64,000 nucleotides of DNA from Methanobacteriota archaeon (GTDB lineage Archaea; Methanobacteriota; Methanobacteria; Methanobacteriales; Methanobacteriaceae): NCBI GenBank assembly GCA_963787255.1, contig CAWBCJ010000025.1, forward strand, positions 256,001-320,000, given 5' to 3'. Shown here in pieces: positions 1 through 64,000 of the stretch; the first letter of the stretch is position 1; every line of letters starts with the position of its first letter. Below the pieces are notes generated by a model. The model was not told the origin of the DNA. It searched no databases and worked only from the letters and a program-made list of their open reading frames with translations. A program made the translations under genes and the position numbers.

Positions 1-1
1 G

Positions 2-577
2 GTATATGAAGGTACAACTCCAAGAATTAGGTCTTATGTATCACTTGAAGGAATGGAAGACCCTTATATCTGGTTGAATTCCAAAAATAGGAAAAGTAAT
101 GTTATTTATAAATATCCTCATCAAACGTATACTCCTGTTTTTGGTCTTGAATACCATTTTGTAGATATGGTTGAGGCCACTAAATTGCATTATTTATGGG
201 AATGTATGAACGGTACTGATAATCCAACTGGCATTTTTCCAAGACCCTATTATTTCCAGGATACGCACGGTTTATCTTTCTTTGACAGGCTAGAAAATAA
301 AACCAATAACACTGTTACAAGTCCTATAAATACTAGAATAAGTACATTTGTTTTAGGAGATCCATTGTGGGAAGAACATGGTAGAAAAGATGTTTCAAGG
401 ATTGATCATGAATATTTTTCAAATATTCAAGGTACTATACTTCAAACAAAACATGGAAGTACATATAATGATATAAGGGAACCTGATGATGCTGGAACTC
501 CAAATGGTGAGTTATTTTATCTTTCCTCTAATTATAAAACATATCTTGGCTTGACTGGAAGTCCTTACTCTTATTAG
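2..577 (+). CDS. 5'-truncated pilus-locus-associated protein (C-terminal part)
   Basis: Frame is open from base 2 (VYEGTTPRIRSYVSLEGMEDPYIW...), so the gene starts before the window. The SLEGMEDP-type motif and the abutting pilin suggest a methanogen type IV pilus locus. Confidence 0.6.
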   Translation, partial: VYEGTTPRIRSYVSLEGMEDPYIWLNSKNRKSNVIYKYPHQTYTPVFGLEYHFVDMVEATKLHYLWECMNGTDNPTGIFPRPYYFQDTHGLSFFDRLENKTNNTVTSPINTRISTFVLGDPLWEEHGRKDVSRIDHEYFSNIQGTILQTKHGSTYNDIREPDDAGTPNGELFYLSSNYKTYLGLTGSPYSY

Positions 578-991
578 GTGATAAAAATTTTCTACGATGA
601 AAAAGGAATTGCAAGTGCAGAACTGATATTTGTAACTTTAATATTCATTATAGTTGCAGGTAGTTTTATTAGCCTTGTAAGTAGTGGTATGAACAAAACT
701 GAAACAGGAGACCTTGGAAAGGTTAGGATAGTTGGCGAAAAAATAGCCACCACTATTAACACTGTTTATAAAAATGGTGCGGGTTATTCTATAAATTTAG
801 ATCTTCGAGATGATGTTATTTATACAGCTGTGGTAAATAGTACGGGATATGTGACCATGGAGTATAATGGTCAAAGTATTCCAATAAAGTTAGTAGCTAA
901 GGATTATATTGAAAATATTACTATGAATGCTGGAGATCGATATAAAGTTTATAATGATAATGGAACAATACGATTTACATCAATATATTAG
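578..991 (+). CDS. type IV pilin-like protein with class III signal peptide
   Basis: DEKG|IASAELIFVTLIFIIVAG: KG cleavage site, E at +5, hydrophobic helix. The true start may be ATT at 587. Confidence 0.85.
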   Translation: MIKIFYDEKGIASAELIFVTLIFIIVAGSFISLVSSGMNKTETGDLGKVRIVGEKIATTINTVYKNGAGYSINLDLRDDVIYTAVVNSTGYVTMEYNGQSIPIKLVAKDYIENITMNAGDRYKVYNDNGTIRFTSIY

Positions 992-1064
992 CAATATTAT
1001 TTAAATGATAAAAATTATCTCTTATTTATATCAGCGATGAAACTAGTAATGGAGTTTATATTTT

Positions 1065-1505
1065 ATGGACTTGAAACCAGGATGGGAAAAAAAAGCTTTG
1101 ATAATACTTGCTATAATAACGATAATTGTAGTAGTTTATGCTTATGGACCATTTAAAGGTGATACTAAATCTCAAATCTTAAATAACACTTCTGAAGTAC
1201 CTGCACCTGCCCCAACTTCTCCTGTTGTGGCCTCTAATAACTCCACATCATCCAATAACATTACCAATGTCAATGTAACAGGTGGTAATAATGGAACTTA
1301 TCAGATTACAGCAGATCAAGCCAAGAAAATAGCTGTTCAACCTGGATTTACTGCAGGAGAACCTACAAAAGGTAGTGTAATGATTAGTAATAATAATATT
1401 TCTGTTTGGATTGTTCCTCTTATGAAAGGTACGGTTATATCTAAAAGAATATATGTTGATGCTGTAACTGGAGTTATTGTTGGAAGTGAAGAAGTAAAAA
1501 ATTAA
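1065..1505 (+). CDS. membrane-anchored PepSY-domain protein
   Basis: N-terminal TM, low-complexity linker, then ITADQAKKIA...IYVDAVTGVIV PepSY-like motif. Confidence 0.75.
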   Translation: MDLKPGWEKKALIILAIITIIVVVYAYGPFKGDTKSQILNNTSEVPAPAPTSPVVASNNSTSSNNITNVNVTGGNNGTYQITADQAKKIAVQPGFTAGEPTKGSVMISNNNISVWIVPLMKGTVISKRIYVDAVTGVIVGSEEVKN

Positions 1506-1543
1506 CATAAAAGACATTGTATACTCAAATCAGGGATAAGATC

Positions 1544-2344
1544 ATGGAAACAATTGCAGTAATAATAATGGTAATTTTATTTATAGTTTTGATGGTGTTT
1601 GTTTTTTCAGCAGCGCTACTTACTCCTATAATAGGTAAAAAAAATCTTTTATTTGTGGTAGCTATAGGTTTTATTGTTGGTATTATTGGAGGTGCCTTTT
1701 TTATAGCTCCAATAATGGATGATATACCTGGAATAGCTTCTTCTTTTTATCTTTCCACATCTAGTGACGTGGAAACTTTGAATGTTGATGTTTCAACTAA
1801 TCTGGATATTAATCAATTTGTAAATAGTGCTAAAGAAATTGATGGGGTTAAAAGTGTTGGAGTAACGGGGATAATCTTAAAAACCACTCCATTATCGGAT
1901 AAATGGAAGTCAATACTTCCAAACAGGATACCTGCTTCCAATAAAGGAATTAAATCAGCCCAGCTATTATCTAATGACACTATAAATATTCAAATTCAGG
2001 ATCAGGCTAATCCTCAAGAAGTAATTACAAAATTGGAAGATTGGTTGATGCTTGTAGGTGCAATAGACGTTAAATACAGTTTAGCTCATGTATCTGTTCA
2101 GGCTGAATCTAGTAATGTTTATGATGTTTCAAATCAGATATCAAAGGATGCAGTTGTTACGGGGATTCAGGGGCCAACACAAGATAAAATTAACTATGTA
2201 AAATCGGTTATTCCCGATAAGTTCAATGTAATAATATTATGTGGTTTCATGGGGATGTTAATTGGTCTTGCAGGTTTATTTATTGATACACTTTTGGGTC
2301 TTTTCGGTGACTTCAAGGAAAGAGTGAAAAAGAAGGAACATTAA
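1544..2344 (+). CDS. conserved membrane protein
   Basis: Two N-terminal and one C-terminal TM segments; start moved to ATG (METIAV). Confidence 0.7.
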   Translation: METIAVIIMVILFIVLMVFVFSAALLTPIIGKKNLLFVVAIGFIVGIIGGAFFIAPIMDDIPGIASSFYLSTSSDVETLNVDVSTNLDINQFVNSAKEIDGVKSVGVTGIILKTTPLSDKWKSILPNRIPASNKGIKSAQLLSNDTINIQIQDQANPQEVITKLEDWLMLVGAIDVKYSLAHVSVQAESSNVYDVSNQISKDAVVTGIQGPTQDKINYVKSVIPDKFNVIILCGFMGMLIGLAGLFIDTLLGLFGDFKERVKKKEH

Positions 2345-2359
2345 AAGCGGTGGGCATAT

Positions 2360-3043
2360 ATGAATGTAGCAGTTCTTTTTTCAGGTGGTAAAGATAGTAC
2401 AATGGCATTTTATAGAGCTGTTGAAGATGGGCATCAGGTTAAATATTTTGTATCTTTAATATCAGATAATCCTGCCTCTTATATGTTTCATGTGGCTAAT
2501 ATTCACATAACCGAGCTTTCGGCTGAAGCAATGGGTATTCCTCTTTTAAAAAAGGTTACTAAAGGTATAAAAGAAGAAGAATTAGAGGATTTGGTGCTTG
2601 TTTTAAAGGATTTGAAAGATAAGGGTGTTGAAGGGATTTATTCTGGTGCTTTACATTCTGTTTATCAAAAATCAAGAATTGACAATATTTGTAAGGAATT
2701 AGGACTTGAATCAGTTGCACCGCTGTGGCATAGGGATCCAGAGGAATACATGAGGGAAATAATTGAGCTGGGATTTGATGTTATTATTACGAGTGTTTCA
2801 GCTGAAGGGCTTGATGAGTCATGGTTAGGTAAAAAAATTGATTTATCCGTTCTTGATGAAATCATAGATTTAAATAAAAAATATGGGATGCATATGGCAT
2901 TTGAAGGTGGCGAGGCAGAAACTCTTGTTTTAGATGGTCCTGTTTTTAATAAAAGGATTAAAATTGTTGATTCTGAAGTGATTTGGGAAAGGGATAGTGG
3001 TTATTTTTTAATAAAAGAAGCGATTCTTGAGGATAAAAGCTAG
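2360..3043 (+). CDS. dph6: diphthine--ammonia ligase (Dph6/PP-loop ATPase family)
   Basis: FSGGKDS PP-loop, SYMFH, APLW and FEGGEAET motifs. Confidence 0.9.
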   Translation: MNVAVLFSGGKDSTMAFYRAVEDGHQVKYFVSLISDNPASYMFHVANIHITELSAEAMGIPLLKKVTKGIKEEELEDLVLVLKDLKDKGVEGIYSGALHSVYQKSRIDNICKELGLESVAPLWHRDPEEYMREIIELGFDVIITSVSAEGLDESWLGKKIDLSVLDEIIDLNKKYGMHMAFEGGEAETLVLDGPVFNKRIKIVDSEVIWERDSGYFLIKEAILEDKS

Positions 3044-3099
3044 TTAAATTATTCTCTTTTTTAAAATCATGTTTATTTTCATTTGGAATTTTATTTTGA

Positions 3100-3480
3100 T
3101 TATTTTATTTCTGGTGCTATCCAGTCTATGAATTTTTGAGTGTCCTCAGTTTTTATTTCAACTTCAATTTCTCCTAGTGCACATAGACTATCATCTACTA
3201 AATTTAGGGTTCCTGCAAAAGCAGCCTGTTTACTTAAATTAAAGTTAATTTTATTTATACTTGATCGCTTCAGCATTATTTTCCGTGCAGCTCCTCTAAT
3301 TTTCCTTTCTTTTAATTCGTCGCGTAAATTTTTAATTGTTTCAATATCTCCTGACGCGCAGATGTAATCGTCTCCCACTTCAAGTTCATCATATTCAATA
3401 ACATTTGCAATAGCTTTAATAACTTTATCAATATCTTCTGTTGGATTTATGTCTGCTTTAGCGTATATCTTGCAATTCAT
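3100..3480 (-). CDS. UPF0201 family RNA-binding protein
   Basis: INPTEDIDKV, LSKQAAFAG and FIDWIAP motifs; typical partner of the UPF0200 kinase; AAGGAG SD before ATG 3480. Confidence 0.85.
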   Translation of the reverse strand: MNCKIYAKADINPTEDIDKVIKAIANVIEYDELEVGDDYICASGDIETIKNLRDELKERKIRGAARKIMLKRSSINKINFNLSKQAAFAGTLNLVDDSLCALGEIEVEIKTEDTQKFIDWIAPEIK

Positions 3481-3497
3481 GGATATATACTCCTTAT

Positions 3498-4088
3498 TCA
3501 TGTTTTTTTAACAACATTTTTATCCTTTTTTGCATTCTTATTCATTTCTTTTTTTAATATGCTTCTTATGGAGTTTTTAAATTTCCATATGGGTCCTTCA
3601 TTAACTATCATATAGTCTGAAGTAGCAATAACATTACCTATACCAAAATTAAGCTCTCTTTCATCTCTATTTATAAAATCAGATACACTAGTAAAATCAT
3701 CTGATCTTTTACGCCTTTTTAATCTCATAAAACGTGTTTTTGGGCTACTATGGATGGCTATAACTTTAAATTGTCCAAAATGTTTTTTAAATATTTCTAC
3801 TTCTGCTGGACTTCTTATACCTTCAATTATGTATTTTATATCGTTTTTGTTTTTTGAAGAGTTATATGGCGTCTCTTTAATTATTTCAACACATCTCTGG
3901 GCTACTACATATTTTCCGTATTCCTTACGGAGTTTAATTGCGGTTTCTCCTATATCATCATTTCTTTTTAAAGCTTCGTCCCTTATTACGTCTCCCATTC
4001 GAATTACATTAATTCCAAGATTATTTGCAACTCTTGCCACTACACTTTTACCTGATCCAGGCAGACCTGTCACTCCCATTACATGCAT
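3498..4088 (-). CDS. UPF0200 family P-loop kinase (dephospho-CoA kinase-like)
   Basis: GLPGSGKS Walker A, MGDVIR, EGIRSPAEV and RDERELNFGIG motifs. Confidence 0.85.
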   Translation of the reverse strand: MHVMGVTGLPGSGKSVVARVANNLGINVIRMGDVIRDEALKRNDDIGETAIKLRKEYGKYVVAQRCVEIIKETPYNSSKNKNDIKYIIEGIRSPAEVEIFKKHFGQFKVIAIHSSPKTRFMRLKRRKRSDDFTSVSDFINRDERELNFGIGNVIATSDYMIVNEGPIWKFKNSIRSILKKEMNKNAKKDKNVVKKT

Positions 4089-4213
4089 GATTTCACTTCT
4101 TTAAAAAAATTTGTGTATTATTTCCTTTTTTTAGTTATTGTAAAGATTTTAATTATTTAAAACATTCAAAATCTCTGATTTTGATGTCACAAAATTAAAA
4201 ATTTTGTAGACTG

Positions 4214-4960
4214 TTAAATTCTATTAATAGAATTTAAAATCACCTTTAAAGAATCTTTAAGATTACGGGTGTTATTAAAATTATCAACTATTTTTTTAAG
4301 TTCTTCTTCATTCTTATTTTTAAGCTTAAGTACATTTTTTATAAGACATGGTATTGATCTTGTGATATTGTCTACTATTGTAATGGAAGCAGTTTTAGAA
4401 GTTCTTGATAATGGATTAAGATCTACAGCTATAACTAATTTTCCTGATTTAACCAGTGCTTCTGTTCTATCACCGTCTTCAAGTGGAACAAGAATCACGT
4501 CGGCTTTATAAATTCCTTCAGGGCTTACATCTCCCCGGGGATGATTTACACCTTCTATATGTTTTAAATGGTTAATTTCGGTACCTAAAACATCGTCTGC
4601 GCCTGCTTCATTTAATACATTTAAAATGGCACTAATTCTTTCTTCTGTTTTGTAAAAAAGGTTAATTTCTATTTTTGCATCTAAAATACTGGCTAGTTCA
4701 ACAATTTCAGGAGTTACAAGTGCAGTTGTATTTCCATTTACCGATATGACTGGATTTTTAGCAAGTAATAGGGCTGCAGCAGCACTTTCACAAGCTTTTC
4801 TTGCAGTTTCAGTAGTTTTTTCTCCTATTAAATAGTCAAATGCTTCTCCCCTTCCATGAGCAATCATCCCCGCATCTGCTAAAATACCTGATTTATAAGC
4901 ATTTACAATCATTTCCCTTGAAAGAAGAGATTTATATCGTGGATGGTCTTCTGGTATCAT
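4214..4960 (-). CDS. pps: 4-phosphopantoate--beta-alanine ligase (phosphopantothenate synthetase)
   Basis: HPRYKSL, AHGRGEAFDYLIGE, VPLEDGDR and DLNPLSRT motifs. Confidence 0.93.
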   Translation of the reverse strand: MIPEDHPRYKSLLSREMIVNAYKSGILADAGMIAHGRGEAFDYLIGEKTTETARKACESAAAALLLAKNPVISVNGNTTALVTPEIVELASILDAKIEINLFYKTEERISAILNVLNEAGADDVLGTEINHLKHIEGVNHPRGDVSPEGIYKADVILVPLEDGDRTEALVKSGKLVIAVDLNPLSRTSKTASITIVDNITRSIPCLIKNVLKLKNKNEEELKKIVDNFNNTRNLKDSLKVILNSINRI

Positions 4961-5196
4961 ATTAATTCACTTTTTTTAACTTAGATAATGTTTTTAGTTG
5001 AAATGACCTTATTATTTTATCTTTTTTATAATATAATGCCGTTTTTACTTTAAAACACTTGAAAAATTTAGATTATCACTTTAGAATAAAATATATTATT
5101 TAATTTTAATATAACAATTAATATAGATATTGTGTTGAAACGTGACTATTAGATATTTTAATCTAAAAGAATATATAATACTTGATGGGGATTAAC

Positions 5197-5442
5197 ATGA
5201 AGAATACAATAGAAATAAAAAAAGATGATTATGAAACAGAAAAAAGAACCGAAAAGCAGCAAAAAAGAAGGAATATTAATAAATATGGCATTTATATCAG
5301 TATAATTTTTATCGCTGCGGGATTAATTTGGTATGCCATAAATTTAGGTCTTATTCCCACAGAATTCCTAGTGCAACAGGCAGGACCTATATTAATTGTA
5401 ATACTGGGAATATTAATTTTAATTAAGTCAGTGATTAAGTGA
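5197..5442 (+). CDS. small two-TM membrane protein
   Basis: Charged N-terminus followed by two hydrophobic helices. Confidence 0.6.
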
Positions 5443-5522
5443 AGTGGTTTTACTCTTGTTTCATCATATCTTATAAATTAATAGGAATACTTAATTGAAT
5501 TAATCACTTAAAGAGGTATTAT

Positions 5523-6551
5523 ATGAGTAATTTGCTAGAAAAACTATCTAATGCTCCAGGAGTATCTGGTTTTGAAGAAGAAATCCGTAAAATAATTAAA
5601 AATGAATTAAAAGACCATGTAGATGAAATTGAAATTGACGCTATGGGTAATCTTATTGCAGTAAAGAAAGGTAAGGAAAACGGTAAAAAGATTATGCTTG
5701 CAGCCCACATGGACGAAATTGGGCTTATGGTAAGATTTATTGATAAAGAAGGATTCGTTAAGTTTTCTAAAATAGGCGGTATTAACGATCAGATGCTTTT
5801 AAACCAGGAAGTTATTATTCATTCAGATAAAGAAAAAATTTTAGGAGTTATAGGCGCTAAACCTCCACACAAGATGAAACCTGAGGAAAAAAAGAAGGTA
5901 GTAGAATACGAAAACATGTTTATTGACATAGGTGCTTCCAGCAAGGAAGAAGCGGAAGAATTAATTGGTATTGGAGATCCTATAACTATTAAACATGAAT
6001 TTTCAAAACTTAGGACAAATTTGGTAACAGGAAAGGCATTTGACAACAGAGTGGGGTGTTATGTCCTTATTGAAGCAATGAAGCGCGCAAAAACTAATGC
6101 AACTATCTACGGTGTAGGGACAGTTCAAGAAGAGGTAGGGCTTAAAGGGGCAAAAACATCAGCTTTCAAGATAAATCCTGACATTGCAATTGCATTGGAC
6201 GTTACTATTTCTGGTGATCATCCGGGAATAAAAGTTGAGGATGCTCCTGCAAAAATAAACAAAGGTCCGGCTATTATTTTAGCTGATGCAAGTGGAAGAG
6301 GAATAATTACGCATCCAATGGTTAAAAAACTTCTAATTGAGGCTGCCAGTGAGAAAGAAATCCCTTATCAGCTTGAAGTAAGTGAAGGTGGCACAACTGA
6401 TGCTACTGCTATCCATTTAACCAGAGAAGGTATTCCTACAGGTGTTTTATCTGTTCCAACAAGGTATATTCACACACCAGTTGAAGTTGTAAGCCTTAAA
6501 GATATCGAAAACACTATAAATCTTCTTGTAGCGGCAATTGAAAAGGTTTAA
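5523..6551 (+). CDS. M42 family (TET) aminopeptidase
   Basis: [32 protein letters not shown] and RYIHTP motifs. Confidence 0.95.
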
Positions 6552-6707
6552 TAGTTAAAGTGACTTTTTAATCTAAAAAATAATAATTAATGGTTGAATT
6601 TATAGGATTCGCCATTTTTATTTTCATTTTAGATTAAAAATCCTTCACTAAATTGTTATCCTATTTTATTCATTCTTTTTACTTAGAATAGGGTTTAAAA
6701 AATAATA

Positions 6708-7424
6708 TTATATTATCTTGTCTTCTTCTGCTCTGGAAACTATTTCTAGTCCATTAGAATTAATTTCGTATGTCATGAATTGTGTAGGTGTCCGGGTACT
6801 TCTCATCTTTACTATATCCATTACTCTTTCTCTTCTACCAGTATATGGATTTTCACGTTTTATGAGCTTTATAGCACCGTAAACTGAAAATAATGCAAGT
6901 TCATTGAATTCATTTGAGGTAGCACTGTCTAATATTACCAGTGCAGTAATGTTTCTCTTTTTTAATTCAAATACCAGGTAATCAAAACGATCTCTAAATT
7001 CGTAGGGAGTTAATTTAGCAGTATAACTTCCTAAGTTATCGATTATAACCACTTTTACGTCATCAGAAATGTGTTCCAGTATTTTTGCAAAGCTCCCCTT
7101 CATCGTATCAATATCTATGCTTATTTCGGCTTTTGTAACCCTTGCTCTAATTCCAGCAAGTTCAATAAATGTTAATAAGTCATTTTCTTGATAATATTCT
7201 AGATTCCAGTTAAAGGAGTCTCCTTGCATATTAAGATCATATGCATCTTCTTCAGTGGTTATGTATGCAGTTTTAAGACCTTGATCACAACTATTTTTTG
7301 CAAAGTGTAGCCCGAATATGGTTTTACCGGAACCGGCATCGCCAGTTATAAGCATGGTTCTTCCCGCTGGAAATCCGCCTGTAATTTCATCAAATATAGA
7401 TATCCCAGTTTTTATTCTTTCCAT
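6708..7424 (-). CDS. single-domain KaiC/RAD55-like ATPase
   Basis: [24 protein letters not shown] Walker A, IVKMRST. Confidence 0.88.
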
Positions 7425-7474
7425 ATTTTTACATCTCCTTTAAATTATGATTATAGTAACGTAACAATTAATAT

Positions 7475-8740
7475 TTAAATAGGATCTCTAGATAAAATAA
7501 ATTGAAATATGCATCCTTTATTCCCTTCAGCCATGCAAGACACCTGTTCTACATGACCTCTAATGGATGTCCATGTAAAACTGCGTATGACGATTATTCT
7601 GCAAATAAGGCAGAACATGGGGCTGTAACGCGCTTCCTTTTCCCAAGGACAATTTGAAAATATAATAGTATTTTTTTGTCTGGACAATTCTTCAACTTCA
7701 ATACCTAAATTTGATAAAAATCCTTCTATCCAATCCATATAACAGTTAAAAATATTTTCGTTGTTTTTAGATTCTTTGAGTAATAGGCATTTAGAAACAC
7801 TTTCGTCAAATCCGGGCTTCATGTTCTTTTCGAAGCGGTCAGCAAAGCTTTTTGCTATAATATTTCTGATTTGTGGAGGAATATTAGATGCAAAAACGGG
7901 CATTGCACTTAAAAGAAACCCAAAAAGTTCACTTCTAGCTTTTTCCTTTAATAATTGCTCTCTTTCTTTTTCAGCTCTTCTACGTTGGCTAACATCCTGA
8001 AAAACTAGTACTATACCCGTTTTTATATTTTTATCGTCTGTTATTGGGGCGTTTGTATTATTAATGGGTATTTTAGTACCATATCTTGTTATTAGTAATA
8101 TGTTATCATTTATATTGGTTATAGAACTTTTCTGAAGAATATTATCTATTGATAAATTTATTTGTTCTCCTGTTTCTTCATTTTCGATTCTGAAGATGTT
8201 TTCAAGGGAGTTTCCAATTGCTTCATCCTGTTCCCACCCGGTTATTTTTTGGGCCATTGGATTCATAAAAGTGATGTATCCTTTTTCATCTGTTGTTATA
8301 ACTGCTTCTCCTATACTTTCAAGCGTTGTAGAAAGCCATTTTTCACTTGCTCTAAGTTTAGTTTCAATTTCGTGTTTATAACGTGCTACTTCGATTGCGC
8401 TATGTAATTCACGGTCTTCAAAAGGTTTAATGATATAACCAAAGGGGCCGGTTATTTTGGCTCTTTTTAAGGTTTTTTCATCAGAATAAGCAGTTAAATA
8501 TAATACGGGGATATTATAATTGTCTTTAATTATTTGAGCTGCCTCAATACCGTCCATTTCTCCCCTAAGCACAATGTCCATTAATATTAAATCGGGTAGT
8601 GTTTCCGAAACTTTTTCTACAGCTTCTTCTCCTGAAGATGCTACTGCAGGTACCACATAATCCATGCTTTCTAGCCGATGTTTGATATCCATGGCCACAA
8701 TGCTTTCATCTTCAACTACAAGAATTTTAACAGACGACAT
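7475..8740 (-). CDS. response regulator REC-PAS with C-terminal V4R-like methanogen output domain
   Basis: ILVVEDE...LMDI...YLTAY...IIKPF receiver; PAS; Cys-rich C-terminus ([19 protein letters not shown]). Confidence 0.88.
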
Positions 8741-8826
8741 ACTAATCTTACATTAATATTTAACATATATTAATATTACCCTTTTAATTTCATTTTTAGA
8801 ATATTATATCAATTAAAAAATCAATT

Positions 8827-10605
8827 TCATTGCATGACACTTTTTCCATGCAGATGTTTGTAAATAATATCTGCTAAATTTCTGTTAATACCTTTAACAC
8901 ATGCAATTTCGTTAATATCTGCATTTTTAATGCCTTCTATGTCTCCAAAATGCTTTAAAAGATTAATTTTTCGTTTCTCCCCTACCCCTTTAACTTCATC
9001 TAATATAGAATGCTTCAATTGAAGAGATCTAAGTTTTTTGTGGTATGTAATAGCAAAACGATGTGCTTCATCCCTTATTCTTTGTAAAAGATGTAATGCT
9101 TCTGAATTACGTGGTAAAATGATTGGACTTGAAATTCCGGGAACAAATATGTGTTCAAATTCTTTAGCAAGTCCAATTATTGGTATATCATCAAGACACA
9201 TTGATTTTAATACTTCCAAAGCCGCGTTAAGTTGTCCTTTACCTCCATCTACAAGAATTAAGTCTGGTTTTTGATCATTTTCCTCTGGAGAGATTTTACT
9301 GTATCTCCTTCTAATAATGTCTCTCATCATTGCATAATCGTCAGGCCCATCAATTTGAATTTTATACTTTCTGTACTTGCTTTTTTTAGGCATTGCATCC
9401 ACGAAAACAACCATCGATCCTACAGAGAGCGTACCGCTTATATTGGAAATATCAAATGCTTCAATATTTCTTGGAATTTTAGGCAAATTAAGATATTTTT
9501 TAAGGTCAAACATTGCACCTCTTACTTCTCTTTCCTGATTTTTAATAATTTCCGCATTTTTTGCCACCATTTGAACCAGTCGAGATTCAGTACCACTTTT
9601 TGGAGTTCTAAGAATAACATCATGTCCTCTTTTTTCAGAAAGCCATTCATTTATTAAATCAAGCTCATCTGGGCGGTATTGTATTATAATTTCAGAAGGT
9701 ATGTGTCGAGGTGTCATATAAAATTGTTTAAGGAATGCTGAAAGTATTTTATCTGGAAGAGTACCTTCTGCACCGCTCATTAGGAAATCATCCTTTCCAA
9801 TGATCTTTCCATCCCTGATTGAAAAAACAACAACACAAGCTACTTTTTCATCATAAGCACAAGCTATTACATCCTGTTCGAGACCTCTATCAAATTCTAT
9901 TTTCTGCTTTTCAAGAATACCGTCCACTGATTGGATCTGATCCCTTAAAACAGCAGCTTTTTCAAATTCATTGTTTTTTGCAGCATCTACCATTAATTCA
10001 TTAAGCATTTCAATTATTTTATTGTATTTACCCTCAAAAAACAAGTTAATTTTCTCTATAATTTCGTTATAGGATTTCTTTGTAATTTTACCGCTACATG
10101 GAGCATTACATAGGTGAATTTGATAGTTAAGGCAAGGTCCATCCATCTTTCGACATGTTCTTATTTTAAAGAGCGCTTTTAATGATTTGACCATTCTTCT
10201 AACAGATCCAGTATCAGTGAAAGGCCCGTAATAATATGCACCGTCGTCTCTAACGTTTCTTGTAATTAAAACCCGGGGATAGTTTTCGTTGGTAATTTTT
10301 ATGTAGGGATACCTTTTATCGTCCTTTAATCGTATGTTATATCGTGGTTTATATTTTTTTATGAGATTAGACTCTAAAATAAGCGCTTCTTTTTCTGTAT
10401 CAGTTATAATGTACTCTAAATTATGAAAATGGCTCATTAACAATTTTGTTTTTAATGGCTGTTCTCTGGTACTGAAATACGATTTAACTCTTTTTATCAA
10501 TGATTTTGCTTTTCCAACATATAGAACATCGTCATCAATATTTCTCATTATGTATACGCCTGGTTTGTCTGGTAAGTTATCTGGTTTACTGCAACGATTT
10601 GGCAT
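8827..10605 (-). CDS. uvrC: excinuclease ABC subunit C
   Basis: GIY-YIG (PGVYIM...YVGKA), LVDGGKGQL, RIRDEAHRFA, HhH. Confidence 0.97.
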   Translation of the reverse strand: MPNRCSKPDNLPDKPGVYIMRNIDDDVLYVGKAKSLIKRVKSYFSTREQPLKTKLLMSHFHNLEYIITDTEKEALILESNLIKKYKPRYNIRLKDDKRYPYIKITNENYPRVLITRNVRDDGAYYYGPFTDTGSVRRMVKSLKALFKIRTCRKMDGPCLNYQIHLCNAPCSGKITKKSYNEIIEKINLFFEGKYNKIIEMLNELMVDAAKNNEFEKAAVLRDQIQSVDGILEKQKIEFDRGLEQDVIACAYDEKVACVVVFSIRDGKIIGKDDFLMSGAEGTLPDKILSAFLKQFYMTPRHIPSEIIIQYRPDELDLINEWLSEKRGHDVILRTPKSGTESRLVQMVAKNAEIIKNQEREVRGAMFDLKKYLNLPKIPRNIEAFDISNISGTLSVGSMVVFVDAMPKKSKYRKYKIQIDGPDDYAMMRDIIRRRYSKISPEENDQKPDLILVDGGKGQLNAALEVLKSMCLDDIPIIGLAKEFEHIFVPGISSPIILPRNSEALHLLQRIRDEAHRFAITYHKKLRSLQLKHSILDEVKGVGEKRKINLLKHFGDIEGIKNADINEIACVKGINRNLADIIYKHLHGKSVMQ

Positions 10606-10720
10606 TTTATCGCCTCTTGTAGTTTTATTGATTTGTTCTAGTTCATTTGAAGTCTGTTTTTCAAAAGTATGGACAAAATATAATAAAAAAAAGGAAAATG
10701 GTATAAAGTAAATAGAGGAG

Positions 10721-11524
10721 TTAATGAATATCTTTTGGAAGATTTAATTTATCTCTTATTTTAGGATTTGCTACTTCAGGCCTTTTTGTAGCAAATGAAT
10801 CCTCCAGATCTTCATGCATTTTTTCTGCAACTTGTAATGGTATTCCTATTGCCATATATTCTGGTGGAAGCCATGCATTTCCAGTAGGATCTACCGGACC
10901 TACAAAAGCTGTTTCTTTTGGGGCTTTTTCAGCCATTCCTGCAGGATATGTAACAAATGTAGCACATGCAGGGCCGAACGGCATATTAATAGCGTTAAAT
11001 GGATTTTTGGTCCTGAAATGAATAAGACTACTTAAATTACGTATTTGCTCTCCATTTCCAAAACATAATAGAGATTTCACGTCAATATCTTCATTAATAT
11101 CATTACATTTTTGGATTACAATATATTTTCCGGGTGTTTTTATTTTTCCAACGGATTCTAGAAATCCTTCCACAAGTTCAGGGCTTGCTTTTAAATATTC
11201 TGCTTCTCCACCCCTAAATTTTTCGTTTCCAGTTGAAACAAAGTATTTTATGAATTTTAGAGGTTCAGTAAATCCAAAATAGGTCATTGCTCCAGGACAG
11301 CACCCTTTAAGGGTATCTTTACCCATATACAATGGAGGCTCTTTATCATTTATTGCATTAATTAATATTGCCTTAGCTACGCATCTATCATTAGCACACA
11401 TTGGTACGGCATTAATAGGTACATTTTCTGAACTATACACAGCTAAAGGGCTTGTGTCTAGTTCTGCTGCCTTTTTAAGGCTTTTCCCGATTTTTTGTAT
11501 AGAAGTGTTTGAAATTATGATCAC
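10721..11524 (-). CDS. DUF169 family protein
   Basis: Cys-containing motifs (GCCPGAMTYFGF, MPFGPACAT, GPVDPT). The start may be ATT at 11515. Confidence 0.75.
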   Translation of the reverse strand: MIIISNTSIQKIGKSLKKAAELDTSPLAVYSSENVPINAVPMCANDRCVAKAILINAINDKEPPLYMGKDTLKGCCPGAMTYFGFTEPLKFIKYFVSTGNEKFRGGEAEYLKASPELVEGFLESVGKIKTPGKYIVIQKCNDINEDIDVKSLLCFGNGEQIRNLSSLIHFRTKNPFNAINMPFGPACATFVTYPAGMAEKAPKETAFVGPVDPTGNAWLPPEYMAIGIPLQVAEKMHEDLEDSFATKRPEVANPKIRDKLNLPKDIH

Positions 11525-11743
11525 CTTCTTCGTAATACCATCATTTATTTATAATACATTTACCAATATAAACTAAGTTATTTTCTTATGATGTAATTAT
11601 AATGTAAAGAATAATATGAATAATAGATTACTTTTCAAATGCTCTTACTCAAAACATATTAGTTATCAAGATAATTAAATTATTCAAGAGGTTTGAGATA
11701 ATAATCATTTTTAAAAGGCCTTTTTTAAAAAGAGGAAGGATAA

Positions 11744-13699
11744 ATGACAGGATTTAAGCTAGTATCAAACTATAAACCATTAGGAGATCAACCAAAAGCT
11801 ATTGATTCCCTTGTTAAAGGATTGAATAATGGATTAAAGCATCAAACACTTCTTGGAGTTACAGGTTCTGGAAAGACATTTACCATGGCTAACGTAATTA
11901 AAGAAGTTCAAAAGCCCACGTTAATTATTTCACACAATAAAACGTTAGCTGCACAGCTTTACGAGGAATTTAAGGAATTTTTCCCTGAAAATGCTGTTGA
12001 GTATTTTGTAAGTTACTATGACTATTACCAGCCGGAAGCTTACATTCCGCACACAGATACATATATAGATAAAGAAGCCAGTATTAACGACGAAATAGAC
12101 CAGATGAGACATTCAGCAACGCAATCGCTGCTTTCTAGAGACGATACAATTGTAGTTTCCAGTGTTTCTTGTATATATGGTATTGGATCCCCTGAAGATT
12201 ATGGAGATCATCTCCTGCACATGAAAGTAGGAGAAATACACGAAAGAGAAGAAATATTATCAAAATTAGTGCACATACAATATGAAAGAAACGATATAGA
12301 TTTTACAAGAGGTAAATTTAGAGCAAGGGGAGATGTAATCGAGATATTTCCAGTACATGGTTCTTTACCAGTTAGAATAGAACTATTTGGAGATGAAGTT
12401 GATGGAATATCCTATATTGATCATTTAAGAGGGAATGTTGTTAAAAAAATAGACAGGATAACTATATTCCCTGCAAAGCACTTTGTTATCTCTGAAAGTA
12501 AAATGCAAAGAGCATTAAATGGAATTGAAGCAGAACTGGAAGACCGTCTTACCATACTGTACGCCCAGAATAAATTAGTGGAAGCGCAGCGCCTTGAACA
12601 GAGAACAAGGTTTGACATTGAAATGCTTGAAGAAATGGGCTACTGTCCTGGAGTAGAGAACTATTCACTCCATTTAAGTGGTCGAAAATGGGGTAGCATG
12701 CCTCATACGTTAATAAAATATTTTCCAAAGGATTTTCTTACAATAATTGACGAATCACACGTTTCAGTACCTCAAATTGGGGGAATGTATGCTGGAGATC
12801 GTGCACGTAAAGATTCTCTTGTGGATTATGGATTCAGGCTTCCCTCTGCACGTGAAAATAGGCCGCTTAACTTTGAAGAGTTTGAAAGCTTGATGAACCA
12901 GGTATTATATGTTTCAGCAACACCTGCAAAATATGAGATTGGAAAAAGTGAAAATACTGTAGAACAAATTATAAGACCTACAGGACTTATTGACCCTGAA
13001 GTGATAATTAAACCAGTTGTAGGGCAGGTAGACCACCTTTTAGGGGAAGTGCAGAAAAAAATTAAACAGAATCAGAGAATTCTGGTAACTACATTAACAA
13101 AAAAGATGGCAGAAGATCTCACGGATTACTATGCTAAAATTGGGATTAAGGTAAGGTACCTACATTCAGATATAAGTACTCTAGATCGTATTGAGATAAT
13201 TGCAGACCTTAGACGTGGAGAATTTGATTGTCTAGTTGGTGTTAACCTCTTAAGAGAAGGATTAGACCTTCCTGAGGTTTCTCTTATTGGAATACTTGAT
13301 GCAGATAAAGAAGGTTTTCTAAGATCTGAAACATCTCTTATTCAGACAATAGGACGTGCAGCAAGAAATATTGATGGACAGGTCATCATATATGCGGATA
13401 AAATCACAAGGTCTGTAGAATCTGCAGTTAATATAACAAATCAGAGAAGGGAAATGCAGATGAAATACAACATGAAGCATAATATTACACCTAAATCTGT
13501 TTTTAGGGCACTTAAAGAAAAACAGAAAAAGGATAAAATTGAATTAATTGATGACATTGAAAATATTCCTAAAGATGAATTATATCTTCTAATTAAGGAC
13601 TTAGAACACCAAATGAAACTTGCATCATCAGAACTGGACTTTGAAAGAGCAGCAAAAATTAGAGATAAAATAACTGTTTTAGAAGGAGTATCAAAGTAA
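11744..13699 (+). CDS. uvrB: excinuclease ABC subunit B
   Basis: [22 protein letters not shown] and QTIGRAARN motifs. Confidence 0.98.
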
Positions 13700-16575
13700 T
13701 GAACTTAAAAAAAGACAACATAGTTATAAAAGGTGCCAGGGAGCACAATTTAAAAAATGTCGATATTACCATTCCAAGGGATAAGCTAGTTGTAATTTCA
13801 GGAATCAGCGGTTCAGGTAAATCATCACTTGCATTTGATACCATATATGCTGAAGGACAGAGAAGATATGTTGAATCTCTTTCAGCATATGCTAGGCAGT
13901 TTTTAGGCCAGATGAAAAAGCCAGAAGTTGATTACATTGAAGGTCTCTCCCCTGCAATCTCAATTGACCAAAAAACTACTAAAATGAACCCTAGATCTAC
14001 CGTAGGGACAGTAACAGAGATATACGACTATTTACGACTTTTGTATGCTAGGGTAGGTATTCCTCACTGTTATAATTGTGGTAAACCAATATCACAACAA
14101 ACTTCAGGTCAGATTGTTGATAGTATCTACAAAGAGGAAGAAGAAAGGAAAATACAGGTTATAGCTCCAGTAGTTAAAGACAGGAAAGGGGAGCATCATA
14201 AAATTTTCGAAGACCTGAAAAGAAAAGGTTTTGTAAGAGTTAGGGTAGATGGCGAGATATTAAGCCTTGATGATGAAATTGATCTTGACAAGAATAAAAA
14301 ACATACTGTAGAAGTTGTTGTAGACAGACTGGTTATAAGATACGACGTTGATTTTAAACGAAGACTTGCAGATTCAGTTGAAACAGCACTTGAGCTTGGA
14401 GAAGGTTTAATTGTTGTTTTATATGAAAAGAACGAAAAAGTGTTCAGCGAACATTTTGCATGTACAGACTGTGGTATAAACTTTGAAGAGATAAGTCCCA
14501 GAACGTTTTCATTTAACAGCCCACATGGTGCATGCTCTGAGTGTAATGGGCTTGGAAGCAAGCTGGAAATTGATACTGACCTTGTAATACCAGATAGATC
14601 GCTCTCTTTAGCAGATGGGGCAATTTTACCTTGGAGTAAATCTAAAAACAGGGAAAATTATTATAATCAGATGCTTAAAGCTGTTGCTGATCATTACGGA
14701 TTCAGCATGGACACTCCTTTTCAAGATTTACCTAAAAAATATCAGAATATAATCCTTTATGGATCTTCTGAACGGGTAGATTTCAAATTCCGGCGAAAAA
14801 ACAGAATGCATCACGTAAAAAGAAAATTTGAAGGTGTTGTAAAGAGAATGGAACGTCTCTTTATGGATACAAAATCTAATTACATGAGAGGATACATTGG
14901 GCAATTCATGAGTGATAGGAAATGCCCTGCCTGTAAAGGGACAAGATTAAGGCCAGAAAGCCGTTCAGTTACAGTAGGAGACAGATCAATTTCTACAGTG
15001 TCTGCAATGCCTATTAAAGAATCAAAGAAGTTTTTTGAAGAGTTAGAATTAACTGAATTAGAAAATTTCATAGCAAAAGAGATACTAAAGGAAATAAACG
15101 AGCGTTTAAAATTCTTAGCTGACGTTGGATTGGATTACATCACACTTAACAGATCATCTGGAACTCTTTCAGGTGGGGAAGCTCAAAGAATCCGTCTTGC
15201 AACCCAGATAGGTTCAGGGCTCGTGGGAGTACTTTACATACTTGACGAACCCAGCATTGGATTGCATCAAAGAGATAATGCAAGACTTATTGAAACCCTT
15301 AAAAAACTCAGAGATATAGGTAACACCCTGATTATTGTTGAACACGATGAAGAAACAATATTATCTGCTGATCATGTAATTGATATAGGGCCAGGAGCAG
15401 GAGAACATGGAGGAAGAATAACTGCTGTTGGAACACCCCTTGAGATAATGGATAATACAGATTCTATTACTGGCAGGTTTTTATCAAGAAAAGATACCAT
15501 TGACATTCCCAATAAACGAATAGAACCTAATGGTAAGTCAATTATAGTTAAAGGAGCAAGGCAGAATAACCTTCAAAATATCGATGTTAATATTCCTCTG
15601 GGAGTTTTCACATGTGTTACGGGGGTTTCTGGTTCTGGTAAAAGTACCCTCATTAATGATGTGCTTTATAAAGGACTTTCTGGTAAATTCAATAAAAAAC
15701 ATGTAAATGCAGGAAAACACGACGATATTATGGGAATTGAAAACATAGACAAAGTTATAATAATCGATCAATCCCCTATAGGCCGTACTCCTCGTTCTAA
15801 TCCCGCCACATATACAGGAGTATTTACTTATATTAGAGAAATCTTTTCTGAAACAATTGCAGCTAAAAAAAGAGGTTACAAACCGGGAAGATTTAGTTTC
15901 AACGTGAAAGGTGGTCGTTGTGAAGCGTGCAGCGGTGATGGAATAATAAAAATTGAAATGCATTTTTTAGCAGATGTTTATGTTCCATGTGAAGTGTGTA
16001 AAAGTAAAAGATACAATAGAGAAACATTGGATATCCGATATAAAGGTAAAAACATTGCTGATGTCCTTAACATGACTGTTGAAGAAGCCCTTCACTTCTT
16101 TAGAAATGTTCCAAGGATTCATAAAAAGCTTAAGACACTTGACGATGTGGGGCTTGGTTATATCAAGCTTGGACAACCAGCAACAACTCTTTCTGGTGGA
16201 GAAGCACAACGTGTGAAGCTTTCTAAAGAATTAAGCCGACAGAGTACTGGTAAAACTTTATATATACTTGACGAGCCGACTACTGGACTTCACTTTGCTG
16301 ATATTAAAAAACTTTTAGATGTTCTTGGAAGATTAAGAAACTCTGGAAACACAGTATTGGTCATTGAACATAATCTGGATGTTATTAAAACTGCAGATTA
16401 TATATTAGATCTTGGACCTGAAGGTGGAGATGAAGGAGGGCTTGTTGTAGCTGAAGGTACACCTGAGGAAGTTGCATTAAGTGGTACCTATACTGGAGAT
16501 TTCTTAAAAGATGTTCTGGATGGTAAATCAGCTATTTCTTCCATTGAGATTGATTTTAAAATGAGTTCAAAGTGA
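13699..16575 (+). CDS. uvrA: excinuclease ABC subunit A
   Basis: Two ABC cassettes ([24 protein letters not shown] x2) and Zn fingers; TAATG overlap with uvrB. Confidence 0.98.
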
Positions 16576-16847
16576 TTTTCATCTAATGTTGTTTGAAAAT
16601 TACTTTTTCTATTTTTTTCTATAATTTTATTAAATTCTATTTTTTGTGTAATTAAAACATTGCTGAACTAATTAAAAAAAATAGTTTATAAAATAAATCT
16701 TTTTATATCAATTAAGTTTGAAATAAATTTTATTTTTAATTTCAATTTTAAGATTTTAAATTTAATACCAAAAATAAAATAAGTTAATACTGACATAAAT
16801 TAAATTGTTATATCTTTAAGAGAATTTTCAAAAAAGGAGGTTATCTT

Positions 16848-17766
16848 ATTACTAAAAATAAGGCTATAAAAGTCTTTTTAGTTAAAACTGATGATAGAAA
16901 CTTTGGTATTAATAAGTTAATGGATGAATTTAATTTGGATCAACTTTCTGGAGAAAATATAGCAATTAAAGCTAACTTCAACAGTGCGGATCCTTTTCCA
17001 GCTTCAACCCATATTAAAACACTTCAATCAATTATTAAAAAACTTAATGAAGTAAATATAGATGATATTACACTAGCAGAGCGTAGTGGAATGGGTAAAA
17101 CTCGAAACGTTCTTGAAAAAATGGGTGTATTTCAATTAGCTGATGAAATGGATTTTAATGTTGTTGTACTTGATGAAATGAATAAAGAAGAATGGGTGAA
17201 AATAGAAAGAGATGGAACTCACTGGATAAGAGGATTTTATCTACCTAAGATTTTTTTGGAGTTTCCAGGAGTTATACAGACATGTTGTTTGAAAACACAC
17301 AGGTTTGGTGGTCATTTTACTCTTTCTCTTAAAAATTCAGTGGGTATGGTTTCAAAGCGGCTTCCTGGAGGAATATATAATTATATGGCAGAATTACATA
17401 TGTCTCCCTATCAAAGACAGATGATTGCTGAAATTAACAAGTATTACAATGTTGATCTTGTAATTATGGATGCAATAAAGGCTTTTATAAGTAAGGGACC
17501 TGAAACTGGTGAAATTGTAGAACCAAAACTTCTAATTGCAAGCAGCGACCGTGTAGCAATTGACGCTGTAGGAGTTGCAATTTTAAGAAATTACGGTGTA
17601 AAAACAGGTATAAATAAAGGAAAGATTTTTGAGCAGGATCAAATTAAAAGAGCTGTTGAATTAGATATAGGTGTTAAATCAGCTGATGAAATTGAGTTAA
17701 TCCCTCTAAATGACGAAAGTCATGAATGATGCTGCAAATATAATGAAAATATTTGAAAAAGAATGA
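16848..17766 (+). CDS. DUF362 family protein (probable ATT start; apparent frameshift near 17727)
   Basis: IAIKANFNSAD, LKTHRFGGHFTLSLKNSVG and SSDRVAIDAVG motifs. Frame extends upstream to ATT 16848 behind GGAGG. The C-terminus appears to continue in another frame (DAANIMKIFEKE*) to 17766. Confidence 0.8.
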
Positions 17767-17823
17767 ATTTGATTAATTAATCTTTTTAACAATATGGTAT
17801 TTTTATGTGGAGATTTTTATTAA

Positions 17824-18408
17824 ATGAATAATAATAGTGATAATCATATAGTTATAAGGCCGCATAGGCCTGATTTTAAAGAAAAAATGTTTTTTTTAAT
17901 TTCTGGTATAGTAGTTAGTGTTCCATTAACTCTGTTTTTTGGAACATTTGCAGAGCGTCTTTGTGTTGTTTTACCCGTATTTTATGCAACTGTATGTGCG
18001 GTTGTAATTTTTACTCCATTTATTGAAGAGTTTGCCAAAGCATTTCCCTTATTTTACAGACATGGTGAGACTGAAAGGTCAATTTTCATTTTAGGATTCC
18101 TTGTAGGTTTAGGGTTTGGGATATCTGAATTTTTTGTTTATATTTTTGCATTAGATGCTCCAGCAATAATTAGGATTCCGGGAATTTTGTTTCATGCGGC
18201 ATCTGCTTCTATTATAGCATATGGTATTGCAAAAAAACAGCCAATATTTTATTATTTGATAGCTGTGGGACTTCATTTCCTTAATAATTTCTCTGCATTG
18301 TTTGATACAGGGATTATAGGGTTTGTTATAGCTAATATAGCGGCGTATTATCTTTCTTATGAATACTTTTACAAGAAAACAACAGAAAAAATTATTGATA
18401 AAAATTAG
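17824..18408 (+). CDS. PrsW-family intramembrane protease
   Basis: PFIEEFAK, GLGFGISE, FHA and HFLNN motifs; multi-TM. Confidence 0.85.
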   Translation: MNNNSDNHIVIRPHRPDFKEKMFFLISGIVVSVPLTLFFGTFAERLCVVLPVFYATVCAVVIFTPFIEEFAKAFPLFYRHGETERSIFILGFLVGLGFGISEFFVYIFALDAPAIIRIPGILFHAASASIIAYGIAKKQPIFYYLIAVGLHFLNNFSALFDTGIIGFVIANIAAYYLSYEYFYKKTTEKIIDKN

Positions 18409-18528
18409 CCGGATATATAAAAAAAAATCTATATATAAATATAAAAAAAATTTAAAAAAAATAGTATAAAATTTAAAGGATAAATCAATTTTTGTGAAAA
18501 AATTAACTTTAAAACTTAAATTAAACTA

Positions 18529-18768
18529 TTATTCTACTATTTCTGCAAAAGCGAAGTTTCTTCTTGTTGAAGTAATTCTGATTTTAACTTCATCGCCTAG
18601 TTTTGCTCCAGTTACAAAAACTACAAAGCCTTCGATTCTAGCGATTCCGTCTCCGTCTCTTCCAACATCTTCAATTTTAACATCGTGTTCTTCGCCTTCG
18701 TTTAAAGGTGAAGAATTTCCTCTACTATTATTTGAGTAATTATCTCTTCCGTAATTATTTTTAAACAA
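18529..18768 (-). CDS. single-TRAM-domain RNA chaperone (archaeal cold-shock type)
   Basis: [32 protein letters not shown]...FAFAEIV. Confidence 0.93.
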
Positions 18769-18788
18769 TTCATCACATCCTAAATACA

Positions 18789-18824
18789 GCCAAAAATGGC
18801 ATTAATGTATTGCCAAATATGGCA
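18789..18824 (-). promoter_or_regulatory. tandem GCCA-N4-TGGC palindromes in the TRAM leader
   Basis: GCCAAAAATGGC (18789-18800) and TGCCAAATATGGCA (18811-18824) lie between a minus-strand TTTATATA box (~18848-18855) and the start codon. Confidence 0.55.
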
Positions 18825-18915
18825 TGATATACTGTTTAACTTCAAGGTATATAAAGTGATCTATTTTAAGAAGAAAAAAATTTAAAAAATTATTTCCAAA
18901 ATAGAGTCTTTTTAT

Positions 18916-19107
18916 CTATTTTTGCACTCTATCACACAGTAAGCAATTTCCTATTCCAACGTTTTCTGATTCAACTTCTCTTATTATTGTTATCATTGCT
19001 TCTACAGGTAATCCCATTATCCTGCTTGCTGCTTCAGAAAATTCTTTAACAAGTTCAGATTTTTGTTCTTTAGTTAATTTAGGTCCATCAATTGTAATTA
19101 CAGGCAT
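18916..19107 (-). CDS. 4-oxalocrotonate tautomerase family protein (DmpI-like)
   Basis: N-terminal Pro (MPVITIDGP), 63 aa, ENVGIG. Confidence 0.9.
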
Positions 19108-19143
19108 GTTTTATCCTCCTGATTAATAACTCTTATTTTAATT

Positions 19144-19785
19144 CTATAAAGAGTTTATTATATCTTTAAATTTATTTATTTCAATTTTTACTTCATCTTT
19201 TGACATTACAGCGGAGCCAAAGATTCCAAAGGATGGTAAAACTTTTAATCCTGTTACTTCAAGTATGTTATGGGTTATATATTTAAATAAATCGTTTATG
19301 TCTCCATGTGGTCCTTCATAAGTGTAAATATCTCTTGTTGCTCCTGTAGTATATGATAGCATTGCTTTTTTACCTTTTAAGAGTCCTGTATCATATAATT
19401 TTCCTTCTGCAATGTTATGGACGATACCAGGTAAAAATACTCTGTCAATCCAACCTTTTAAGATGGCTGGTAATGATGTCCACCACACTGGAAACTGAAA
19501 TATCAATAAATCTGCCCATTTAATCTTTTCCACTTCGTCTTTAATATCTTGTGCTAGGGATCCTGTTCCAAGTGCATTAACCTGTTCCATTATGGGATTG
19601 AAGAATTCATTATCTTTTCTTTGTGAAAAATCATCTTGATCAAGTGTTGGTTTGAATTTCATCCCATAAAGATCAGAAATTTTTACTTTATGACCGTTAT
19701 CACGTAGTGTTTTTGCAGCTAAGTCTTTCATATAACCGTTCAGTGAATTTGGCTCTGGATGGGCGTATACAATTAACACATTCAT
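19144..19785 (-). CDS. NAD(P)H:quinone oxidoreductase (flavodoxin-2 family)
   Basis: VYAHPEPNSLN and FQFPVWWTSLPAILKGWIDRV motifs. Confidence 0.92.
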   Translation of the reverse strand: MNVLIVYAHPEPNSLNGYMKDLAAKTLRDNGHKVKISDLYGMKFKPTLDQDDFSQRKDNEFFNPIMEQVNALGTGSLAQDIKDEVEKIKWADLLIFQFPVWWTSLPAILKGWIDRVFLPGIVHNIAEGKLYDTGLLKGKKAMLSYTTGATRDIYTYEGPHGDINDLFKYITHNILEVTGLKVLPSFGIFGSAVMSKDEVKIEINKFKDIINSL

Positions 19786-20137
19786 TTTATCACCTTTTTT
19801 CTATTTATTATTACTAAGTTTGTGAAAATTTAAATTTTTTTGGGTAATTCATAATGTCTTATAAAAATTCTAAGAATAAAGATGGAGATATAATTAAATT
19901 AGTTAAATGATAAAATAAAGAATATAATTACTAATTACGCTCGTCCCCTGATCGTTTGCAAAATGATTTTTTATCATGCTTATGGCTGTGTTTATTATGA
20001 ATTTTATACTGACATTTCACTTAAAGATGAATATACACTATATTACGGTCATAAATTAAATTTAGTATTATTCAATCAATTTCAACAAAAAATATAGTTT
20101 AGAAATTTTATTAATTTATTATTTGAGGTTTAATACC

Positions 20138-20782
20138 TTGCCTGAAACAACTAAATCAAGCAGCTATTTTTTAGATGCTTTATCAACTATTAATAAAAAA
20201 AACTCTTCAGATTATATGACTTTAGAAGAGTTTTTAGAGATTACAGGAGAGCGTGGACGGTTAATTTTGTGCATGATTCTGGCAACTCCTTTTTTGATAC
20301 CTATATCCATTCCAGGATCAAGTATACCCTTTGGAATTGGAATAATGTTTATCGGAATTAGCATCATTTTTAACAAATCGTTAATACCTAAACAGGTTTT
20401 AAAATACAAATTAAAGAAAAGTACTATCTTAAAGATACTAAAAGGGAGTATCAACGTCTTAAATAAATTTGAAAAGATTTTTAAGCAGCGTGCCCAAGTA
20501 CTAACTGCCACCAATTCCATTCATACAATAAATGGTATTTTGCTAGTTTTCAGCGCTTTTTTGCTCATGCTGCCTTTACCTATACCATTAACTGATACTT
20601 TGCCTGCATATTCAATTTTTTTACTTTCTGCAGGCATCCTAGAAAGAGATGGATATTTTGTCATTATAAGCTATGCTCTAATTATAATCACTGCTCTTTA
20701 TTTTGGCTTAATACTCTTTTTAGGATTTGAAGCAGTTTCTTTTATTTTATCTTACTTTGGCATAAATTTGCCACAATTCTAA
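20138..20782 (+). CDS. ExoD-family membrane protein
   Basis: PFLIPISIPGSSIPFG, LPLPIPLTDTLPA and LERDG motifs; TTG start after GAGGT. Confidence 0.85.
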   Translation: MPETTKSSSYFLDALSTINKKNSSDYMTLEEFLEITGERGRLILCMILATPFLIPISIPGSSIPFGIGIMFIGISIIFNKSLIPKQVLKYKLKKSTILKILKGSINVLNKFEKIFKQRAQVLTATNSIHTINGILLVFSAFLLMLPLPIPLTDTLPAYSIFLLSAGILERDGYFVIISYALIIITALYFGLILFLGFEAVSFILSYFGINLPQF

Positions 20783-20848
20783 TTAAATAATAAAAACAAT
20801 ATATAAAATATTAATTAGATTGATCATAGAATCAGTTGAGGTAAAATC

Positions 20849-21358
20849 ATGAGCAAAATAGGAGTTTTAATCGGGCCAAAATTTGAAGATATAGAATATA
20901 ATAAACCAGCAAAAGCATTTAAAGAAAATGGACATGAATTAACACATATTGGATTAAAAAAAGGCCAAATAGTAGAAGGTAAAGAACAAAAAACTAGAAT
21001 TAAGATAGATAAATCAGCAGCCGATGTTTCAACAAACGATTTTGACGCAATTTTTATTCCAGGCGGATGTTCACCAGATAAATTAAGAGAAGATGAAAAT
21101 ATAGTACAATTTACAATGAACTTCGTAAAAAGTGATAAACCAGTATTTGCCATCTGCCATGCGCCACAGCTATTCATTACAGCAAAAGTAATTGAAGGGC
21201 GCAATGTCGCATGTTGGAAATCAATTATTGTAGATATTAAAAATGCAGGGGGAAATTATGTAGATAAAGAGGTTGTTGAAGACGGTAATATAATTTCAAG
21301 CCGCGGCCCGGGTGATATTCCCGCATTTATCAATGCTTCGCTCAAAAAATTAAGTTAA
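20849..21358 (+). CDS. PfpI/DJ-1 family protein (type 1 glutamine amidotransferase-like)
   Basis: FEDIEY, IPGGCSPDKLR and AICHAPQL motifs. Confidence 0.93.
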   Translation: MSKIGVLIGPKFEDIEYNKPAKAFKENGHELTHIGLKKGQIVEGKEQKTRIKIDKSAADVSTNDFDAIFIPGGCSPDKLREDENIVQFTMNFVKSDKPVFAICHAPQLFITAKVIEGRNVACWKSIIVDIKNAGGNYVDKEVVEDGNIISSRGPGDIPAFINASLKKLS

Positions 21359-21474
21359 ATAAAAAAAACTACAGCAATATTTATAGAAAATTAAATTTAT
21401 CTTTATATAAAAGTCATAAATCAATTAATTAATCCAATTTAAACTAACTAAAGCGATAATTCAAGGTTCTAAAC

Positions 21475-22392
21475 TTAGGAATCATTAATATCTGAAAAAA
21501 TTGACATTCCCATTATTATCTGGCCTTTTTCATCCCTTATAGGAATAGAACTATTACTTATCATGCTTTTAAATCCATCTTCTCTGGAAACAATAATCAC
21601 TTGATCTTCAATTTCTTCTCCATCTTTAATAGAACGGGTAAGGGGCCAATCCTTAAGTTCATAGGGATTCCCATCTGAATGAGAACCATTATAATAGCAG
21701 TATTCGGCTAATTCCTCTGTTTCTACACAATCTCCCCAGATTTCATCTAATTTTTTGTTTTTTATTAAAGGTTCACCAGAAGAGGCGTCTACAATGAGAA
21801 TACCTACTGGAAGTTTATTTATAAGGGTATTCAATTTGAATTTTTCCATTTTTAGTTTTTCAACGTTTCTTGCAAGTCTACTCTCTAGTAATTCACTCAC
21901 CCTTTTCTCGGATTTTAATTTTTTTCCAGTTTCTTCTAGTTCTTCTTCATGCCATTCAATTAATTTCCTGAGATCTTTTTGGGTTTTCATAAGCTGTTTT
22001 TCAATTTTTTTACGTTCTATAGCATAATAAATGGATCTAGTAAGTAATCTACCCTCAATTTCTCCTTTAATTAAATAATCCTGTGCTCCCTCACGAACAG
22101 CCTTTACAGCAATCTCTTCATCATCAAAACCACTTAAAATAACGATTGGAAGTTCTGGAACCTGATCATAAGTTCTAATAAATGTGTCAAATCCCCAACT
22201 ATCGGGTAAATTTAAATCTAAAAGTAACATATCAAATGATTCTTGAAATAGTTTTTCAAAACCTGTTTTAAGTTTACTAACATGTGTTAATTGAAATGGA
22301 ATTTTTGTAGTTTCCTTTAACATTTCCCTGATAATTACAGCGTCTTCGATACTGTCTTCAATTAATAAAATCTTAATGGGTTTTCCTTGCAT
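21475..22392 (-). CDS. response regulator REC-coiled coil-PAS
   Basis: LLIEDS...LLDLNLPDS...GAQDYLIK receiver and C-terminal PAS/PAC. Confidence 0.88.
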   Translation of the reverse strand: MQGKPIKILLIEDSIEDAVIIREMLKETTKIPFQLTHVSKLKTGFEKLFQESFDMLLLDLNLPDSWGFDTFIRTYDQVPELPIVILSGFDDEEIAVKAVREGAQDYLIKGEIEGRLLTRSIYYAIERKKIEKQLMKTQKDLRKLIEWHEEELEETGKKLKSEKRVSELLESRLARNVEKLKMEKFKLNTLINKLPVGILIVDASSGEPLIKNKKLDEIWGDCVETEELAEYCYYNGSHSDGNPYELKDWPLTRSIKDGEEIEDQVIIVSREDGFKSMISNSSIPIRDEKGQIIMGMSIFSDINDS

Positions 22393-22436
22393 ATTTCAAC
22401 CGCCCCTGCAATAATAAATGATTCTTTACTAATAGA

Positions 22437-23384
22437 TTAATATTCCGCATGTTCTTCATGTAATTTAGAAAAAATCATTGCTAATGTAATTATATCTTGT
22501 TGATTATGTTCAATTATAGGAATTAATGGCCCTACATTTCCTTTTTTTAGATAAGTCTGGTAAAATTCAGGCACTAAACCACTGGGAATATCATCTTCCC
22601 TTATAATATTAAATAGATGCCTTTCTATTGTTGTTAATTTACAATTCATCAATTCCTCGCTCCACTGCCTTCTTGAATAGTGCAGCATATCAAAATGAGG
22701 ATGATTTATATTTCTATTTATATTGAAATACTTCATTCTATTCTTAATAAATGGCAAATCAAAAGTTTGCCCGTTAAAAGTTACAAATACGCTATCATCG
22801 TCAATATCTGAAAGGAAAGCATCTAAAATTGCACTTTCTTCTCCTTTATCTCTTGATAAATATTGCTTTACGCTTATTTTACTTCCAGATACTTTAGCAA
22901 GCCCTAAAAGGATTATAGGTCTGTTGAAAAATCCTAATGTTTCAATATCTAGAAAAATATAGTCATCATCTTTGCTGAAACTTGATGAAAATAAGATTAG
23001 TGGATGTGATTTGGGGTAACAACTTGAAATCCAATCTTCTATTTCACATTTATCTTGTTTACATACTATTTTTAGGAACTTCGATGCATCTTCACCAAAT
23101 CTTTCATGATCCTGTAAATCTTCAATGGTTTTATATCCTTCTTCTTTTAATTTTCGTTCTCTTACTTCTCCAATTCCATTTAAAACCTTTAAATCACTTA
23201 AAATTTTTTCTTGAGCTTTTTGGGGACTTAAAATATTAAAATTCAGTGAAGAATCATTTTTTATACTGTAACAGGATCCTTCAGATGTGTTAATCTCTTC
23301 CCCTTTAATAAGTTCATCAAGGAGCTTTCCTTCATTTTCAATTAAAAGTTTTTCCTTTAATTTGTATGCATTTTCGTATTCCAT
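22437..23384 (-). CDS. YprB/MrfB-like RNase H-fold (DEDD) exonuclease
   Basis: FLDIETLG, TFNGQTFDLPF and HNQQDI motifs; HhH-like GIGEVRERKL. Confidence 0.85.
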   Translation of the reverse strand: MEYENAYKLKEKLLIENEGKLLDELIKGEEINTSEGSCYSIKNDSSLNFNILSPQKAQEKILSDLKVLNGIGEVRERKLKEEGYKTIEDLQDHERFGEDASKFLKIVCKQDKCEIEDWISSCYPKSHPLILFSSSFSKDDDYIFLDIETLGFFNRPIILLGLAKVSGSKISVKQYLSRDKGEESAILDAFLSDIDDDSVFVTFNGQTFDLPFIKNRMKYFNINRNINHPHFDMLHYSRRQWSEELMNCKLTTIERHLFNIIREDDIPSGLVPEFYQTYLKKGNVGPLIPIIEHNQQDIITLAMIFSKLHEEHAEY

Positions 23385-23689
23385 GTATTCATATCCGTTT
23401 AGGTTGCTCCAAAAGCTAAATTTAAACTCTATTAAAACTTTTAATATTAAATAATTGATTCTTTTTTTGATTATAAAATTGTTATCGTCTTTTATTTCAT
23501 ATTATACTAAATTTTAATTATTTCTATTTGATTAATATTTAATGCTGCATAAGGAGTATAAATAGTTGAGTTTTATATAATTTAAATTGTATATTACATT
23601 ATCAAATTTTCACTTTTCATGTTAAAATTAAAATTTTGAAATTAAAGAAAAAATATTGTTTAAAAAAAAAGAATTAAAAAAAAATAGTG

Positions 23690-24487
23690 TCATGATTTAT
23701 ATACATTTATATACTTACTGAAAATGCTTTGAAAGAACTTAGTTATTATTCCTTTACTTGTTAAATCGTTTTCATAGGAATATTTTCCTATTACTCCTGC
23801 TGCAAGGTTCATCAATATTCTGGAGGTATCAGAATTAGGATTGTCAACTAAAATAGAACTTCCTGCAGCAGATGCAATCTTTAATTCATAATCTTCAGGT
23901 ATAATTGAAAGTACAGGTATATTAAGAATTACTTCAATTTCTGCTGCTGTTAAAAATGATTTGTCAGACATTTTTCTGTTAATAACTACTCCTAAAATAT
24001 TTATTCCTAACTTTTCTGCCACTATTTTAGTTTTTAAAGCGTCACTAAGCGACGTTAATTCTGGAGTAGTAACAAGTATTAATTCATTTGATACTTCAAG
24101 TGCAGCTAAAGCGTCTCTTTCCAGCCCCCCAGGGGCGTCAATTAAAAGAATATCAATATCTTCAGTTAAAGACTCCAAAACTTCTTCCAGTCTTTCCAGT
24201 CTCATATCTTTTAAACCATAGAGGGAAAGGCCAGCAGGAACAATTTTCACACCTCCAGGACCTTCATAAACTGCATTATGTATTGTATCCCTTCCTGAAA
24301 GTACATCCTGCAATGTAACTGGTTTATCTTCAAGGCCAAGAATTAATTCTAAGTTAGCCATTGCTACATCAAGATCTAAAACTACAACGTCTTCTTGATG
24401 TAAAGATAAAGCTATTCCAAGATTCGCGGCTATTGTAGTCTTTCCTACACCGCCTTTTCCAGAGGCTACTACTATAACTCTTGCCAT
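23690..24487 (-). CDS. minD: archaeal MinD-family ATPase
   Basis: ASGKGGVGKTT, DLDVAMANL, IDAPGG and VTTPE motifs. Confidence 0.88.
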   Translation of the reverse strand: MARVIVVASGKGGVGKTTIAANLGIALSLHQEDVVVLDLDVAMANLELILGLEDKPVTLQDVLSGRDTIHNAVYEGPGGVKIVPAGLSLYGLKDMRLERLEEVLESLTEDIDILLIDAPGGLERDALAALEVSNELILVTTPELTSLSDALKTKIVAEKLGINILGVVINRKMSDKSFLTAAEIEVILNIPVLSIIPEDYELKIASAAGSSILVDNPNSDTSRILMNLAAGVIGKYSYENDLTSKGIITKFFQSIFSKYINVYKS

Positions 24488-24682
24488 AATTATCACCCAT
24501 TCTAATATTTACTCTTAATATATTCTGGTACTCACAGTCATATATTAATCAAAAAAAATAATGTGATTATTTTCACAAATAAAAAAAATAATCACTCTAA
24601 AAAAATACAGGAACTATGATTTTTAATAACATAATTTAATTAGGAGATTATTTTTATAAGTTATTGAAAATATGATATTATT

Positions 24683-25138
24683 ATGGAAGAACATTATAAA
24701 TTCATGAAGGAAGCAATTGGGGAAGCAAAAAAGGGATTATCAGAATCAGGAATTCCTATTGGTGCAGTTCTGGTTAAAAATGGAGAAATAATATCTAGAG
24801 GGCATAATAATCTACTGCAGAAAAATTCTGTAATACTACATGGAGAAATGGATTGTATTGAAAATGCAGGGAGATTAAATGGAATAGATTATCAAAAAGC
24901 CACACTTTATACAACATTATCACCATGTGAAATGTGTTCTGGCATGATTTTACTTTATAAAATTTCCAAGGTGGTTATTGGAGAAAATGAAACTCTTAAA
25001 GGACCTGAAGAATATTTAATTAAAAATGGTGTAGAACTAATTAATTTAAATTTAGACGAATGCAAGGCCATTATGAATAAATACATTGAAGATAACCCTG
25101 AGATATGGGGTAGTGAACTTGAAAAAGTGGGTTTTTAA
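24683..25138 (+). CDS. cytosine/nucleoside deaminase
   Basis: HGE...PCEMC zinc motif; GIPIGAVL. Confidence 0.9.
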   Translation: MEEHYKFMKEAIGEAKKGLSESGIPIGAVLVKNGEIISRGHNNLLQKNSVILHGEMDCIENAGRLNGIDYQKATLYTTLSPCEMCSGMILLYKISKVVIGENETLKGPEEYLIKNGVELINLNLDECKAIMNKYIEDNPEIWGSELEKVGF

Positions 25139-25238
25139 ACATATTTTTCAAAGAGTAATCATCTATACAGCTTAATATTAAATTTTAATCATTAAATAAT
25201 AATTTAATCTAATATTTCGAATCATAGAAGGCTAATTA

Positions 25239-26186
25239 ATGAAAAAAATCATCTGGCTATTAATTTTTTTAGTAATATCATTAGCTGCTATTGGAACATA
25301 TAATTATTATTCTACAGCTAAAAATACTGTTGTTGTGGGCTATTTACCAAGTAATCATGATTCTGCATTATTTGTAGCTAATTCAATGGGAATATTTAAA
25401 AAAGAAGGGATTAATGTCAAATTAGTACCATTTAGAGATGGTTCAGAGATTATAGATGCTGCAAATTCAGGATTAATAGATGTGGCATACTGTGGAATAT
25501 CACCGACAATTATGGCAATAGATAACGGAAATCCTATTAAAATAGTTGCATCAGTAAATCTAGAAGGATCTGCACTTGTAGTGAATAATAATTCTAATAT
25601 TAAGACATTAAAAGATCTAAAAGGTGCAAATATAGCAATACCACGTAAAGGATCAGTTCAAGATTTTTTATTAATGGATTTACTTTCAAGAAATAATATA
25701 AGCATAAATGAAGTAAATATTACCGTATCAGACGTTTCTTATATGCCGGATTCACTATTATTTAATAAATTTGATGCATTTATTGCATGGGAGCCCTATC
25801 CTTCTGTTTCAAAACTTGAAGATAATTCTAATGTTCTTTTATACTCAAAGGATATATGGGATGGACATCCTTGTTGTGTTGTAATTGCAACTAATGATTT
25901 TGCAGAAAAGGATGCTGAATATCTAAAGAAGTTTTTAAGGGCACACGTTGAAGCAACATATTATGTAAATTCCAATAAGGATGAAACTGCATTAATTGTG
26001 GCAAAAAAGCTTGGTACAGATGTAGATGTTGAAAAAGAAGGGCTAAAACATGTTGAATTTGTTTCAATTCCATCAGATGAGTTTATAAATAATGTTTTTA
26101 AATTCATGGAAATTCAAAAGCAAATGGGATATGTAAAAAATAATTTAACGAAAGAAATGTTATTTAATCTTCAATATCTTCCTTAA
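25239..26186 (+). CDS. ABC transporter substrate-binding protein (SsuA/NMT1-like)
   Basis: N-terminal anchor, AWEPYPS and HPCCV motifs. Confidence 0.88.
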   Translation: MKKIIWLLIFLVISLAAIGTYNYYSTAKNTVVVGYLPSNHDSALFVANSMGIFKKEGINVKLVPFRDGSEIIDAANSGLIDVAYCGISPTIMAIDNGNPIKIVASVNLEGSALVVNNNSNIKTLKDLKGANIAIPRKGSVQDFLLMDLLSRNNISINEVNITVSDVSYMPDSLLFNKFDAFIAWEPYPSVSKLEDNSNVLLYSKDIWDGHPCCVVIATNDFAEKDAEYLKKFLRAHVEATYYVNSNKDETALIVAKKLGTDVDVEKEGLKHVEFVSIPSDEFINNVFKFMEIQKQMGYVKNNLTKEMLFNLQYLP

Positions 26187-26203
26187 TTACTTCAATAAAA
26201 ATT

Positions 26204-27679
26204 TTATCTCTCTTTTTTTGTAGAAATTTCATGTTCAATCAAAGTGTTTTCTTTAATATATTCTTTTTCCTTTGAAAAAATAGAAAATAATAGAATTAAA
26301 ATGCTTATAATGATTCCAATAATGAATGCATTTTGAAATCCATCTAAAAGAATTCCTGTAGGTGCGCTAAATTGAAATGCGCCATTTGTAGGGGCACCAG
26401 TAAATTTAATAATTTCAGTACTGATTGTAAAATCGAATATTACATTGAAAATAACGACTCCCATTACCAGACCTAAGTATCTTGCAGAATTTAAAAGGCT
26501 GGATACGGATGCAATTTTTTCTTTAGGACTGTGGCTCATAACAAGTTTATTATTAGCGGGCGTTATCATTCCCTCTGAAAGTGCGCGGATTCCGAGAGTA
26601 ACAAGGATAAATAATAATCCAATAGTTTCATTTAATGAATAAAATAATATTAAGGCAATTGTAAGGCAAATAGATGCAATTATAACTGGTATTCTAGATC
26701 CAAAGCGATCAGATAGATGTCCTGATAATGGGCCGATAAATATGAGAAGTAATGCGGGTATAAGGATGATTATTCCTGCAAAGTCACTTGGATATCCCAT
26801 TATAAGTTCAAGATAGAAGGGTAGTAGAAATATGGTTCCTGTAAGTACTAATGTGGCGAAAAATGCAGTAAATACTGAAAGGGTAATGTTAATGTTTTTA
26901 AAAATATAAATATCAAATAATGGGTTATTATACTTTGATTCCCAGATTAAGAAGATTGCTGTTAATATCAAAGATATTATGAATGTTAGAATCATAAGTG
27001 TGTAGCTAATATCAAACTCTCTTTCTACATTGAAAGGCAAAATGAAGGTGAATATTGCTAAAAAGATTAATATTGAACCAATGATATCAAATCCAGTTTT
27101 AGAATCTTTTTTAGGTGATGAAGGCAGTACTTTATTTGCAAGAATAATTGTTGCTATTCCTAGAGGAACAACAGTTATAAAAATCCAGTTCCATTCCATG
27201 TTATTTAAAATAAATCCTCCAATTCCGTATCCTAAAGCTAATCCTAATGTTGTAGTAAGTGAGATGTAACCAAATATCATGCCTCTAGTTTTATGTGGGA
27301 AGTTGACGGTGATAATTACTGGTACCATAGAAATTAACATTGCAGATCCTAATCCTTGAATTACTCTATAAAATATAAGCTGATATATATCAAGTGATAT
27401 GGCACAAAAGTATGATCCTATGGTAAAAATAGAGATACCTAATATGAATAGTCTTTTTTGACCAATAATATCTCCTACGCGACCAAAAATAAGTAAAAAG
27501 CTTACTAGAACAAGAAGATGGATAATAATTATTAAAGAAACTAAATTGGTGCTTATATCGAGATATTGTGATATTGTTGGAAGTGAAATATTTACGATTC
27601 CAGCGCTAAATGACCATAAAAACATTCCAAAAGCAAGAGTAAAAATAATTAAGTTATTATTTGATTTAAACAGATTCAT
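26204..27679 (-). CDS. MFS transporter (DHA2/EmrB-like)
   Basis: NISLPTI, GRVGDIIGQKR and RVIQGLG motifs; about 14 TM. Confidence 0.9.
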   Translation of the reverse strand: MNLFKSNNNLIIFTLAFGMFLWSFSAGIVNISLPTISQYLDISTNLVSLIIIIHLLVLVSFLLIFGRVGDIIGQKRLFILGISIFTIGSYFCAISLDIYQLIFYRVIQGLGSAMLISMVPVIITVNFPHKTRGMIFGYISLTTTLGLALGYGIGGFILNNMEWNWIFITVVPLGIATIILANKVLPSSPKKDSKTGFDIIGSILIFLAIFTFILPFNVEREFDISYTLMILTFIISLILTAIFLIWESKYNNPLFDIYIFKNINITLSVFTAFFATLVLTGTIFLLPFYLELIMGYPSDFAGIIILIPALLLIFIGPLSGHLSDRFGSRIPVIIASICLTIALILFYSLNETIGLLFILVTLGIRALSEGMITPANNKLVMSHSPKEKIASVSSLLNSARYLGLVMGVVIFNVIFDFTISTEIIKFTGAPTNGAFQFSAPTGILLDGFQNAFIIGIIISILILLFSIFSKEKEYIKENTLIEHEISTKKER

Positions 27680-27815
27680 ATGAATATTAGCACATTAATA
27701 AAGATATAAACTCTTTTAAGAGTTTAAATATATTTTTTATTAAATTATGATTAAATTGGGAAAAAAGGTCATATTTCAAATAAATTTAAAAACACTTTAT
27801 ACCATATAAAAACTT

Positions 27816-28718
27816 GTGGAAAAATATTATTTAGTTTGCACCAGATGCAATGGATATTACGAACTTGAAGATGAAGAATCTCCAGATAATTTTGAATCAT
27901 GTCAATGCGGCGGAGATTTAATATTAGTTCAAAATATCAATGATTATTTCGATAATGAAGGATATAATGAATATGAAGAATACAGTAATAGAAAGAAGAA
28001 ATTTAAAAAAAGTACTCTCTTTTTAGTTTTACTTATAATCATAATTCCCCTTTTCCTATTTTTAAATGGTACATGGTTTAATATTAATGATTCTGATAAT
28101 TCTAGGATACAGGATCATTCTCTTATAGGTTCAGATAGCAGAGGTTATGTCATTAAAGAGGTATATGGTACTTCTAAAACATTAAACTCTAATTCAAAGA
28201 CAATAGCTATTGTAACAGGCATACATCCAAGAGAAGGTCTTTCAAAAAATGTTACAGGGAATTTAATTGATAAATACCCGCTTTATTCTAATATGAATAT
28301 TGTGCATTATGACATAAAGGTTACTAATAATCCTGATAGTTATAGTGAAGGTAGAAATAACGGAGAAGGGTTAGCAGCTGACTACATTTTGCCGGATATT
28401 TTAAAATCTAATGATGATCTTGTAATAATTTGCCATGATCATGAACCTGGTTATGGGCAGGGATTTTATATTGCAACGCCTGAAATGGATGAAAAATCCG
28501 TTAAAACAGCTGAATTAGTAAATCAGTCTATTCCGGGATTTAATTATTATCGGGCTGATAATATGAAGGAGTCTTCATCTTCTGCACTTAAGTTTTCAAA
28601 GCCACTTGCTTCGGCAGGCTATATGACATTTGTATATGAAATTCCAGAGTGGATCACGTATAATGAAGCTTACAGCATGACAAAAACATTCATTGATAAA
28701 TGTTTTAATTTTATTTAA
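27816..28718 (+). CDS. Zn-ribbon / TM / extracellular putative M14-like Zn-hydrolase
   Basis: CTRC...CQCGG, one TM, then TGIHPRE...CHDH...YEIP. Confidence 0.6.
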
Positions 28719-28916
28719 GTTATTTTTTATTTTTTAGTATAATAATCCTCAATGAGCTGGTTTAAGGATAATTTAATGATTTTGAAAATATTAATAAATA
28801 ATGAAAAATAAATAATAATTGTAGGACAATAAATTCTCTTTTTAAGCCAAATCGTATGAAACATCTATAAAAAAAATTAGGATTTTCAGATGTAAATTAT
28901 AATGGAGGAATAATAA

Positions 28917-29168
28917 ATGAAAAATGTTAGAATGTACACTTTAAGTACTTGTCCATGGTGTAAAAAGACAAAAAAATTTTTTAAAGACCACGAAATTCCA
29001 TTTGAATATACTGATTATGATTTAACAGACGATGAAACGCGAGAGAAAATATTAAATGAAATGAGACAGCATGGTGCAAATGGATTTCCTTATGTAAAAA
29101 TAGGGGATAGTATAATAGTTGGATACAAGCCTGAAGAATATTCTCAGTTAATGGGAATAAAAGAATGA
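28917..29168 (+). CDS. glutaredoxin/NrdH-like protein
   Basis: YTLSTCPWCKKTK and GFP motifs. Confidence 0.9.
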   Translation: MKNVRMYTLSTCPWCKKTKKFFKDHEIPFEYTDYDLTDDETREKILNEMRQHGANGFPYVKIGDSIIVGYKPEEYSQLMGIKE

Positions 29169-29276
29169 TTTAATCTATTATCATTTATTTTTTTAAATTA
29201 ATTTATAGAAAAAATGCTTATAAGTTTTAAGTAATAATGAACTGAAAATTTTTCGGCTATATCTTTTCTTTTAATT

Positions 29277-29552
29277 CTATAATCCTTTTTCCTGCCGTAA
29301 AACTTTTCCTTTATCTACCATTTTACTTAAATAGTCAGTTACGAAACTAAATATTGTTCCATCCTTATCATTTTCAGCTAAAAAAAGAATAATATTGGCC
29401 ATTTCTTTAGTAAACTGGAATACATTCACTAAATCTCCACTTTTTTCCAGTTCAGTAATATAATCGTCAACAACTGCTTCAATCTCTTTGGATTTTCTTA
29501 ATTCTTTAGATTTAGGTTCTAATATTTTATTTTCATCATTATTATTATCCAT
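29277..29552 (-). CDS. hypothetical protein
   Basis: 91 aa ORF with GAGGTG SD. Confidence 0.65.
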   Translation of the reverse strand: MDNNNDENKILEPKSKELRKSKEIEAVVDDYITELEKSGDLVNVFQFTKEMANIILFLAENDKDGTIFSFVTDYLSKMVDKGKVLRQEKGL

Positions 29553-29717
29553 TTAGACACCTCAACAGAAAATTTAATATTCTCAATTGTTTATATGTGA
29601 ATTATCATATATCAATTTTTAATTATATCGTCTAAATAAAAAAATAACGATATAAAAATTAGATTATTATAATATATAAAATATTTTCTACAGATGAAAA
29701 ATTTGGAAGTATAATGT

Positions 29718-30546
29718 ATGAAAAACCATTTTAAGTTAGCTGTATGCCAGTTAAAGGTAATTGATGATAAAAAAGCTAATGTTAATCGAGCGTTGGAAAT
29801 GATTAAAATTTCGGCAGAAAACAACACAGATATAGTTGTTTTACCAGAAATGTTCAATTGCCCATACGATAACGCTAAATTTAAAGAATATGCAGAAACT
29901 AAAGGAGAAAGTGAAACGTTAAAAGCAATTTCTAAAGCTGCAAAGGATAATAATGTTTTAATTGTTGCAGGTTCTATTCCTGAATTATATAATAATAAAA
30001 TTTACAATTCATGCTTCATATTTAATAATTGTGGAGAACTATTAGGCGAATACAGAAAAATGCACCTCTTTGACATAGATACTCCCGAAATAAAATTTAA
30101 AGAATCAGATATTTTAAGCGCGGGAAACCAAATAGCTGTATTTAAGACTGAATTTACCAAAATTGGAGTTGCCATATGTTACGATATAAGATTCCCAGAG
30201 CTTTTAAGAATTATGGCACTTAAAGGCGCAGAATTAATTATTATACCTGGTGCTTTTAATATGACCACAGGGCCAGCCCATTGGGAACTATTAATACGTG
30301 GCAGAGCAGTAGATAATCAAGTTTTTATAGCTGCTGCATCATCTGCAAGAAATGAAGAACTTTCATACATTGCTTACGGTCACTCAATGATTACAGGCCC
30401 TTGGGGTGATGTATTAGTAAAAGCAGACAAAAATGAAGAGATTATTTATGCTGAACATTAATCTAGATGACCTTAAAAAAGCAAGAAGAGAATTACCTTT
30501 ATTAAAAAATAGAAGGAATGATATTTACAGTATTATTGAAAAATAG
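29718..30546 (+). CDS. carbon-nitrogen hydrolase (Nit2/omega-amidase-like), apparent +1 indel near 30456
   Basis: LPEMF, YRKMHLFD and ICYDIRFPE catalytic motifs. The conserved C-terminus (INLDDLKKARRELPLLKNRRNDIY) continues in another frame to TAG 30546. Confidence 0.88.
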
Positions 30547-30717
30547 TGATTAATTTTTTTATTTAAATATCAAATAAATCAAATTTATAATTTTTTTTAT
30601 AAATTTAACTAGCTATGATCAAATAATTCAGGTAGATGTAGAATACTTAATAGATAATTAACCCTTTATTTCCTTTAATAAAGCTTTTATAATATCAAAA
30701 AAGTTAAAAGAGAAATT

Positions 30718-31185
30718 TTATAAATCACTCCTTTTAACAAACTTTAATGCAGCAGAATTCATGCAATATCTTTTCCCTGTTGGAGGTGGTCCATCATCAA
30801 AAACGTGTCCAAGATGAGCATCACATAGTGAACATAAAGATTCATTTCTAACCATAAAATGGCTTGTATCAGTATTGGTTTTAACATTTTCTTCTGCAAC
30901 AGGTTCCCAGAAACTCGGCCAGCCTGTGCCAGATTCGAATTTAGTTTTTGAATCAAATAGATCTATATCACAGCAAACGCATTTGTAGATCCCGTCTTCA
31001 TGGCAATCATGATATTTTCCAGTAAAAGCCGGTTCTGTGCCCTGCTTTCTAGCTACATTAAATTGATTGGGTGTAAGGATATCTCTCCATTCATCATCTG
31101 TCTTTACAATCTTATCCATTAATTCAATTTTTCCTTTTTTAACTGAATAGATGGGTATCTTTTCAGATTGTTCATGAGTTTTCAT
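30718..31185 (-). CDS. msrB: peptide-methionine (R)-S-oxide reductase
   Basis: GTEPAF, KFESGTGWPSF and HLGHVFDDGP..TGKRYCMNSAAL motifs. Confidence 0.95.
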   Translation of the reverse strand: MKTHEQSEKIPIYSVKKGKIELMDKIVKTDDEWRDILTPNQFNVARKQGTEPAFTGKYHDCHEDGIYKCVCCDIDLFDSKTKFESGTGWPSFWEPVAEENVKTNTDTSHFMVRNESLCSLCDAHLGHVFDDGPPPTGKRYCMNSAALKFVKRSDL

Positions 31186-31299
31186 AAGTATTATCTTTGT
31201 ATTTATTTCTCTAAATAATTTATTATTTAACATTATTTTGATTTAAATTCCAAAAAATTGCTCAAAACATATATACTAGATGTTATTATACTTCTATTA

Positions 31300-31995
31300 A
31301 TGAATGATAAAATCCCTGTTTTGCACTGCAAACTCAAAAAATACGAGAGAAAATCAAAGCAAAAATCTAAAGAGGGTAAGGAACAGGTTAGCAGGAGATA
31401 TATGATCCCTGTTAAAAAAGACCAGATTGAAGGTACAAAATTCCAGGAAGTAGAAGATATTATTATATTAAGTAAGGAAGACTTTGAATACGAATTACAG
31501 AAATCAAAGGTCATGGATATAAGCCATGAAAAACTTAAACAGTCTCTTAATGCTAAAGAACTAAAAATAAGAGATCTAGATGAACAAATCAATCAAAAAA
31601 ATGTCACTGATGATAATTTAGAAGATCTAGAGAATAATTTAACTAATAAATTTCGATCAAAGCTTGAAAATATTGTGTATGAATATGAAACCGAAATAAA
31701 AACACTTACTAATAAAATAAATGAATTTGATGGAATTAACCAGGATTACAAGAATTTAAAAAAGTATAATATTGAACTTGAACGGGAATTAAAAAGATTA
31801 AGAGATTTAAGAAACCTGGAAAATGAATCTTTCCAAATTAAAATTCAGGAATTCGAATTGAATAGTGATGAATATGATAAATTAAAGAAAAGCCATGAAT
31901 TATTATGGGATGTTGTCCAGGAAAAAGATAAAGTTATTAAAGATCTTGAAAAAAGAGGTCTTGTAGATAATCTATTTAAAAAGATAAGAAAGTAA
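31300..31995 (+). CDS. coiled-coil hypothetical protein
   Basis: Long heptad-rich E/K/L C-terminal region. Confidence 0.7.
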   Translation: MNDKIPVLHCKLKKYERKSKQKSKEGKEQVSRRYMIPVKKDQIEGTKFQEVEDIIILSKEDFEYELQKSKVMDISHEKLKQSLNAKELKIRDLDEQINQKNVTDDNLEDLENNLTNKFRSKLENIVYEYETEIKTLTNKINEFDGINQDYKNLKKYNIELERELKRLRDLRNLENESFQIKIQEFELNSDEYDKLKKSHELLWDVVQEKDKVIKDLEKRGLVDNLFKKIRK

Positions 31996-32019
31996 ATCCA
32001 TTTAATTTTTATTATAAGT

Positions 32020-32580
32020 CTATTTTTTGTCAATTTTCTTTAAAGCTTTGTTTGCTACTTTTTTAAAATCTTTATCTCCTGTTGCGGCCCTTCTAGCTTT
32101 TTTAATTGGATCCACTGCTCTTTCATCACCAATATCTCCAAGCGCTTTAAGTGCAGCCATTCTCACTCCCCAATCTTCGTCGCTTAAAGTTTCAATCAGG
32201 GGGTTTAAAGCCTTGGCGTCACCCATTTCTCCCAGTGACTTTGCAGCGAATTTCCTCACAGCGAAATTTTCATCATTTAAAACTTCAATTAGAGTATCCA
32301 CCACGCTAGTATCTCCAATGTCCTTAAGTGCAAGAGTGGCATATTTTTTCATATTTCCACTTTCATCACTTTTTAAAGCGTTAATAAGGGGTTCTAATGC
32401 AGGTTTTCCTATTAAACCCAGGGATTTAGCTGCCTGAAACCGTACTTCAGGATTACTATCATTAAATGCTTCAATTAGAGGTTCTATACAGCTTTCATCT
32501 CCAGATTTACCCATTTCAAACGCGGTTTCTTTTCTAACTTCTGCGTTGTCATCTTTTAAGTTTTTTATAAAATTATCCAT
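32020..32580 (-). CDS. HEAT/PBS-lyase repeat protein
   Basis: Repeated VR..AA..LG.IGD..A..PLI..L.D units. Confidence 0.92.
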
Positions 32581-32830
32581 TTGATTTCTCCTTTCTACAT
32601 TTCCTTAAAATAAATATTTTCTTTATTTTCCTGATTTATGTATATAATATTTTCTAATTTATAATTATATATAAAAAATCATTTAAAAATGGTTATCTCC
32701 ATTTATAAATGTAAATTAACATAAAATATGGACAAAAAAATTAGAATATTTTTTGTATAATATATAGAAAATAATATATATACGAAATGAGTTCATAATT
32801 TTACCCCTTAAAAAAAGTATAACGATCAAT

Positions 32831-33568
32831 ATGAAAAACAATGAAATTTACGGCGCAAAAATAATTGACTCAGCGCTTTTAATAAAGGACAATTTAATTA
32901 TATCTGACCTTCATCTAGGTTATGAGCATTCTTTAAACGCAGAAGGCTTCATGATCCCTCGATTTCAATACAAAAAGATTATAAATCGCTTAAAAGAGAT
33001 TATAGATAAATCATACGCCCGTAAAATAATAGTTAACGGTGATTTGAAGCATGAATTTTCAAAAATCTCAAGACAGGAATGGAATGAAGTAATGGATTTC
33101 ATAGATTTCCTTAAAGAACATTTTGAAGAAATAATTCTAATTAAAGGTAACCATGATAATTTCACTAGCTTTATAGCTGAAAAAAATGATTTAGATGTGT
33201 ACGAAAGTTTCTCTGTAGAAAATTTTTTGATACTTCACGGAGATAAAATTCCTGAAAATTTTAGCATGATGAAAGAAGATACAGTAATAATTGGACATGA
33301 ACATCCCAGTATAGGTTTAAGATGTGGCGAAAGGATTGAAAAAGTAAAATGTCACCTTAAAGGTAGAGTAAATAATAAAAAATTTATAATAATGCCATCT
33401 TTTAATTTTGTAACTGAAGGTTCGGATGTATTACAGCAAAAAACTATTTCACCATTTTTAAAAGGTATATCACTAGAGGAATTTGAAGTATGGGGAGTAG
33501 AAAATTTTGAGGTTCTTAATTTCGGAAAATTAAAGAGCCTTCTGCAGGTTAAGAATAAACTAAATTAA
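32831..33568 (+). CDS. Lhr-associated metallophosphoesterase
   Basis: SDLHLG, NGDLKH, KGNHD, LHG and GHEHP motifs. Confidence 0.9.
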   Translation: MKNNEIYGAKIIDSALLIKDNLIISDLHLGYEHSLNAEGFMIPRFQYKKIINRLKEIIDKSYARKIIVNGDLKHEFSKISRQEWNEVMDFIDFLKEHFEEIILIKGNHDNFTSFIAEKNDLDVYESFSVENFLILHGDKIPENFSMMKEDTVIIGHEHPSIGLRCGERIEKVKCHLKGRVNNKKFIIMPSFNFVTEGSDVLQQKTISPFLKGISLEEFEVWGVENFEVLNFGKLKSLLQVKNKLN

Positions 33569-33669
33569 TAAGGGATTTAGAGATAAAATTTCTGTCAATT
33601 ATTGGGAAAAAACGATTTTTGTTTTATAACTCTTATTATTAATGAATTAATTTAAAAAAAAGGATAGAA

Positions 33670-36258
33670 ATGATACAAAAACAGGAAAAACTTTACAAGG
33701 ATAGTTCAATTTATAAATTATTACATCCCTGGGTTAAAGAATGGTTTAAAAGTAAATTTGAAGGATTTACAGAAGCACAAAAATATGCAATAATGGATAT
33801 TCATAAGGGAAACAATGCCCTTATTTCGTCTCCTACAGGTTCAGGTAAAACGCTCACTGCTTTTCTTTCCATAATAAGTCAGTTAACCATGATGTCTGAT
33901 ATAGGCAAGCTTGAAGATAAGGTGTATTGTATCTATATTTCTCCATTGAAGGCTCTTGACAACGATATTGAAAAGAACTTGGAGGAACCCCTTCGCGAAA
34001 TTGAAAGAATTGCAGGAAAAAAGCTTGGTATTAGAAAGGCTGTTCGAACAGGTGATACTAGTCAGTACGAAAGGACAAAAATGCTTAAAAAGCCACCGCA
34101 TATATTGATCACCACTCCAGAAACATTATCCATTCTACTTTGTGCTCCAAAGTTTAGAGAAAAAATTAAAGATGTGGGATATGTTATAGTAGATGAAATT
34201 CACTCCCTTGCAGATAATAAAAGGGGAGTTCACCTTAATTTAACCTTAGAAAGGCTTCAAAACCTTTCAGGAGGATTTACAAGGATAGGGCTTAGTGCAA
34301 CCGTTTCCCCTCTTGAAAAGATGGCTAAATATTTAGTTGGTTACCAGGATGGGTTCCCACGGGATTGTAAAATTGTCGATGTGAATTATTTAAAACAGCT
34401 GGATATGGAAGTTATGTGTCCTGTTGACGACATAATAAATTCAGATCCCGAAAAAATGAACAATGCAACTTATAATCTCTTAAACGAGCTGATAAAAAAA
34501 CATAAAACCACATTAATATTTACAAATACAAGAAGCGGAACTGAAAGCATTGTTTTTAACCTTAAAAAGAGATTTAAAGGTAAATATGATGATAGTAATA
34601 TTATGACTCATCATTCATCACTTTCTAGAGAATCAAGGCTTGAAACAGAGAATAAACTAAAAAATGGTGAATTAAAGGTTGTAGTTTCTTCAACTTCCCT
34701 TGAATTAGGCATAGACATAGGTTATATAGACCTGGTTATACTTGTAAGCTCTCCAAAATCAGTATCAAGGGCTTTGCAGCGTATAGGGAGAAGCGGACAT
34801 AAATTGCATGAAAAATCAAAGGGAAGAATAATTGTTGTTAACCGTGACGATCTGGTGGAATGTTCTTTAATCTTAAAAAACGCAGTTGAAGGAAAGATAG
34901 ACGAAATAAGAATTCCTGAAAACTGTCTAGATGTTTTATCCCAGCATATATATGGTTTGGCTATTGAAGAACGGCAAGATATTGATATGACCTATGATTT
35001 AATAAAAAGAAGTTACTGTTACAGAAATCTAACTGAAAATGATTATCTAAGTGTTCTAAGTTATCTTGCAGGTGAGTATACAGATCTAGAAGATAGATAT
35101 GTCTATGCTAAAATTTGGGCTGATTATGATACCAACATGTTTGGAAAAAGGGGAAAACTTGCCAGAATGCTTTATTCAACAAATATAGGCACAATTCCAG
35201 ATAGATCTTCTGCCCGGGTTAAATGCGCTGGTCAGGTTGTAGGAAACGTAGAAGAAGCTTTTATGGAAAAACTTCAAAAGGGAGATACTTTTGTTCTTGG
35301 AGGGAAAATTTACAGGTTTAACTATGCAAGGGGAATGACTCTAAACGTTACACCTTCTTCAGGTCCGCCTAGTATCCCTTCATGGTTTTCAGAACAATTA
35401 CCACTCTCATTTGATCTTGCTCTTGAAATTCAAAGGTTTCGTGCTATAATGGAAGGAAAATTTCAGGCTGAAAGAAGTAAAGAAGAAATAATGGATTTTA
35501 TTCATGAGTATCTTTATGTGGATTATAATGCCGCCAATTCAATTTATGAGTACTTCAGAGAGCAGTATCTCTATGCATTGATTCCAAGCAGTAAAAAAAT
35601 ACTTATTGAGTATTATAAAGGATTTGGAGATAGAAAATTTGTTGTTTTCCACACATGCTTTGGAAGAAGGGTTAATGATGCACTTTCTCGTGCTGTGGCA
35701 TATATGATTGCTAAAAAATATAAAAGAGATATAATGATTTCAATATCAGATAACGGGTTTTATTTAAGTTCTGAAGGTAAAATTGGAGGTTTAGAAGGAT
35801 TTAACGACTTGAATTCAGAAAATATTGAGGAAATATTAGTTCAAGCCATTGAAAAAACTGAAACACTTGCTGGACGATTCAGACACTGCGCTGGGAGAGC
35901 ATTAATGATTCTCAGGCGTTATAAAGGAAAGGAAAAAAGTGTATCCCGACAACATATCAAGGGAAAAATACTACTGAATTTTGTTAAAGAGCTTGATAAT
36001 GACTTTTCAATACTTAAAGAAGCAAGAAGAGAAGTAATGGAAGATTTCATGGATGTTAAAAATGCAAAACGTGTTTTAAAGATGATAGAAAGCGGCCAGC
36101 TTGAAATAAAGCAGATAAATACTACTATACCTTCGCCATTTGCATTCAATCTGGTTGCACAGTGCTATTTAGATGTTTTAAAATATGAAGAACGAATTGA
36201 ATTTATAAGAAGGATGCACCAAGCCATAGTTACTGAGATTGGTGGTGAAAGTACCTGA
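33670..36258 (+). CDS. lhr: Lhr-family SF2 ATP-dependent helicase
   Basis: [22 protein letters not shown] and PSPFA motifs. Confidence 0.93.
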
Positions 36259-36298
36259 TTAAAAAAAAGAAGAAAAAATTTTAGGGAGCAATGCCCTT

Positions 36299-36607
36299 TT
36301 ATTCTGCAAAATAATGAGTGAAATCGTCTGCATCCATTTCTATAAACCATTGGCCGTTTGAAGTCACTATTGGTGTTCTTGTAATGACCATTGGGAGCAG
36401 TTCTGATTCTTCATTGTTGTCAGTGTCCATTTTGCTGCTGATTACATCTAATGTATTGGCCATGAATTCTCTTGAATCAAATCCTAATAAAATATCTCTA
36501 ACGTCCATTCCTACTTCTTCTGAAGCGTCAGGATTCTTTGCAATCTCTACGCTTTTTAAATTATTGAAAGCTCTTACTGCAATTGCTTTAAGTTCATTAT
36601 CTGTCAT
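36299..36607 (-). CDS. hypothetical protein
   Basis: Acidic ORF of about 102 aa with GGTGG SD. Confidence 0.65.
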   Translation of the reverse strand: MTDNELKAIAVRAFNNLKSVEIAKNPDASEEVGMDVRDILLGFDSREFMANTLDVISSKMDTDNNEESELLPMVITRTPIVTSNGQWFIEMDADDFTHYFAE

Positions 36608-36935
36608 AATAACCACCAAAATTAAGTTCTTATACTATTTACTAATCTCTTTTTATTTAAATAGTTTTAAACTGATATATAAAACTAACTTATTTTCTAT
36701 TATTTTTTAATTTATTTCAATTAATAGTTTCTTTTTTTTATATTTCAATTCTATTATAATAGGTATTAAAAAATTTTCTAATGAAAAATACTGTAACTTA
36801 ATAATTACATCCCATATGATTTAACCATTTTTCAAAAACCAATACTAAAGAATATCTGATTTAAGAACCTATATAAAAAATAGGTATAATGTAACTACAA
36901 ATATAAACAGAAATAATAATTAGAGGAGATTAAAA

Positions 36936-37229
36936 ATGCTTGAAAGGTTAGATAATATTATATACATGCTTTTAAGAGATTTAAAAGACGGTAATCCTGT
37001 AATAAAGCTCGCCCAAAGAGAGGATACTTTTGAAGGCCAATCACGTACTTATCTTTACATTTATATTGAAGTAAGCAGGGATTTTAAGCTTAAAATTTCT
37101 TATCTTGCAGAACTAGAAGAAATGTTTGGAAATGATGTTTCATTTGTTCAAACTGTTGCCTCAGGATGTAATATCATAAAAACAAAAATTCCACTGGAGA
37201 GCATTAAACATTTTGAAGAGGAAGAATGA
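36936..37229 (+). CDS. hypothetical protein
   Basis: 97 aa ORF with GAGGAG SD. Confidence 0.7.
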   Translation: MLERLDNIIYMLLRDLKDGNPVIKLAQREDTFEGQSRTYLYIYIEVSRDFKLKISYLAELEEMFGNDVSFVQTVASGCNIIKTKIPLESIKHFEEEE

Positions 37230-37318
37230 ATTTTAAAATATTTTCAATAAATTATTCAAATTTCATATATCTTTAATATATTATGAAATTTATAATATTA
37301 CAAAAAAGAGGTGTCTCT

Positions 37319-37969
37319 ATGGTTAATTTAGAAATAAAAAAAGCTGAAAAAAATACAGAAGAATATAAAACAAAATTTCTAAATGAACTAAAACCAGGGG
37401 AAGAGATAAAAGGCGAAATACATATAGGAGAGATTAAAAAGAGGCAAATAAAAAACAAAGATGTGGAAGAATTTTTTATTATACTTACAGACCATGAAAA
37501 ACATGAAAAATGGATTTGTGGTATAGTTACTTCATATTATCCTGAAACCGGCAACATTTACGGCGAAAAAAATGGTAGAGTTTACAGTTTAATTGATAGC
37601 CTAAATCATGTCCTTAACGGCACACCTAGAAATGTTGAAGATAGTTATTCCGTTAAATTTGACACTTTCCAAAAAAATATCAACCAAAATGTGAATAAAG
37701 TCAAAATTAAAGCTGTTCAATCATGGGAACCTGGTGCTAAAGCAGTTAATTTAGAGGTTATTGATGCAGAACTATTAAAAGTAGAAGAATCTCAACAAAT
37801 AAAAAATTTGGCAGCTACAAGCAATGCTATTAAATTAGCATACAATAACCTTAGAGGTAAAGATATAAACAAAAAATCAGTAGCTTTTGAACTTAAACAC
37901 TTATTAGATAAAGAAGAAATAATGAAAACAGAATTTAAAGATGCTTTAAAGGAACTGGATAAATTATAG
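37319..37969 (+). CDS. hypothetical protein
   Basis: GAGGTG SD before ATG 37319; host-like codon usage. Confidence 0.7.
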   Translation: MVNLEIKKAEKNTEEYKTKFLNELKPGEEIKGEIHIGEIKKRQIKNKDVEEFFIILTDHEKHEKWICGIVTSYYPETGNIYGEKNGRVYSLIDSLNHVLNGTPRNVEDSYSVKFDTFQKNINQNVNKVKIKAVQSWEPGAKAVNLEVIDAELLKVEESQQIKNLAATSNAIKLAYNNLRGKDINKKSVAFELKHLLDKEEIMKTEFKDALKELDKL

Positions 37970-37996
37970 TTTAAAAATAATTTTTTTCTCTTTGGC

Positions 37997-38308
37997 TTAT
38001 CTGCTTTTTCCATTTTGGCAGAAGTAAAGTTCAGGATCTCCAATTTTTAAATCATTTTCCTTCCAGACATCACATTCTTTACATCTGCATCGTTTCTTAG
38101 GGTTTAAATCTTTACAAAGTGCTTCTCCTGTAGAACAGTACATTCCAGGAACCCTATCCCTTTCAAAATATATTCCACTTTCGCTGCTCCATGCTATTTC
38201 CAGCATCATCCTTTTTTTACCTTCTACGCACACACTTTCAGCCTGAACTGGGCATTCTGGACATAAGCATCTCTTAATATTTTTAACATTAAATTCAACT
38301 TTTGGTAT
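37997..38308 (-). CDS. DUF2769-like Cys-rich protein (ATA start)
   Basis: Frame extends upstream of the predicted GTG through CLCPECPVQ to ATA 38308, 7 nt after GGAGG; paralogous to 42203-42511. Confidence 0.8.
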   Translation of the reverse strand: MPKVEFNVKNIKRCLCPECPVQAESVCVEGKKRMMLEIAWSSESGIYFERDRVPGMYCSTGEALCKDLNPKKRCRCKECDVWKENDLKIGDPELYFCQNGKSR

Positions 38309-38364
38309 TTCTAATCCTCCCTTGAATGTTTAACAACTTTTTTGGATTAATACATTATTTTTTT

Positions 38365-38643
38365 TTAGGTTGCACTTTCTTTAATGTCCTCTGTCACTTT
38401 ATCGTAGTATCCTTTAAATTCTTCGATTTGATTAACCTTATTTGTTTCAGTTAAATTGTATTTGGATTTATCAAGCTCTAAAACTATGTATATTTCGTTC
38501 CTGTTACTATTTTGTTTATCTACATAAGCTTTGTCTTTATACTCTTTTAATTCCACGTCTATTTCGTCCATAGAGTTAAAAAGCCATCCATCATCTACAA
38601 ATTCAAAAACATTTTCTTTTATATTTCTATTTAGAGTTAACAT
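38365..38643 (-). CDS. hypothetical protein
   Basis: 92 aa ORF directly downstream of 38656-39012, likely co-transcribed. Confidence 0.65.
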   Translation of the reverse strand: MLTLNRNIKENVFEFVDDGWLFNSMDEIDVELKEYKDKAYVDKQNSNRNEIYIVLELDKSKYNLTETNKVNQIEEFKGYYDKVTEDIKESAT

Positions 38644-38655
38644 TTTTTATCACTT

Positions 38656-39012
38656 TTAGTACCTAATTGCCCTGTATTCCTCATTTAAGATTACTTGCCT
38701 TTTGTGTGTTGCTTCTTCTTTTTTAGTTGCATGATTTGCATCGTCCATATAGACATTTAATTTAAACATTCCGCCTTCTTTAAAGGGGCCAACTGTTAGG
38801 TCTGAACGTTTATCTTTAGCTGTAAATTTTAAACGGGATGCTTGGTTTGGATTTACTTTATTTCCTTCGTTATCTTCATATTCGACATTTCCTTCTGCAT
38901 ATGTTGATGGTATGCGGAGTTTGGAAGCAGGTATTTTGGAAGGAACTTTTATTTTTTCGGGAATTGGTACCATTTTAATTTTACGTATTTTTTCCATTCC
39001 TTTAGAAGCCAT
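38656..39012 (-). CDS. hypothetical protein with internal duplication
   Basis: AGGTGA SD; two Y.D..(G/N)......A units. Confidence 0.65.
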   Translation of the reverse strand: MASKGMEKIRKIKMVPIPEKIKVPSKIPASKLRIPSTYAEGNVEYEDNEGNKVNPNQASRLKFTAKDKRSDLTVGPFKEGGMFKLNVYMDDANHATKKEEATHKRQVILNEEYRAIRY

Positions 39013-39436
39013 AAATATCACCTACAAATAATTTTTAATACTTATTATACATTTATTAATATTTCTAATTAACTATGAAAAATAAAATTTAGACGATGCC
39101 CATAAAAGTAAAAGGAATTTATAATTTTATTATAAATTAAAAAAATAGTGTTAATTATGCTTTTTCATTTTTAATCATAGAATTAATTCTTATTTTTTTT
39201 AATTAAATCCTGTCTCCATAATAATGTTCTATTAGTTTTAATTATTTTTGAAAGACTGGTGTATTGTGATTATTTATTATTTGGAAAAATGAGGATAAAT
39301 TAGTTGCTTAGGGTATATGTATTTAGCTAAATACTGCTATTTCTACAATTTTTTATTTGTTGCTTCTTTTAATGTTGATTTGCTTGTTGTGGTGATGGTG
39401 TTTTGGGTTATGTTGTGTGTTTTTTGTAATTTTTTG

Positions 39437-39466
39437 GTACTTCGTAATGGTAATGTTACGCACAAG
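39437..39466. repeat. putative recombination site 1 (CGTAA-N8-TTACG)
   Basis: GTACTTCGTAA TGGTAATG TTACGCACAAG, preceded by a GT-rich tract. Confidence 0.5.
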
Positions 39467-39690
39467 ATCATAATATGAATTAAAATGTATGCATTTATGG
39501 ACACCAAAAGGAGAGGCCTAAAGTGGCGTCCACAGGTACTTAATAACCATATATTACTGAGTTGTAAAGTAAACCTCACTTAATCCGTCAATTTGAACCC
39601 TTTTTTTCAAGGCCAAAATCTTTAAATCGGTAAATTTATTAATTTCTAAGCTTATATTAATATAAAATGGAAATAATTAGGAGGTAACTT

Positions 39691-40185
39691 ATGAAAAAAG
39701 CAACTCTTAATCAACAAAAGCACGATCCGGACAAGACAGAAGAGATTAAAACAATGTTACGTTGTACCCCGTTTCTTTTGTTTGATGGAAACTGCGCCGA
39801 GGCAATGACGTTCTATCAAAAATGTCTTGGCGGAGGTTTAACTCTTACGAAACTTGGCGATACTTCCATGAAGGCCCAGTTTCCACCAGAGAAGCACAAC
39901 AGGATTATCAATGCTCATCTTAAGAGTGGTGCTATTGATATATCAGCTACAGATTGGATGGCTTCTCCGGCCTTAGAACCAAAACAAGGTAACATGTACG
40001 CCATATTTGTCATCGGCGAGACGTATGACGAGTTGAAAAAAGTTTTTGATAAACTCAAATATGGGGCAGAAAAAGATCGGTTTCAAGACTTGCATGATAT
40101 GCCATTTGGAACATATGGACAATTTTATGATAGATATGGTGTACAATGGATTTTCAAAAGCGATAATAAAAAAGAGTCGTTATAG
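39691..40185 (+). CDS. VOC/glyoxalase family protein (PhnB-like)
   Basis: PFLLFDGNCAEAMTFY and PFGTYGQFYDRYGVQW motifs. Confidence 0.9.
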   Translation: MKKATLNQQKHDPDKTEEIKTMLRCTPFLLFDGNCAEAMTFYQKCLGGGLTLTKLGDTSMKAQFPPEKHNRIINAHLKSGAIDISATDWMASPALEPKQGNMYAIFVIGETYDELKKVFDKLKYGAEKDRFQDLHDMPFGTYGQFYDRYGVQWIFKSDNKKESL

Positions 40186-40239
40186 TTGCTCGAATCTCCT
40201 TTGAGCAATTATCTATTAAAAGTAAAAGGTGAAAATAAT

Positions 40240-40626
40240 ATGAAAAAAGTAGAAAAAGTCGCACAAAACACCACCAAAAAAGCCGCGAATAAAGCAGACG
40301 GGGAAAGCGCCGTGCTCGCGAACATCGCTGAGATGACGGAACCGGATCGAGCCATGGGCGAGCGGCTCCATGCTATCATCAAAACCAGCGCTCCAACCCT
40401 CTCGCCGAGACTCTGGTACGGGATGCCCGCGTATGCCAAGGACGGTAATGTTGTCTGCTTCTTCCAAAGTGCACAGAAGTTCAAAACGAGGTACGCGACG
40501 TTCGGCTTCAGCGACAAGGCGAACCTCGACGAAGGCAACTTGTGGCCGGTCGCTTTCGCGCTGAAGGAGTTGACCGCCGCTGAAGAGGCGATGATCGCCG
40601 CGCTAGTGAAGAAAGCAGTGAGCTGA
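40240..40626 (+). CDS. DUF1801/YdhG-like protein, high GC, horizontally acquired
   Basis: [26 protein letters not shown] motif; AGGTGA SD before ATG 40240; 58-62% GC in two 60-nt lines counted. Confidence 0.88.
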
Positions 40627-40725
40627 GGACCTATTTTATTAAAAATTCATAATGTAATGATAAATTAAATTCAGTGATCAGAATTTATCTAAAATGAAGA
40701 TTTTTTTTGTATTTTTAGTGTAGTT

Positions 40726-40753
40726 GTACTTTGTTATAAACGATTAGCGAAAG
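40726..40753. repeat. putative degenerate recombination site 2
   Basis: GTACTTTGTTA TAAACGAT TAGCGAAAG aligns with site 1 and has the same 8-bp spacer. Confidence 0.4.
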
Positions 40754-40819
40754 GTCGTTTAATTTTTTTTTAGTGAACTGCAATGATACTGAAAATGTTG
40801 GAATTTTTAGTGGATTTTT

Positions 40820-40847
40820 ACTTCGTTAAACAATTCTATAACGAAGT
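40820..40847. repeat. 28-bp dif-like palindrome (11-6-11)
   Basis: ACTTCGTTAAA CAATTC TATAACGAAGT; arms are 10/11 complementary. Confidence 0.6.
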
Positions 40848-41024
40848 TCAACAAAAAATCCTCCTAAAAAACACAAAAAATCAACAACTTTAATCAAAAA
40901 CACAACAATTGAAAAAATATTTGATAATTTTAAAATTTATAAGTAATTCTGAAATTTTATATTGTTATTTTAAATCAACTTACAGCAAAAAAATAATTCA
41001 AACAGAACCCTACAAACACTCCAA

Positions 41025-41187
41025 CTAATCACGCATCACAGAAACCATAACACACAACCGACCATTCTGATCCTTCAATTCCTGATAATTCATCTTTAAT
41101 TCCCTGTAATCAGATATACTGACCGGTGGCTTAACATCAGTTATAGTTTACATGCTCTATGTACTGCAAGTATACTGCCTTTAAAAT
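41025..41187 (-). pseudogene. probable C-terminal remnant of a tyrosine integrase
   Basis: Minus strand reads ILKAVYLQYIEHV/TITDVKPPVSISDYRELKMNYQELKDQNGRL (one indel). By eye it resembles the post-catalytic tail and coiled coil of methanogen integrases; no catalytic residues remain. Confidence 0.4.
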
Positions 41188-41502
41188 TATACGTAATGGT
41201 CAAGTAGTAGGCATCTCTTGCACTGTTGTTATATTTATGTTAGAAATTTCTATTTGTATAACCTTTATATTTATCTATGATTGGTGTAATGTGCTTGTTT
41301 TTATGATTTTAGTTTTTTTTTGTATGTTAAAAAATAATGGATTATTATAGGGGTATGGTGAATAATGTTTCATAAATATTTTGAAAAACTATTCTTTTTT
41401 TTATTTAAAATTTTATTTGGAATTAATTAATAAAAAATATTAGAAAATTATTATTATAGTTTCAACAAAAATAATATTATAAATTATATGGATGTGAAAA
41501 TC

Positions 41503-41787
41503 GTGAAATATATTGTTTTGGGGAAATGGACAGATCAAGGAAGGAAAACTATTCCAGATATAGAAAAAAGAGTTGAAACTGCACGAAATTTAACAGAAAA
41601 ACAAAATGGGAGTATGAACCTTTACTTTACCATGGGCGAATACGATTTTGTAGCAATAATTGATATGCCCAACGAAGAGAATATGGTAGAAATTCTCATG
41701 AAACTTAACGCTATGGACAATTTTGCAACAAAAACCCTTAAAGCTTGGACTGATTCTGAATTCGTGAAAATGGTTTCAAAACTTTAA
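41503..41787 (+). CDS. GYD domain protein
   Basis: KYIVLGKWTDQG...YFTMGEYDFV...TKTLKAW. Confidence 0.88.
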   Translation: MKYIVLGKWTDQGRKTIPDIEKRVETARNLTEKQNGSMNLYFTMGEYDFVAIIDMPNEENMVEILMKLNAMDNFATKTLKAWTDSEFVKMVSKL

Positions 41788-41874
41788 AAAATCAACTAAA
41801 AAATGATAGATCTCTTGCTTGATGGTCAGGCAGAAAAAATCATATGATTAAAATTTTCTTTTTTAATTTTAAGT

Positions 41875-41895
41875 CGTTATGGCGCTATTATTACG
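41875..41895. repeat. putative recombination site (CGTTA-N11-TTACG)
   Basis: Right arm TTACGCAGAA matches site 1 TTACGCACAA; T-rich left flank and A-rich right flank. Confidence 0.4.
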
Positions 41896-42202
41896 CAGAA
41901 ACAGAAAAAAATTAGCTCAAAAAAATAGCTAGCTCTTTAATAAAACTGCAACATAATTAGAAAAATAATATTTAACTCATTTGATTAATTTTATTGGATA
42001 ATCCATTATACTGAATTTATCATGCTCAATTCTACATTCACGTAGTTTCTTATCTATTAATATGGATACATTCATGCATTTTACGTACCATGGCTTCGGT
42101 TACTTCCAATTTATTCACCATAACTGTAATGGTTGATATTTTAGGTTGATTGTGTTAAAGAGCAAATGTAAATAGAGTAATTAATAAGTTTTTTAGTTGT
42201 AA

Positions 42203-42511
42203 TTATCGTGCTTCAAATTTCACGCAGAAATATTCACCAGGTTCCCCTTCACCAAGTTTATATTCCTTCCAGATATCACAGCCACTACACTGACATGCCT
42301 GTTCTGAATCGAAGTCTTTACATTCAGATTTTCCGGTTACGCAATATAGTCCGGGAATTTCTTGTGGATTGGATATATTTTCTTCTTGCATTAATTCTTT
42401 TTCTATCATATTTTCGATTTTTTCATCAGCGCATTGACTTTTACTTTGAACTGGACATTCTGGACAAATACATTTTTGAAGATTCTCAATAGTTAAGTCT
42501 ATATCAACCAA
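42203..42511 (-). CDS. DUF2769-like Cys-rich protein
   Basis: CICPECPVQ...LYCVTGKSEC...CQCSGC..W...YFC. Confidence 0.85.
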   Translation of the reverse strand: MVDIDLTIENLQKCICPECPVQSKSQCADEKIENMIEKELMQEENISNPQEIPGLYCVTGKSECKDFDSEQACQCSGCDIWKEYKLGEGEPGEYFCVKFEAR

Positions 42512-42647
42512 ATTAACACCCCTATATGTTATTTTTACTTTTATACTTAATATGATTAAATTTAAGTTACAATTTACAGATATAATAAATAAAAGTGAAT
42601 TAACATAAAAATAATATTTATTATAGAATTTTCAGGAATGGATAAAA

Positions 42648-43109
42648 ATGGAAAGAAGTTATGATGATGAGTTAAAAGACCGTAATTACGGTGATTATAT
42701 TTTTGAAACTCCTTACTGGATTATTTTTCTAGCACCAAACCAAAGTAATATAGGAACATGTGTTGTTGCCTTAAAAAGACATTATGGAACCCTAGATGGT
42801 TTAATAGATGATGAATGGCTTGATTTTGGTAATATTGTTAAAAATTTAGAACGTTCCTTAAAAGAATTATTTAAACCGACCATGTTTAATTGGGGTGCGC
42901 TTATGAACGCGGATTACTTAAAAGAAAATCCCGATCCACATATTCATTGGCATTTCATACCACGTTACAGGCATAAGGTTGAATTTGAAGGTTTTATCTT
43001 TGATGATCAGTATTTTGGCTCTATGCATCCAAGGCCAATTATGGAAGTTCCAGAAAATGTTAGAATAAAGATTATTGAAAAGATTAAAGAAAAATTGGAA
43101 CTGAGGTAA
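42648..43109 (+). CDS. HIT family hydrolase
   Basis: PHIHWHFIPRY histidine triad. Confidence 0.9.
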   Translation: MERSYDDELKDRNYGDYIFETPYWIIFLAPNQSNIGTCVVALKRHYGTLDGLIDDEWLDFGNIVKNLERSLKELFKPTMFNWGALMNADYLKENPDPHIHWHFIPRYRHKVEFEGFIFDDQYFGSMHPRPIMEVPENVRIKIIEKIKEKLELR

Positions 43110-43111
43110 TA

Positions 43112-44077
43112 TTGTTGCAACCGGAATATTTTAGCTTGAAAAATTTTAAATTTGAATCTCAATTTCTTTTACCTGAATTAAAAATAGAATATTCATCATT
43201 TGGCAGGAAAGAAATAGATGAAAATGGAAATTTAACCAATGCAATTATTTATCTTCATGGTTGGAGTGGAGATTACAACTCAATTAAACGCATTAAGGAT
43301 ATTGTGGGTGCTGGAAAGCCTATTGACACCCAAAAATATTATGTAATCTGTCCAACAGCTTTAGGTTCTCCCGGATCATCAAGCCCATCCAATTCAGGAT
43401 TAGGCCATTATTTCCCGGAATATACAATTAAAGATATGGTAAATGCTGTTTATTCTTTTCTTATTGAATGTTTTAATGTGGTGCATCTTAAAGGAGTTAT
43501 TGGAACATCTCTTGGGGGTTTTCAAGCGCTTGAATGGGCGGTGAGTTATCCTGATTTTATGGATTTTGTTATACCACTTACAACAAGTCATGATGTACGG
43601 GGAAAAAATTTTGCAATCTTTAATTTAATGAATACCTATATAAAAGATGATCCCGAGTATAATGGCGGTGAATATGAAAAGAATCCGGAAATAGGCTGTC
43701 AAAATGCCTCTATGCTTCTATATCTTTTTGGGTTTTCCGATAAGTATTATAAAAAATGTTCTAATGAAGAAGTACTTGAATCAATTAATGAAATGAAAAG
43801 AGCAGGGGTTGAAATGGATGCTAATGATATGGTATGGCGTAACAGGGCAGCTATTTCACATGATGTCACTCCACGAATCTCTAATATTAAAGCAAAAACG
43901 CTTATTATCGGGGTAAATCAGGATCTGTATTTTCCGCCGGATACAGATACAATACCTTTGTCAAAATTGATTAAAGGTTCAAAACTTTTTTTATATGATT
44001 CTATATTGGGTCATTTGGGAACTAGTGAAATAATAAAAGCAGAAAATGTTATTCGAGAATTTTTAGAGGAAATATAG
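43112..44077 (+). CDS. alpha/beta hydrolase, homoserine O-acetyltransferase-like
   Basis: LHGWSG, GTSLGG nucleophile, DLYFPP and GHL motifs. Confidence 0.85.
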   Translation: MLQPEYFSLKNFKFESQFLLPELKIEYSSFGRKEIDENGNLTNAIIYLHGWSGDYNSIKRIKDIVGAGKPIDTQKYYVICPTALGSPGSSSPSNSGLGHYFPEYTIKDMVNAVYSFLIECFNVVHLKGVIGTSLGGFQALEWAVSYPDFMDFVIPLTTSHDVRGKNFAIFNLMNTYIKDDPEYNGGEYEKNPEIGCQNASMLLYLFGFSDKYYKKCSNEEVLESINEMKRAGVEMDANDMVWRNRAAISHDVTPRISNIKAKTLIIGVNQDLYFPPDTDTIPLSKLIKGSKLFLYDSILGHLGTSEIIKAENVIREFLEEI

Positions 44078-44174
44078 CTATTATAATCCTCTTTTTTAAA
44101 AATTTCAATAAATAGTTATTAAATAACAATCATATAAACCATACAAATAGTAATTGGAGAATGGAGCAGGGATT

Positions 44175-44453
44175 ATGAAAGTAAAAATTATTGATTATGG
44201 TCCTTTAAAAGATTCTAAAAAATATTATGTAAAATATAGAGTCTTTGATATTGATGAAAACACTTTAAATAAATTAAGGGATCGTGTTGAAGATGAAATA
44301 GAGGTTAAAGATGGTGAATTATTTTTAACTGTTTATTTTGATGAGGGTTATTTTCCCTTTGGAAGTGATGAATCCAAATTTCGAAGAGAAGACTTTATAG
44401 AAAGGGAAGAAATTGAAATGACTGCTTATTTATTAAGTATTTTAGAAGATTAA
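44175..44453 (+). CDS. conserved Methanobacteriales protein (DUF5750-like)
   Basis: MKVKIIDYG...FIEREEIEMTAYL. Confidence 0.7.
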   Translation: MKVKIIDYGPLKDSKKYYVKYRVFDIDENTLNKLRDRVEDEIEVKDGELFLTVYFDEGYFPFGSDESKFRREDFIEREEIEMTAYLLSILED

Positions 44454-44481
44454 TCCTGTAAAACTAAATGTGTGAGTGTAA

Positions 44482-45324
44482 ATGGCAGATACTAAAAATT
44501 TTAGAATACGGAAGAAATTGCAGCTTGCAATGTCTAGTTCTATGGAAAGAATGGGAATGCATGAATTTAATTCTCGTAGTTTTGAAGTTGTTCCTGTTGA
44601 TGTTGATATACCTGGTCTTAACCCTGTTTTTGACGGTTTTAAAGTAGTACATATTACTGATATTCATTTAGGGCAGTGGATATCTATTGAACGTTTGAAG
44701 GGAGTTATGAATCTTGTTAATCAACAAAATCCTGATGTAGTGGCTATTACGGGTGATTTTGTATCCTATGCAATAGATCATCTAATTGATGGTTTAACTA
44801 GTTGTCTTTCAATTTTAGAGCCTAATGTTGCATCTATTGCTGTTTTAGGAAATCATGATCATTGGCTGGGCGCAGATAAAATACGTAAATCTCTAAGTGA
44901 TAGCAATATAATTGATGTAAGTAACAGTGTTTACACGCTGGAACGAGAAGGTGCAATGCTTAATTTTGCAGGTGTAGATAGTGTTATGCTAGATAAAAAT
45001 CGTTTAGATTTAGTAATGGATAAGTTACCTGATTCTGGGCCGGCAATTTTACTTGCACATGAACCTGACTTTGCTGATATTAGTTCAACTACGGGAAGAT
45101 TTAGTTTGCAGATTTCAGGCCATTCACATGGAGGTCAGTTTTTAATTCCAGGTATAGGAACTTTTATTAGAGGATCTCAATTTTTAAAATATCCTGCTGG
45201 AAAATATAAAGTTGGAGATATGATTCAATACACAAACAGGGGTCTAGGGACAAACATTTTCTGGATTAGAATTAATTGTGCACCTGAAATTACAGTATTT
45301 AATCTAAAAAGTCCAAAAGAATAG
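44482..45324 (+). CDS. YkuE-like metallophosphoesterase
   Basis: TDIH, TGDF, LGNHD, AHEPD and SGHSHGGQ motifs. Confidence 0.92.
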   Translation: MADTKNFRIRKKLQLAMSSSMERMGMHEFNSRSFEVVPVDVDIPGLNPVFDGFKVVHITDIHLGQWISIERLKGVMNLVNQQNPDVVAITGDFVSYAIDHLIDGLTSCLSILEPNVASIAVLGNHDHWLGADKIRKSLSDSNIIDVSNSVYTLEREGAMLNFAGVDSVMLDKNRLDLVMDKLPDSGPAILLAHEPDFADISSTTGRFSLQISGHSHGGQFLIPGIGTFIRGSQFLKYPAGKYKVGDMIQYTNRGLGTNIFWIRINCAPEITVFNLKSPKE

Positions 45325-45479
45325 TAAATCTAGAAGTTAATGTGTATATAATCTTGAAACGCGTGATATTATTAAATTTTTCTGTGTTTTTACTGGCTTT
45401 CCAGTCTAAAAAAAACCTGACCATAAATTGATATTACTTAAAGATTTTTATCTAATGAACATTTTTTAGGATATAATTT

Positions 45480-45920
45480 ATGAATGAACTTTGTATAGTT
45501 GCATGTGGAAAGAAGAAAATTTGGGATAAAGATTCCTCAGTAGGTTCTGTAAAATCTAAAAATCTTTATACGGGCATATTTACTCGAAAATGTATTGAAT
45601 ATGCAGAAAAATATCATAAAAAATCTTATTGTATTTTATCAGCAAAGTACGGATTCTTATACCCTGAAGAAATTGTAGAAGAACCATATACTGAATGTTT
45701 TCATTTAAAAAATACAAATCCTATTACTAAAGAGGCACTTCTTTTACAATTAAAAAGTAAAAAATTGGATGAATGTGAAAAAATCATTGTTTTAGGTGGT
45801 AATTATTATACAGAAATGATGGAAGATTTATTTCCAAAAAAAGAGGTTATAAATCCTCTCGAAGGGATTGGAGGTATTGGTAAAATGATGAAAAGACTTA
45901 ACGAGCTGATTAAAAACTAA
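45480..45920 (+). CDS. DUF6884-like protein
   Basis: IVACGKKK, LYTG, ILSAKYG and GIGKM motifs. Confidence 0.75.
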   Translation: MNELCIVACGKKKIWDKDSSVGSVKSKNLYTGIFTRKCIEYAEKYHKKSYCILSAKYGFLYPEEIVEEPYTECFHLKNTNPITKEALLLQLKSKKLDECEKIIVLGGNYYTEMMEDLFPKKEVINPLEGIGGIGKMMKRLNELIKN

Positions 45921-45985
45921 AAAATTATAGCTTTAACTTAGATTATGAGATAGTTTAATTAACAATAAATAATAAAGGATATTTT

Positions 45986-46744
45986 ATGTTTATGGTACCT
46001 GAATGGATATTAGCTGGTTTATGGGGATTATTGGCAGGTTCTGCTCTTTTAATAGGTGCATTATTTGCATATTTCTTTAAAGTACCTCAACGTATTGTAG
46101 CTTCTGTAATGGCGTTTGGAGCAGGTGTTCTACTTTCAGCAATATCATTAGAACTAATGGAAGAGTCTTTTAGCCTTGGAGGGTATTATAGTATGGTTTT
46201 TGGTTTCATTGCTGGAGCCATGATCTTTACAATTATTAATTCATATCTTTCACGTAAAGGAGCTAAACATCGAAAACGTTCAGGTGGACAGTTAAAGATT
46301 AGCGCAGATGATAGCAGCAGCTTGGCTATTGCTGCAGGTTCAATTATTGACGGAATTCCTGAATCTATCGCGATTGGACTAACGATAATTACAGGAGGCG
46401 CAGTAAGCGTTGCAACAGTGGTAGCAATATTTATATCTAACATACCTGAAGGTTTGTCCAGTACAGCAGGTTTAAAAAAGGCAGGTTGGAATTTAAAATC
46501 TATTTTTACATTATGGATTACAATTACAATAATCAGCGGGTTGGCATCCTTAGCTGGATATAGTGTTTTCAGTCATTTTCCCCCGGAAGTGATTTCAGTG
46601 ACTCTTGCACTTGCAGCTGGAGGAATTTTGACCATGCTCATTGATACCATGATTCCTGAGGCCTTTTCTGAAACACACAATATGGCAGGTATAATAACAG
46701 TTTTAGGTTTTATTGTTTCATTTATTCTTTCAAAAATAGGTTAA
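45986..46744 (+). CDS. ZIP family metal transporter
   Basis: MAFGAGVLL, DGIPES, SNIPEG and MIPEAF motifs. Confidence 0.92.
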   Translation: MFMVPEWILAGLWGLLAGSALLIGALFAYFFKVPQRIVASVMAFGAGVLLSAISLELMEESFSLGGYYSMVFGFIAGAMIFTIINSYLSRKGAKHRKRSGGQLKISADDSSSLAIAAGSIIDGIPESIAIGLTIITGGAVSVATVVAIFISNIPEGLSSTAGLKKAGWNLKSIFTLWITITIISGLASLAGYSVFSHFPPEVISVTLALAAGGILTMLIDTMIPEAFSETHNMAGIITVLGFIVSFILSKIG

Positions 46745-46785
46745 ATTAAAATAAAAAAAAGTAATAAGGAAAGAAATGAAATTTT

Positions 46786-48006
46786 TTACATTTCTTTAAC
46801 TTTATCTGCTAATTTTTTACCTAATTCGTATAAATCATTCATTTCATCATTTGTAGGTACATAGTTAAGCTGTGTTGTTTCAAAAACTTCAAAACCGCAT
46901 TTTTCAAGGTCATCAGCAATTTTTTTCACTCCTCCACCGGCCCATCCCATTGAACCAAAGGAAACAGCTAATTTTTTTATTCCAGTTCTATTAAACATTA
47001 AACCTTCCAAGTAGTACATCAAATCACCTATACTTGGATAAGGCTTGTTAAATATTGTGGGAACTCCAAATAAAACTGCTTTACTGTCGAGGATATCTTT
47101 TACAATTTCGCTTCGCTCGTCATTGTGAAGGAAGTACATCACAACATCAACATCCGCACTCATGATACCTTCGGCTAGTGCATGCGCCATTTTTTGTGTA
47201 GACCCATGCATTGTATCATAAATAATTGTGACCTTATCTTTACATTCTCCTGTTGCCCAGCTGCTGTAAGCTCCTATAATTTTCATAGGGTCAGTCCATA
47301 TCTGCCCATGAGATGGTGCAATTATTTCTATTTTATCTAGAAGACCAAGATCTTCAACTTCCTTGAATTTTCTAAGCACCAGAGGAGATAATGGAGTAAT
47401 TAAATTAGCATAAAATTTCTGTGCTGCATCCATCAAAACATATTCCGGAATTTCATTGTCCATTCGTTTATTAAAGCAAAGATGCTGCCCAAATGCATCA
47501 TTCGAAAATAATACGCCATCTTCAACTAAAAGAGTAAACATACTGTCCGGCCAGTGCAATAAAGGAGCTTCGAGGAAAGCGAATGTTTTATCACCTATAG
47601 AAAGCTGATCTCCAGTTTTTACAACATTAAAATTAGCATCTTCTAGGGAATAATGTCTTTTAAGCCCATCAACTGCTTTTTGTGTGCAGTAAATTGGTGC
47701 ATCCGGGAATTTCTTGACTATTTCAGTCATTGCACCGCTGTGATCTTTTTCTATGTGGTTTTGAATAATAAAATCGATTTGGGGATCTTTTCCTTCTTTA
47801 CTGAATGCATCTTCAATTCTACCCCATAGTTGAGGGGCAGTTCCAGGGTATGTATTGTCAATTAAAACAGTTTTATCTTCGCCAAAAATTAAATATGCAT
47901 TATAGGTCGTTCCGGATAGGGTATATCCATGATAACTTCTTATATCCCAGTCTAATACTCCAACCCAATAAATTCCATCTTTTATTTTTACTGCATCCGC
48001 TTTCAT
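46786..48006 (-). CDS. fprA: flavodiiron protein (F420H2 oxidase-type)
   Basis: [24 protein letters not shown] and PSHG di-iron motifs plus flavodoxin domain (TMHGST). Confidence 0.95.
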
Positions 48007-48200
48007 ATTTTCTACACCTCAAAAAAATACTACCTTTAGAATCTTCTTAACATTTTTTTTCTTTATGTTACAATATAAAATTTGTGTAATAAATTCTAAT
48101 TAATAGTATTTAGTATCCTAAATCATGTCAAAAACAGAATTATATGATTAAATATGTTATAATATTGATTAAATTATAAATAAGTCTAAAAGAAAATTAA

Positions 48201-49906
48201 TTAAATCCGTTCTACATATTCAAGTTTATTTATAACTGCTTCAAATCTTGTTCCATTAGATTTATCAACTTTTATTGTACCTTCTAGTTGTGATACCAAT
48301 CCATTTACAAGTTGTAAACCTAATGTATCTGTATTTTCAAAATCAATATCATCAGGAAGACTAATACCATTATCTGCAACAATTAACACATATTGATGAT
48401 CATTAATAGAATGCAAGTCTATAAATATTTCACCTTCTTCACCTGGAGGAAAAGCATGTTTAAGTGAGTTAGTAACAAGTTCGTTAACTATTAAGCCGCA
48501 AGGAATAGAAGTATTTAAATCCATAGAAACATTTTCTACATTTAAATTTAATTTAATCAAGCTTGGATCTACTGCATAGTAACTAATCAAATAAGTTACT
48601 AAATTTCGTATATATTCAGAAAATTCAATATTTACAAAATTTGAAGATTGATAAAGCTGTTCATGGATAAATGCCATAGATTTAACTCTACTTTGACTAT
48701 CTTTAAATAACTCAAGATCCTCTTCATCTTTAATGTATCCAGATTGAAGATTTAGAAGACTGCTGATTATTTGAAGGTTATTTTTAACACGATGGTGGAC
48801 TTCCCTTAGTAATAATTCTTTTTCTTCAAGTGAATCCTTAATTTCATTTTTGGCACGAGTTATTTCAATAATATCGCTTCCAATACAAACAATTCCAATT
48901 GTTCGACCTTCTTCACTTTGAATTAGTGAAATTGATAAAAATACAGGGATTATTTTACCATCTTTCGCCTTAAAATATGTTTCTTTATTGGATATAAATC
49001 CATTTTTCATTAATCCATGATCATCACCGTTAAATAATGCATTTTTCTCGTCTTCATCTGGAAAGATCATTCCTACAGATTTACCAATTAATTCTGCATC
49101 ATCATAGCCTAAAAGACCTTTGGTAGCCTGGTTAACATTAATTATATTCTTTTCAGTATCCAGTAAAAGTAAGAAATTTGACATTGTAGCAACTATTTTA
49201 TCAGCAGCAACTGCTGTTGTAAGTGCTGGAAAACGATATTTCCAAATTCCGTAACTTATCAAGCCTATTCCCACTGTTGACATGGTCATTGTCATTTCTG
49301 GAACTCTTATATATGCACTAGGTAGAATGAGGTCGCTGAATACACTTATTAACAGGGGCATGTAGAGACCAGCAAAAATATACTTTGCTTGCTTTCTTTT
49401 AATATTCTTTAGAATTTAAATAGTATGAAAATATCAAGAATCCTGCTAAAAATCCTGCAATAATGGTCCAAAAGTCATTATGTGAATAATGTTAAATTTG
49501 GCGAGGTTAGTATAAGTCCATCCCCAATATTCATTTAATGCTGGTTAATAAGCAGATTGGTGTTAGTCCGATAATGTGATATTAAAATTGCAGGAAGATA
49601 AATTAAAATGTAGTTAATTTATTTTTAAATATATAATCTTGATTTAGTGAATATAATGCAATATGGAGTAAGATTGATGGGTACAAAAGGCCATAGACTA
49701 CTAACTTTTCAGCCAGAAAAAGGCTATTTGCATAATTATAGCGTGACGATATTCAAATTCAATGAAAGCAAGGAATCCAACAAATATACACAATATTGCA
49801 ATCATTATATTTAGATTGGCTCTTGGGATTTTTATGATAAATAAAATTACCCAAGAAAAAAGCATACCATAAATGCTATCAGTGATGTTAGTGCATAAAA
49901 ATTCAT
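48201..49906 (-). CDS. multi-TM sensor / PAS / HisKA_2 histidine kinase (5' part broken by several indels)
   Basis: LLREVHHRVKNNLQ, NELVTNSLKHAF, DNG and LGLQLV motifs. The N-terminal TM region can be stitched from ATG 49906 (MNFYALTSLIAF...YHKNPKS.LNIMIAILC...EFEYR...YWGWTY...RKQAKYIFAGLY). Confidence 0.85.
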
Positions 49907-50322
49907 TCAATTCTCCAATCTATAGTTATTTATAAGGTGATTAAGTAATTTATGTATTATGTAATTAATTAATGAAAGTAATTTATGCAATTAAATTTTC
50001 TATTTTCTTTAAATTTATTAATTGTTTAATTTGTTATTTATAATATGATTTAAATTATTTATATTTATACTTTTAATTAGAAATATAAGATGCTTATAAT
50101 TAAATAGAAGTTATTATCAGGTAATTTTTAAATTTTAATCTTATTTAAGTCTTAATGTATGTAAAAAAAATAAATTAGATTTTAAATTTAAGTATAAATC
50201 ATTTAATCAATTATATTTATAAAAAAAGGTAGAAAAGAATTTAAATCATATATAAACAAGGGTAATAAATTTAAACTATTTTAGGTAATAATAAATTAAA
50301 CTAGTCAACTAGGGGAATTAAA

Positions 50323-51209
50323 ATGAATATTAATCAAAGAAGGAAATAATAATCGGATATATTAAACACTTCAAGAGATGAAATGACCTTGGCGGATATT
50401 TAGCTGCTTTAGGCAGTCCCTTCTTTCCTTATATCAACATCTTTAATCTTAAATATTAGTTTGGATTTACCAATACTTTTTATATCATATTTACTACCCC
50501 TAATTGTATACAGCTACGATTACTATAAAGATATTGACAAGGATATTAAAAATAATTCTGAAAGAGCCCATTATTTGAAGAAAAATGCTAAAAATTATCC
50601 ATTTCATTTTCAGCTTTTTATATTATCCTCTTGAATTTCCTTTTAATCCTTTATTCAAACTAGGCCAGTCACTTTATAACAGCCATAATAATTAAGTGGA
50701 ATTTATACAACATCCTGCTTAAAAACATAACCAAAAAGATTCCCTCATTTAAAAACATATTTACAGCAATGACATGGGCAATAGGAGGCGCATTTTTCCC
50801 TCTTTTATATCATTCACTGAAATTAATCTTTCATTTATAATAATGTTCTTTTTAATATTTTTAAGATGCACCATTAATGTAATATTCTTCGATTTAAAAG
50901 ATATATGAAATGACAAAGCAGATAACCTAAAAACTTTACCCGTAATACTTGGAAAAAAATCTACAATTAACATTTTACACATATTAAATGTAATAGCATT
51001 TATTCCACTAATTTGGGAATATACTTAATATAATTAGCATTTGGGCAATTTCTTTACTATTATTCCTTTTATACGGCTATTTTTATATCAGTAAAGCTAA
51101 TTCTGCATCAAGTAATGAACTGGAAACAGCAGCACATACATTAGCTGATTTTGAATTTATATTATGGCCTTTATTGCTTACAGTAAATTCACGATTTAGT
51201 TCTATATAA
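50323..51209 (+). pseudogene. UbiA-family prenyltransferase, frameshifted (absent from the ORF track)
   Basis: Stitched translation: GGYLAALGSP...LIVYSYDYYKDIDKD...KKIPSFKNIFTAMTWA...NVIFFDLKDI.NDKADNLKTLPVILG...LADFEFILWP. Both Asp-rich motifs are present; GGGG SD before ATG 50323. Confidence 0.8.
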
Positions 51210-51218
51210 TTTGAATAA

Positions 51219-51626
51219 CTATTCTATTAAATTTTTGATTTTTTCACGCTTGGTATAGGCCATTCCCTGAAAAATAGCAATTAATTCATCATTATTGTCT
51301 GTAATATCAACGGTATAAGTTGAAATTTTTGGATTTCTGGAAATTTCACGAGCTTCAGCAAATAAAACACCACGTTGCGCAGCTTTCATAAAAGAAATGT
51401 TTACATTTATAGCTACAGTTACATTTCCATAAGAATTAGCTGCTACTGCAAATGTAAAATCTGCTAAAGTAAATAAAGCACCGCCATGGACAGTTCCAAT
51501 ACCATTTAAATGGTTTTCATTAATTTCCATTCTGGTTTTTGCGCTTCCTTTTCCTACTTCAAGCAGTTCTATGCCTACATATTCGGCAAACTTATCCTTT
51601 TTGAAGAATTGTTTTATTAATTCCAT
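51219..51626 (-). CDS. PaaI-family hotdog thioesterase
   Basis: HLNGIGTVHGGALFTLAD motif. Confidence 0.92.
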   Translation of the reverse strand: MELIKQFFKKDKFAEYVGIELLEVGKGSAKTRMEINENHLNGIGTVHGGALFTLADFTFAVAANSYGNVTVAINVNISFMKAAQRGVLFAEAREISRNPKISTYTVDITDNNDELIAIFQGMAYTKREKIKNLIE

Positions 51627-51770
51627 TTTAATCACGAATTATAAATATATAGGTCTTTATAATTAAATTTAGAGTTAAATAAATATATTATAAAGTGAAA
51701 CTTAAATGATAAAATATTCAATGTTTAATTAATAAAAAAGATTTATTTCTTCCAATATGAGGCTTCAAAT

Positions 51771-52766
51771 ATGGGCAGTGAAATAAGTAATTCAAGCGCT
51801 TTAATAAATATGACAAAAAAGGTACCTATTGTCCAATTAGGAGAAACAATTGGAACCATCGAAAATTTACTCTCAAAAAAAGCTGCTGAATTTGATTCAA
51901 TTGATTATATTTACGTTGTTGATAATAATAACATCCTTAAGGGTGTAATTTCCATTAAAAGAGTTTTTGATGCTAAGCTTCAAATTAGGGTAGAAAGTTT
52001 AATGGATAAAGATTTGATTACTGTTTATCCTGGAACAAGTCAAAGAAAAGTCGTTTATCTTGCGCTTACAAATGGATTAAAGGCATTGCCAGTAGTGGAT
52101 AAAGAAAAACATTTTATGGGAATAGTTCCTTACGATAACATACTAAAAATATTCAACCAGGAGTATAGGAAGGAGATTTTTAGCTCTGGCGGTATTTCTC
52201 CTAAAGTTGGGGACGAGTACACGACAATTAAATCTTCAGCAGGTGTGATGATAAAATCAAGGCTTCCATGGCTTGTATTAGGTGTTTTTGGTGGTACCAT
52301 AGCAGCATCTGTTATAAGTGGGTTTGAAGAAGTGTTAAGTGAAGTCCTAGTTTTAGCAGCATTTATTCCGGTAATGGTATACATGAGTGACGCTGTAGGA
52401 ACCCAATCTGAAGCTCTTATCATACGGAGCATTGCCCTTGAACCTGGATTACTCCTTAAATCTTATATTGTAAGGGAATTCAAAATAGCCGCTGCACTTG
52501 CAATCATTTGCGGGGCCATAATTAGCTTAATTGCAACTATAGGTTGGGGAAATTCTGTATTAGGACTTATTATAGGATTTTCCATGTTTTTAAGCATTAT
52601 TATCGCTGTTTTAATTTCAACTATACTTCCTTTGGGATTTAAAAAACTCAAGTCAGATCCTGCAATTGCAACTGGCCCTTTCGCCACAATGATAAGCGAT
52701 ATAGCTACATTAGCAATATATTTCAGCGTGGCAATACTATTTTTAGATTATTTCCAGGTAATTTAA
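51771..52766 (+). CDS. mgtE: MgtE-family magnesium transporter (CBS pair + TM)
   Basis: YIYVVD CBS, RLPWL, FIPV..MSDAVGTQS and DPAIATGPFATMISD motifs. Confidence 0.88.
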   Translation: MGSEISNSSALINMTKKVPIVQLGETIGTIENLLSKKAAEFDSIDYIYVVDNNNILKGVISIKRVFDAKLQIRVESLMDKDLITVYPGTSQRKVVYLALTNGLKALPVVDKEKHFMGIVPYDNILKIFNQEYRKEIFSSGGISPKVGDEYTTIKSSAGVMIKSRLPWLVLGVFGGTIAASVISGFEEVLSEVLVLAAFIPVMVYMSDAVGTQSEALIIRSIALEPGLLLKSYIVREFKIAAALAIICGAIISLIATIGWGNSVLGLIIGFSMFLSIIIAVLISTILPLGFKKLKSDPAIATGPFATMISDIATLAIYFSVAILFLDYFQVI

Positions 52767-53000
52767 CAATTAATAAACTATTTTCCTTTTTTTTAAGTAA
52801 ATTTGAGTATTTAAAAGTAGATAGGCATAAATGATTGATATAATTGATTTAAAGCTATATTATTATGTTAATCCTAATTTTTATTACAAATGAAAATCTA
52901 ATATAATATATTAAAATTTTTCAATTTATTAAATAAAACAGTTTACCGCTCCTAAATTTTAAAATAAATGAAAAAAATAGCTACAAAAAGAGGTTAACTT

Positions 53001-53645
53001 ATGGAAATAAATATTGATGAAACCATATATGGTAAACCCGAAAATGAATATATTCCAGTTACATTGAAAACAAAAAGGGGAAATATTTTATGCAGATTTT
53101 ACAAAGCCCCACAAACCAATTCAGGAGCAATTTGGGTTGGTGGCGTTGGTGGAGGCTTTGATACACCTTCAAATGGATTATATCCTGATTTATCCAAAAA
53201 ACTAATGAAAAATAATATTTCATCTTTACAAATTCAATATAGGAATCCAACTAGCCTTGAAGAGTGTGTTTATGATGTAATTACTGGAATTAAGTTTCTT
53301 GAAAGCCAGAAAATATCTAAAATTGCTCTAACAGGTCATTCTCTTGGAGGAGCTGTTGTCATTAAAGCTGCAACTCTTTGCAATTCAGTTAAAACTGTTA
53401 CTACTCTTGCCACTCAAAGTTTCGGCGCTGATGACGTTAAAGAATTTCCAGAAGATACTTCTATTCTTTTGATTCACGGAAGTGATGATTCTGTGCTACC
53501 AGCATCTTGTTCTAGAATAGTGTATGGAATTGCACATGAACCAAAAGAAAGAGTTATTTTAAGTGGAAATGGCCACTGTTTAGAAGAATCAGCAGATAAA
53601 GTGAATGAAACAGTCTATAATTGGATCTTATCTTCAATTAAATAA
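53001..53645 (+). CDS. alpha/beta hydrolase
   Basis: GHSLGG, IHGSDDSVL and GNGH motifs. Confidence 0.88.
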   Translation: MEINIDETIYGKPENEYIPVTLKTKRGNILCRFYKAPQTNSGAIWVGGVGGGFDTPSNGLYPDLSKKLMKNNISSLQIQYRNPTSLEECVYDVITGIKFLESQKISKIALTGHSLGGAVVIKAATLCNSVKTVTTLATQSFGADDVKEFPEDTSILLIHGSDDSVLPASCSRIVYGIAHEPKERVILSGNGHCLEESADKVNETVYNWILSSIK

Positions 53646-53652
53646 AATGTAG

Positions 53653-54222
53653 TTATTCCGTTAGCCCCTTATAATCGCTTTCACCTATTACATAAAGATA
53701 AATTCTATCTTTATTATTAACTTTAACCGGTTTCCAGCCTTCAAAAGTCCATACATATGAAACAACCGGAGTTCCTAGTTTTAATTCATTTAAAAGTTTT
53801 GTTTTAAGTTTTTGATTTGCATTATGTCCTAGAAAAAGCGTCACTGCTGTTGCTTTACTTATATCTTCCTTAAAAATATTTCCCCATATAATTTTAGAAC
53901 CTTTTTGTCTTGAAAAAAATAGAAATAATCTTGACCATAAAACTCTTATAGGGTCTGCTTCTATTCCTACAGCACGTGCATTATATTCTTTAGATGCTTC
54001 CATAACTATTCTACCGTCTCCAGAGCCCAGATCATATAAAGTATCCTTAGAGTCGATTTCGGCCATTTCAAGCATTTTTCTAACCAATTTCTTTGAAGTA
54101 GGTTCAAAACCAGCCCCTATTACTGCAGACCACATTATCCAAACTACAACAGCGCTAATAATAAAAATACTGATAAATACAGCTGTTACTATTGATATCA
54201 AGGTTTTAGTCATCTCCTTCAA
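53653..54222 (-). CDS. membrane-anchored class I SAM methyltransferase
   Basis: N-terminal TM; YDLGSGDGRI. Confidence 0.88.
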   Translation of the reverse strand: MKEMTKTLISIVTAVFISIFIISAVVVWIMWSAVIGAGFEPTSKKLVRKMLEMAEIDSKDTLYDLGSGDGRIVMEASKEYNARAVGIEADPIRVLWSRLFLFFSRQKGSKIIWGNIFKEDISKATAVTLFLGHNANQKLKTKLLNELKLGTPVVSYVWTFEGWKPVKVNNKDRIYLYVIGESDYKGLTE

Positions 54223-54472
54223 ATTTTAATTAGCTAATTAAAATTTAAATAATTGTTATTAATATTTATAATGATTTACATATATTATTTTTGAATTTCA
54301 ATGATAATCAATCATTCTGGTTAATTAACTTCTAATCTTATTATTTTTATCCATTAAAAAGTATTTATCAGTTGTTAGGATAAATATATGATTATATAAG
54401 TTAATTATATGTAATTTTTTTAAAATGTATTTCAATTAATTTATCTTTTATGAAATTTATCCTGTGATTAAA

Positions 54473-55828
54473 ATGGTTTCAGATCCTCAAAAAAATTATG
54501 CATTAATTGTAGCTGTTATAGCTTCATTTATAACTCCATTTGTAGGTTCTTCTATTAACGTGGCCTTACCAGCAATTGCTGCAGAATTTCAAATTAATGC
54601 AATATTATTAAGCTGGATTCCAACATCATACTTACTGGCTTTAGCTGTATTCCTCGTTCCTTTTGGTAGAATTGCAGATATATGGGGTAGAAAAAGAATA
54701 TTTACCTATGGAATAATAATATTTACTATTGCCTCATTTATATCCGTATTTTCGATTTCTGGAGAGATGCTAATAATTTTAAGAATTTTCCAGGGTCTTG
54801 GAAGTGCCATGATTTTTGGAAACCTTTTTGCAATAATAGCATCTGTTTTTCCAGCAAATGAAAGAGGTAGAGCTCTTGGAATAACTTTAATTGGCGTTTT
54901 TTTAGGTCTTTTTTTAGGCCCAGTATTAGGAGGTATTTTAACACAGAATTTTGGGTGGAGAAGCATTTTTTTATTTAACGTACCCATTGGAATAATTTCA
55001 ATAATCGCTCTAATGAGACTCAAAGGTGAATGGGCAGAATGCAAAGGGGAAAAATTCGATATAATTGGATCAATAATTTTAGGAATAACTTTAATCACCC
55101 TAATGTATGGATTTTCCCTACTTCCAGATATAAATGGAATTCTTTTAATTCCCGCAGGTTTATTTGGCCTAATTATATTTGTTATTGTAGAAAGAAAAAT
55201 AGAAAGCCCTGTTTTAGATGTGAATATATTTAAAAACAAGTCTTTCACCTCAAATAACATTGCAGCATTTATTAATTACAGCTCAGGAATTTCAATAGTT
55301 TTTCTTCTAAGTCTTTATTTGCAGTATATTAAAGGATTAAATCCCCAAAGTGCAGGATTAATTCTTGCAGTTCAACCTATATGCATGACAATCTTTTCAC
55401 CATTTGCAGGTAATCTATCAGATAAAGTAGAGCCAAGAAAAATTGCATCTGTTGGAATGGTATTTACTGCAGTTGGTTTATTGGTTTTTACTTTTATTAA
55501 TGAGACAACAAGCACATGGATCATCGCAGCAGGGCTTATTTTTATTGGAATTGGTTTTGCTCTCTTTTCATCTCCTAATACCAATGCTGTAATTAGTTCC
55601 ATTGAAGAAAAATATTACGGAGTGGCCTCTGCTACTTTAACTACAGTTCGTGTTATGGGCCAGATGTTTGGAATGGGAATTACCATGCTGGTGCTGGCTG
55701 TAATATTAGGGAATGCAGATATTACTAGCAGTAACTACAGCATGTTTTTAGAAAGTTCGCAGATTTCATTTGGCATATTTACAGCTTTAAGTTTTATGGG
55801 AGCATTTTTATCCTTGATAAAGAACTAA
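54473..55828 (+). CDS. MFS transporter (DHA2-like)
   Basis: NVALPAI, GRIADIWGRKR and RIFQGLG motifs. Confidence 0.92.
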   Translation: MVSDPQKNYALIVAVIASFITPFVGSSINVALPAIAAEFQINAILLSWIPTSYLLALAVFLVPFGRIADIWGRKRIFTYGIIIFTIASFISVFSISGEMLIILRIFQGLGSAMIFGNLFAIIASVFPANERGRALGITLIGVFLGLFLGPVLGGILTQNFGWRSIFLFNVPIGIISIIALMRLKGEWAECKGEKFDIIGSIILGITLITLMYGFSLLPDINGILLIPAGLFGLIIFVIVERKIESPVLDVNIFKNKSFTSNNIAAFINYSSGISIVFLLSLYLQYIKGLNPQSAGLILAVQPICMTIFSPFAGNLSDKVEPRKIASVGMVFTAVGLLVFTFINETTSTWIIAAGLIFIGIGFALFSSPNTNAVISSIEEKYYGVASATLTTVRVMGQMFGMGITMLVLAVILGNADITSSNYSMFLESSQISFGIFTALSFMGAFLSLIKN

Positions 55829-55897
55829 TAAAAGTATTTAATCAGTCATAAAACTATAATGTATTATTATATTTAATGTTGCTATAAAACAATAATA

Positions 55898-56509
55898 ATG
55901 AAAAATAAGCACAAAGAAATCATCAGAAAAATGGTATGGGATTCATTAACTGATAATAATTTGTCTTTATCTCCCAAACCAGCTCATGGTCGAATACCAA
56001 ACTTTAAAGGCTCAACTGCAGCAGCTAAATTACTTAAAACCACTGAAGAGTGGAAAAAGTCTAAAGTAATTTTTTCAAGTCCTGATTCTACGCTGAAAAA
56101 AGTACGTGAATATGCTTTAAAGGATAAAAAGGTTTTAATAATGGCATCACCAAAGTTAAAAAAAGGATATCTTTTAATTAATCCTATTGACACTTTAAAG
56201 ATGGAAAAAACAGCCTCTACTATTGATGGGGCTTTTAAATTTGGAAAACCTGTTAAGAATTTTCCCAAAGTTGATATGGTAGTAGAAGGCTCTGTAGCTG
56301 TTGATTTAAATGGTAATAGGCTAGGGAAAGGCGGAGGATATGGAGATATGGAAATATCTCATCTTTATCACCAAAAAGCAATAGATAATAAAACATCTAT
56401 AGTAACAACTGTTCATGAAATGCAGATTATAGATAAAGTCCCTACTGAAGATCATGATGAAAAAATAGATATGATCGTGACACCTACACGCGTAATTAAG
56501 GTAAATTAA
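55898..56509 (+). CDS. 5-formyltetrahydrofolate cyclo-ligase family protein
   Basis: GRIPNFKG, GSVAVD..GNRLGKGGGYGD and HD..D.IVTP motifs. Confidence 0.88.
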   Translation: MKNKHKEIIRKMVWDSLTDNNLSLSPKPAHGRIPNFKGSTAAAKLLKTTEEWKKSKVIFSSPDSTLKKVREYALKDKKVLIMASPKLKKGYLLINPIDTLKMEKTASTIDGAFKFGKPVKNFPKVDMVVEGSVAVDLNGNRLGKGGGYGDMEISHLYHQKAIDNKTSIVTTVHEMQIIDKVPTEDHDEKIDMIVTPTRVIKVN

Positions 56510-56728
56510 CGTGCATTATACTATTAGGGGATGTGGTCTTATTAATTTTATACTATATTTCCATTTAGTTTCAACATTTTTTTTTATGTTGAATATTGCA
56601 TTAAAATTTGCTTTTACTCGTTACTATGGTTATTGTAATTGCATTTAAGGCTATATTATTGCTTCTTTGAATATTAAAGAAGCTAAAATTACTTTGAAGT
56701 ATAAAAATTAATATTTATTCGTTTTTTT

Positions 56729-56941
56729 TTAGAAATTATTTTCTTTAATTTTCTTTATTTCATCTATCCACTGTTCGCTTTTTTTTAGATTTTCTTTAAT
56801 TGATTTTAAATCGTTAAAAAATTCATCAAAACTTTCTGCAGATATGACTATAACTACTTCGCCTTTATCAAATAGTGAATGATTCTTAAGCGTTACTCCT
56901 TCAGGGCCTACAAATCCAACTGTTGTCTTTAAATTGTTCAT
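56729..56941 (-). CDS. hypothetical protein
   Basis: 70 aa ORF with AAGGAG SD, downstream of the ferritin-like gene. Confidence 0.65.
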   Translation of the reverse strand: MNNLKTTVGFVGPEGVTLKNHSLFDKGEVVIVISAESFDEFFNDLKSIKENLKKSEQWIDEIKKIKENNF

Positions 56942-56969
56942 TTAATTCTCCTTTTATCTCAAATATGAA

Positions 56970-57383
56970 TTAGAGGCTTTCCAGTTTTTCAAGCCTCATT
57001 TTAAATTCTTTTCTGTGCCTTTTTTCCTCATCAAGAATATGTTTTAAGACTCCTACAACTTCTTCGTCATCAATTGACTCAATATGCTGCTTGTAGAGAT
57101 TTATTCCTTCAGATTCAAGTTTTATCTGCATTTCTAATTGAGATTTTAGGTCATCACCGCCAAAATCAAGTTCCTTGTGTTCCATGGTTGGTTTCCCGCC
57201 TCTTTTAACAATAAGTTCAGCCAGCCACCACATGTGACGCATTTCATCCACTGAAATAGCCTCAGTCACCCTGCTTGGGTCACAAGGTTCCATTATAAAT
57301 GAATTTCGGGTGTAAACCATGGTTGCTTCAAGTTCCCTTACAAAATGATGGTTCAATATTTTTAATAGTTCATCATTTTCCAT
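56970..57383 (-). CDS. ferritin-like di-iron protein
   Basis: E..A...Y, DEMRH, E.EG...Y and EEKRH motifs. Confidence 0.88.
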   Translation of the reverse strand: MENDELLKILNHHFVRELEATMVYTRNSFIMEPCDPSRVTEAISVDEMRHMWWLAELIVKRGGKPTMEHKELDFGGDDLKSQLEMQIKLESEGINLYKQHIESIDDEEVVGVLKHILDEEKRHRKEFKMRLEKLESL

Positions 57384-57518
57384 TACAAGCCCCCCTATTA
57401 TTACTGAATTATATATATTGCTATACATTTTAAACATTTTTATATTTAATGCGCAATAACTAGAAAGTCCTCTAAAAGCAGCGAAAATGCATATGTTTAA
57501 AAATAAATGCCCTATATC

Positions 57519-57917
57519 TTATTCTCCTATTACAGTAACTTCTATTTTCCTTAACCTGCCTGATGTATCTGCTTCTATAAAAAATAGATCCTGCCAGGTC
57601 CCTCTTATTACTCTACCATTCCTAATAGGTAATGTTTTATCTGGTGCGAGTAGCATTGATCTTAAATGTGAATGGGCATTTTCACCATGCAGCCATCCTT
57701 CCTTAGGCGTTATATTATCCAAGAGTTTTTCAATATCTTTTCTTAAATTACTTTCAAGTTCAGTTAAAGCAAACACAGCAGTTGCATGTGGTGCGAAAAC
57801 ATGGACAATGCCATTTTTAATACCAGATTCCTGGACTACACTTTCAACTTTATGGGTTAAATCAATTATATCTCCAGGATTATCGGTTTCTATATGTATT
57901 GTTTTTGTAAATATCAT
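57519..57917 (-). CDS. YjbQ/UPF0047 family protein
   Basis: PHATA, NAHSHLRS and GTWQ motifs. Confidence 0.92.
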   Translation of the reverse strand: MIFTKTIHIETDNPGDIIDLTHKVESVVQESGIKNGIVHVFAPHATAVFALTELESNLRKDIEKLLDNITPKEGWLHGENAHSHLRSMLLAPDKTLPIRNGRVIRGTWQDLFFIEADTSGRLRKIEVTVIGE

Positions 57918-58245
57918 ATTATAACACCTCTAAAAGGACTAAATAGTCTATTTTTCATATAACTCACATACTATTAAAATGGCACATTTAATAAAACTAG
58001 ATCTGTTTAAAATAATATTTTAGTTTTTCTAACCTTCTTTGAAGATTTTTTCAAAATGATGCAAAAATTTCACACACCATAACTGAATAAAAATGATCTG
58101 GAATAGGTCTTGCAATCACTAAAAAAAAATAATTGAAAAAGCATGGTGGAAGAGTTTAGGGTTGAATCAAAACCCTGTTTTGAATCAACTTTTCTATTTC
58201 ACTTTGCCAATTCTTTCAAATTAGTGAATTTGTGTCAAATTTTAA

Positions 58246-58971
58246 TTATTTATAGTCTAGATTGCCTCCAGTATAATATTTTTGAAGTTCTGATGCATGT
58301 TGTAACTCAAAATTCCTGTAAGGATCATATATATAAGGGAATATCATACCATAGGCTGTATACACATATGCTGGTATTATACCATATTCTTTTCTTAATA
58401 TATGGAAAAATAGTGGAAACCCACAACCTGGATTAATTATAGGACTTCCTCCTCGTGCTGTTCCATGCCAAACCATAGGAATAGGGCCTTTTTGTCCATG
58501 TTCACTTGCAAGTTCATAAACATGTTCCATTGCCTCATCATAAGTATCAAATACTTTTCCATCAGACTTAAATTTATACCTGCTATCTGGAATACCAAAT
58601 ATTGCTACTTTAATAGAATCTATCCAATTAATTTCAGTTGTTGCACCCTCTCCTTGAGTATCTATAAACGCGAGCTCTATTATATATGCATTCCCATCAT
58701 TGTAATTAACTCCCTCATCGTTTTCAGTTTCTTTATAGCTTCGATAGTTAGAACTCCCTGCAAAATGCACAACAAGCACACACTTTGAGTCTCTTTCTTC
58801 AGCATATTTTGCTAAAAGTTCAGAATGGGGATGACCAGGATACATATCTGGATTAGCAAATTTAACAAATCCTAATCTTCCTAAAGGTTCTATAGGACCA
58901 CTAGAAACTGTTATGTAAGAATAACCTATAATAATTGATACAATGGCCACTATGACCAATATCCATTTCAT
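58246..58971 (-). CDS. conserved membrane-anchored Methanobacteriales protein
   Basis: N-terminal TM; [11 protein letters not shown] and NPGCGFP motifs. Confidence 0.75.
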
Positions 58972-59034
58972 ATTATTTTCATCTCCTTAATTAAATCTTA
59001 AGTTTAAACTATGGTAAATATAATAATTTTCTTT

Positions 59035-61014
59035 TTAGTAAACTAAACTAAGTAATCTGTAAGCTATTCCCCCAGCAATGATTGCTGTTGCAAAATTGGC
59101 AAATGTAATCATTCCAGCAGATTTCCACCCGAATTCCCTTGCAAGAACGGCAATTGTAGAAGCACAAGGCAAATATAGCATTGCTACCAGTGCAAGTACA
59201 ATAAACTGTGTAGGTGTGAGCACTAATGCCAGGTTGGTACCGAAAAAGGCTACAAGCATTAAAAGTATGAATTCTTTTCTAATAGCACCAAATATAAGAA
59301 GAACACCCGCTACTGCTGGAAGTCCAAGCCACCACACTGTTAAGGGAGTTAAAAAATTGCTTATAGGTGTTAAAATACCAAGTACATAAAGCGCCTGTAC
59401 AAATGCTGTTCCAAATATATAAATAGGCAGTACGAGATATAATAAAGATTTAGTTCTAACCCAAGTTTGTTTAGCAATTACTGTTAATGTAGGCACCTTA
59501 AATGAGTGCATTTCCATTATTAAACCTGTAGATTCTCCAGGAACTAATTTTAATGCAATTCTACCCAATATAAATATCAATAAAAGATCAATTACATAAA
59601 GCGCCAACGCCCACCATACATTAACAAAAACCGCCACAAGGCCAAGTATCACAATAGTTCTGGCTGCACATGGCGCAAATGTGATAGCAAATGAAGCAAG
59701 TAAACGTTCTCTACGCGTTTCAAGGATCCTTGTACTATCAATTGCAGGTACATTACATCCATATCCTAATATCAGCGGTATCAATGCTTTTCCGTGCAAA
59801 CCTATTTTATGCATTGCACTATCCATCATAAAAGCTACCCTAGTTAAGATTCCTGAATTTTCAATTGCACTGAGCATAAGGTAAAAAGGGATCACAAAAG
59901 GTATAATCAGAGTTATTCCAGCAACTAAACCACCTACAGCACCATTCCATATTATGCTAACCAATGGTCCACTAACTTGTGGATCAACTGGCTGAAAAAA
60001 GCTGAACGCTTCAGTTAGAAGACCCGAAAAGAAATTACCAACTACAAATGTCCATAAAAGTAAACCACCTACCACCATAACAGCAACAACATATCCAAAA
60101 TATCTATCTGTGGCTAATCTATCCAGTTTTTCTGATAACGAAATCTTTATTTCACTTTGAACCTGTGCTCCAGCTGCTATCATGTTTGCCAGTGCATATC
60201 TTTCAGATGCAATAACAGAAAAGGAAGGTTCATTATGTATTTCTTCAATTTCACGTGCCAATTGAAATGATTTTTGTACAACTTCCGGAGATTTCTCTTC
60301 CACCATTTTTTTTATTTCCGGATCGTTTTCTAAGAGTTTTATGGCAATCCATCGGGAAGGATATCCTAAATTAAGATTTTTTGAATTAATTAGTTTTGAA
60401 AGATTATCAACTCTATTTTCAACTTCTGCACCATATTCAATTTGATTTTTCTTAATATTTTTTATCTTTTCCTCGTAATTTATTACGGTATCCATTAATT
60501 CGCGTAATCCTTCGCCCCTAACAGCTATTGTAGACACAACAGGAACTCCAAGTGCTGCTTGAAGTTTTTCAATATCAATAATAATTCCTTTTTGCTTTGC
60601 AATGTCAATCTGGTTTATGCAGACCAATAATGGAACTTCCATTTCAAGAAGCTGCATGGTGAAAAAAAGATTTCTTTCTAATACAGCAGCGTCAACAACG
60701 TTAATAACAACATCTGGGTTTTCAAAGGCAATATATTCTCTTGAAACAATTTCTTCCATGGAGAATGTTGAAAATGAATAAATACCAGGTAAATCAACAA
60801 CGTTGATTTCGTGGCCTTCAAAATTGAGTTTTCCTTCAGCCCTTTCAATGGTTTTACCTGGCCAGTTTCCAACAATTTGATTGGAACCGGTTATTTCGTT
60901 AAAAATAACACTTTTACCAACGTTTGCATTTCCTGCAAGTGCAATGGTTAATTTTTTTGAATTTTTATCTACCTGTGAAGATTTAAAGGGATTTTTTCTT
61001 CCTAATATGTCCAA
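59035..61014 (-). CDS. feoB: ferrous iron transporter B
   Basis: [28 protein letters not shown] and PCAAR motifs. Confidence 0.96.
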
Positions 61015-61016
61015 TA

Positions 61017-61752
61017 TCAGCACCCCGCCTCTTCACAGGCTTCAACAAATACATTTGATGCTATATCATGCCCTATTGCCAGTTTAGATCCTCTAACTGC
61101 AACTTCAACTGGCCCGCCGAGTGGAGCAACTTTTATAACGCTTACTATTGCCCCTATAGTGATTCCCATGTCTAATAGTCTTCTAATTACGTTATAATCT
61201 CCTCTTATAAAACTTACTTTGGCATTATTCTCTTCTTTAAGGTCGAGTATGGAAATAAGGTTTTGATTACGTTTTCCTACTTCTTCGATGTCGTCTTCTT
61301 TTCTTTGTAAGCACTCTTCACAGCTGGTAAATTTTAAATCGCATTCTGGGTATAATGCTTTCTCCTGGACATGTATCAGGATGTTCTAAAAGGTGGCATA
61401 GAGCTCTTTCGGCATCGTCAGATAGTGAATGTTCCATGTCACATGCTTGTTTGTGGATTTTTTCCTTTCTAATTTTTAAAACATCGCAGAGAAATCTTTC
61501 AAGCAATCGGTGTTTTCGAGTGATTTTTTTTGCTATTTTTAGACCATCTTTAGTTAATATTGCACCTTTATATGGTGAGTATTGTACATAACCTTTTTTT
61601 GATAATTTTTTTAGCATCTGAGTGGCACTGGCCGGTGCGATTTTTAATTTTTCTGAAATTTGTGATGTGGAGACCATTTCTCCATTGGGACTGAGTTTAT
61701 ATAGGATTTCGAGGTATTCTTCAACGTTTTCACTTAGATTTTTTTCGGACAT
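61017..61752 (-). CDS. DtxR/MntR-family metalloregulator with C-terminal FeoA domain (+1 indel near 61348)
   Basis: [18 protein letters not shown] and ACDMEHS motifs. Removing one C gives [13 protein letters not shown]...[28 protein letters not shown] ending at 61017. Confidence 0.88.
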
Positions 61753-61766
61753 TTAGGTTCACCTAA
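61753..61766. promoter_or_regulatory. DtxR/MntR-type operator overlapping the SD
   Basis: TTAGG-TTCA-CCTAA palindrome containing the minus-strand AGGTGA SD. Confidence 0.6.
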
Positions 61767-61808
61767 TATTTCATTAGTTATATTTAACTTCATATTGTAT
61801 GTATATAT

Positions 61809-61830
61809 ATTTTTTGGTATGCCTAAAAAT
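61809..61830. promoter_or_regulatory. second DtxR/MntR-type operator next to the TATA box
   Basis: ATTTTTTGG-TATG-CCTAAAAAT, 8/9 inverted repeat. Confidence 0.55.
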
Positions 61831-61934
61831 TTATTTAAGAATTACAGATAAATTAAAATAATAAATATAATAAAAATAGTAATACAATGATATTTTTTTT
61901 AATATCATTTGATAGAAAAAGTAGGAGGGGCATC

Positions 61935-62168
61935 ATGAAAATAGCAGACGAATTAAAAGGTAAAGAAGTTTTAAACGAAGAAGGAGATAAAATTGGAGAA
62001 ATAAGCGATGTAGATTGGAATCCAAATACAAACATGGTTGAAACTATAATCATAACCGAAGGAGGAACTTCAGCAAAAATCGGAATAGGCAAAAAAAGAG
62101 AAATATCATTCAATAATATTAAAACAATTGGAGAAAAAGTTCTTCTAAAAGACAAAGGAATGATGTAA
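61935..62168 (+). CDS. single PRC-barrel protein
   Basis: ELKGKEVLNEEGDKIGEISDV...IGEKVLL; GGAGG SD. Confidence 0.9.
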   Translation: MKIADELKGKEVLNEEGDKIGEISDVDWNPNTNMVETIIITEGGTSAKIGIGKKREISFNNIKTIGEKVLLKDKGMM

Positions 62169-62471
62169 AACATTTTTAATAATTTCTTTCTCTTTTTTTA
62201 TACTTAAAATGACTAAATTTATATTTCAAATCCACATTAACTTATTTTCAAAGAAATATTTCTTAATTTTCCGAAATAAATATAAATAAGCTAAAGAAAA
62301 TTTTAGTTTATATAAAATTTCTATGTTTGATAATAAAAAAAATCATGTCTTATATATTTAAAGCATTCACACTAATATCAACCTTAAAAACTCCTAATAA
62401 CTAATTAAATAAACCATAGAAATAAAAAAAACTAAGATATAATATAAAAAATCTCTAAGGTGTATAATAAT

Positions 62472-62945
62472 ATGAACAGAATAGATATTAGAGCAACAAT
62501 ACTAATAAGCGTTATATTAGGTGTTATACTACTATCTATCCTTGGAATAAGCGGAATATTTTCTTTAATCATTTTAGGATTTGTAGCAACATATTTAACA
62601 GTTCCAAACCAGAGAAGCTATAAAGTTGGGGGAATAGCCGGAATCATTCTTGGATTTTTAATTTTTATTTACGGTTTGTTTATTTCACCCACCCTACCCG
62701 TAGATCCACCCAGTTTATCAGGATTAATTATGATTAACCTAGAATTAAGCGGTATTTTCACATTAATTTTAGGATTAATTATATCAATTTTAGTTTGCTA
62801 TCTATTTGGATCTCTTGGAGGTTTAATTGCTCAAAAAATACTTAAAAAGAAGATAAATAAACCAAAGGGACACATTAGAAGAAGTAAAGGCAAAAAAACT
62901 AATAAAGCACCAAGAAAAACTCTAAATAAAACTTACAAAAATTAA
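62472..62945 (+). CDS. membrane protein (DUF5518-like)
   Basis: Four TM segments, GSLGGLIA, basic tail. Confidence 0.7.
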   Translation: MNRIDIRATILISVILGVILLSILGISGIFSLIILGFVATYLTVPNQRSYKVGGIAGIILGFLIFIYGLFISPTLPVDPPSLSGLIMINLELSGIFTLILGLIISILVCYLFGSLGGLIAQKILKKKINKPKGHIRRSKGKKTNKAPRKTLNKTYKN

Positions 62946-62967
62946 TAAAAATAAACGGTTATCATTC

Positions 62968-64000
62968 ATGAAAGCAATAATAGTAGGATCTGGAGCAGGT
63001 GGAGGAACTGTTGCAAAAGAACTCTCCAAAAATGGGATTTCAACAACCATAATTGAAAAAGGACCATTTACAAAAGTAAAACATGCCCATAAATATTACG
63101 ACATAATGAATGTAGGAACAGAAGTATCAAGAACTCTTTGTGTGGGCGGTACTACTCTTGTAACAGCAGGAAACGCTGTAAGAACGTGCGAAGACTTTTT
63201 TAGAAAAATTGGAATTAATTTAACTTCTGAATTTGAAGAAATTGAACAGGAACTATGTATTAATGTCCTTCCAGATACTCATTTTGGAGAAGGAACAAAA
63301 AAAATAATGAAAGCTGCAGATTATTTTGGATTTGAAATTCAGAAAATGCCCAAATTCATTAATCCTGATTTGTGTAAGCCCTGCGGTAAATGCGTATTCG
63401 GCTGCCCACAAGATGCAAAATGGACAAGTGCAGATTTTATAGAAGAAGCAGAAAGAAATGGGGCAAGAATCATAGAAAATACTCCAGTTACGGATATAAT
63501 TATTTCTAATGGAATGGTTAAAGGAGTGAAAAGCCAAGACAAGATATTTGAAGCAGATGTTGTAATTCTATCTGCAGGAGCAATTGGAACTCCTCGATTA
63601 CTTCAAAAAGCAGGAATAGATGCTGGAAATAACCTTTTTGTTGATACTTTCGTTACTGTTGGTGGAATGCTTAAAAATATTAAATTTAACAATGAAGTAG
63701 CCATGAACGCCCTCATTAAACTGGATAATATTGTTATGGCACCTCACTATTCAGAAATCCTTGTCAAAAAGCTTCAAGGATATAAAGCCCGGAAAAAAGA
63801 CATCCTTGGAATGATGATTAAAATTAAAGACGAACCTTCAGGCAAAGTAACTCTAACCGAGGTAATAAAATACAATACTGCAAATGATGTAGCACTATTA
63901 GCAGAAGGATCAGCAATTGCAGGTTCAATTTTAACTGAAGCGGGAGTAGATCCAAAAACACTGGTATCTACATATGCAAGAGGTGCACACCCCGGTGGAA
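62968..64000 (+). CDS. GMC-family FAD-dependent oxidoreductase with Fe-S motif (3'-truncated; not in ORF track)
   Basis: MKAIIVGSGAGGGTVA, CKPCGKCVFGC, LSAGAIGTPRLL and AHPGG; frame is open to the window end. Confidence 0.9.
   Translation, partial: MKAIIVGSGAGGGTVAKELSKNGISTTIIEKGPFTKVKHAHKYYDIMNVGTEVSRTLCVGGTTLVTAGNAVRTCEDFFRKIGINLTSEFEEIEQELCINVLPDTHFGEGTKKIMKAADYFGFEIQKMPKFINPDLCKPCGKCVFGCPQDAKWTSADFIEEAERNGARIIENTPVTDIIISNGMVKGVKSQDKIFEADVVILSAGAIGTPRLLQKAGIDAGNNLFVDTFVTVGGMLKNIKFNNEVAMNALIKLDNIVMAPHYSEILVKKLQGYKARKKDILGMMIKIKDEPSGKVTLTEVIKYNTANDVALLAEGSAIAGSILTEAGVDPKTLVSTYARGAHPGG

Follow-up and report, generated by a model that had tools for sequence, protein, structure and literature searches.

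In archaea, the recombinase XerA and its site dif are known for chromosome-dimer resolution, in the portions of the literature used here for Pyrococcus abyssi, Thermococcus kodakarensis and Thermoplasma acidophilum (Cortez 2010, PMC2958812; Badel 2021, PMC8371274). As those portions describe it, the site is an imperfect palindrome of 28 bp, with 11-bp arms around a 6-bp centre, at a near-terminus position, and the single XerA is encoded away from it (PMC2958812; PMC8371274); the central site of the locus described here (site 3 below) has the palindromic layout and the separately encoded XerA in common with it, and probably the position. The sequences themselves differ. The Thermococcales dif, given as TTTTGATATAATGTACCTTATATGACAA in the cited part of its source (PMC11840125), is unlike site 3, and the candidate dif published for Methanosphaera stadtmanae (Cortez 2010, Fig S6 as excerpted, HMM E 0.00019, PMC2958812) is a different, weak sequence compared with the site 3 family. 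The sequence ACTTCGTTATA-CGGTAG-TATTACGAAGT is nonetheless present in a M. stadtmanae record. The locus also departs from the archaeal systems, as described in those portions, in that its site family has six to nine members per genome, not one, and in that cassettes and hybrid sites adjoin it. To our knowledge, dif is held to be single-copy per chromosome.

The bacterial elements known as IMEX, among them the CTX and TLC phages of Vibrio and the gonococcal genetic island, are a second point of comparison (Castillo 2017, PMC5357621, in the sections cited). They encode no recombinase of their own, integrate at dif, form tandem arrays there, and lie between a working dif and a degenerate one in which an arm and the centre are preserved (same sections of PMC5357621). 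Our locus resembles them in these respects, integration at dif being probable in its case. It differs in its host, an archaeon that has one XerA and lacks FtsK, in its cassettes, which hold one to four genes and are not phages or large islands, and in the single conserved cassette-end motif that its unrelated cargoes have in common. The 2021 review on tyrosine recombinases of archaea (PMC8371274) has 0 mentions of IMEX, and the cited sections of the Castillo 2017 review (PMC5357621) make no mention of it in archaea.

The likeness to integrons is that small unrelated cassettes, each with a conserved recombination element, would stack one way at one platform. There is no IntI with attI beside the array, however, the XerA of the genome scores 128.8 bits on the integron-integrase model (cut-off 265), the junction is of the duplex type and derived from dif where integrons have an attC hairpin, and the cassette carries its own promoter. 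The pdif modules of plasmids carry resistance or toxin-antitoxin cargo between Xer-type 28-bp sites, are shuffled between replicons, and lie between oppositely oriented XerC/D and XerD/C sites. Our hybrids, in contrast, have one orientation, are chromosomal and lie beside one full site. For Acinetobacter plasmids, the cited part of the source describes pdif modules as small cargo modules (PMC11705084).

The noted sites

We analyse a window of 64,000 nucleotides on contig C25 of a Methanobacteriaceae genome (G000, 2.47 Mb in 29 contigs; relatives carry other G numbers). An initial annotation had described six related sites with 5-bp inverted arms and variable spacers, bracketing foreign cassettes. 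All six strings are present at their positions; they do not form one family. TACTT stands before each of sites 1-3; at sites 1, 4, 5 and 6 there is YGTWATGG (with one further minus-strand copy at 41045), and at sites 1 and 5 TTACGCASAA. Genome-wide, TTACGCASAA has 6 copies (2 in the noted region), CGTAATGGT has 7 (2 in the region), and TACTTYGTWA has 29 on both strands, of which the 3 in the region are all plus-strand. The loosest regular expression that fits the description, itself fitted after the fact, matches five of the six sites, missing site 4 because its right arm begins with G. On the plus strand of the whole 2.47-Mb genome this expression matches at 199 places, hence 0.23 expected per 2,821 bp. 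The sites that we retain are:

39438..39476, plus strand: site 1, hybrid junction
40728..40763, plus strand: site 2, decayed hybrid junction, ACTTTGTTATA-AACGAT-TAGCG..AAAGGTCGTTTAAT
40820..40847, no strand: site 3, full dif-like site, ACTTCGTTAAA-CAATTC-TATAACGAAGT, 28 bp, 11-6-11
41871..41900, plus strand: site 5, partial hybrid, (AAGT)CGTTAT-GGCGC-TATTATTACGC-AGAA, lacking the GATCGTAATA end

Could the sites be weak inverted repeats over-read by chance in AT-rich intergenic DNA? By our estimate, a shared 9-mer is expected in 2.8 kb of such DNA. Half-sites with at most one mismatch number 315 genome-wide, which gives P of about 0.056 for two or more extra ones near site 3, and sites 1 and 2 look weak if their arm matches are the only criterion. 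The chance explanation stands for sites 4 and 6, which we no longer count as recombination sites. Site 4 (41192-41211) lies inside the coding relic of an integrase pseudogene, just after the codons of the catalytic tyrosine (RDAYY), and homology to the intact gene continues straight across it. Site 6 (42125-42145) falls in the leader of a small gene, truncated here, that has many copies, and its inverted repeat is not kept in other copies of that leader. For sites 1-3 chance is refuted: site 3 fits perfectly into a family of fixed geometry, the reality of sites 1 and 2 rests on their homology to hybrid sites in other species, and the core motif of the hybrids is nearly exclusive to the site 3 locus. 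As an account of the whole locus, chance is thus extremely improbable. The window holds no tRNA gene as an integration target, and 38000-43500 has no known RNA family at E up to 1.

A palindrome family of fixed geometry

The real unit is 28 bp long. Site 3, which bears out the dif/lox-like character claimed for the locus, is a perfect member of a genus-wide palindrome, ACTTCGTTAWA-N6-TWTAACGAAGT, whose 11-6-11 layout is that of Xer/dif sites. The outer pattern ACTTCGT-N(6-20)-ACGAAGT is found at 40 places in 15 of the 23 genus genomes, and 39 of the 40 have exactly 14 nt between the outer 7-mers, so variable spacers are not a property of the family. In a logo of 38 sites, the arms ACTTCGTTAWA are conserved at positions 1-11 and the 6-nt centre is free (position 12 is never A, positions 13-16 are free). 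With the spacing fixed and at most three mismatches, there are 7, 9 and 6 sites in G000, G014 and G005, against 0, 0 and 1 for the reversed pattern.

A counterpart of site 3 is present in the syntenic gap of G013, G010, G002 and G003, and G011 holds the identical 28-mer between unrelated flanks. Complete 28-mers, the centre included, are identical in up to five species with flanks that cannot be aligned, and several family sites are kept at conserved non-terminal positions between housekeeping genes. Hybrid arrays are found at the probable terminus site and not at the other family sites. General enrichment of half-sites around family sites was not found at 36 loci, with 4 extra half-sites within 300 bp (3.7 expected) and 13 at 300-1500 bp (14.4 expected).

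The arm ACTTCGTTATA resembles, save for one extra T, the arm ATAACTTCGTATA of loxP of phage P1, a 13-8-13 site that serves Cre; both are palindromic core sites of tyrosine recombinases. The resemblance is probably coincidental, or else reflects preferences that Xer-like recombinases have in common. This outer pattern is also found once per record in many Clostridia records, and it recalls the ACTTCC start of Bacillus subtilis dif.

The genome encodes a cognate XerA, a single one, of 330 aa, on contig C26 and away from site 3 (NF040815, 353 bits against a cut-off of 220; PDB accession code 4a8e, E 5.4e-50, and 5hxy, E 5.9e-41). PF00589 has four matches in the genome, on C26, C18, C24 and C17, and none at the locus.

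Cumulative GC skew on C25 rises over about 300 kb and turns at 302-312 kb. Site 3, at 296,820, is within about 5-15 kb of this turn, as read from a noisy skew in a 29-contig genome, where the skew minimum of C29 (about 680 kb) is not at cdc6 (386 kb). A k-mer skew has its C25 maximum at 302,021, in a test that is partly circular because the k-mers were picked by splitting the contig at site 3. The counterpart in G014 (at 921,063) lies 48.3/51.7% of the circle from the best Cdc6 hit and that in G005 49.4%, the origin being inferred from cdc6 in both; these counterparts are assigned by a shared neighbouring Lhr flank and a 28-mer common to those relatives, across rearranged loci, and the G005 site is 13 kb outside the two flanks. 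Site 3 is probably near the point of the chromosome where replication ends. From its sequence and setting, we take it as the putative chromosomal dif of this Methanobacteriaceae genome and probably the target of its single XerA.

Hybrid junctions

Sites 1, 2 and 5 are hybrids in which a dif-like left arm and centre are fused to a cassette-end motif, TAATGTTRSGC-ACAAGATCGTAATA. In site 1, the left arm ACTTCGTAAT (39439-39448) is followed by a centre remnant GG, a non-dif arm TAATGTTACGC (39451-39461) and the cassette-end motif ACAAGATCATAATA. Compared with the canonical hybrid it has a 5-bp deletion; two contigs of a related strain (metagenome run X3) have TAATA inserted at this place, which restores the canonical form ACTTCGTAATA-TAATGG-TAATG. 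Homology to the DUF1801 cassette of G009:C8 starts at 39450, within site 1. Site 2 has a left flank that is T/G-rich from about 40700; this flank and the arm are 88.9% identical over 36 bp to those of the same-locus site of G016, and the site aligns to the hybrid G014_9959, both being about 105 bp before a full site. Site 5 aligns with a second hybrid subtype (G016_9013, G014_9959, G007_10152), and it is the weakest of the four because a substitutions-only motif scan misses it.

The hybrids align as dif arm, TAATGG, TAATGTTGGSC and ACAWGATCGTAATAT, and their left arm and centre are those of the intact G017 site. With at most one mismatch, the core CACAAGATCGTAATA has 13 copies in the whole genomes of five relatives, 11 of them in arrays beside the site 3 locus, and its control has 0 matches. 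Within 20 kb of the site in G017 and G018 the hybrid motif is absent. A metagenome scan with the 15-mer core, too short a word for the collection scanned, gave at least 122 loci, and among the matches listed 0 had hybrid context or a full site. The centres of sites 1 and 3 differ, so these two are not products of one recent event.

Cargo and its boundaries in relatives

Between site 1 and sites 2/3 lies an insert with the following features:

39590..39705, plus strand: cassette promoter and leader with the first codons (MKKATLNQQK), a block repeated in the genome before different genes
39691..40185, plus strand: VOC / glyoxalase-fold gene, 164 aa, cargo (Pfam PF06983, 29.2 bits; PF00903, 27.6 bits)
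40240..40626, plus strand: DUF1801-like gene, 128 aa, cargo (Pfam PF08818, 26.2 bits, just below the cut-off of 27.2)

The promoter/leader block is 89-90% identical to C25:2864-2971 and C8:2415-2523 of the same genome, and in G009, G005 and G017 it is fused straight to DUF1801, without VOC (the G017 homologue scores 28.1 bits on PF08818). The DUF1801-like gene has a GC content of 0.58, and many soil and sediment contigs with GC-rich flanks match 40297-40626 at 90% identity or more. The VOC-DUF1801 pair is a promoter-bearing unit of foreign origin, and the initial annotation is supported in its proposal of a foreign cassette bracketed by such junctions, which are dif-derived. As in IMEX, a degenerate site with an arm and the centre retained (site 1) stands on one side of the cassette and a full site (site 3, after site 2) on the other, and VOC and DUF1801 are its sole genes, with no recombinase of its own. 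The same order of hybrid, cargo and full site recurs in G014, G007, G016 and G005, and 0 of 31 ORFs scanned around the arrays of relatives matched a recombinase family.

The locus varies between species, as had been proposed. In the closest relative (G003, about 79% identical) the flank and one site are present and VOC/DUF1801 is absent. When G014 is compared with G007, homology of 92% ends at a hybrid, restarts where hybrid and full site stand together, and is lost once more where the full site ends on its right, with different cargo from hybrid to hybrid; the variable blocks start and end at sites, and the boundary test set by the initial annotation comes out in its favour. At a second site, the HisG locus, G014 holds the two reciprocal halves separated by about 323 kb, and the centre is broken off at its right edge. 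The cargo of relatives includes stress, efflux and defence-type genes (DJ-1/PfpI, MFS with PadR, SIR2-like).

Other candidate events were rejected. An indel beside the site on contigs C20/C21/C29 of our own genome has its right edge at the site and no site at its left edge; these contigs are diverged copies (88-97%) and not attP/attL/attR forms. A PsbP-like indel at the HisG site does not adjoin the site. In the contigs of four metagenome runs, the best of which carry at most 0.15 of the sampled words, no circular cassette or empty-site junction was seen and no contig spans the whole stretch.

These boundaries bear on a different explanation, in which the palindromes bind a host protein (a regulator, or a chromosome-organising or boundary factor) with no recombination at all, and the junctions are simply the sole alignable anchors in a fast-evolving island near the terminus. 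Several copies per genome at conserved positions amid housekeeping genes, whole 28-mers shared by up to five species between unalignable flanks, and half-sites without general enrichment would all suit such a protein, and the T. kodakarensis dif region is, in the cited part of its source, also a chromosome-domain boundary (PMC11840125). A binding site, however, would not account for hybrids that retain the arm and centre of the full site fused to a different conserved right part, for reciprocal half-sites 323 kb apart in G014, for 92% homology that ends within a few bases of the sites, or for a layout that is the Xer layout. We consider protein binding without recombination quite improbable.

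Probable integrase-element debris to the right of site 3

The DNA to the right of site 3 has a different content:

40995..41240, minus strand: tyrosine-recombinase C-terminal relic, about 80 codons with two frameshifts and the 5' end lost; the parent has 384 aa
41229..41787, plus strand: GYD-domain gene (41488-41787) with upstream region (Pfam PF08734, 69.7 bits)
41977..42190, minus strand: multicopy small gene, truncated and frameshifted, with conserved leader; about 115 aa when intact
42203..42511, minus strand: DUF2769 gene, with which the variable genes end before the conserved right flank (Pfam PF10967, 32.5 bits)

Conserved synteny restarts at 42645, with a HIT gene from 42648. The integrase-like remnant noted initially is real, because site 4 falls within the relic of a tyrosine-recombinase gene; the relic aligns to an intact gene in G017:C13 (L021:1868-3022) and to a broken copy in G005:C1. 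The intact gene rules out a non-coding RNA or conserved non-coding block. A suicidal integrase of the SSV type, split at its att site, is also rejected, as the relic ends at about 41240 and not at site 4 (41192) or site 3. On the NCBIfam XerA model this recombinase scores only 67 bits, below the cut-off of 220. The GYD unit is 84% identical to C22:4884-5444, 81% to C1:105954-106314 and 90% to G006:C8; the small gene has 14 copies in the genome, including the one here, and matches neither a Pfam family above cut-off nor anything in PADLOC; and the DUF2769 gene has an 89% identical copy elsewhere in G006. Copies of GYD, the small gene, DUF2769 and integrase relics occur together on C22 and C1. 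The integrase remnant and the GYD gene, first read as site-bounded cassettes, thus look like debris of a separate integrase-bearing element, together with the small-gene fragment and DUF2769.

The nearness of this debris raises another possibility: the palindromes may be attachment sites of the 384-aa recombinase family, with no part for XerA, and the cassettes leftovers of decayed elements. The 3' end of the relic is about 150 bp from site 3; 4 of 64 integrase places in the 23 genomes fall within 2.5 kb of a site (G016:C12, G018:C2, G014:C1:543144 and our own window); in G016 the site adjoins an MCM/T5orf172 gene of a kind typical for mobile elements; and GYD, the small gene, DUF2769 and integrase relics recur jointly on C22 and C1. 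By our estimate, however, about one such proximity is expected by chance, so the three outside our window are not significant. The intact integrase of G017:C13 has no site within about 3 kb at up to four substitutions, the neighbours of 41 loci include no recurrent integrase family, and the arrays of G014, G007 and G016 have no integrase among the ORFs scanned. Empty attachment sites are, moreover, unlikely to be kept at conserved housekeeping and near-terminus positions. We regard this origin of the palindromes as unlikely.

A model of cassette capture

The reading that we favour, with some reservation, is IMEX-like capture of cassettes at an archaeal dif, probably by the single XerA of the genome acting in trans. 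It builds on the palindrome family and its layout, on the probable near-terminus position of site 3, on the hybrids, and on the cargo boundaries of relatives, which coincide with sites. According to the model, the DNA to the left of site 3 would be a short array of captured cassettes. In each capture, a DNA that we infer to be circular would recombine with dif, presumably through XerA; of its two arms one would resemble dif, and the other, of non-dif sequence, would lead into the conserved motif ACAAGATCGTAATA. Strands would be exchanged at one edge of the 6-bp centre, and which of them is exchanged is likewise supposed. The outer product would be a dead hybrid made of host arm, centre and cassette arm (sites 1 and 2, perhaps site 5), and the inner product a regenerated full dif (site 3). 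With the dead hybrid outside and the full dif inside, new cassettes would stack beside dif, and dimer resolution would be retained. The core idea of the initial annotation is partly supported in this way, and is sounder than its details.

A broader and more tentative proposal, for which we would claim somewhat less than even chances, is that Methanobacteriaceae possess a gene-capture platform at dif, where XerA in trans would repeatedly insert small promoter-bearing cassettes and, by strand exchange at one edge of the centre, regenerate dif each time. The cassettes would then share a recombination module of about 45-100 bp (dif-like arm, centre, TAATGTTGGSC and ACAAGATCGTAATA), and the five to eight other dif-like sites of each genome would serve as additional targets of XerA and as breakpoints of large rearrangements. 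The conserved site and motif make the capture idea directly testable.

If capture at dif is true, Methanobacteriaceae would have a well-defined dif, where the sole candidate that we found published for the order, in the portions of the literature searched, is weak and different, and the single-copy rule for dif would be challenged. It would also be the first described Xer-exploiting gene capture in archaea, as far as that literature goes. The platform, if it exists, would be an archaeal counterpart of IMEX arrays and integrons, and as the captured cargo includes genes of bacterial origin, it would offer a concrete route for gene flow between domains into methanogens.

Genes and inverted repeats at the locus

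The locus belongs to a genome of 2.47 Mb (G000; 33% GC, 29 contigs), in which the window spans 256001-320000 of contig C25, and contains the following genes.

Genes at the locus (window coordinates)
38656-39021, minus strand, gene without family assignment
39691-40185, VOC/glyoxalase-fold gene
40240-40626, DUF1801-like gene, GC 0.58
41488-41787, GYD gene
42203-42511, minus strand, DUF2769 gene
starts at 42648, HIT gene

There are no tRNA genes in the 64-kb window, and no Rfam family matches within 38000-43500. Two cysteine-rich small DUF2769 genes flank the variable region (37997-38233 and 42203-42511, both minus strand); a third copy, truncated, lies beside an integrase relic on contig C22 (7558-7758).

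The initial annotation listed six inverted repeats (sites 1 to 6, at 39443, 40732, 40824, 41192, 41875 and 42125) as candidate recombination sites bracketing captured cassettes. All six strings are present at these positions, and the words that they share are genuine. A loose regular expression fitted to the description after the fact matches five of the six sites and has 199 plus-strand matches genome-wide, so that 0.23 are expected at the locus. The fairer, arm-only test counts half-sites with at most one mismatch to ACTTCGTHAWA, of which the genome has 315, and gives P ~0.056 for two extra near site 3. Such statistics alone would not carry the claim, and its support comes from the comparison with other genomes. 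By that comparison the list survives in part: sites 1 to 3 appear real, site 5 is the weakest, and sites 4 and 6 are explained by other features.

Site 3 and its genus-wide family

Site 3 is a full 28-bp dif-like palindrome (40820-40847). Its outer pattern, ACTTCGT-N(6-20)-ACGAAGT, is found at 40 places in 15 of the 23 genomes of the genus that we search, with exactly 14 nt between the 7-mers in 39 of the 40 (reversed control: 10 places). Alignment of 38 sites gives the conserved arm ACTTCGTTAWA; A is absent from position 12, and the four central positions vary freely. The 28-bp sites are thus built as 11-6-11, which matches archaeal dif as described in the available text of two papers (PMC2958812, PMC8371274). 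With the spacing fixed and up to three mismatches allowed, there are 7 sites in G000, 9 in the relative G014 and 6 in the relative G005, compared with 0, 0 and 1 in the control. The adjoining genes are mostly housekeeping genes, and no recurrent recombinase is found among the neighbours of the family sites. Records of Methanobrevibacter and Methanosphaera also contain this outer pattern, as do many Clostridia records, each of the latter with a single occurrence. The published M. stadtmanae dif candidate, as given in the available portion of the Cortez 2010 supplementary text (PMC2958812), is a different sequence.

Several related arrangements are seen elsewhere. Within a repeated element, two degenerate dif-like sites, ATTTCTTTATAGCGCAATATGACGAATT and ACTTCATTATATCGTTCTATAACGATTT, are separated by about 850 bp (C18:1600 and 2447; C22:18934 and 19782; C9:33005); among the compared contigs the flanks match exactly or almost exactly, and two of the copies are near contig ends. 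Short AT-rich hairpin runs (GACTGTCAAAA..TTTTGACGT; CAAAAAA-N5-TTTTTTG) lie beside many family sites, as in the site flanks of G007, G014, G016, G018 and G003 (e.g. stretches L063, L065, L059 and L084:1640-1758). Two different family sites of G018 share an identical 30-nt left flank. Stretch L082 (G011:C219) has at 3764-3830 a 28-mer identical to site 3, followed by 9 nt and two Ns, after which comes a second right-half copy of the 28-mer with the start of the window's right flank; an insertion may have been collapsed here, where the scaffold has its gap.

Chromosomal position of site 3

The conserved left flank ends near 38643-39090 and the right one resumes at 42645, and all the DNA between them differs among species; the syntenic gap holds a family site in G013, G010, G002 and G003. 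The cumulative GC skew of contig C25, though noisy, increases over some 300 kb before reversing at 302-312 kb, with site 3 at 296,820, and the k-mer skew has its maximum at 302,021, for words picked by splitting the contig at site 3. With origins inferred from cdc6 and counterparts assigned across rearranged loci, the counterpart in G014 (a single contig of 3,168,381 bp), close to the Lhr-helicase flank that the two genomes share, maps to 921,063 and the top Cdc6 match to 2,559,849, which places the site 48.3/51.7% round the circle; the G005 site is 49.4% round the circle from its best Cdc6 match. G000 encodes one clear XerA, the archaeal tyrosine recombinase acting at dif (330 aa, contig C26; NF040815 353 bits, cut-off 220; E 5e-50 to P. 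abyssi XerA 4a8e). Taken together, the family layout, the probable terminus-type position and XerA make site 3 most simply the chromosomal dif; against this stand the several further copies of the site per genome.

In the larger genomes G014, G007, G016, G017 and G018, compared with the window, the Lhr-side and HIT-side flanks are 17-20 kb apart and inverted with respect to one another. A TRAM gene, which neighbours the terminus site in G016 and G032, adjoins a different family site in G000 (C29:1034985).

Hybrid sites and the boundaries of variable DNA

Judged by alignment, sites 1, 2 and 5 are hybrids, in which a dif-like left arm and centre are joined to a non-dif right arm and a conserved cassette-end motif. 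In five relatives (G016, G007, G014, G005, G032), the right-hand portion of site 1, TAATGTTACGC-ACAAGATCATAATA, is found again close to the site at this locus, and in G009 it is found at a DUF1801 cassette. Its 15-nt core, allowing one mismatch, has 13 matches genome-wide in five relatives, 11 of them in arrays at the site (control 0), and site 1 is the only such match in G000. The aligned hybrid unit is ACTTCGTAATA-TAATGG-TAATGTTGGSC-ACAWGATCGTAATAT, with the same arm and centre as the intact G017 site, ACTTCGTAATA-TAATGG-TTTAACGAAGT; site 1 is this unit minus 5 bp, which are present in a related strain (soil contigs). In G014 and G007 a hybrid precedes the full site by about 105 bp, and site 2 aligns with it; the flank and arm of site 2 are 88.9% identical over 36 bp to the G016 site. 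Site 5, the weakest of the three, has in common with the hybrids only an arm-like start and TATTATTACGC.

That the sites bracket the variable genes, as first proposed, is borne out by G014 and G007, whose homology breaks at hybrids and at the full site. The two are 92% identical over 5.7 kb up to a hybrid, beyond which the DNA is unrelated (about 4.2 kb in G014 versus 3.0 kb in G007); homology returns over the last hybrid and the full site (82.6%) and is lost once more where the full site ends on the right; there G014 has an additional 8.6 kb, after which identity returns at 91%. The cargo is DJ-1/PfpI in both, then two genes without assignment and a SIR2-like gene in G014, and MFS with PadR in G007. 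The closest relative with the locus, G003 (~79% identity), retains left-flank homology to ~39345 followed by one site, and at this locus it has neither VOC nor DUF1801.

A second family site, beside HisG, reads ACTTCGTCATA-TCAACG-TTTAACGAAGT in G007. The right arm in G014 is with HisG at 1,283,617, preceded by a different arm and centre, and the matching left arm and centre are found about 323 kb away, before a different right arm; these reciprocal halves put the break where the centre meets the right arm.

SIR2-like proteins with ThsA/LmuA-like PADLOC matches, possible defence genes, are encoded in the array cargo of G014 (L094:8337-9797) and next to an intact integrase in G017:C13 (L021:3151-4314).

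Origin of the cargo

The DUF1801 core (40297-40626) has at least 90% identity to many contigs from four soil and sediment runs, and these contigs run into GC-rich sequence on both sides; by such matches, the cassette cargo is foreign. A block of promoter, leader and N-terminus (39590-39705) has two more copies in G000, at C25:2864-2971 and C8:2415-2523. Since it is fused straight to DUF1801 in G009, G005 and G017, VOC was evidently added to an existing DUF1801 unit. This ~115-nt block, with a ribosome-binding site and first codons (MKK.TLNQQK), precedes different genes, in relatives too (L018:92-199), and behaves like a portable expression module.

The right-hand side

The "integrase-like remnant" of the initial annotation proves to be the last ~80 residues of a tyrosine recombinase with two frameshifts (minus strand, 41240 to 40995; ..GHKY..RDAYYL.. 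/ ..VYLQY.. / ..TDVKPPVSISDYRELKMNYQELKDQN), and G017:C13 has an intact copy of this gene (384 aa). Site 4 coincides with the coding stretch directly after the catalytic tyrosine codons of the relic. Site 6 is in the leader of a truncated multicopy small gene, and the leaders of the other copies have not retained this inverted repeat. Neither is therefore retained as a recombination site. The small-gene family (window 41977-42190, minus strand; C17:12518-12865; C25:17633-17995; C6:2266-2724; 10 more) encodes proteins of ~115 aa, with ..VRKCKNVSILIDKKMRERRIEHDKY.. in the N-terminal part and a coiled coil after it, behind a conserved ~75-nt leader. Many of the copies are truncated. The family reaches the cut-off of no Pfam model, and PADLOC gives no match.

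Because GYD, the small gene, DUF2769 and an integrase relic recur as a group on C22 and C1, the right-hand side looks like debris of an integrase-bearing element. Such a relic, adjoining site 3, raises the alternative that the sites serve that integrase, which we find unlikely, as only 4 of 64 integrase family matches, window included, are within 2.5 kb of a site and the intact copy has no site nearby.

Proposed mechanism and known systems

In the proposed mechanism, the sites would be used by XerA. A circular cassette would carry a dif-like arm and centre and a non-dif arm with its motif, so that the cassette-type site would be dif arm, centre and TAATGTTGGGC. XerA would recombine this circle with dif, exchanging strands at one of the two centre edges, and so leave a dead hybrid as the outer product and a working dif as the inner one. 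A one-edge exchange of this kind is consistent with the hybrids and also with the G014 reciprocal halves, and it resembles the Xer-dependent integration of some bacterial elements, as described in the available part of PMC5357621.

Within the text available to it, our literature search returned no account of the site 3 family or of multiple dif-like sites in Methanobacteriales or other archaea, no description there of arrays like those of IMEX (bacterial mobile elements exploiting Xer at dif), and no match pairing Methanobacterium with XerA; the word IMEX has 0 occurrences in the available portion of a 2021 review of archaeal tyrosine recombinases (PMC8371274). The capture logic matches that of bacterial IMEX, as far as the available part of PMC5357621 describes it. 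The earlier interpretation is partly supported, and its core, cassettes at a dif-like site, is strengthened. We regard it as moderately probable that the locus is a dif with cassette capture, where repeated rounds would stack cassettes on one side of dif.
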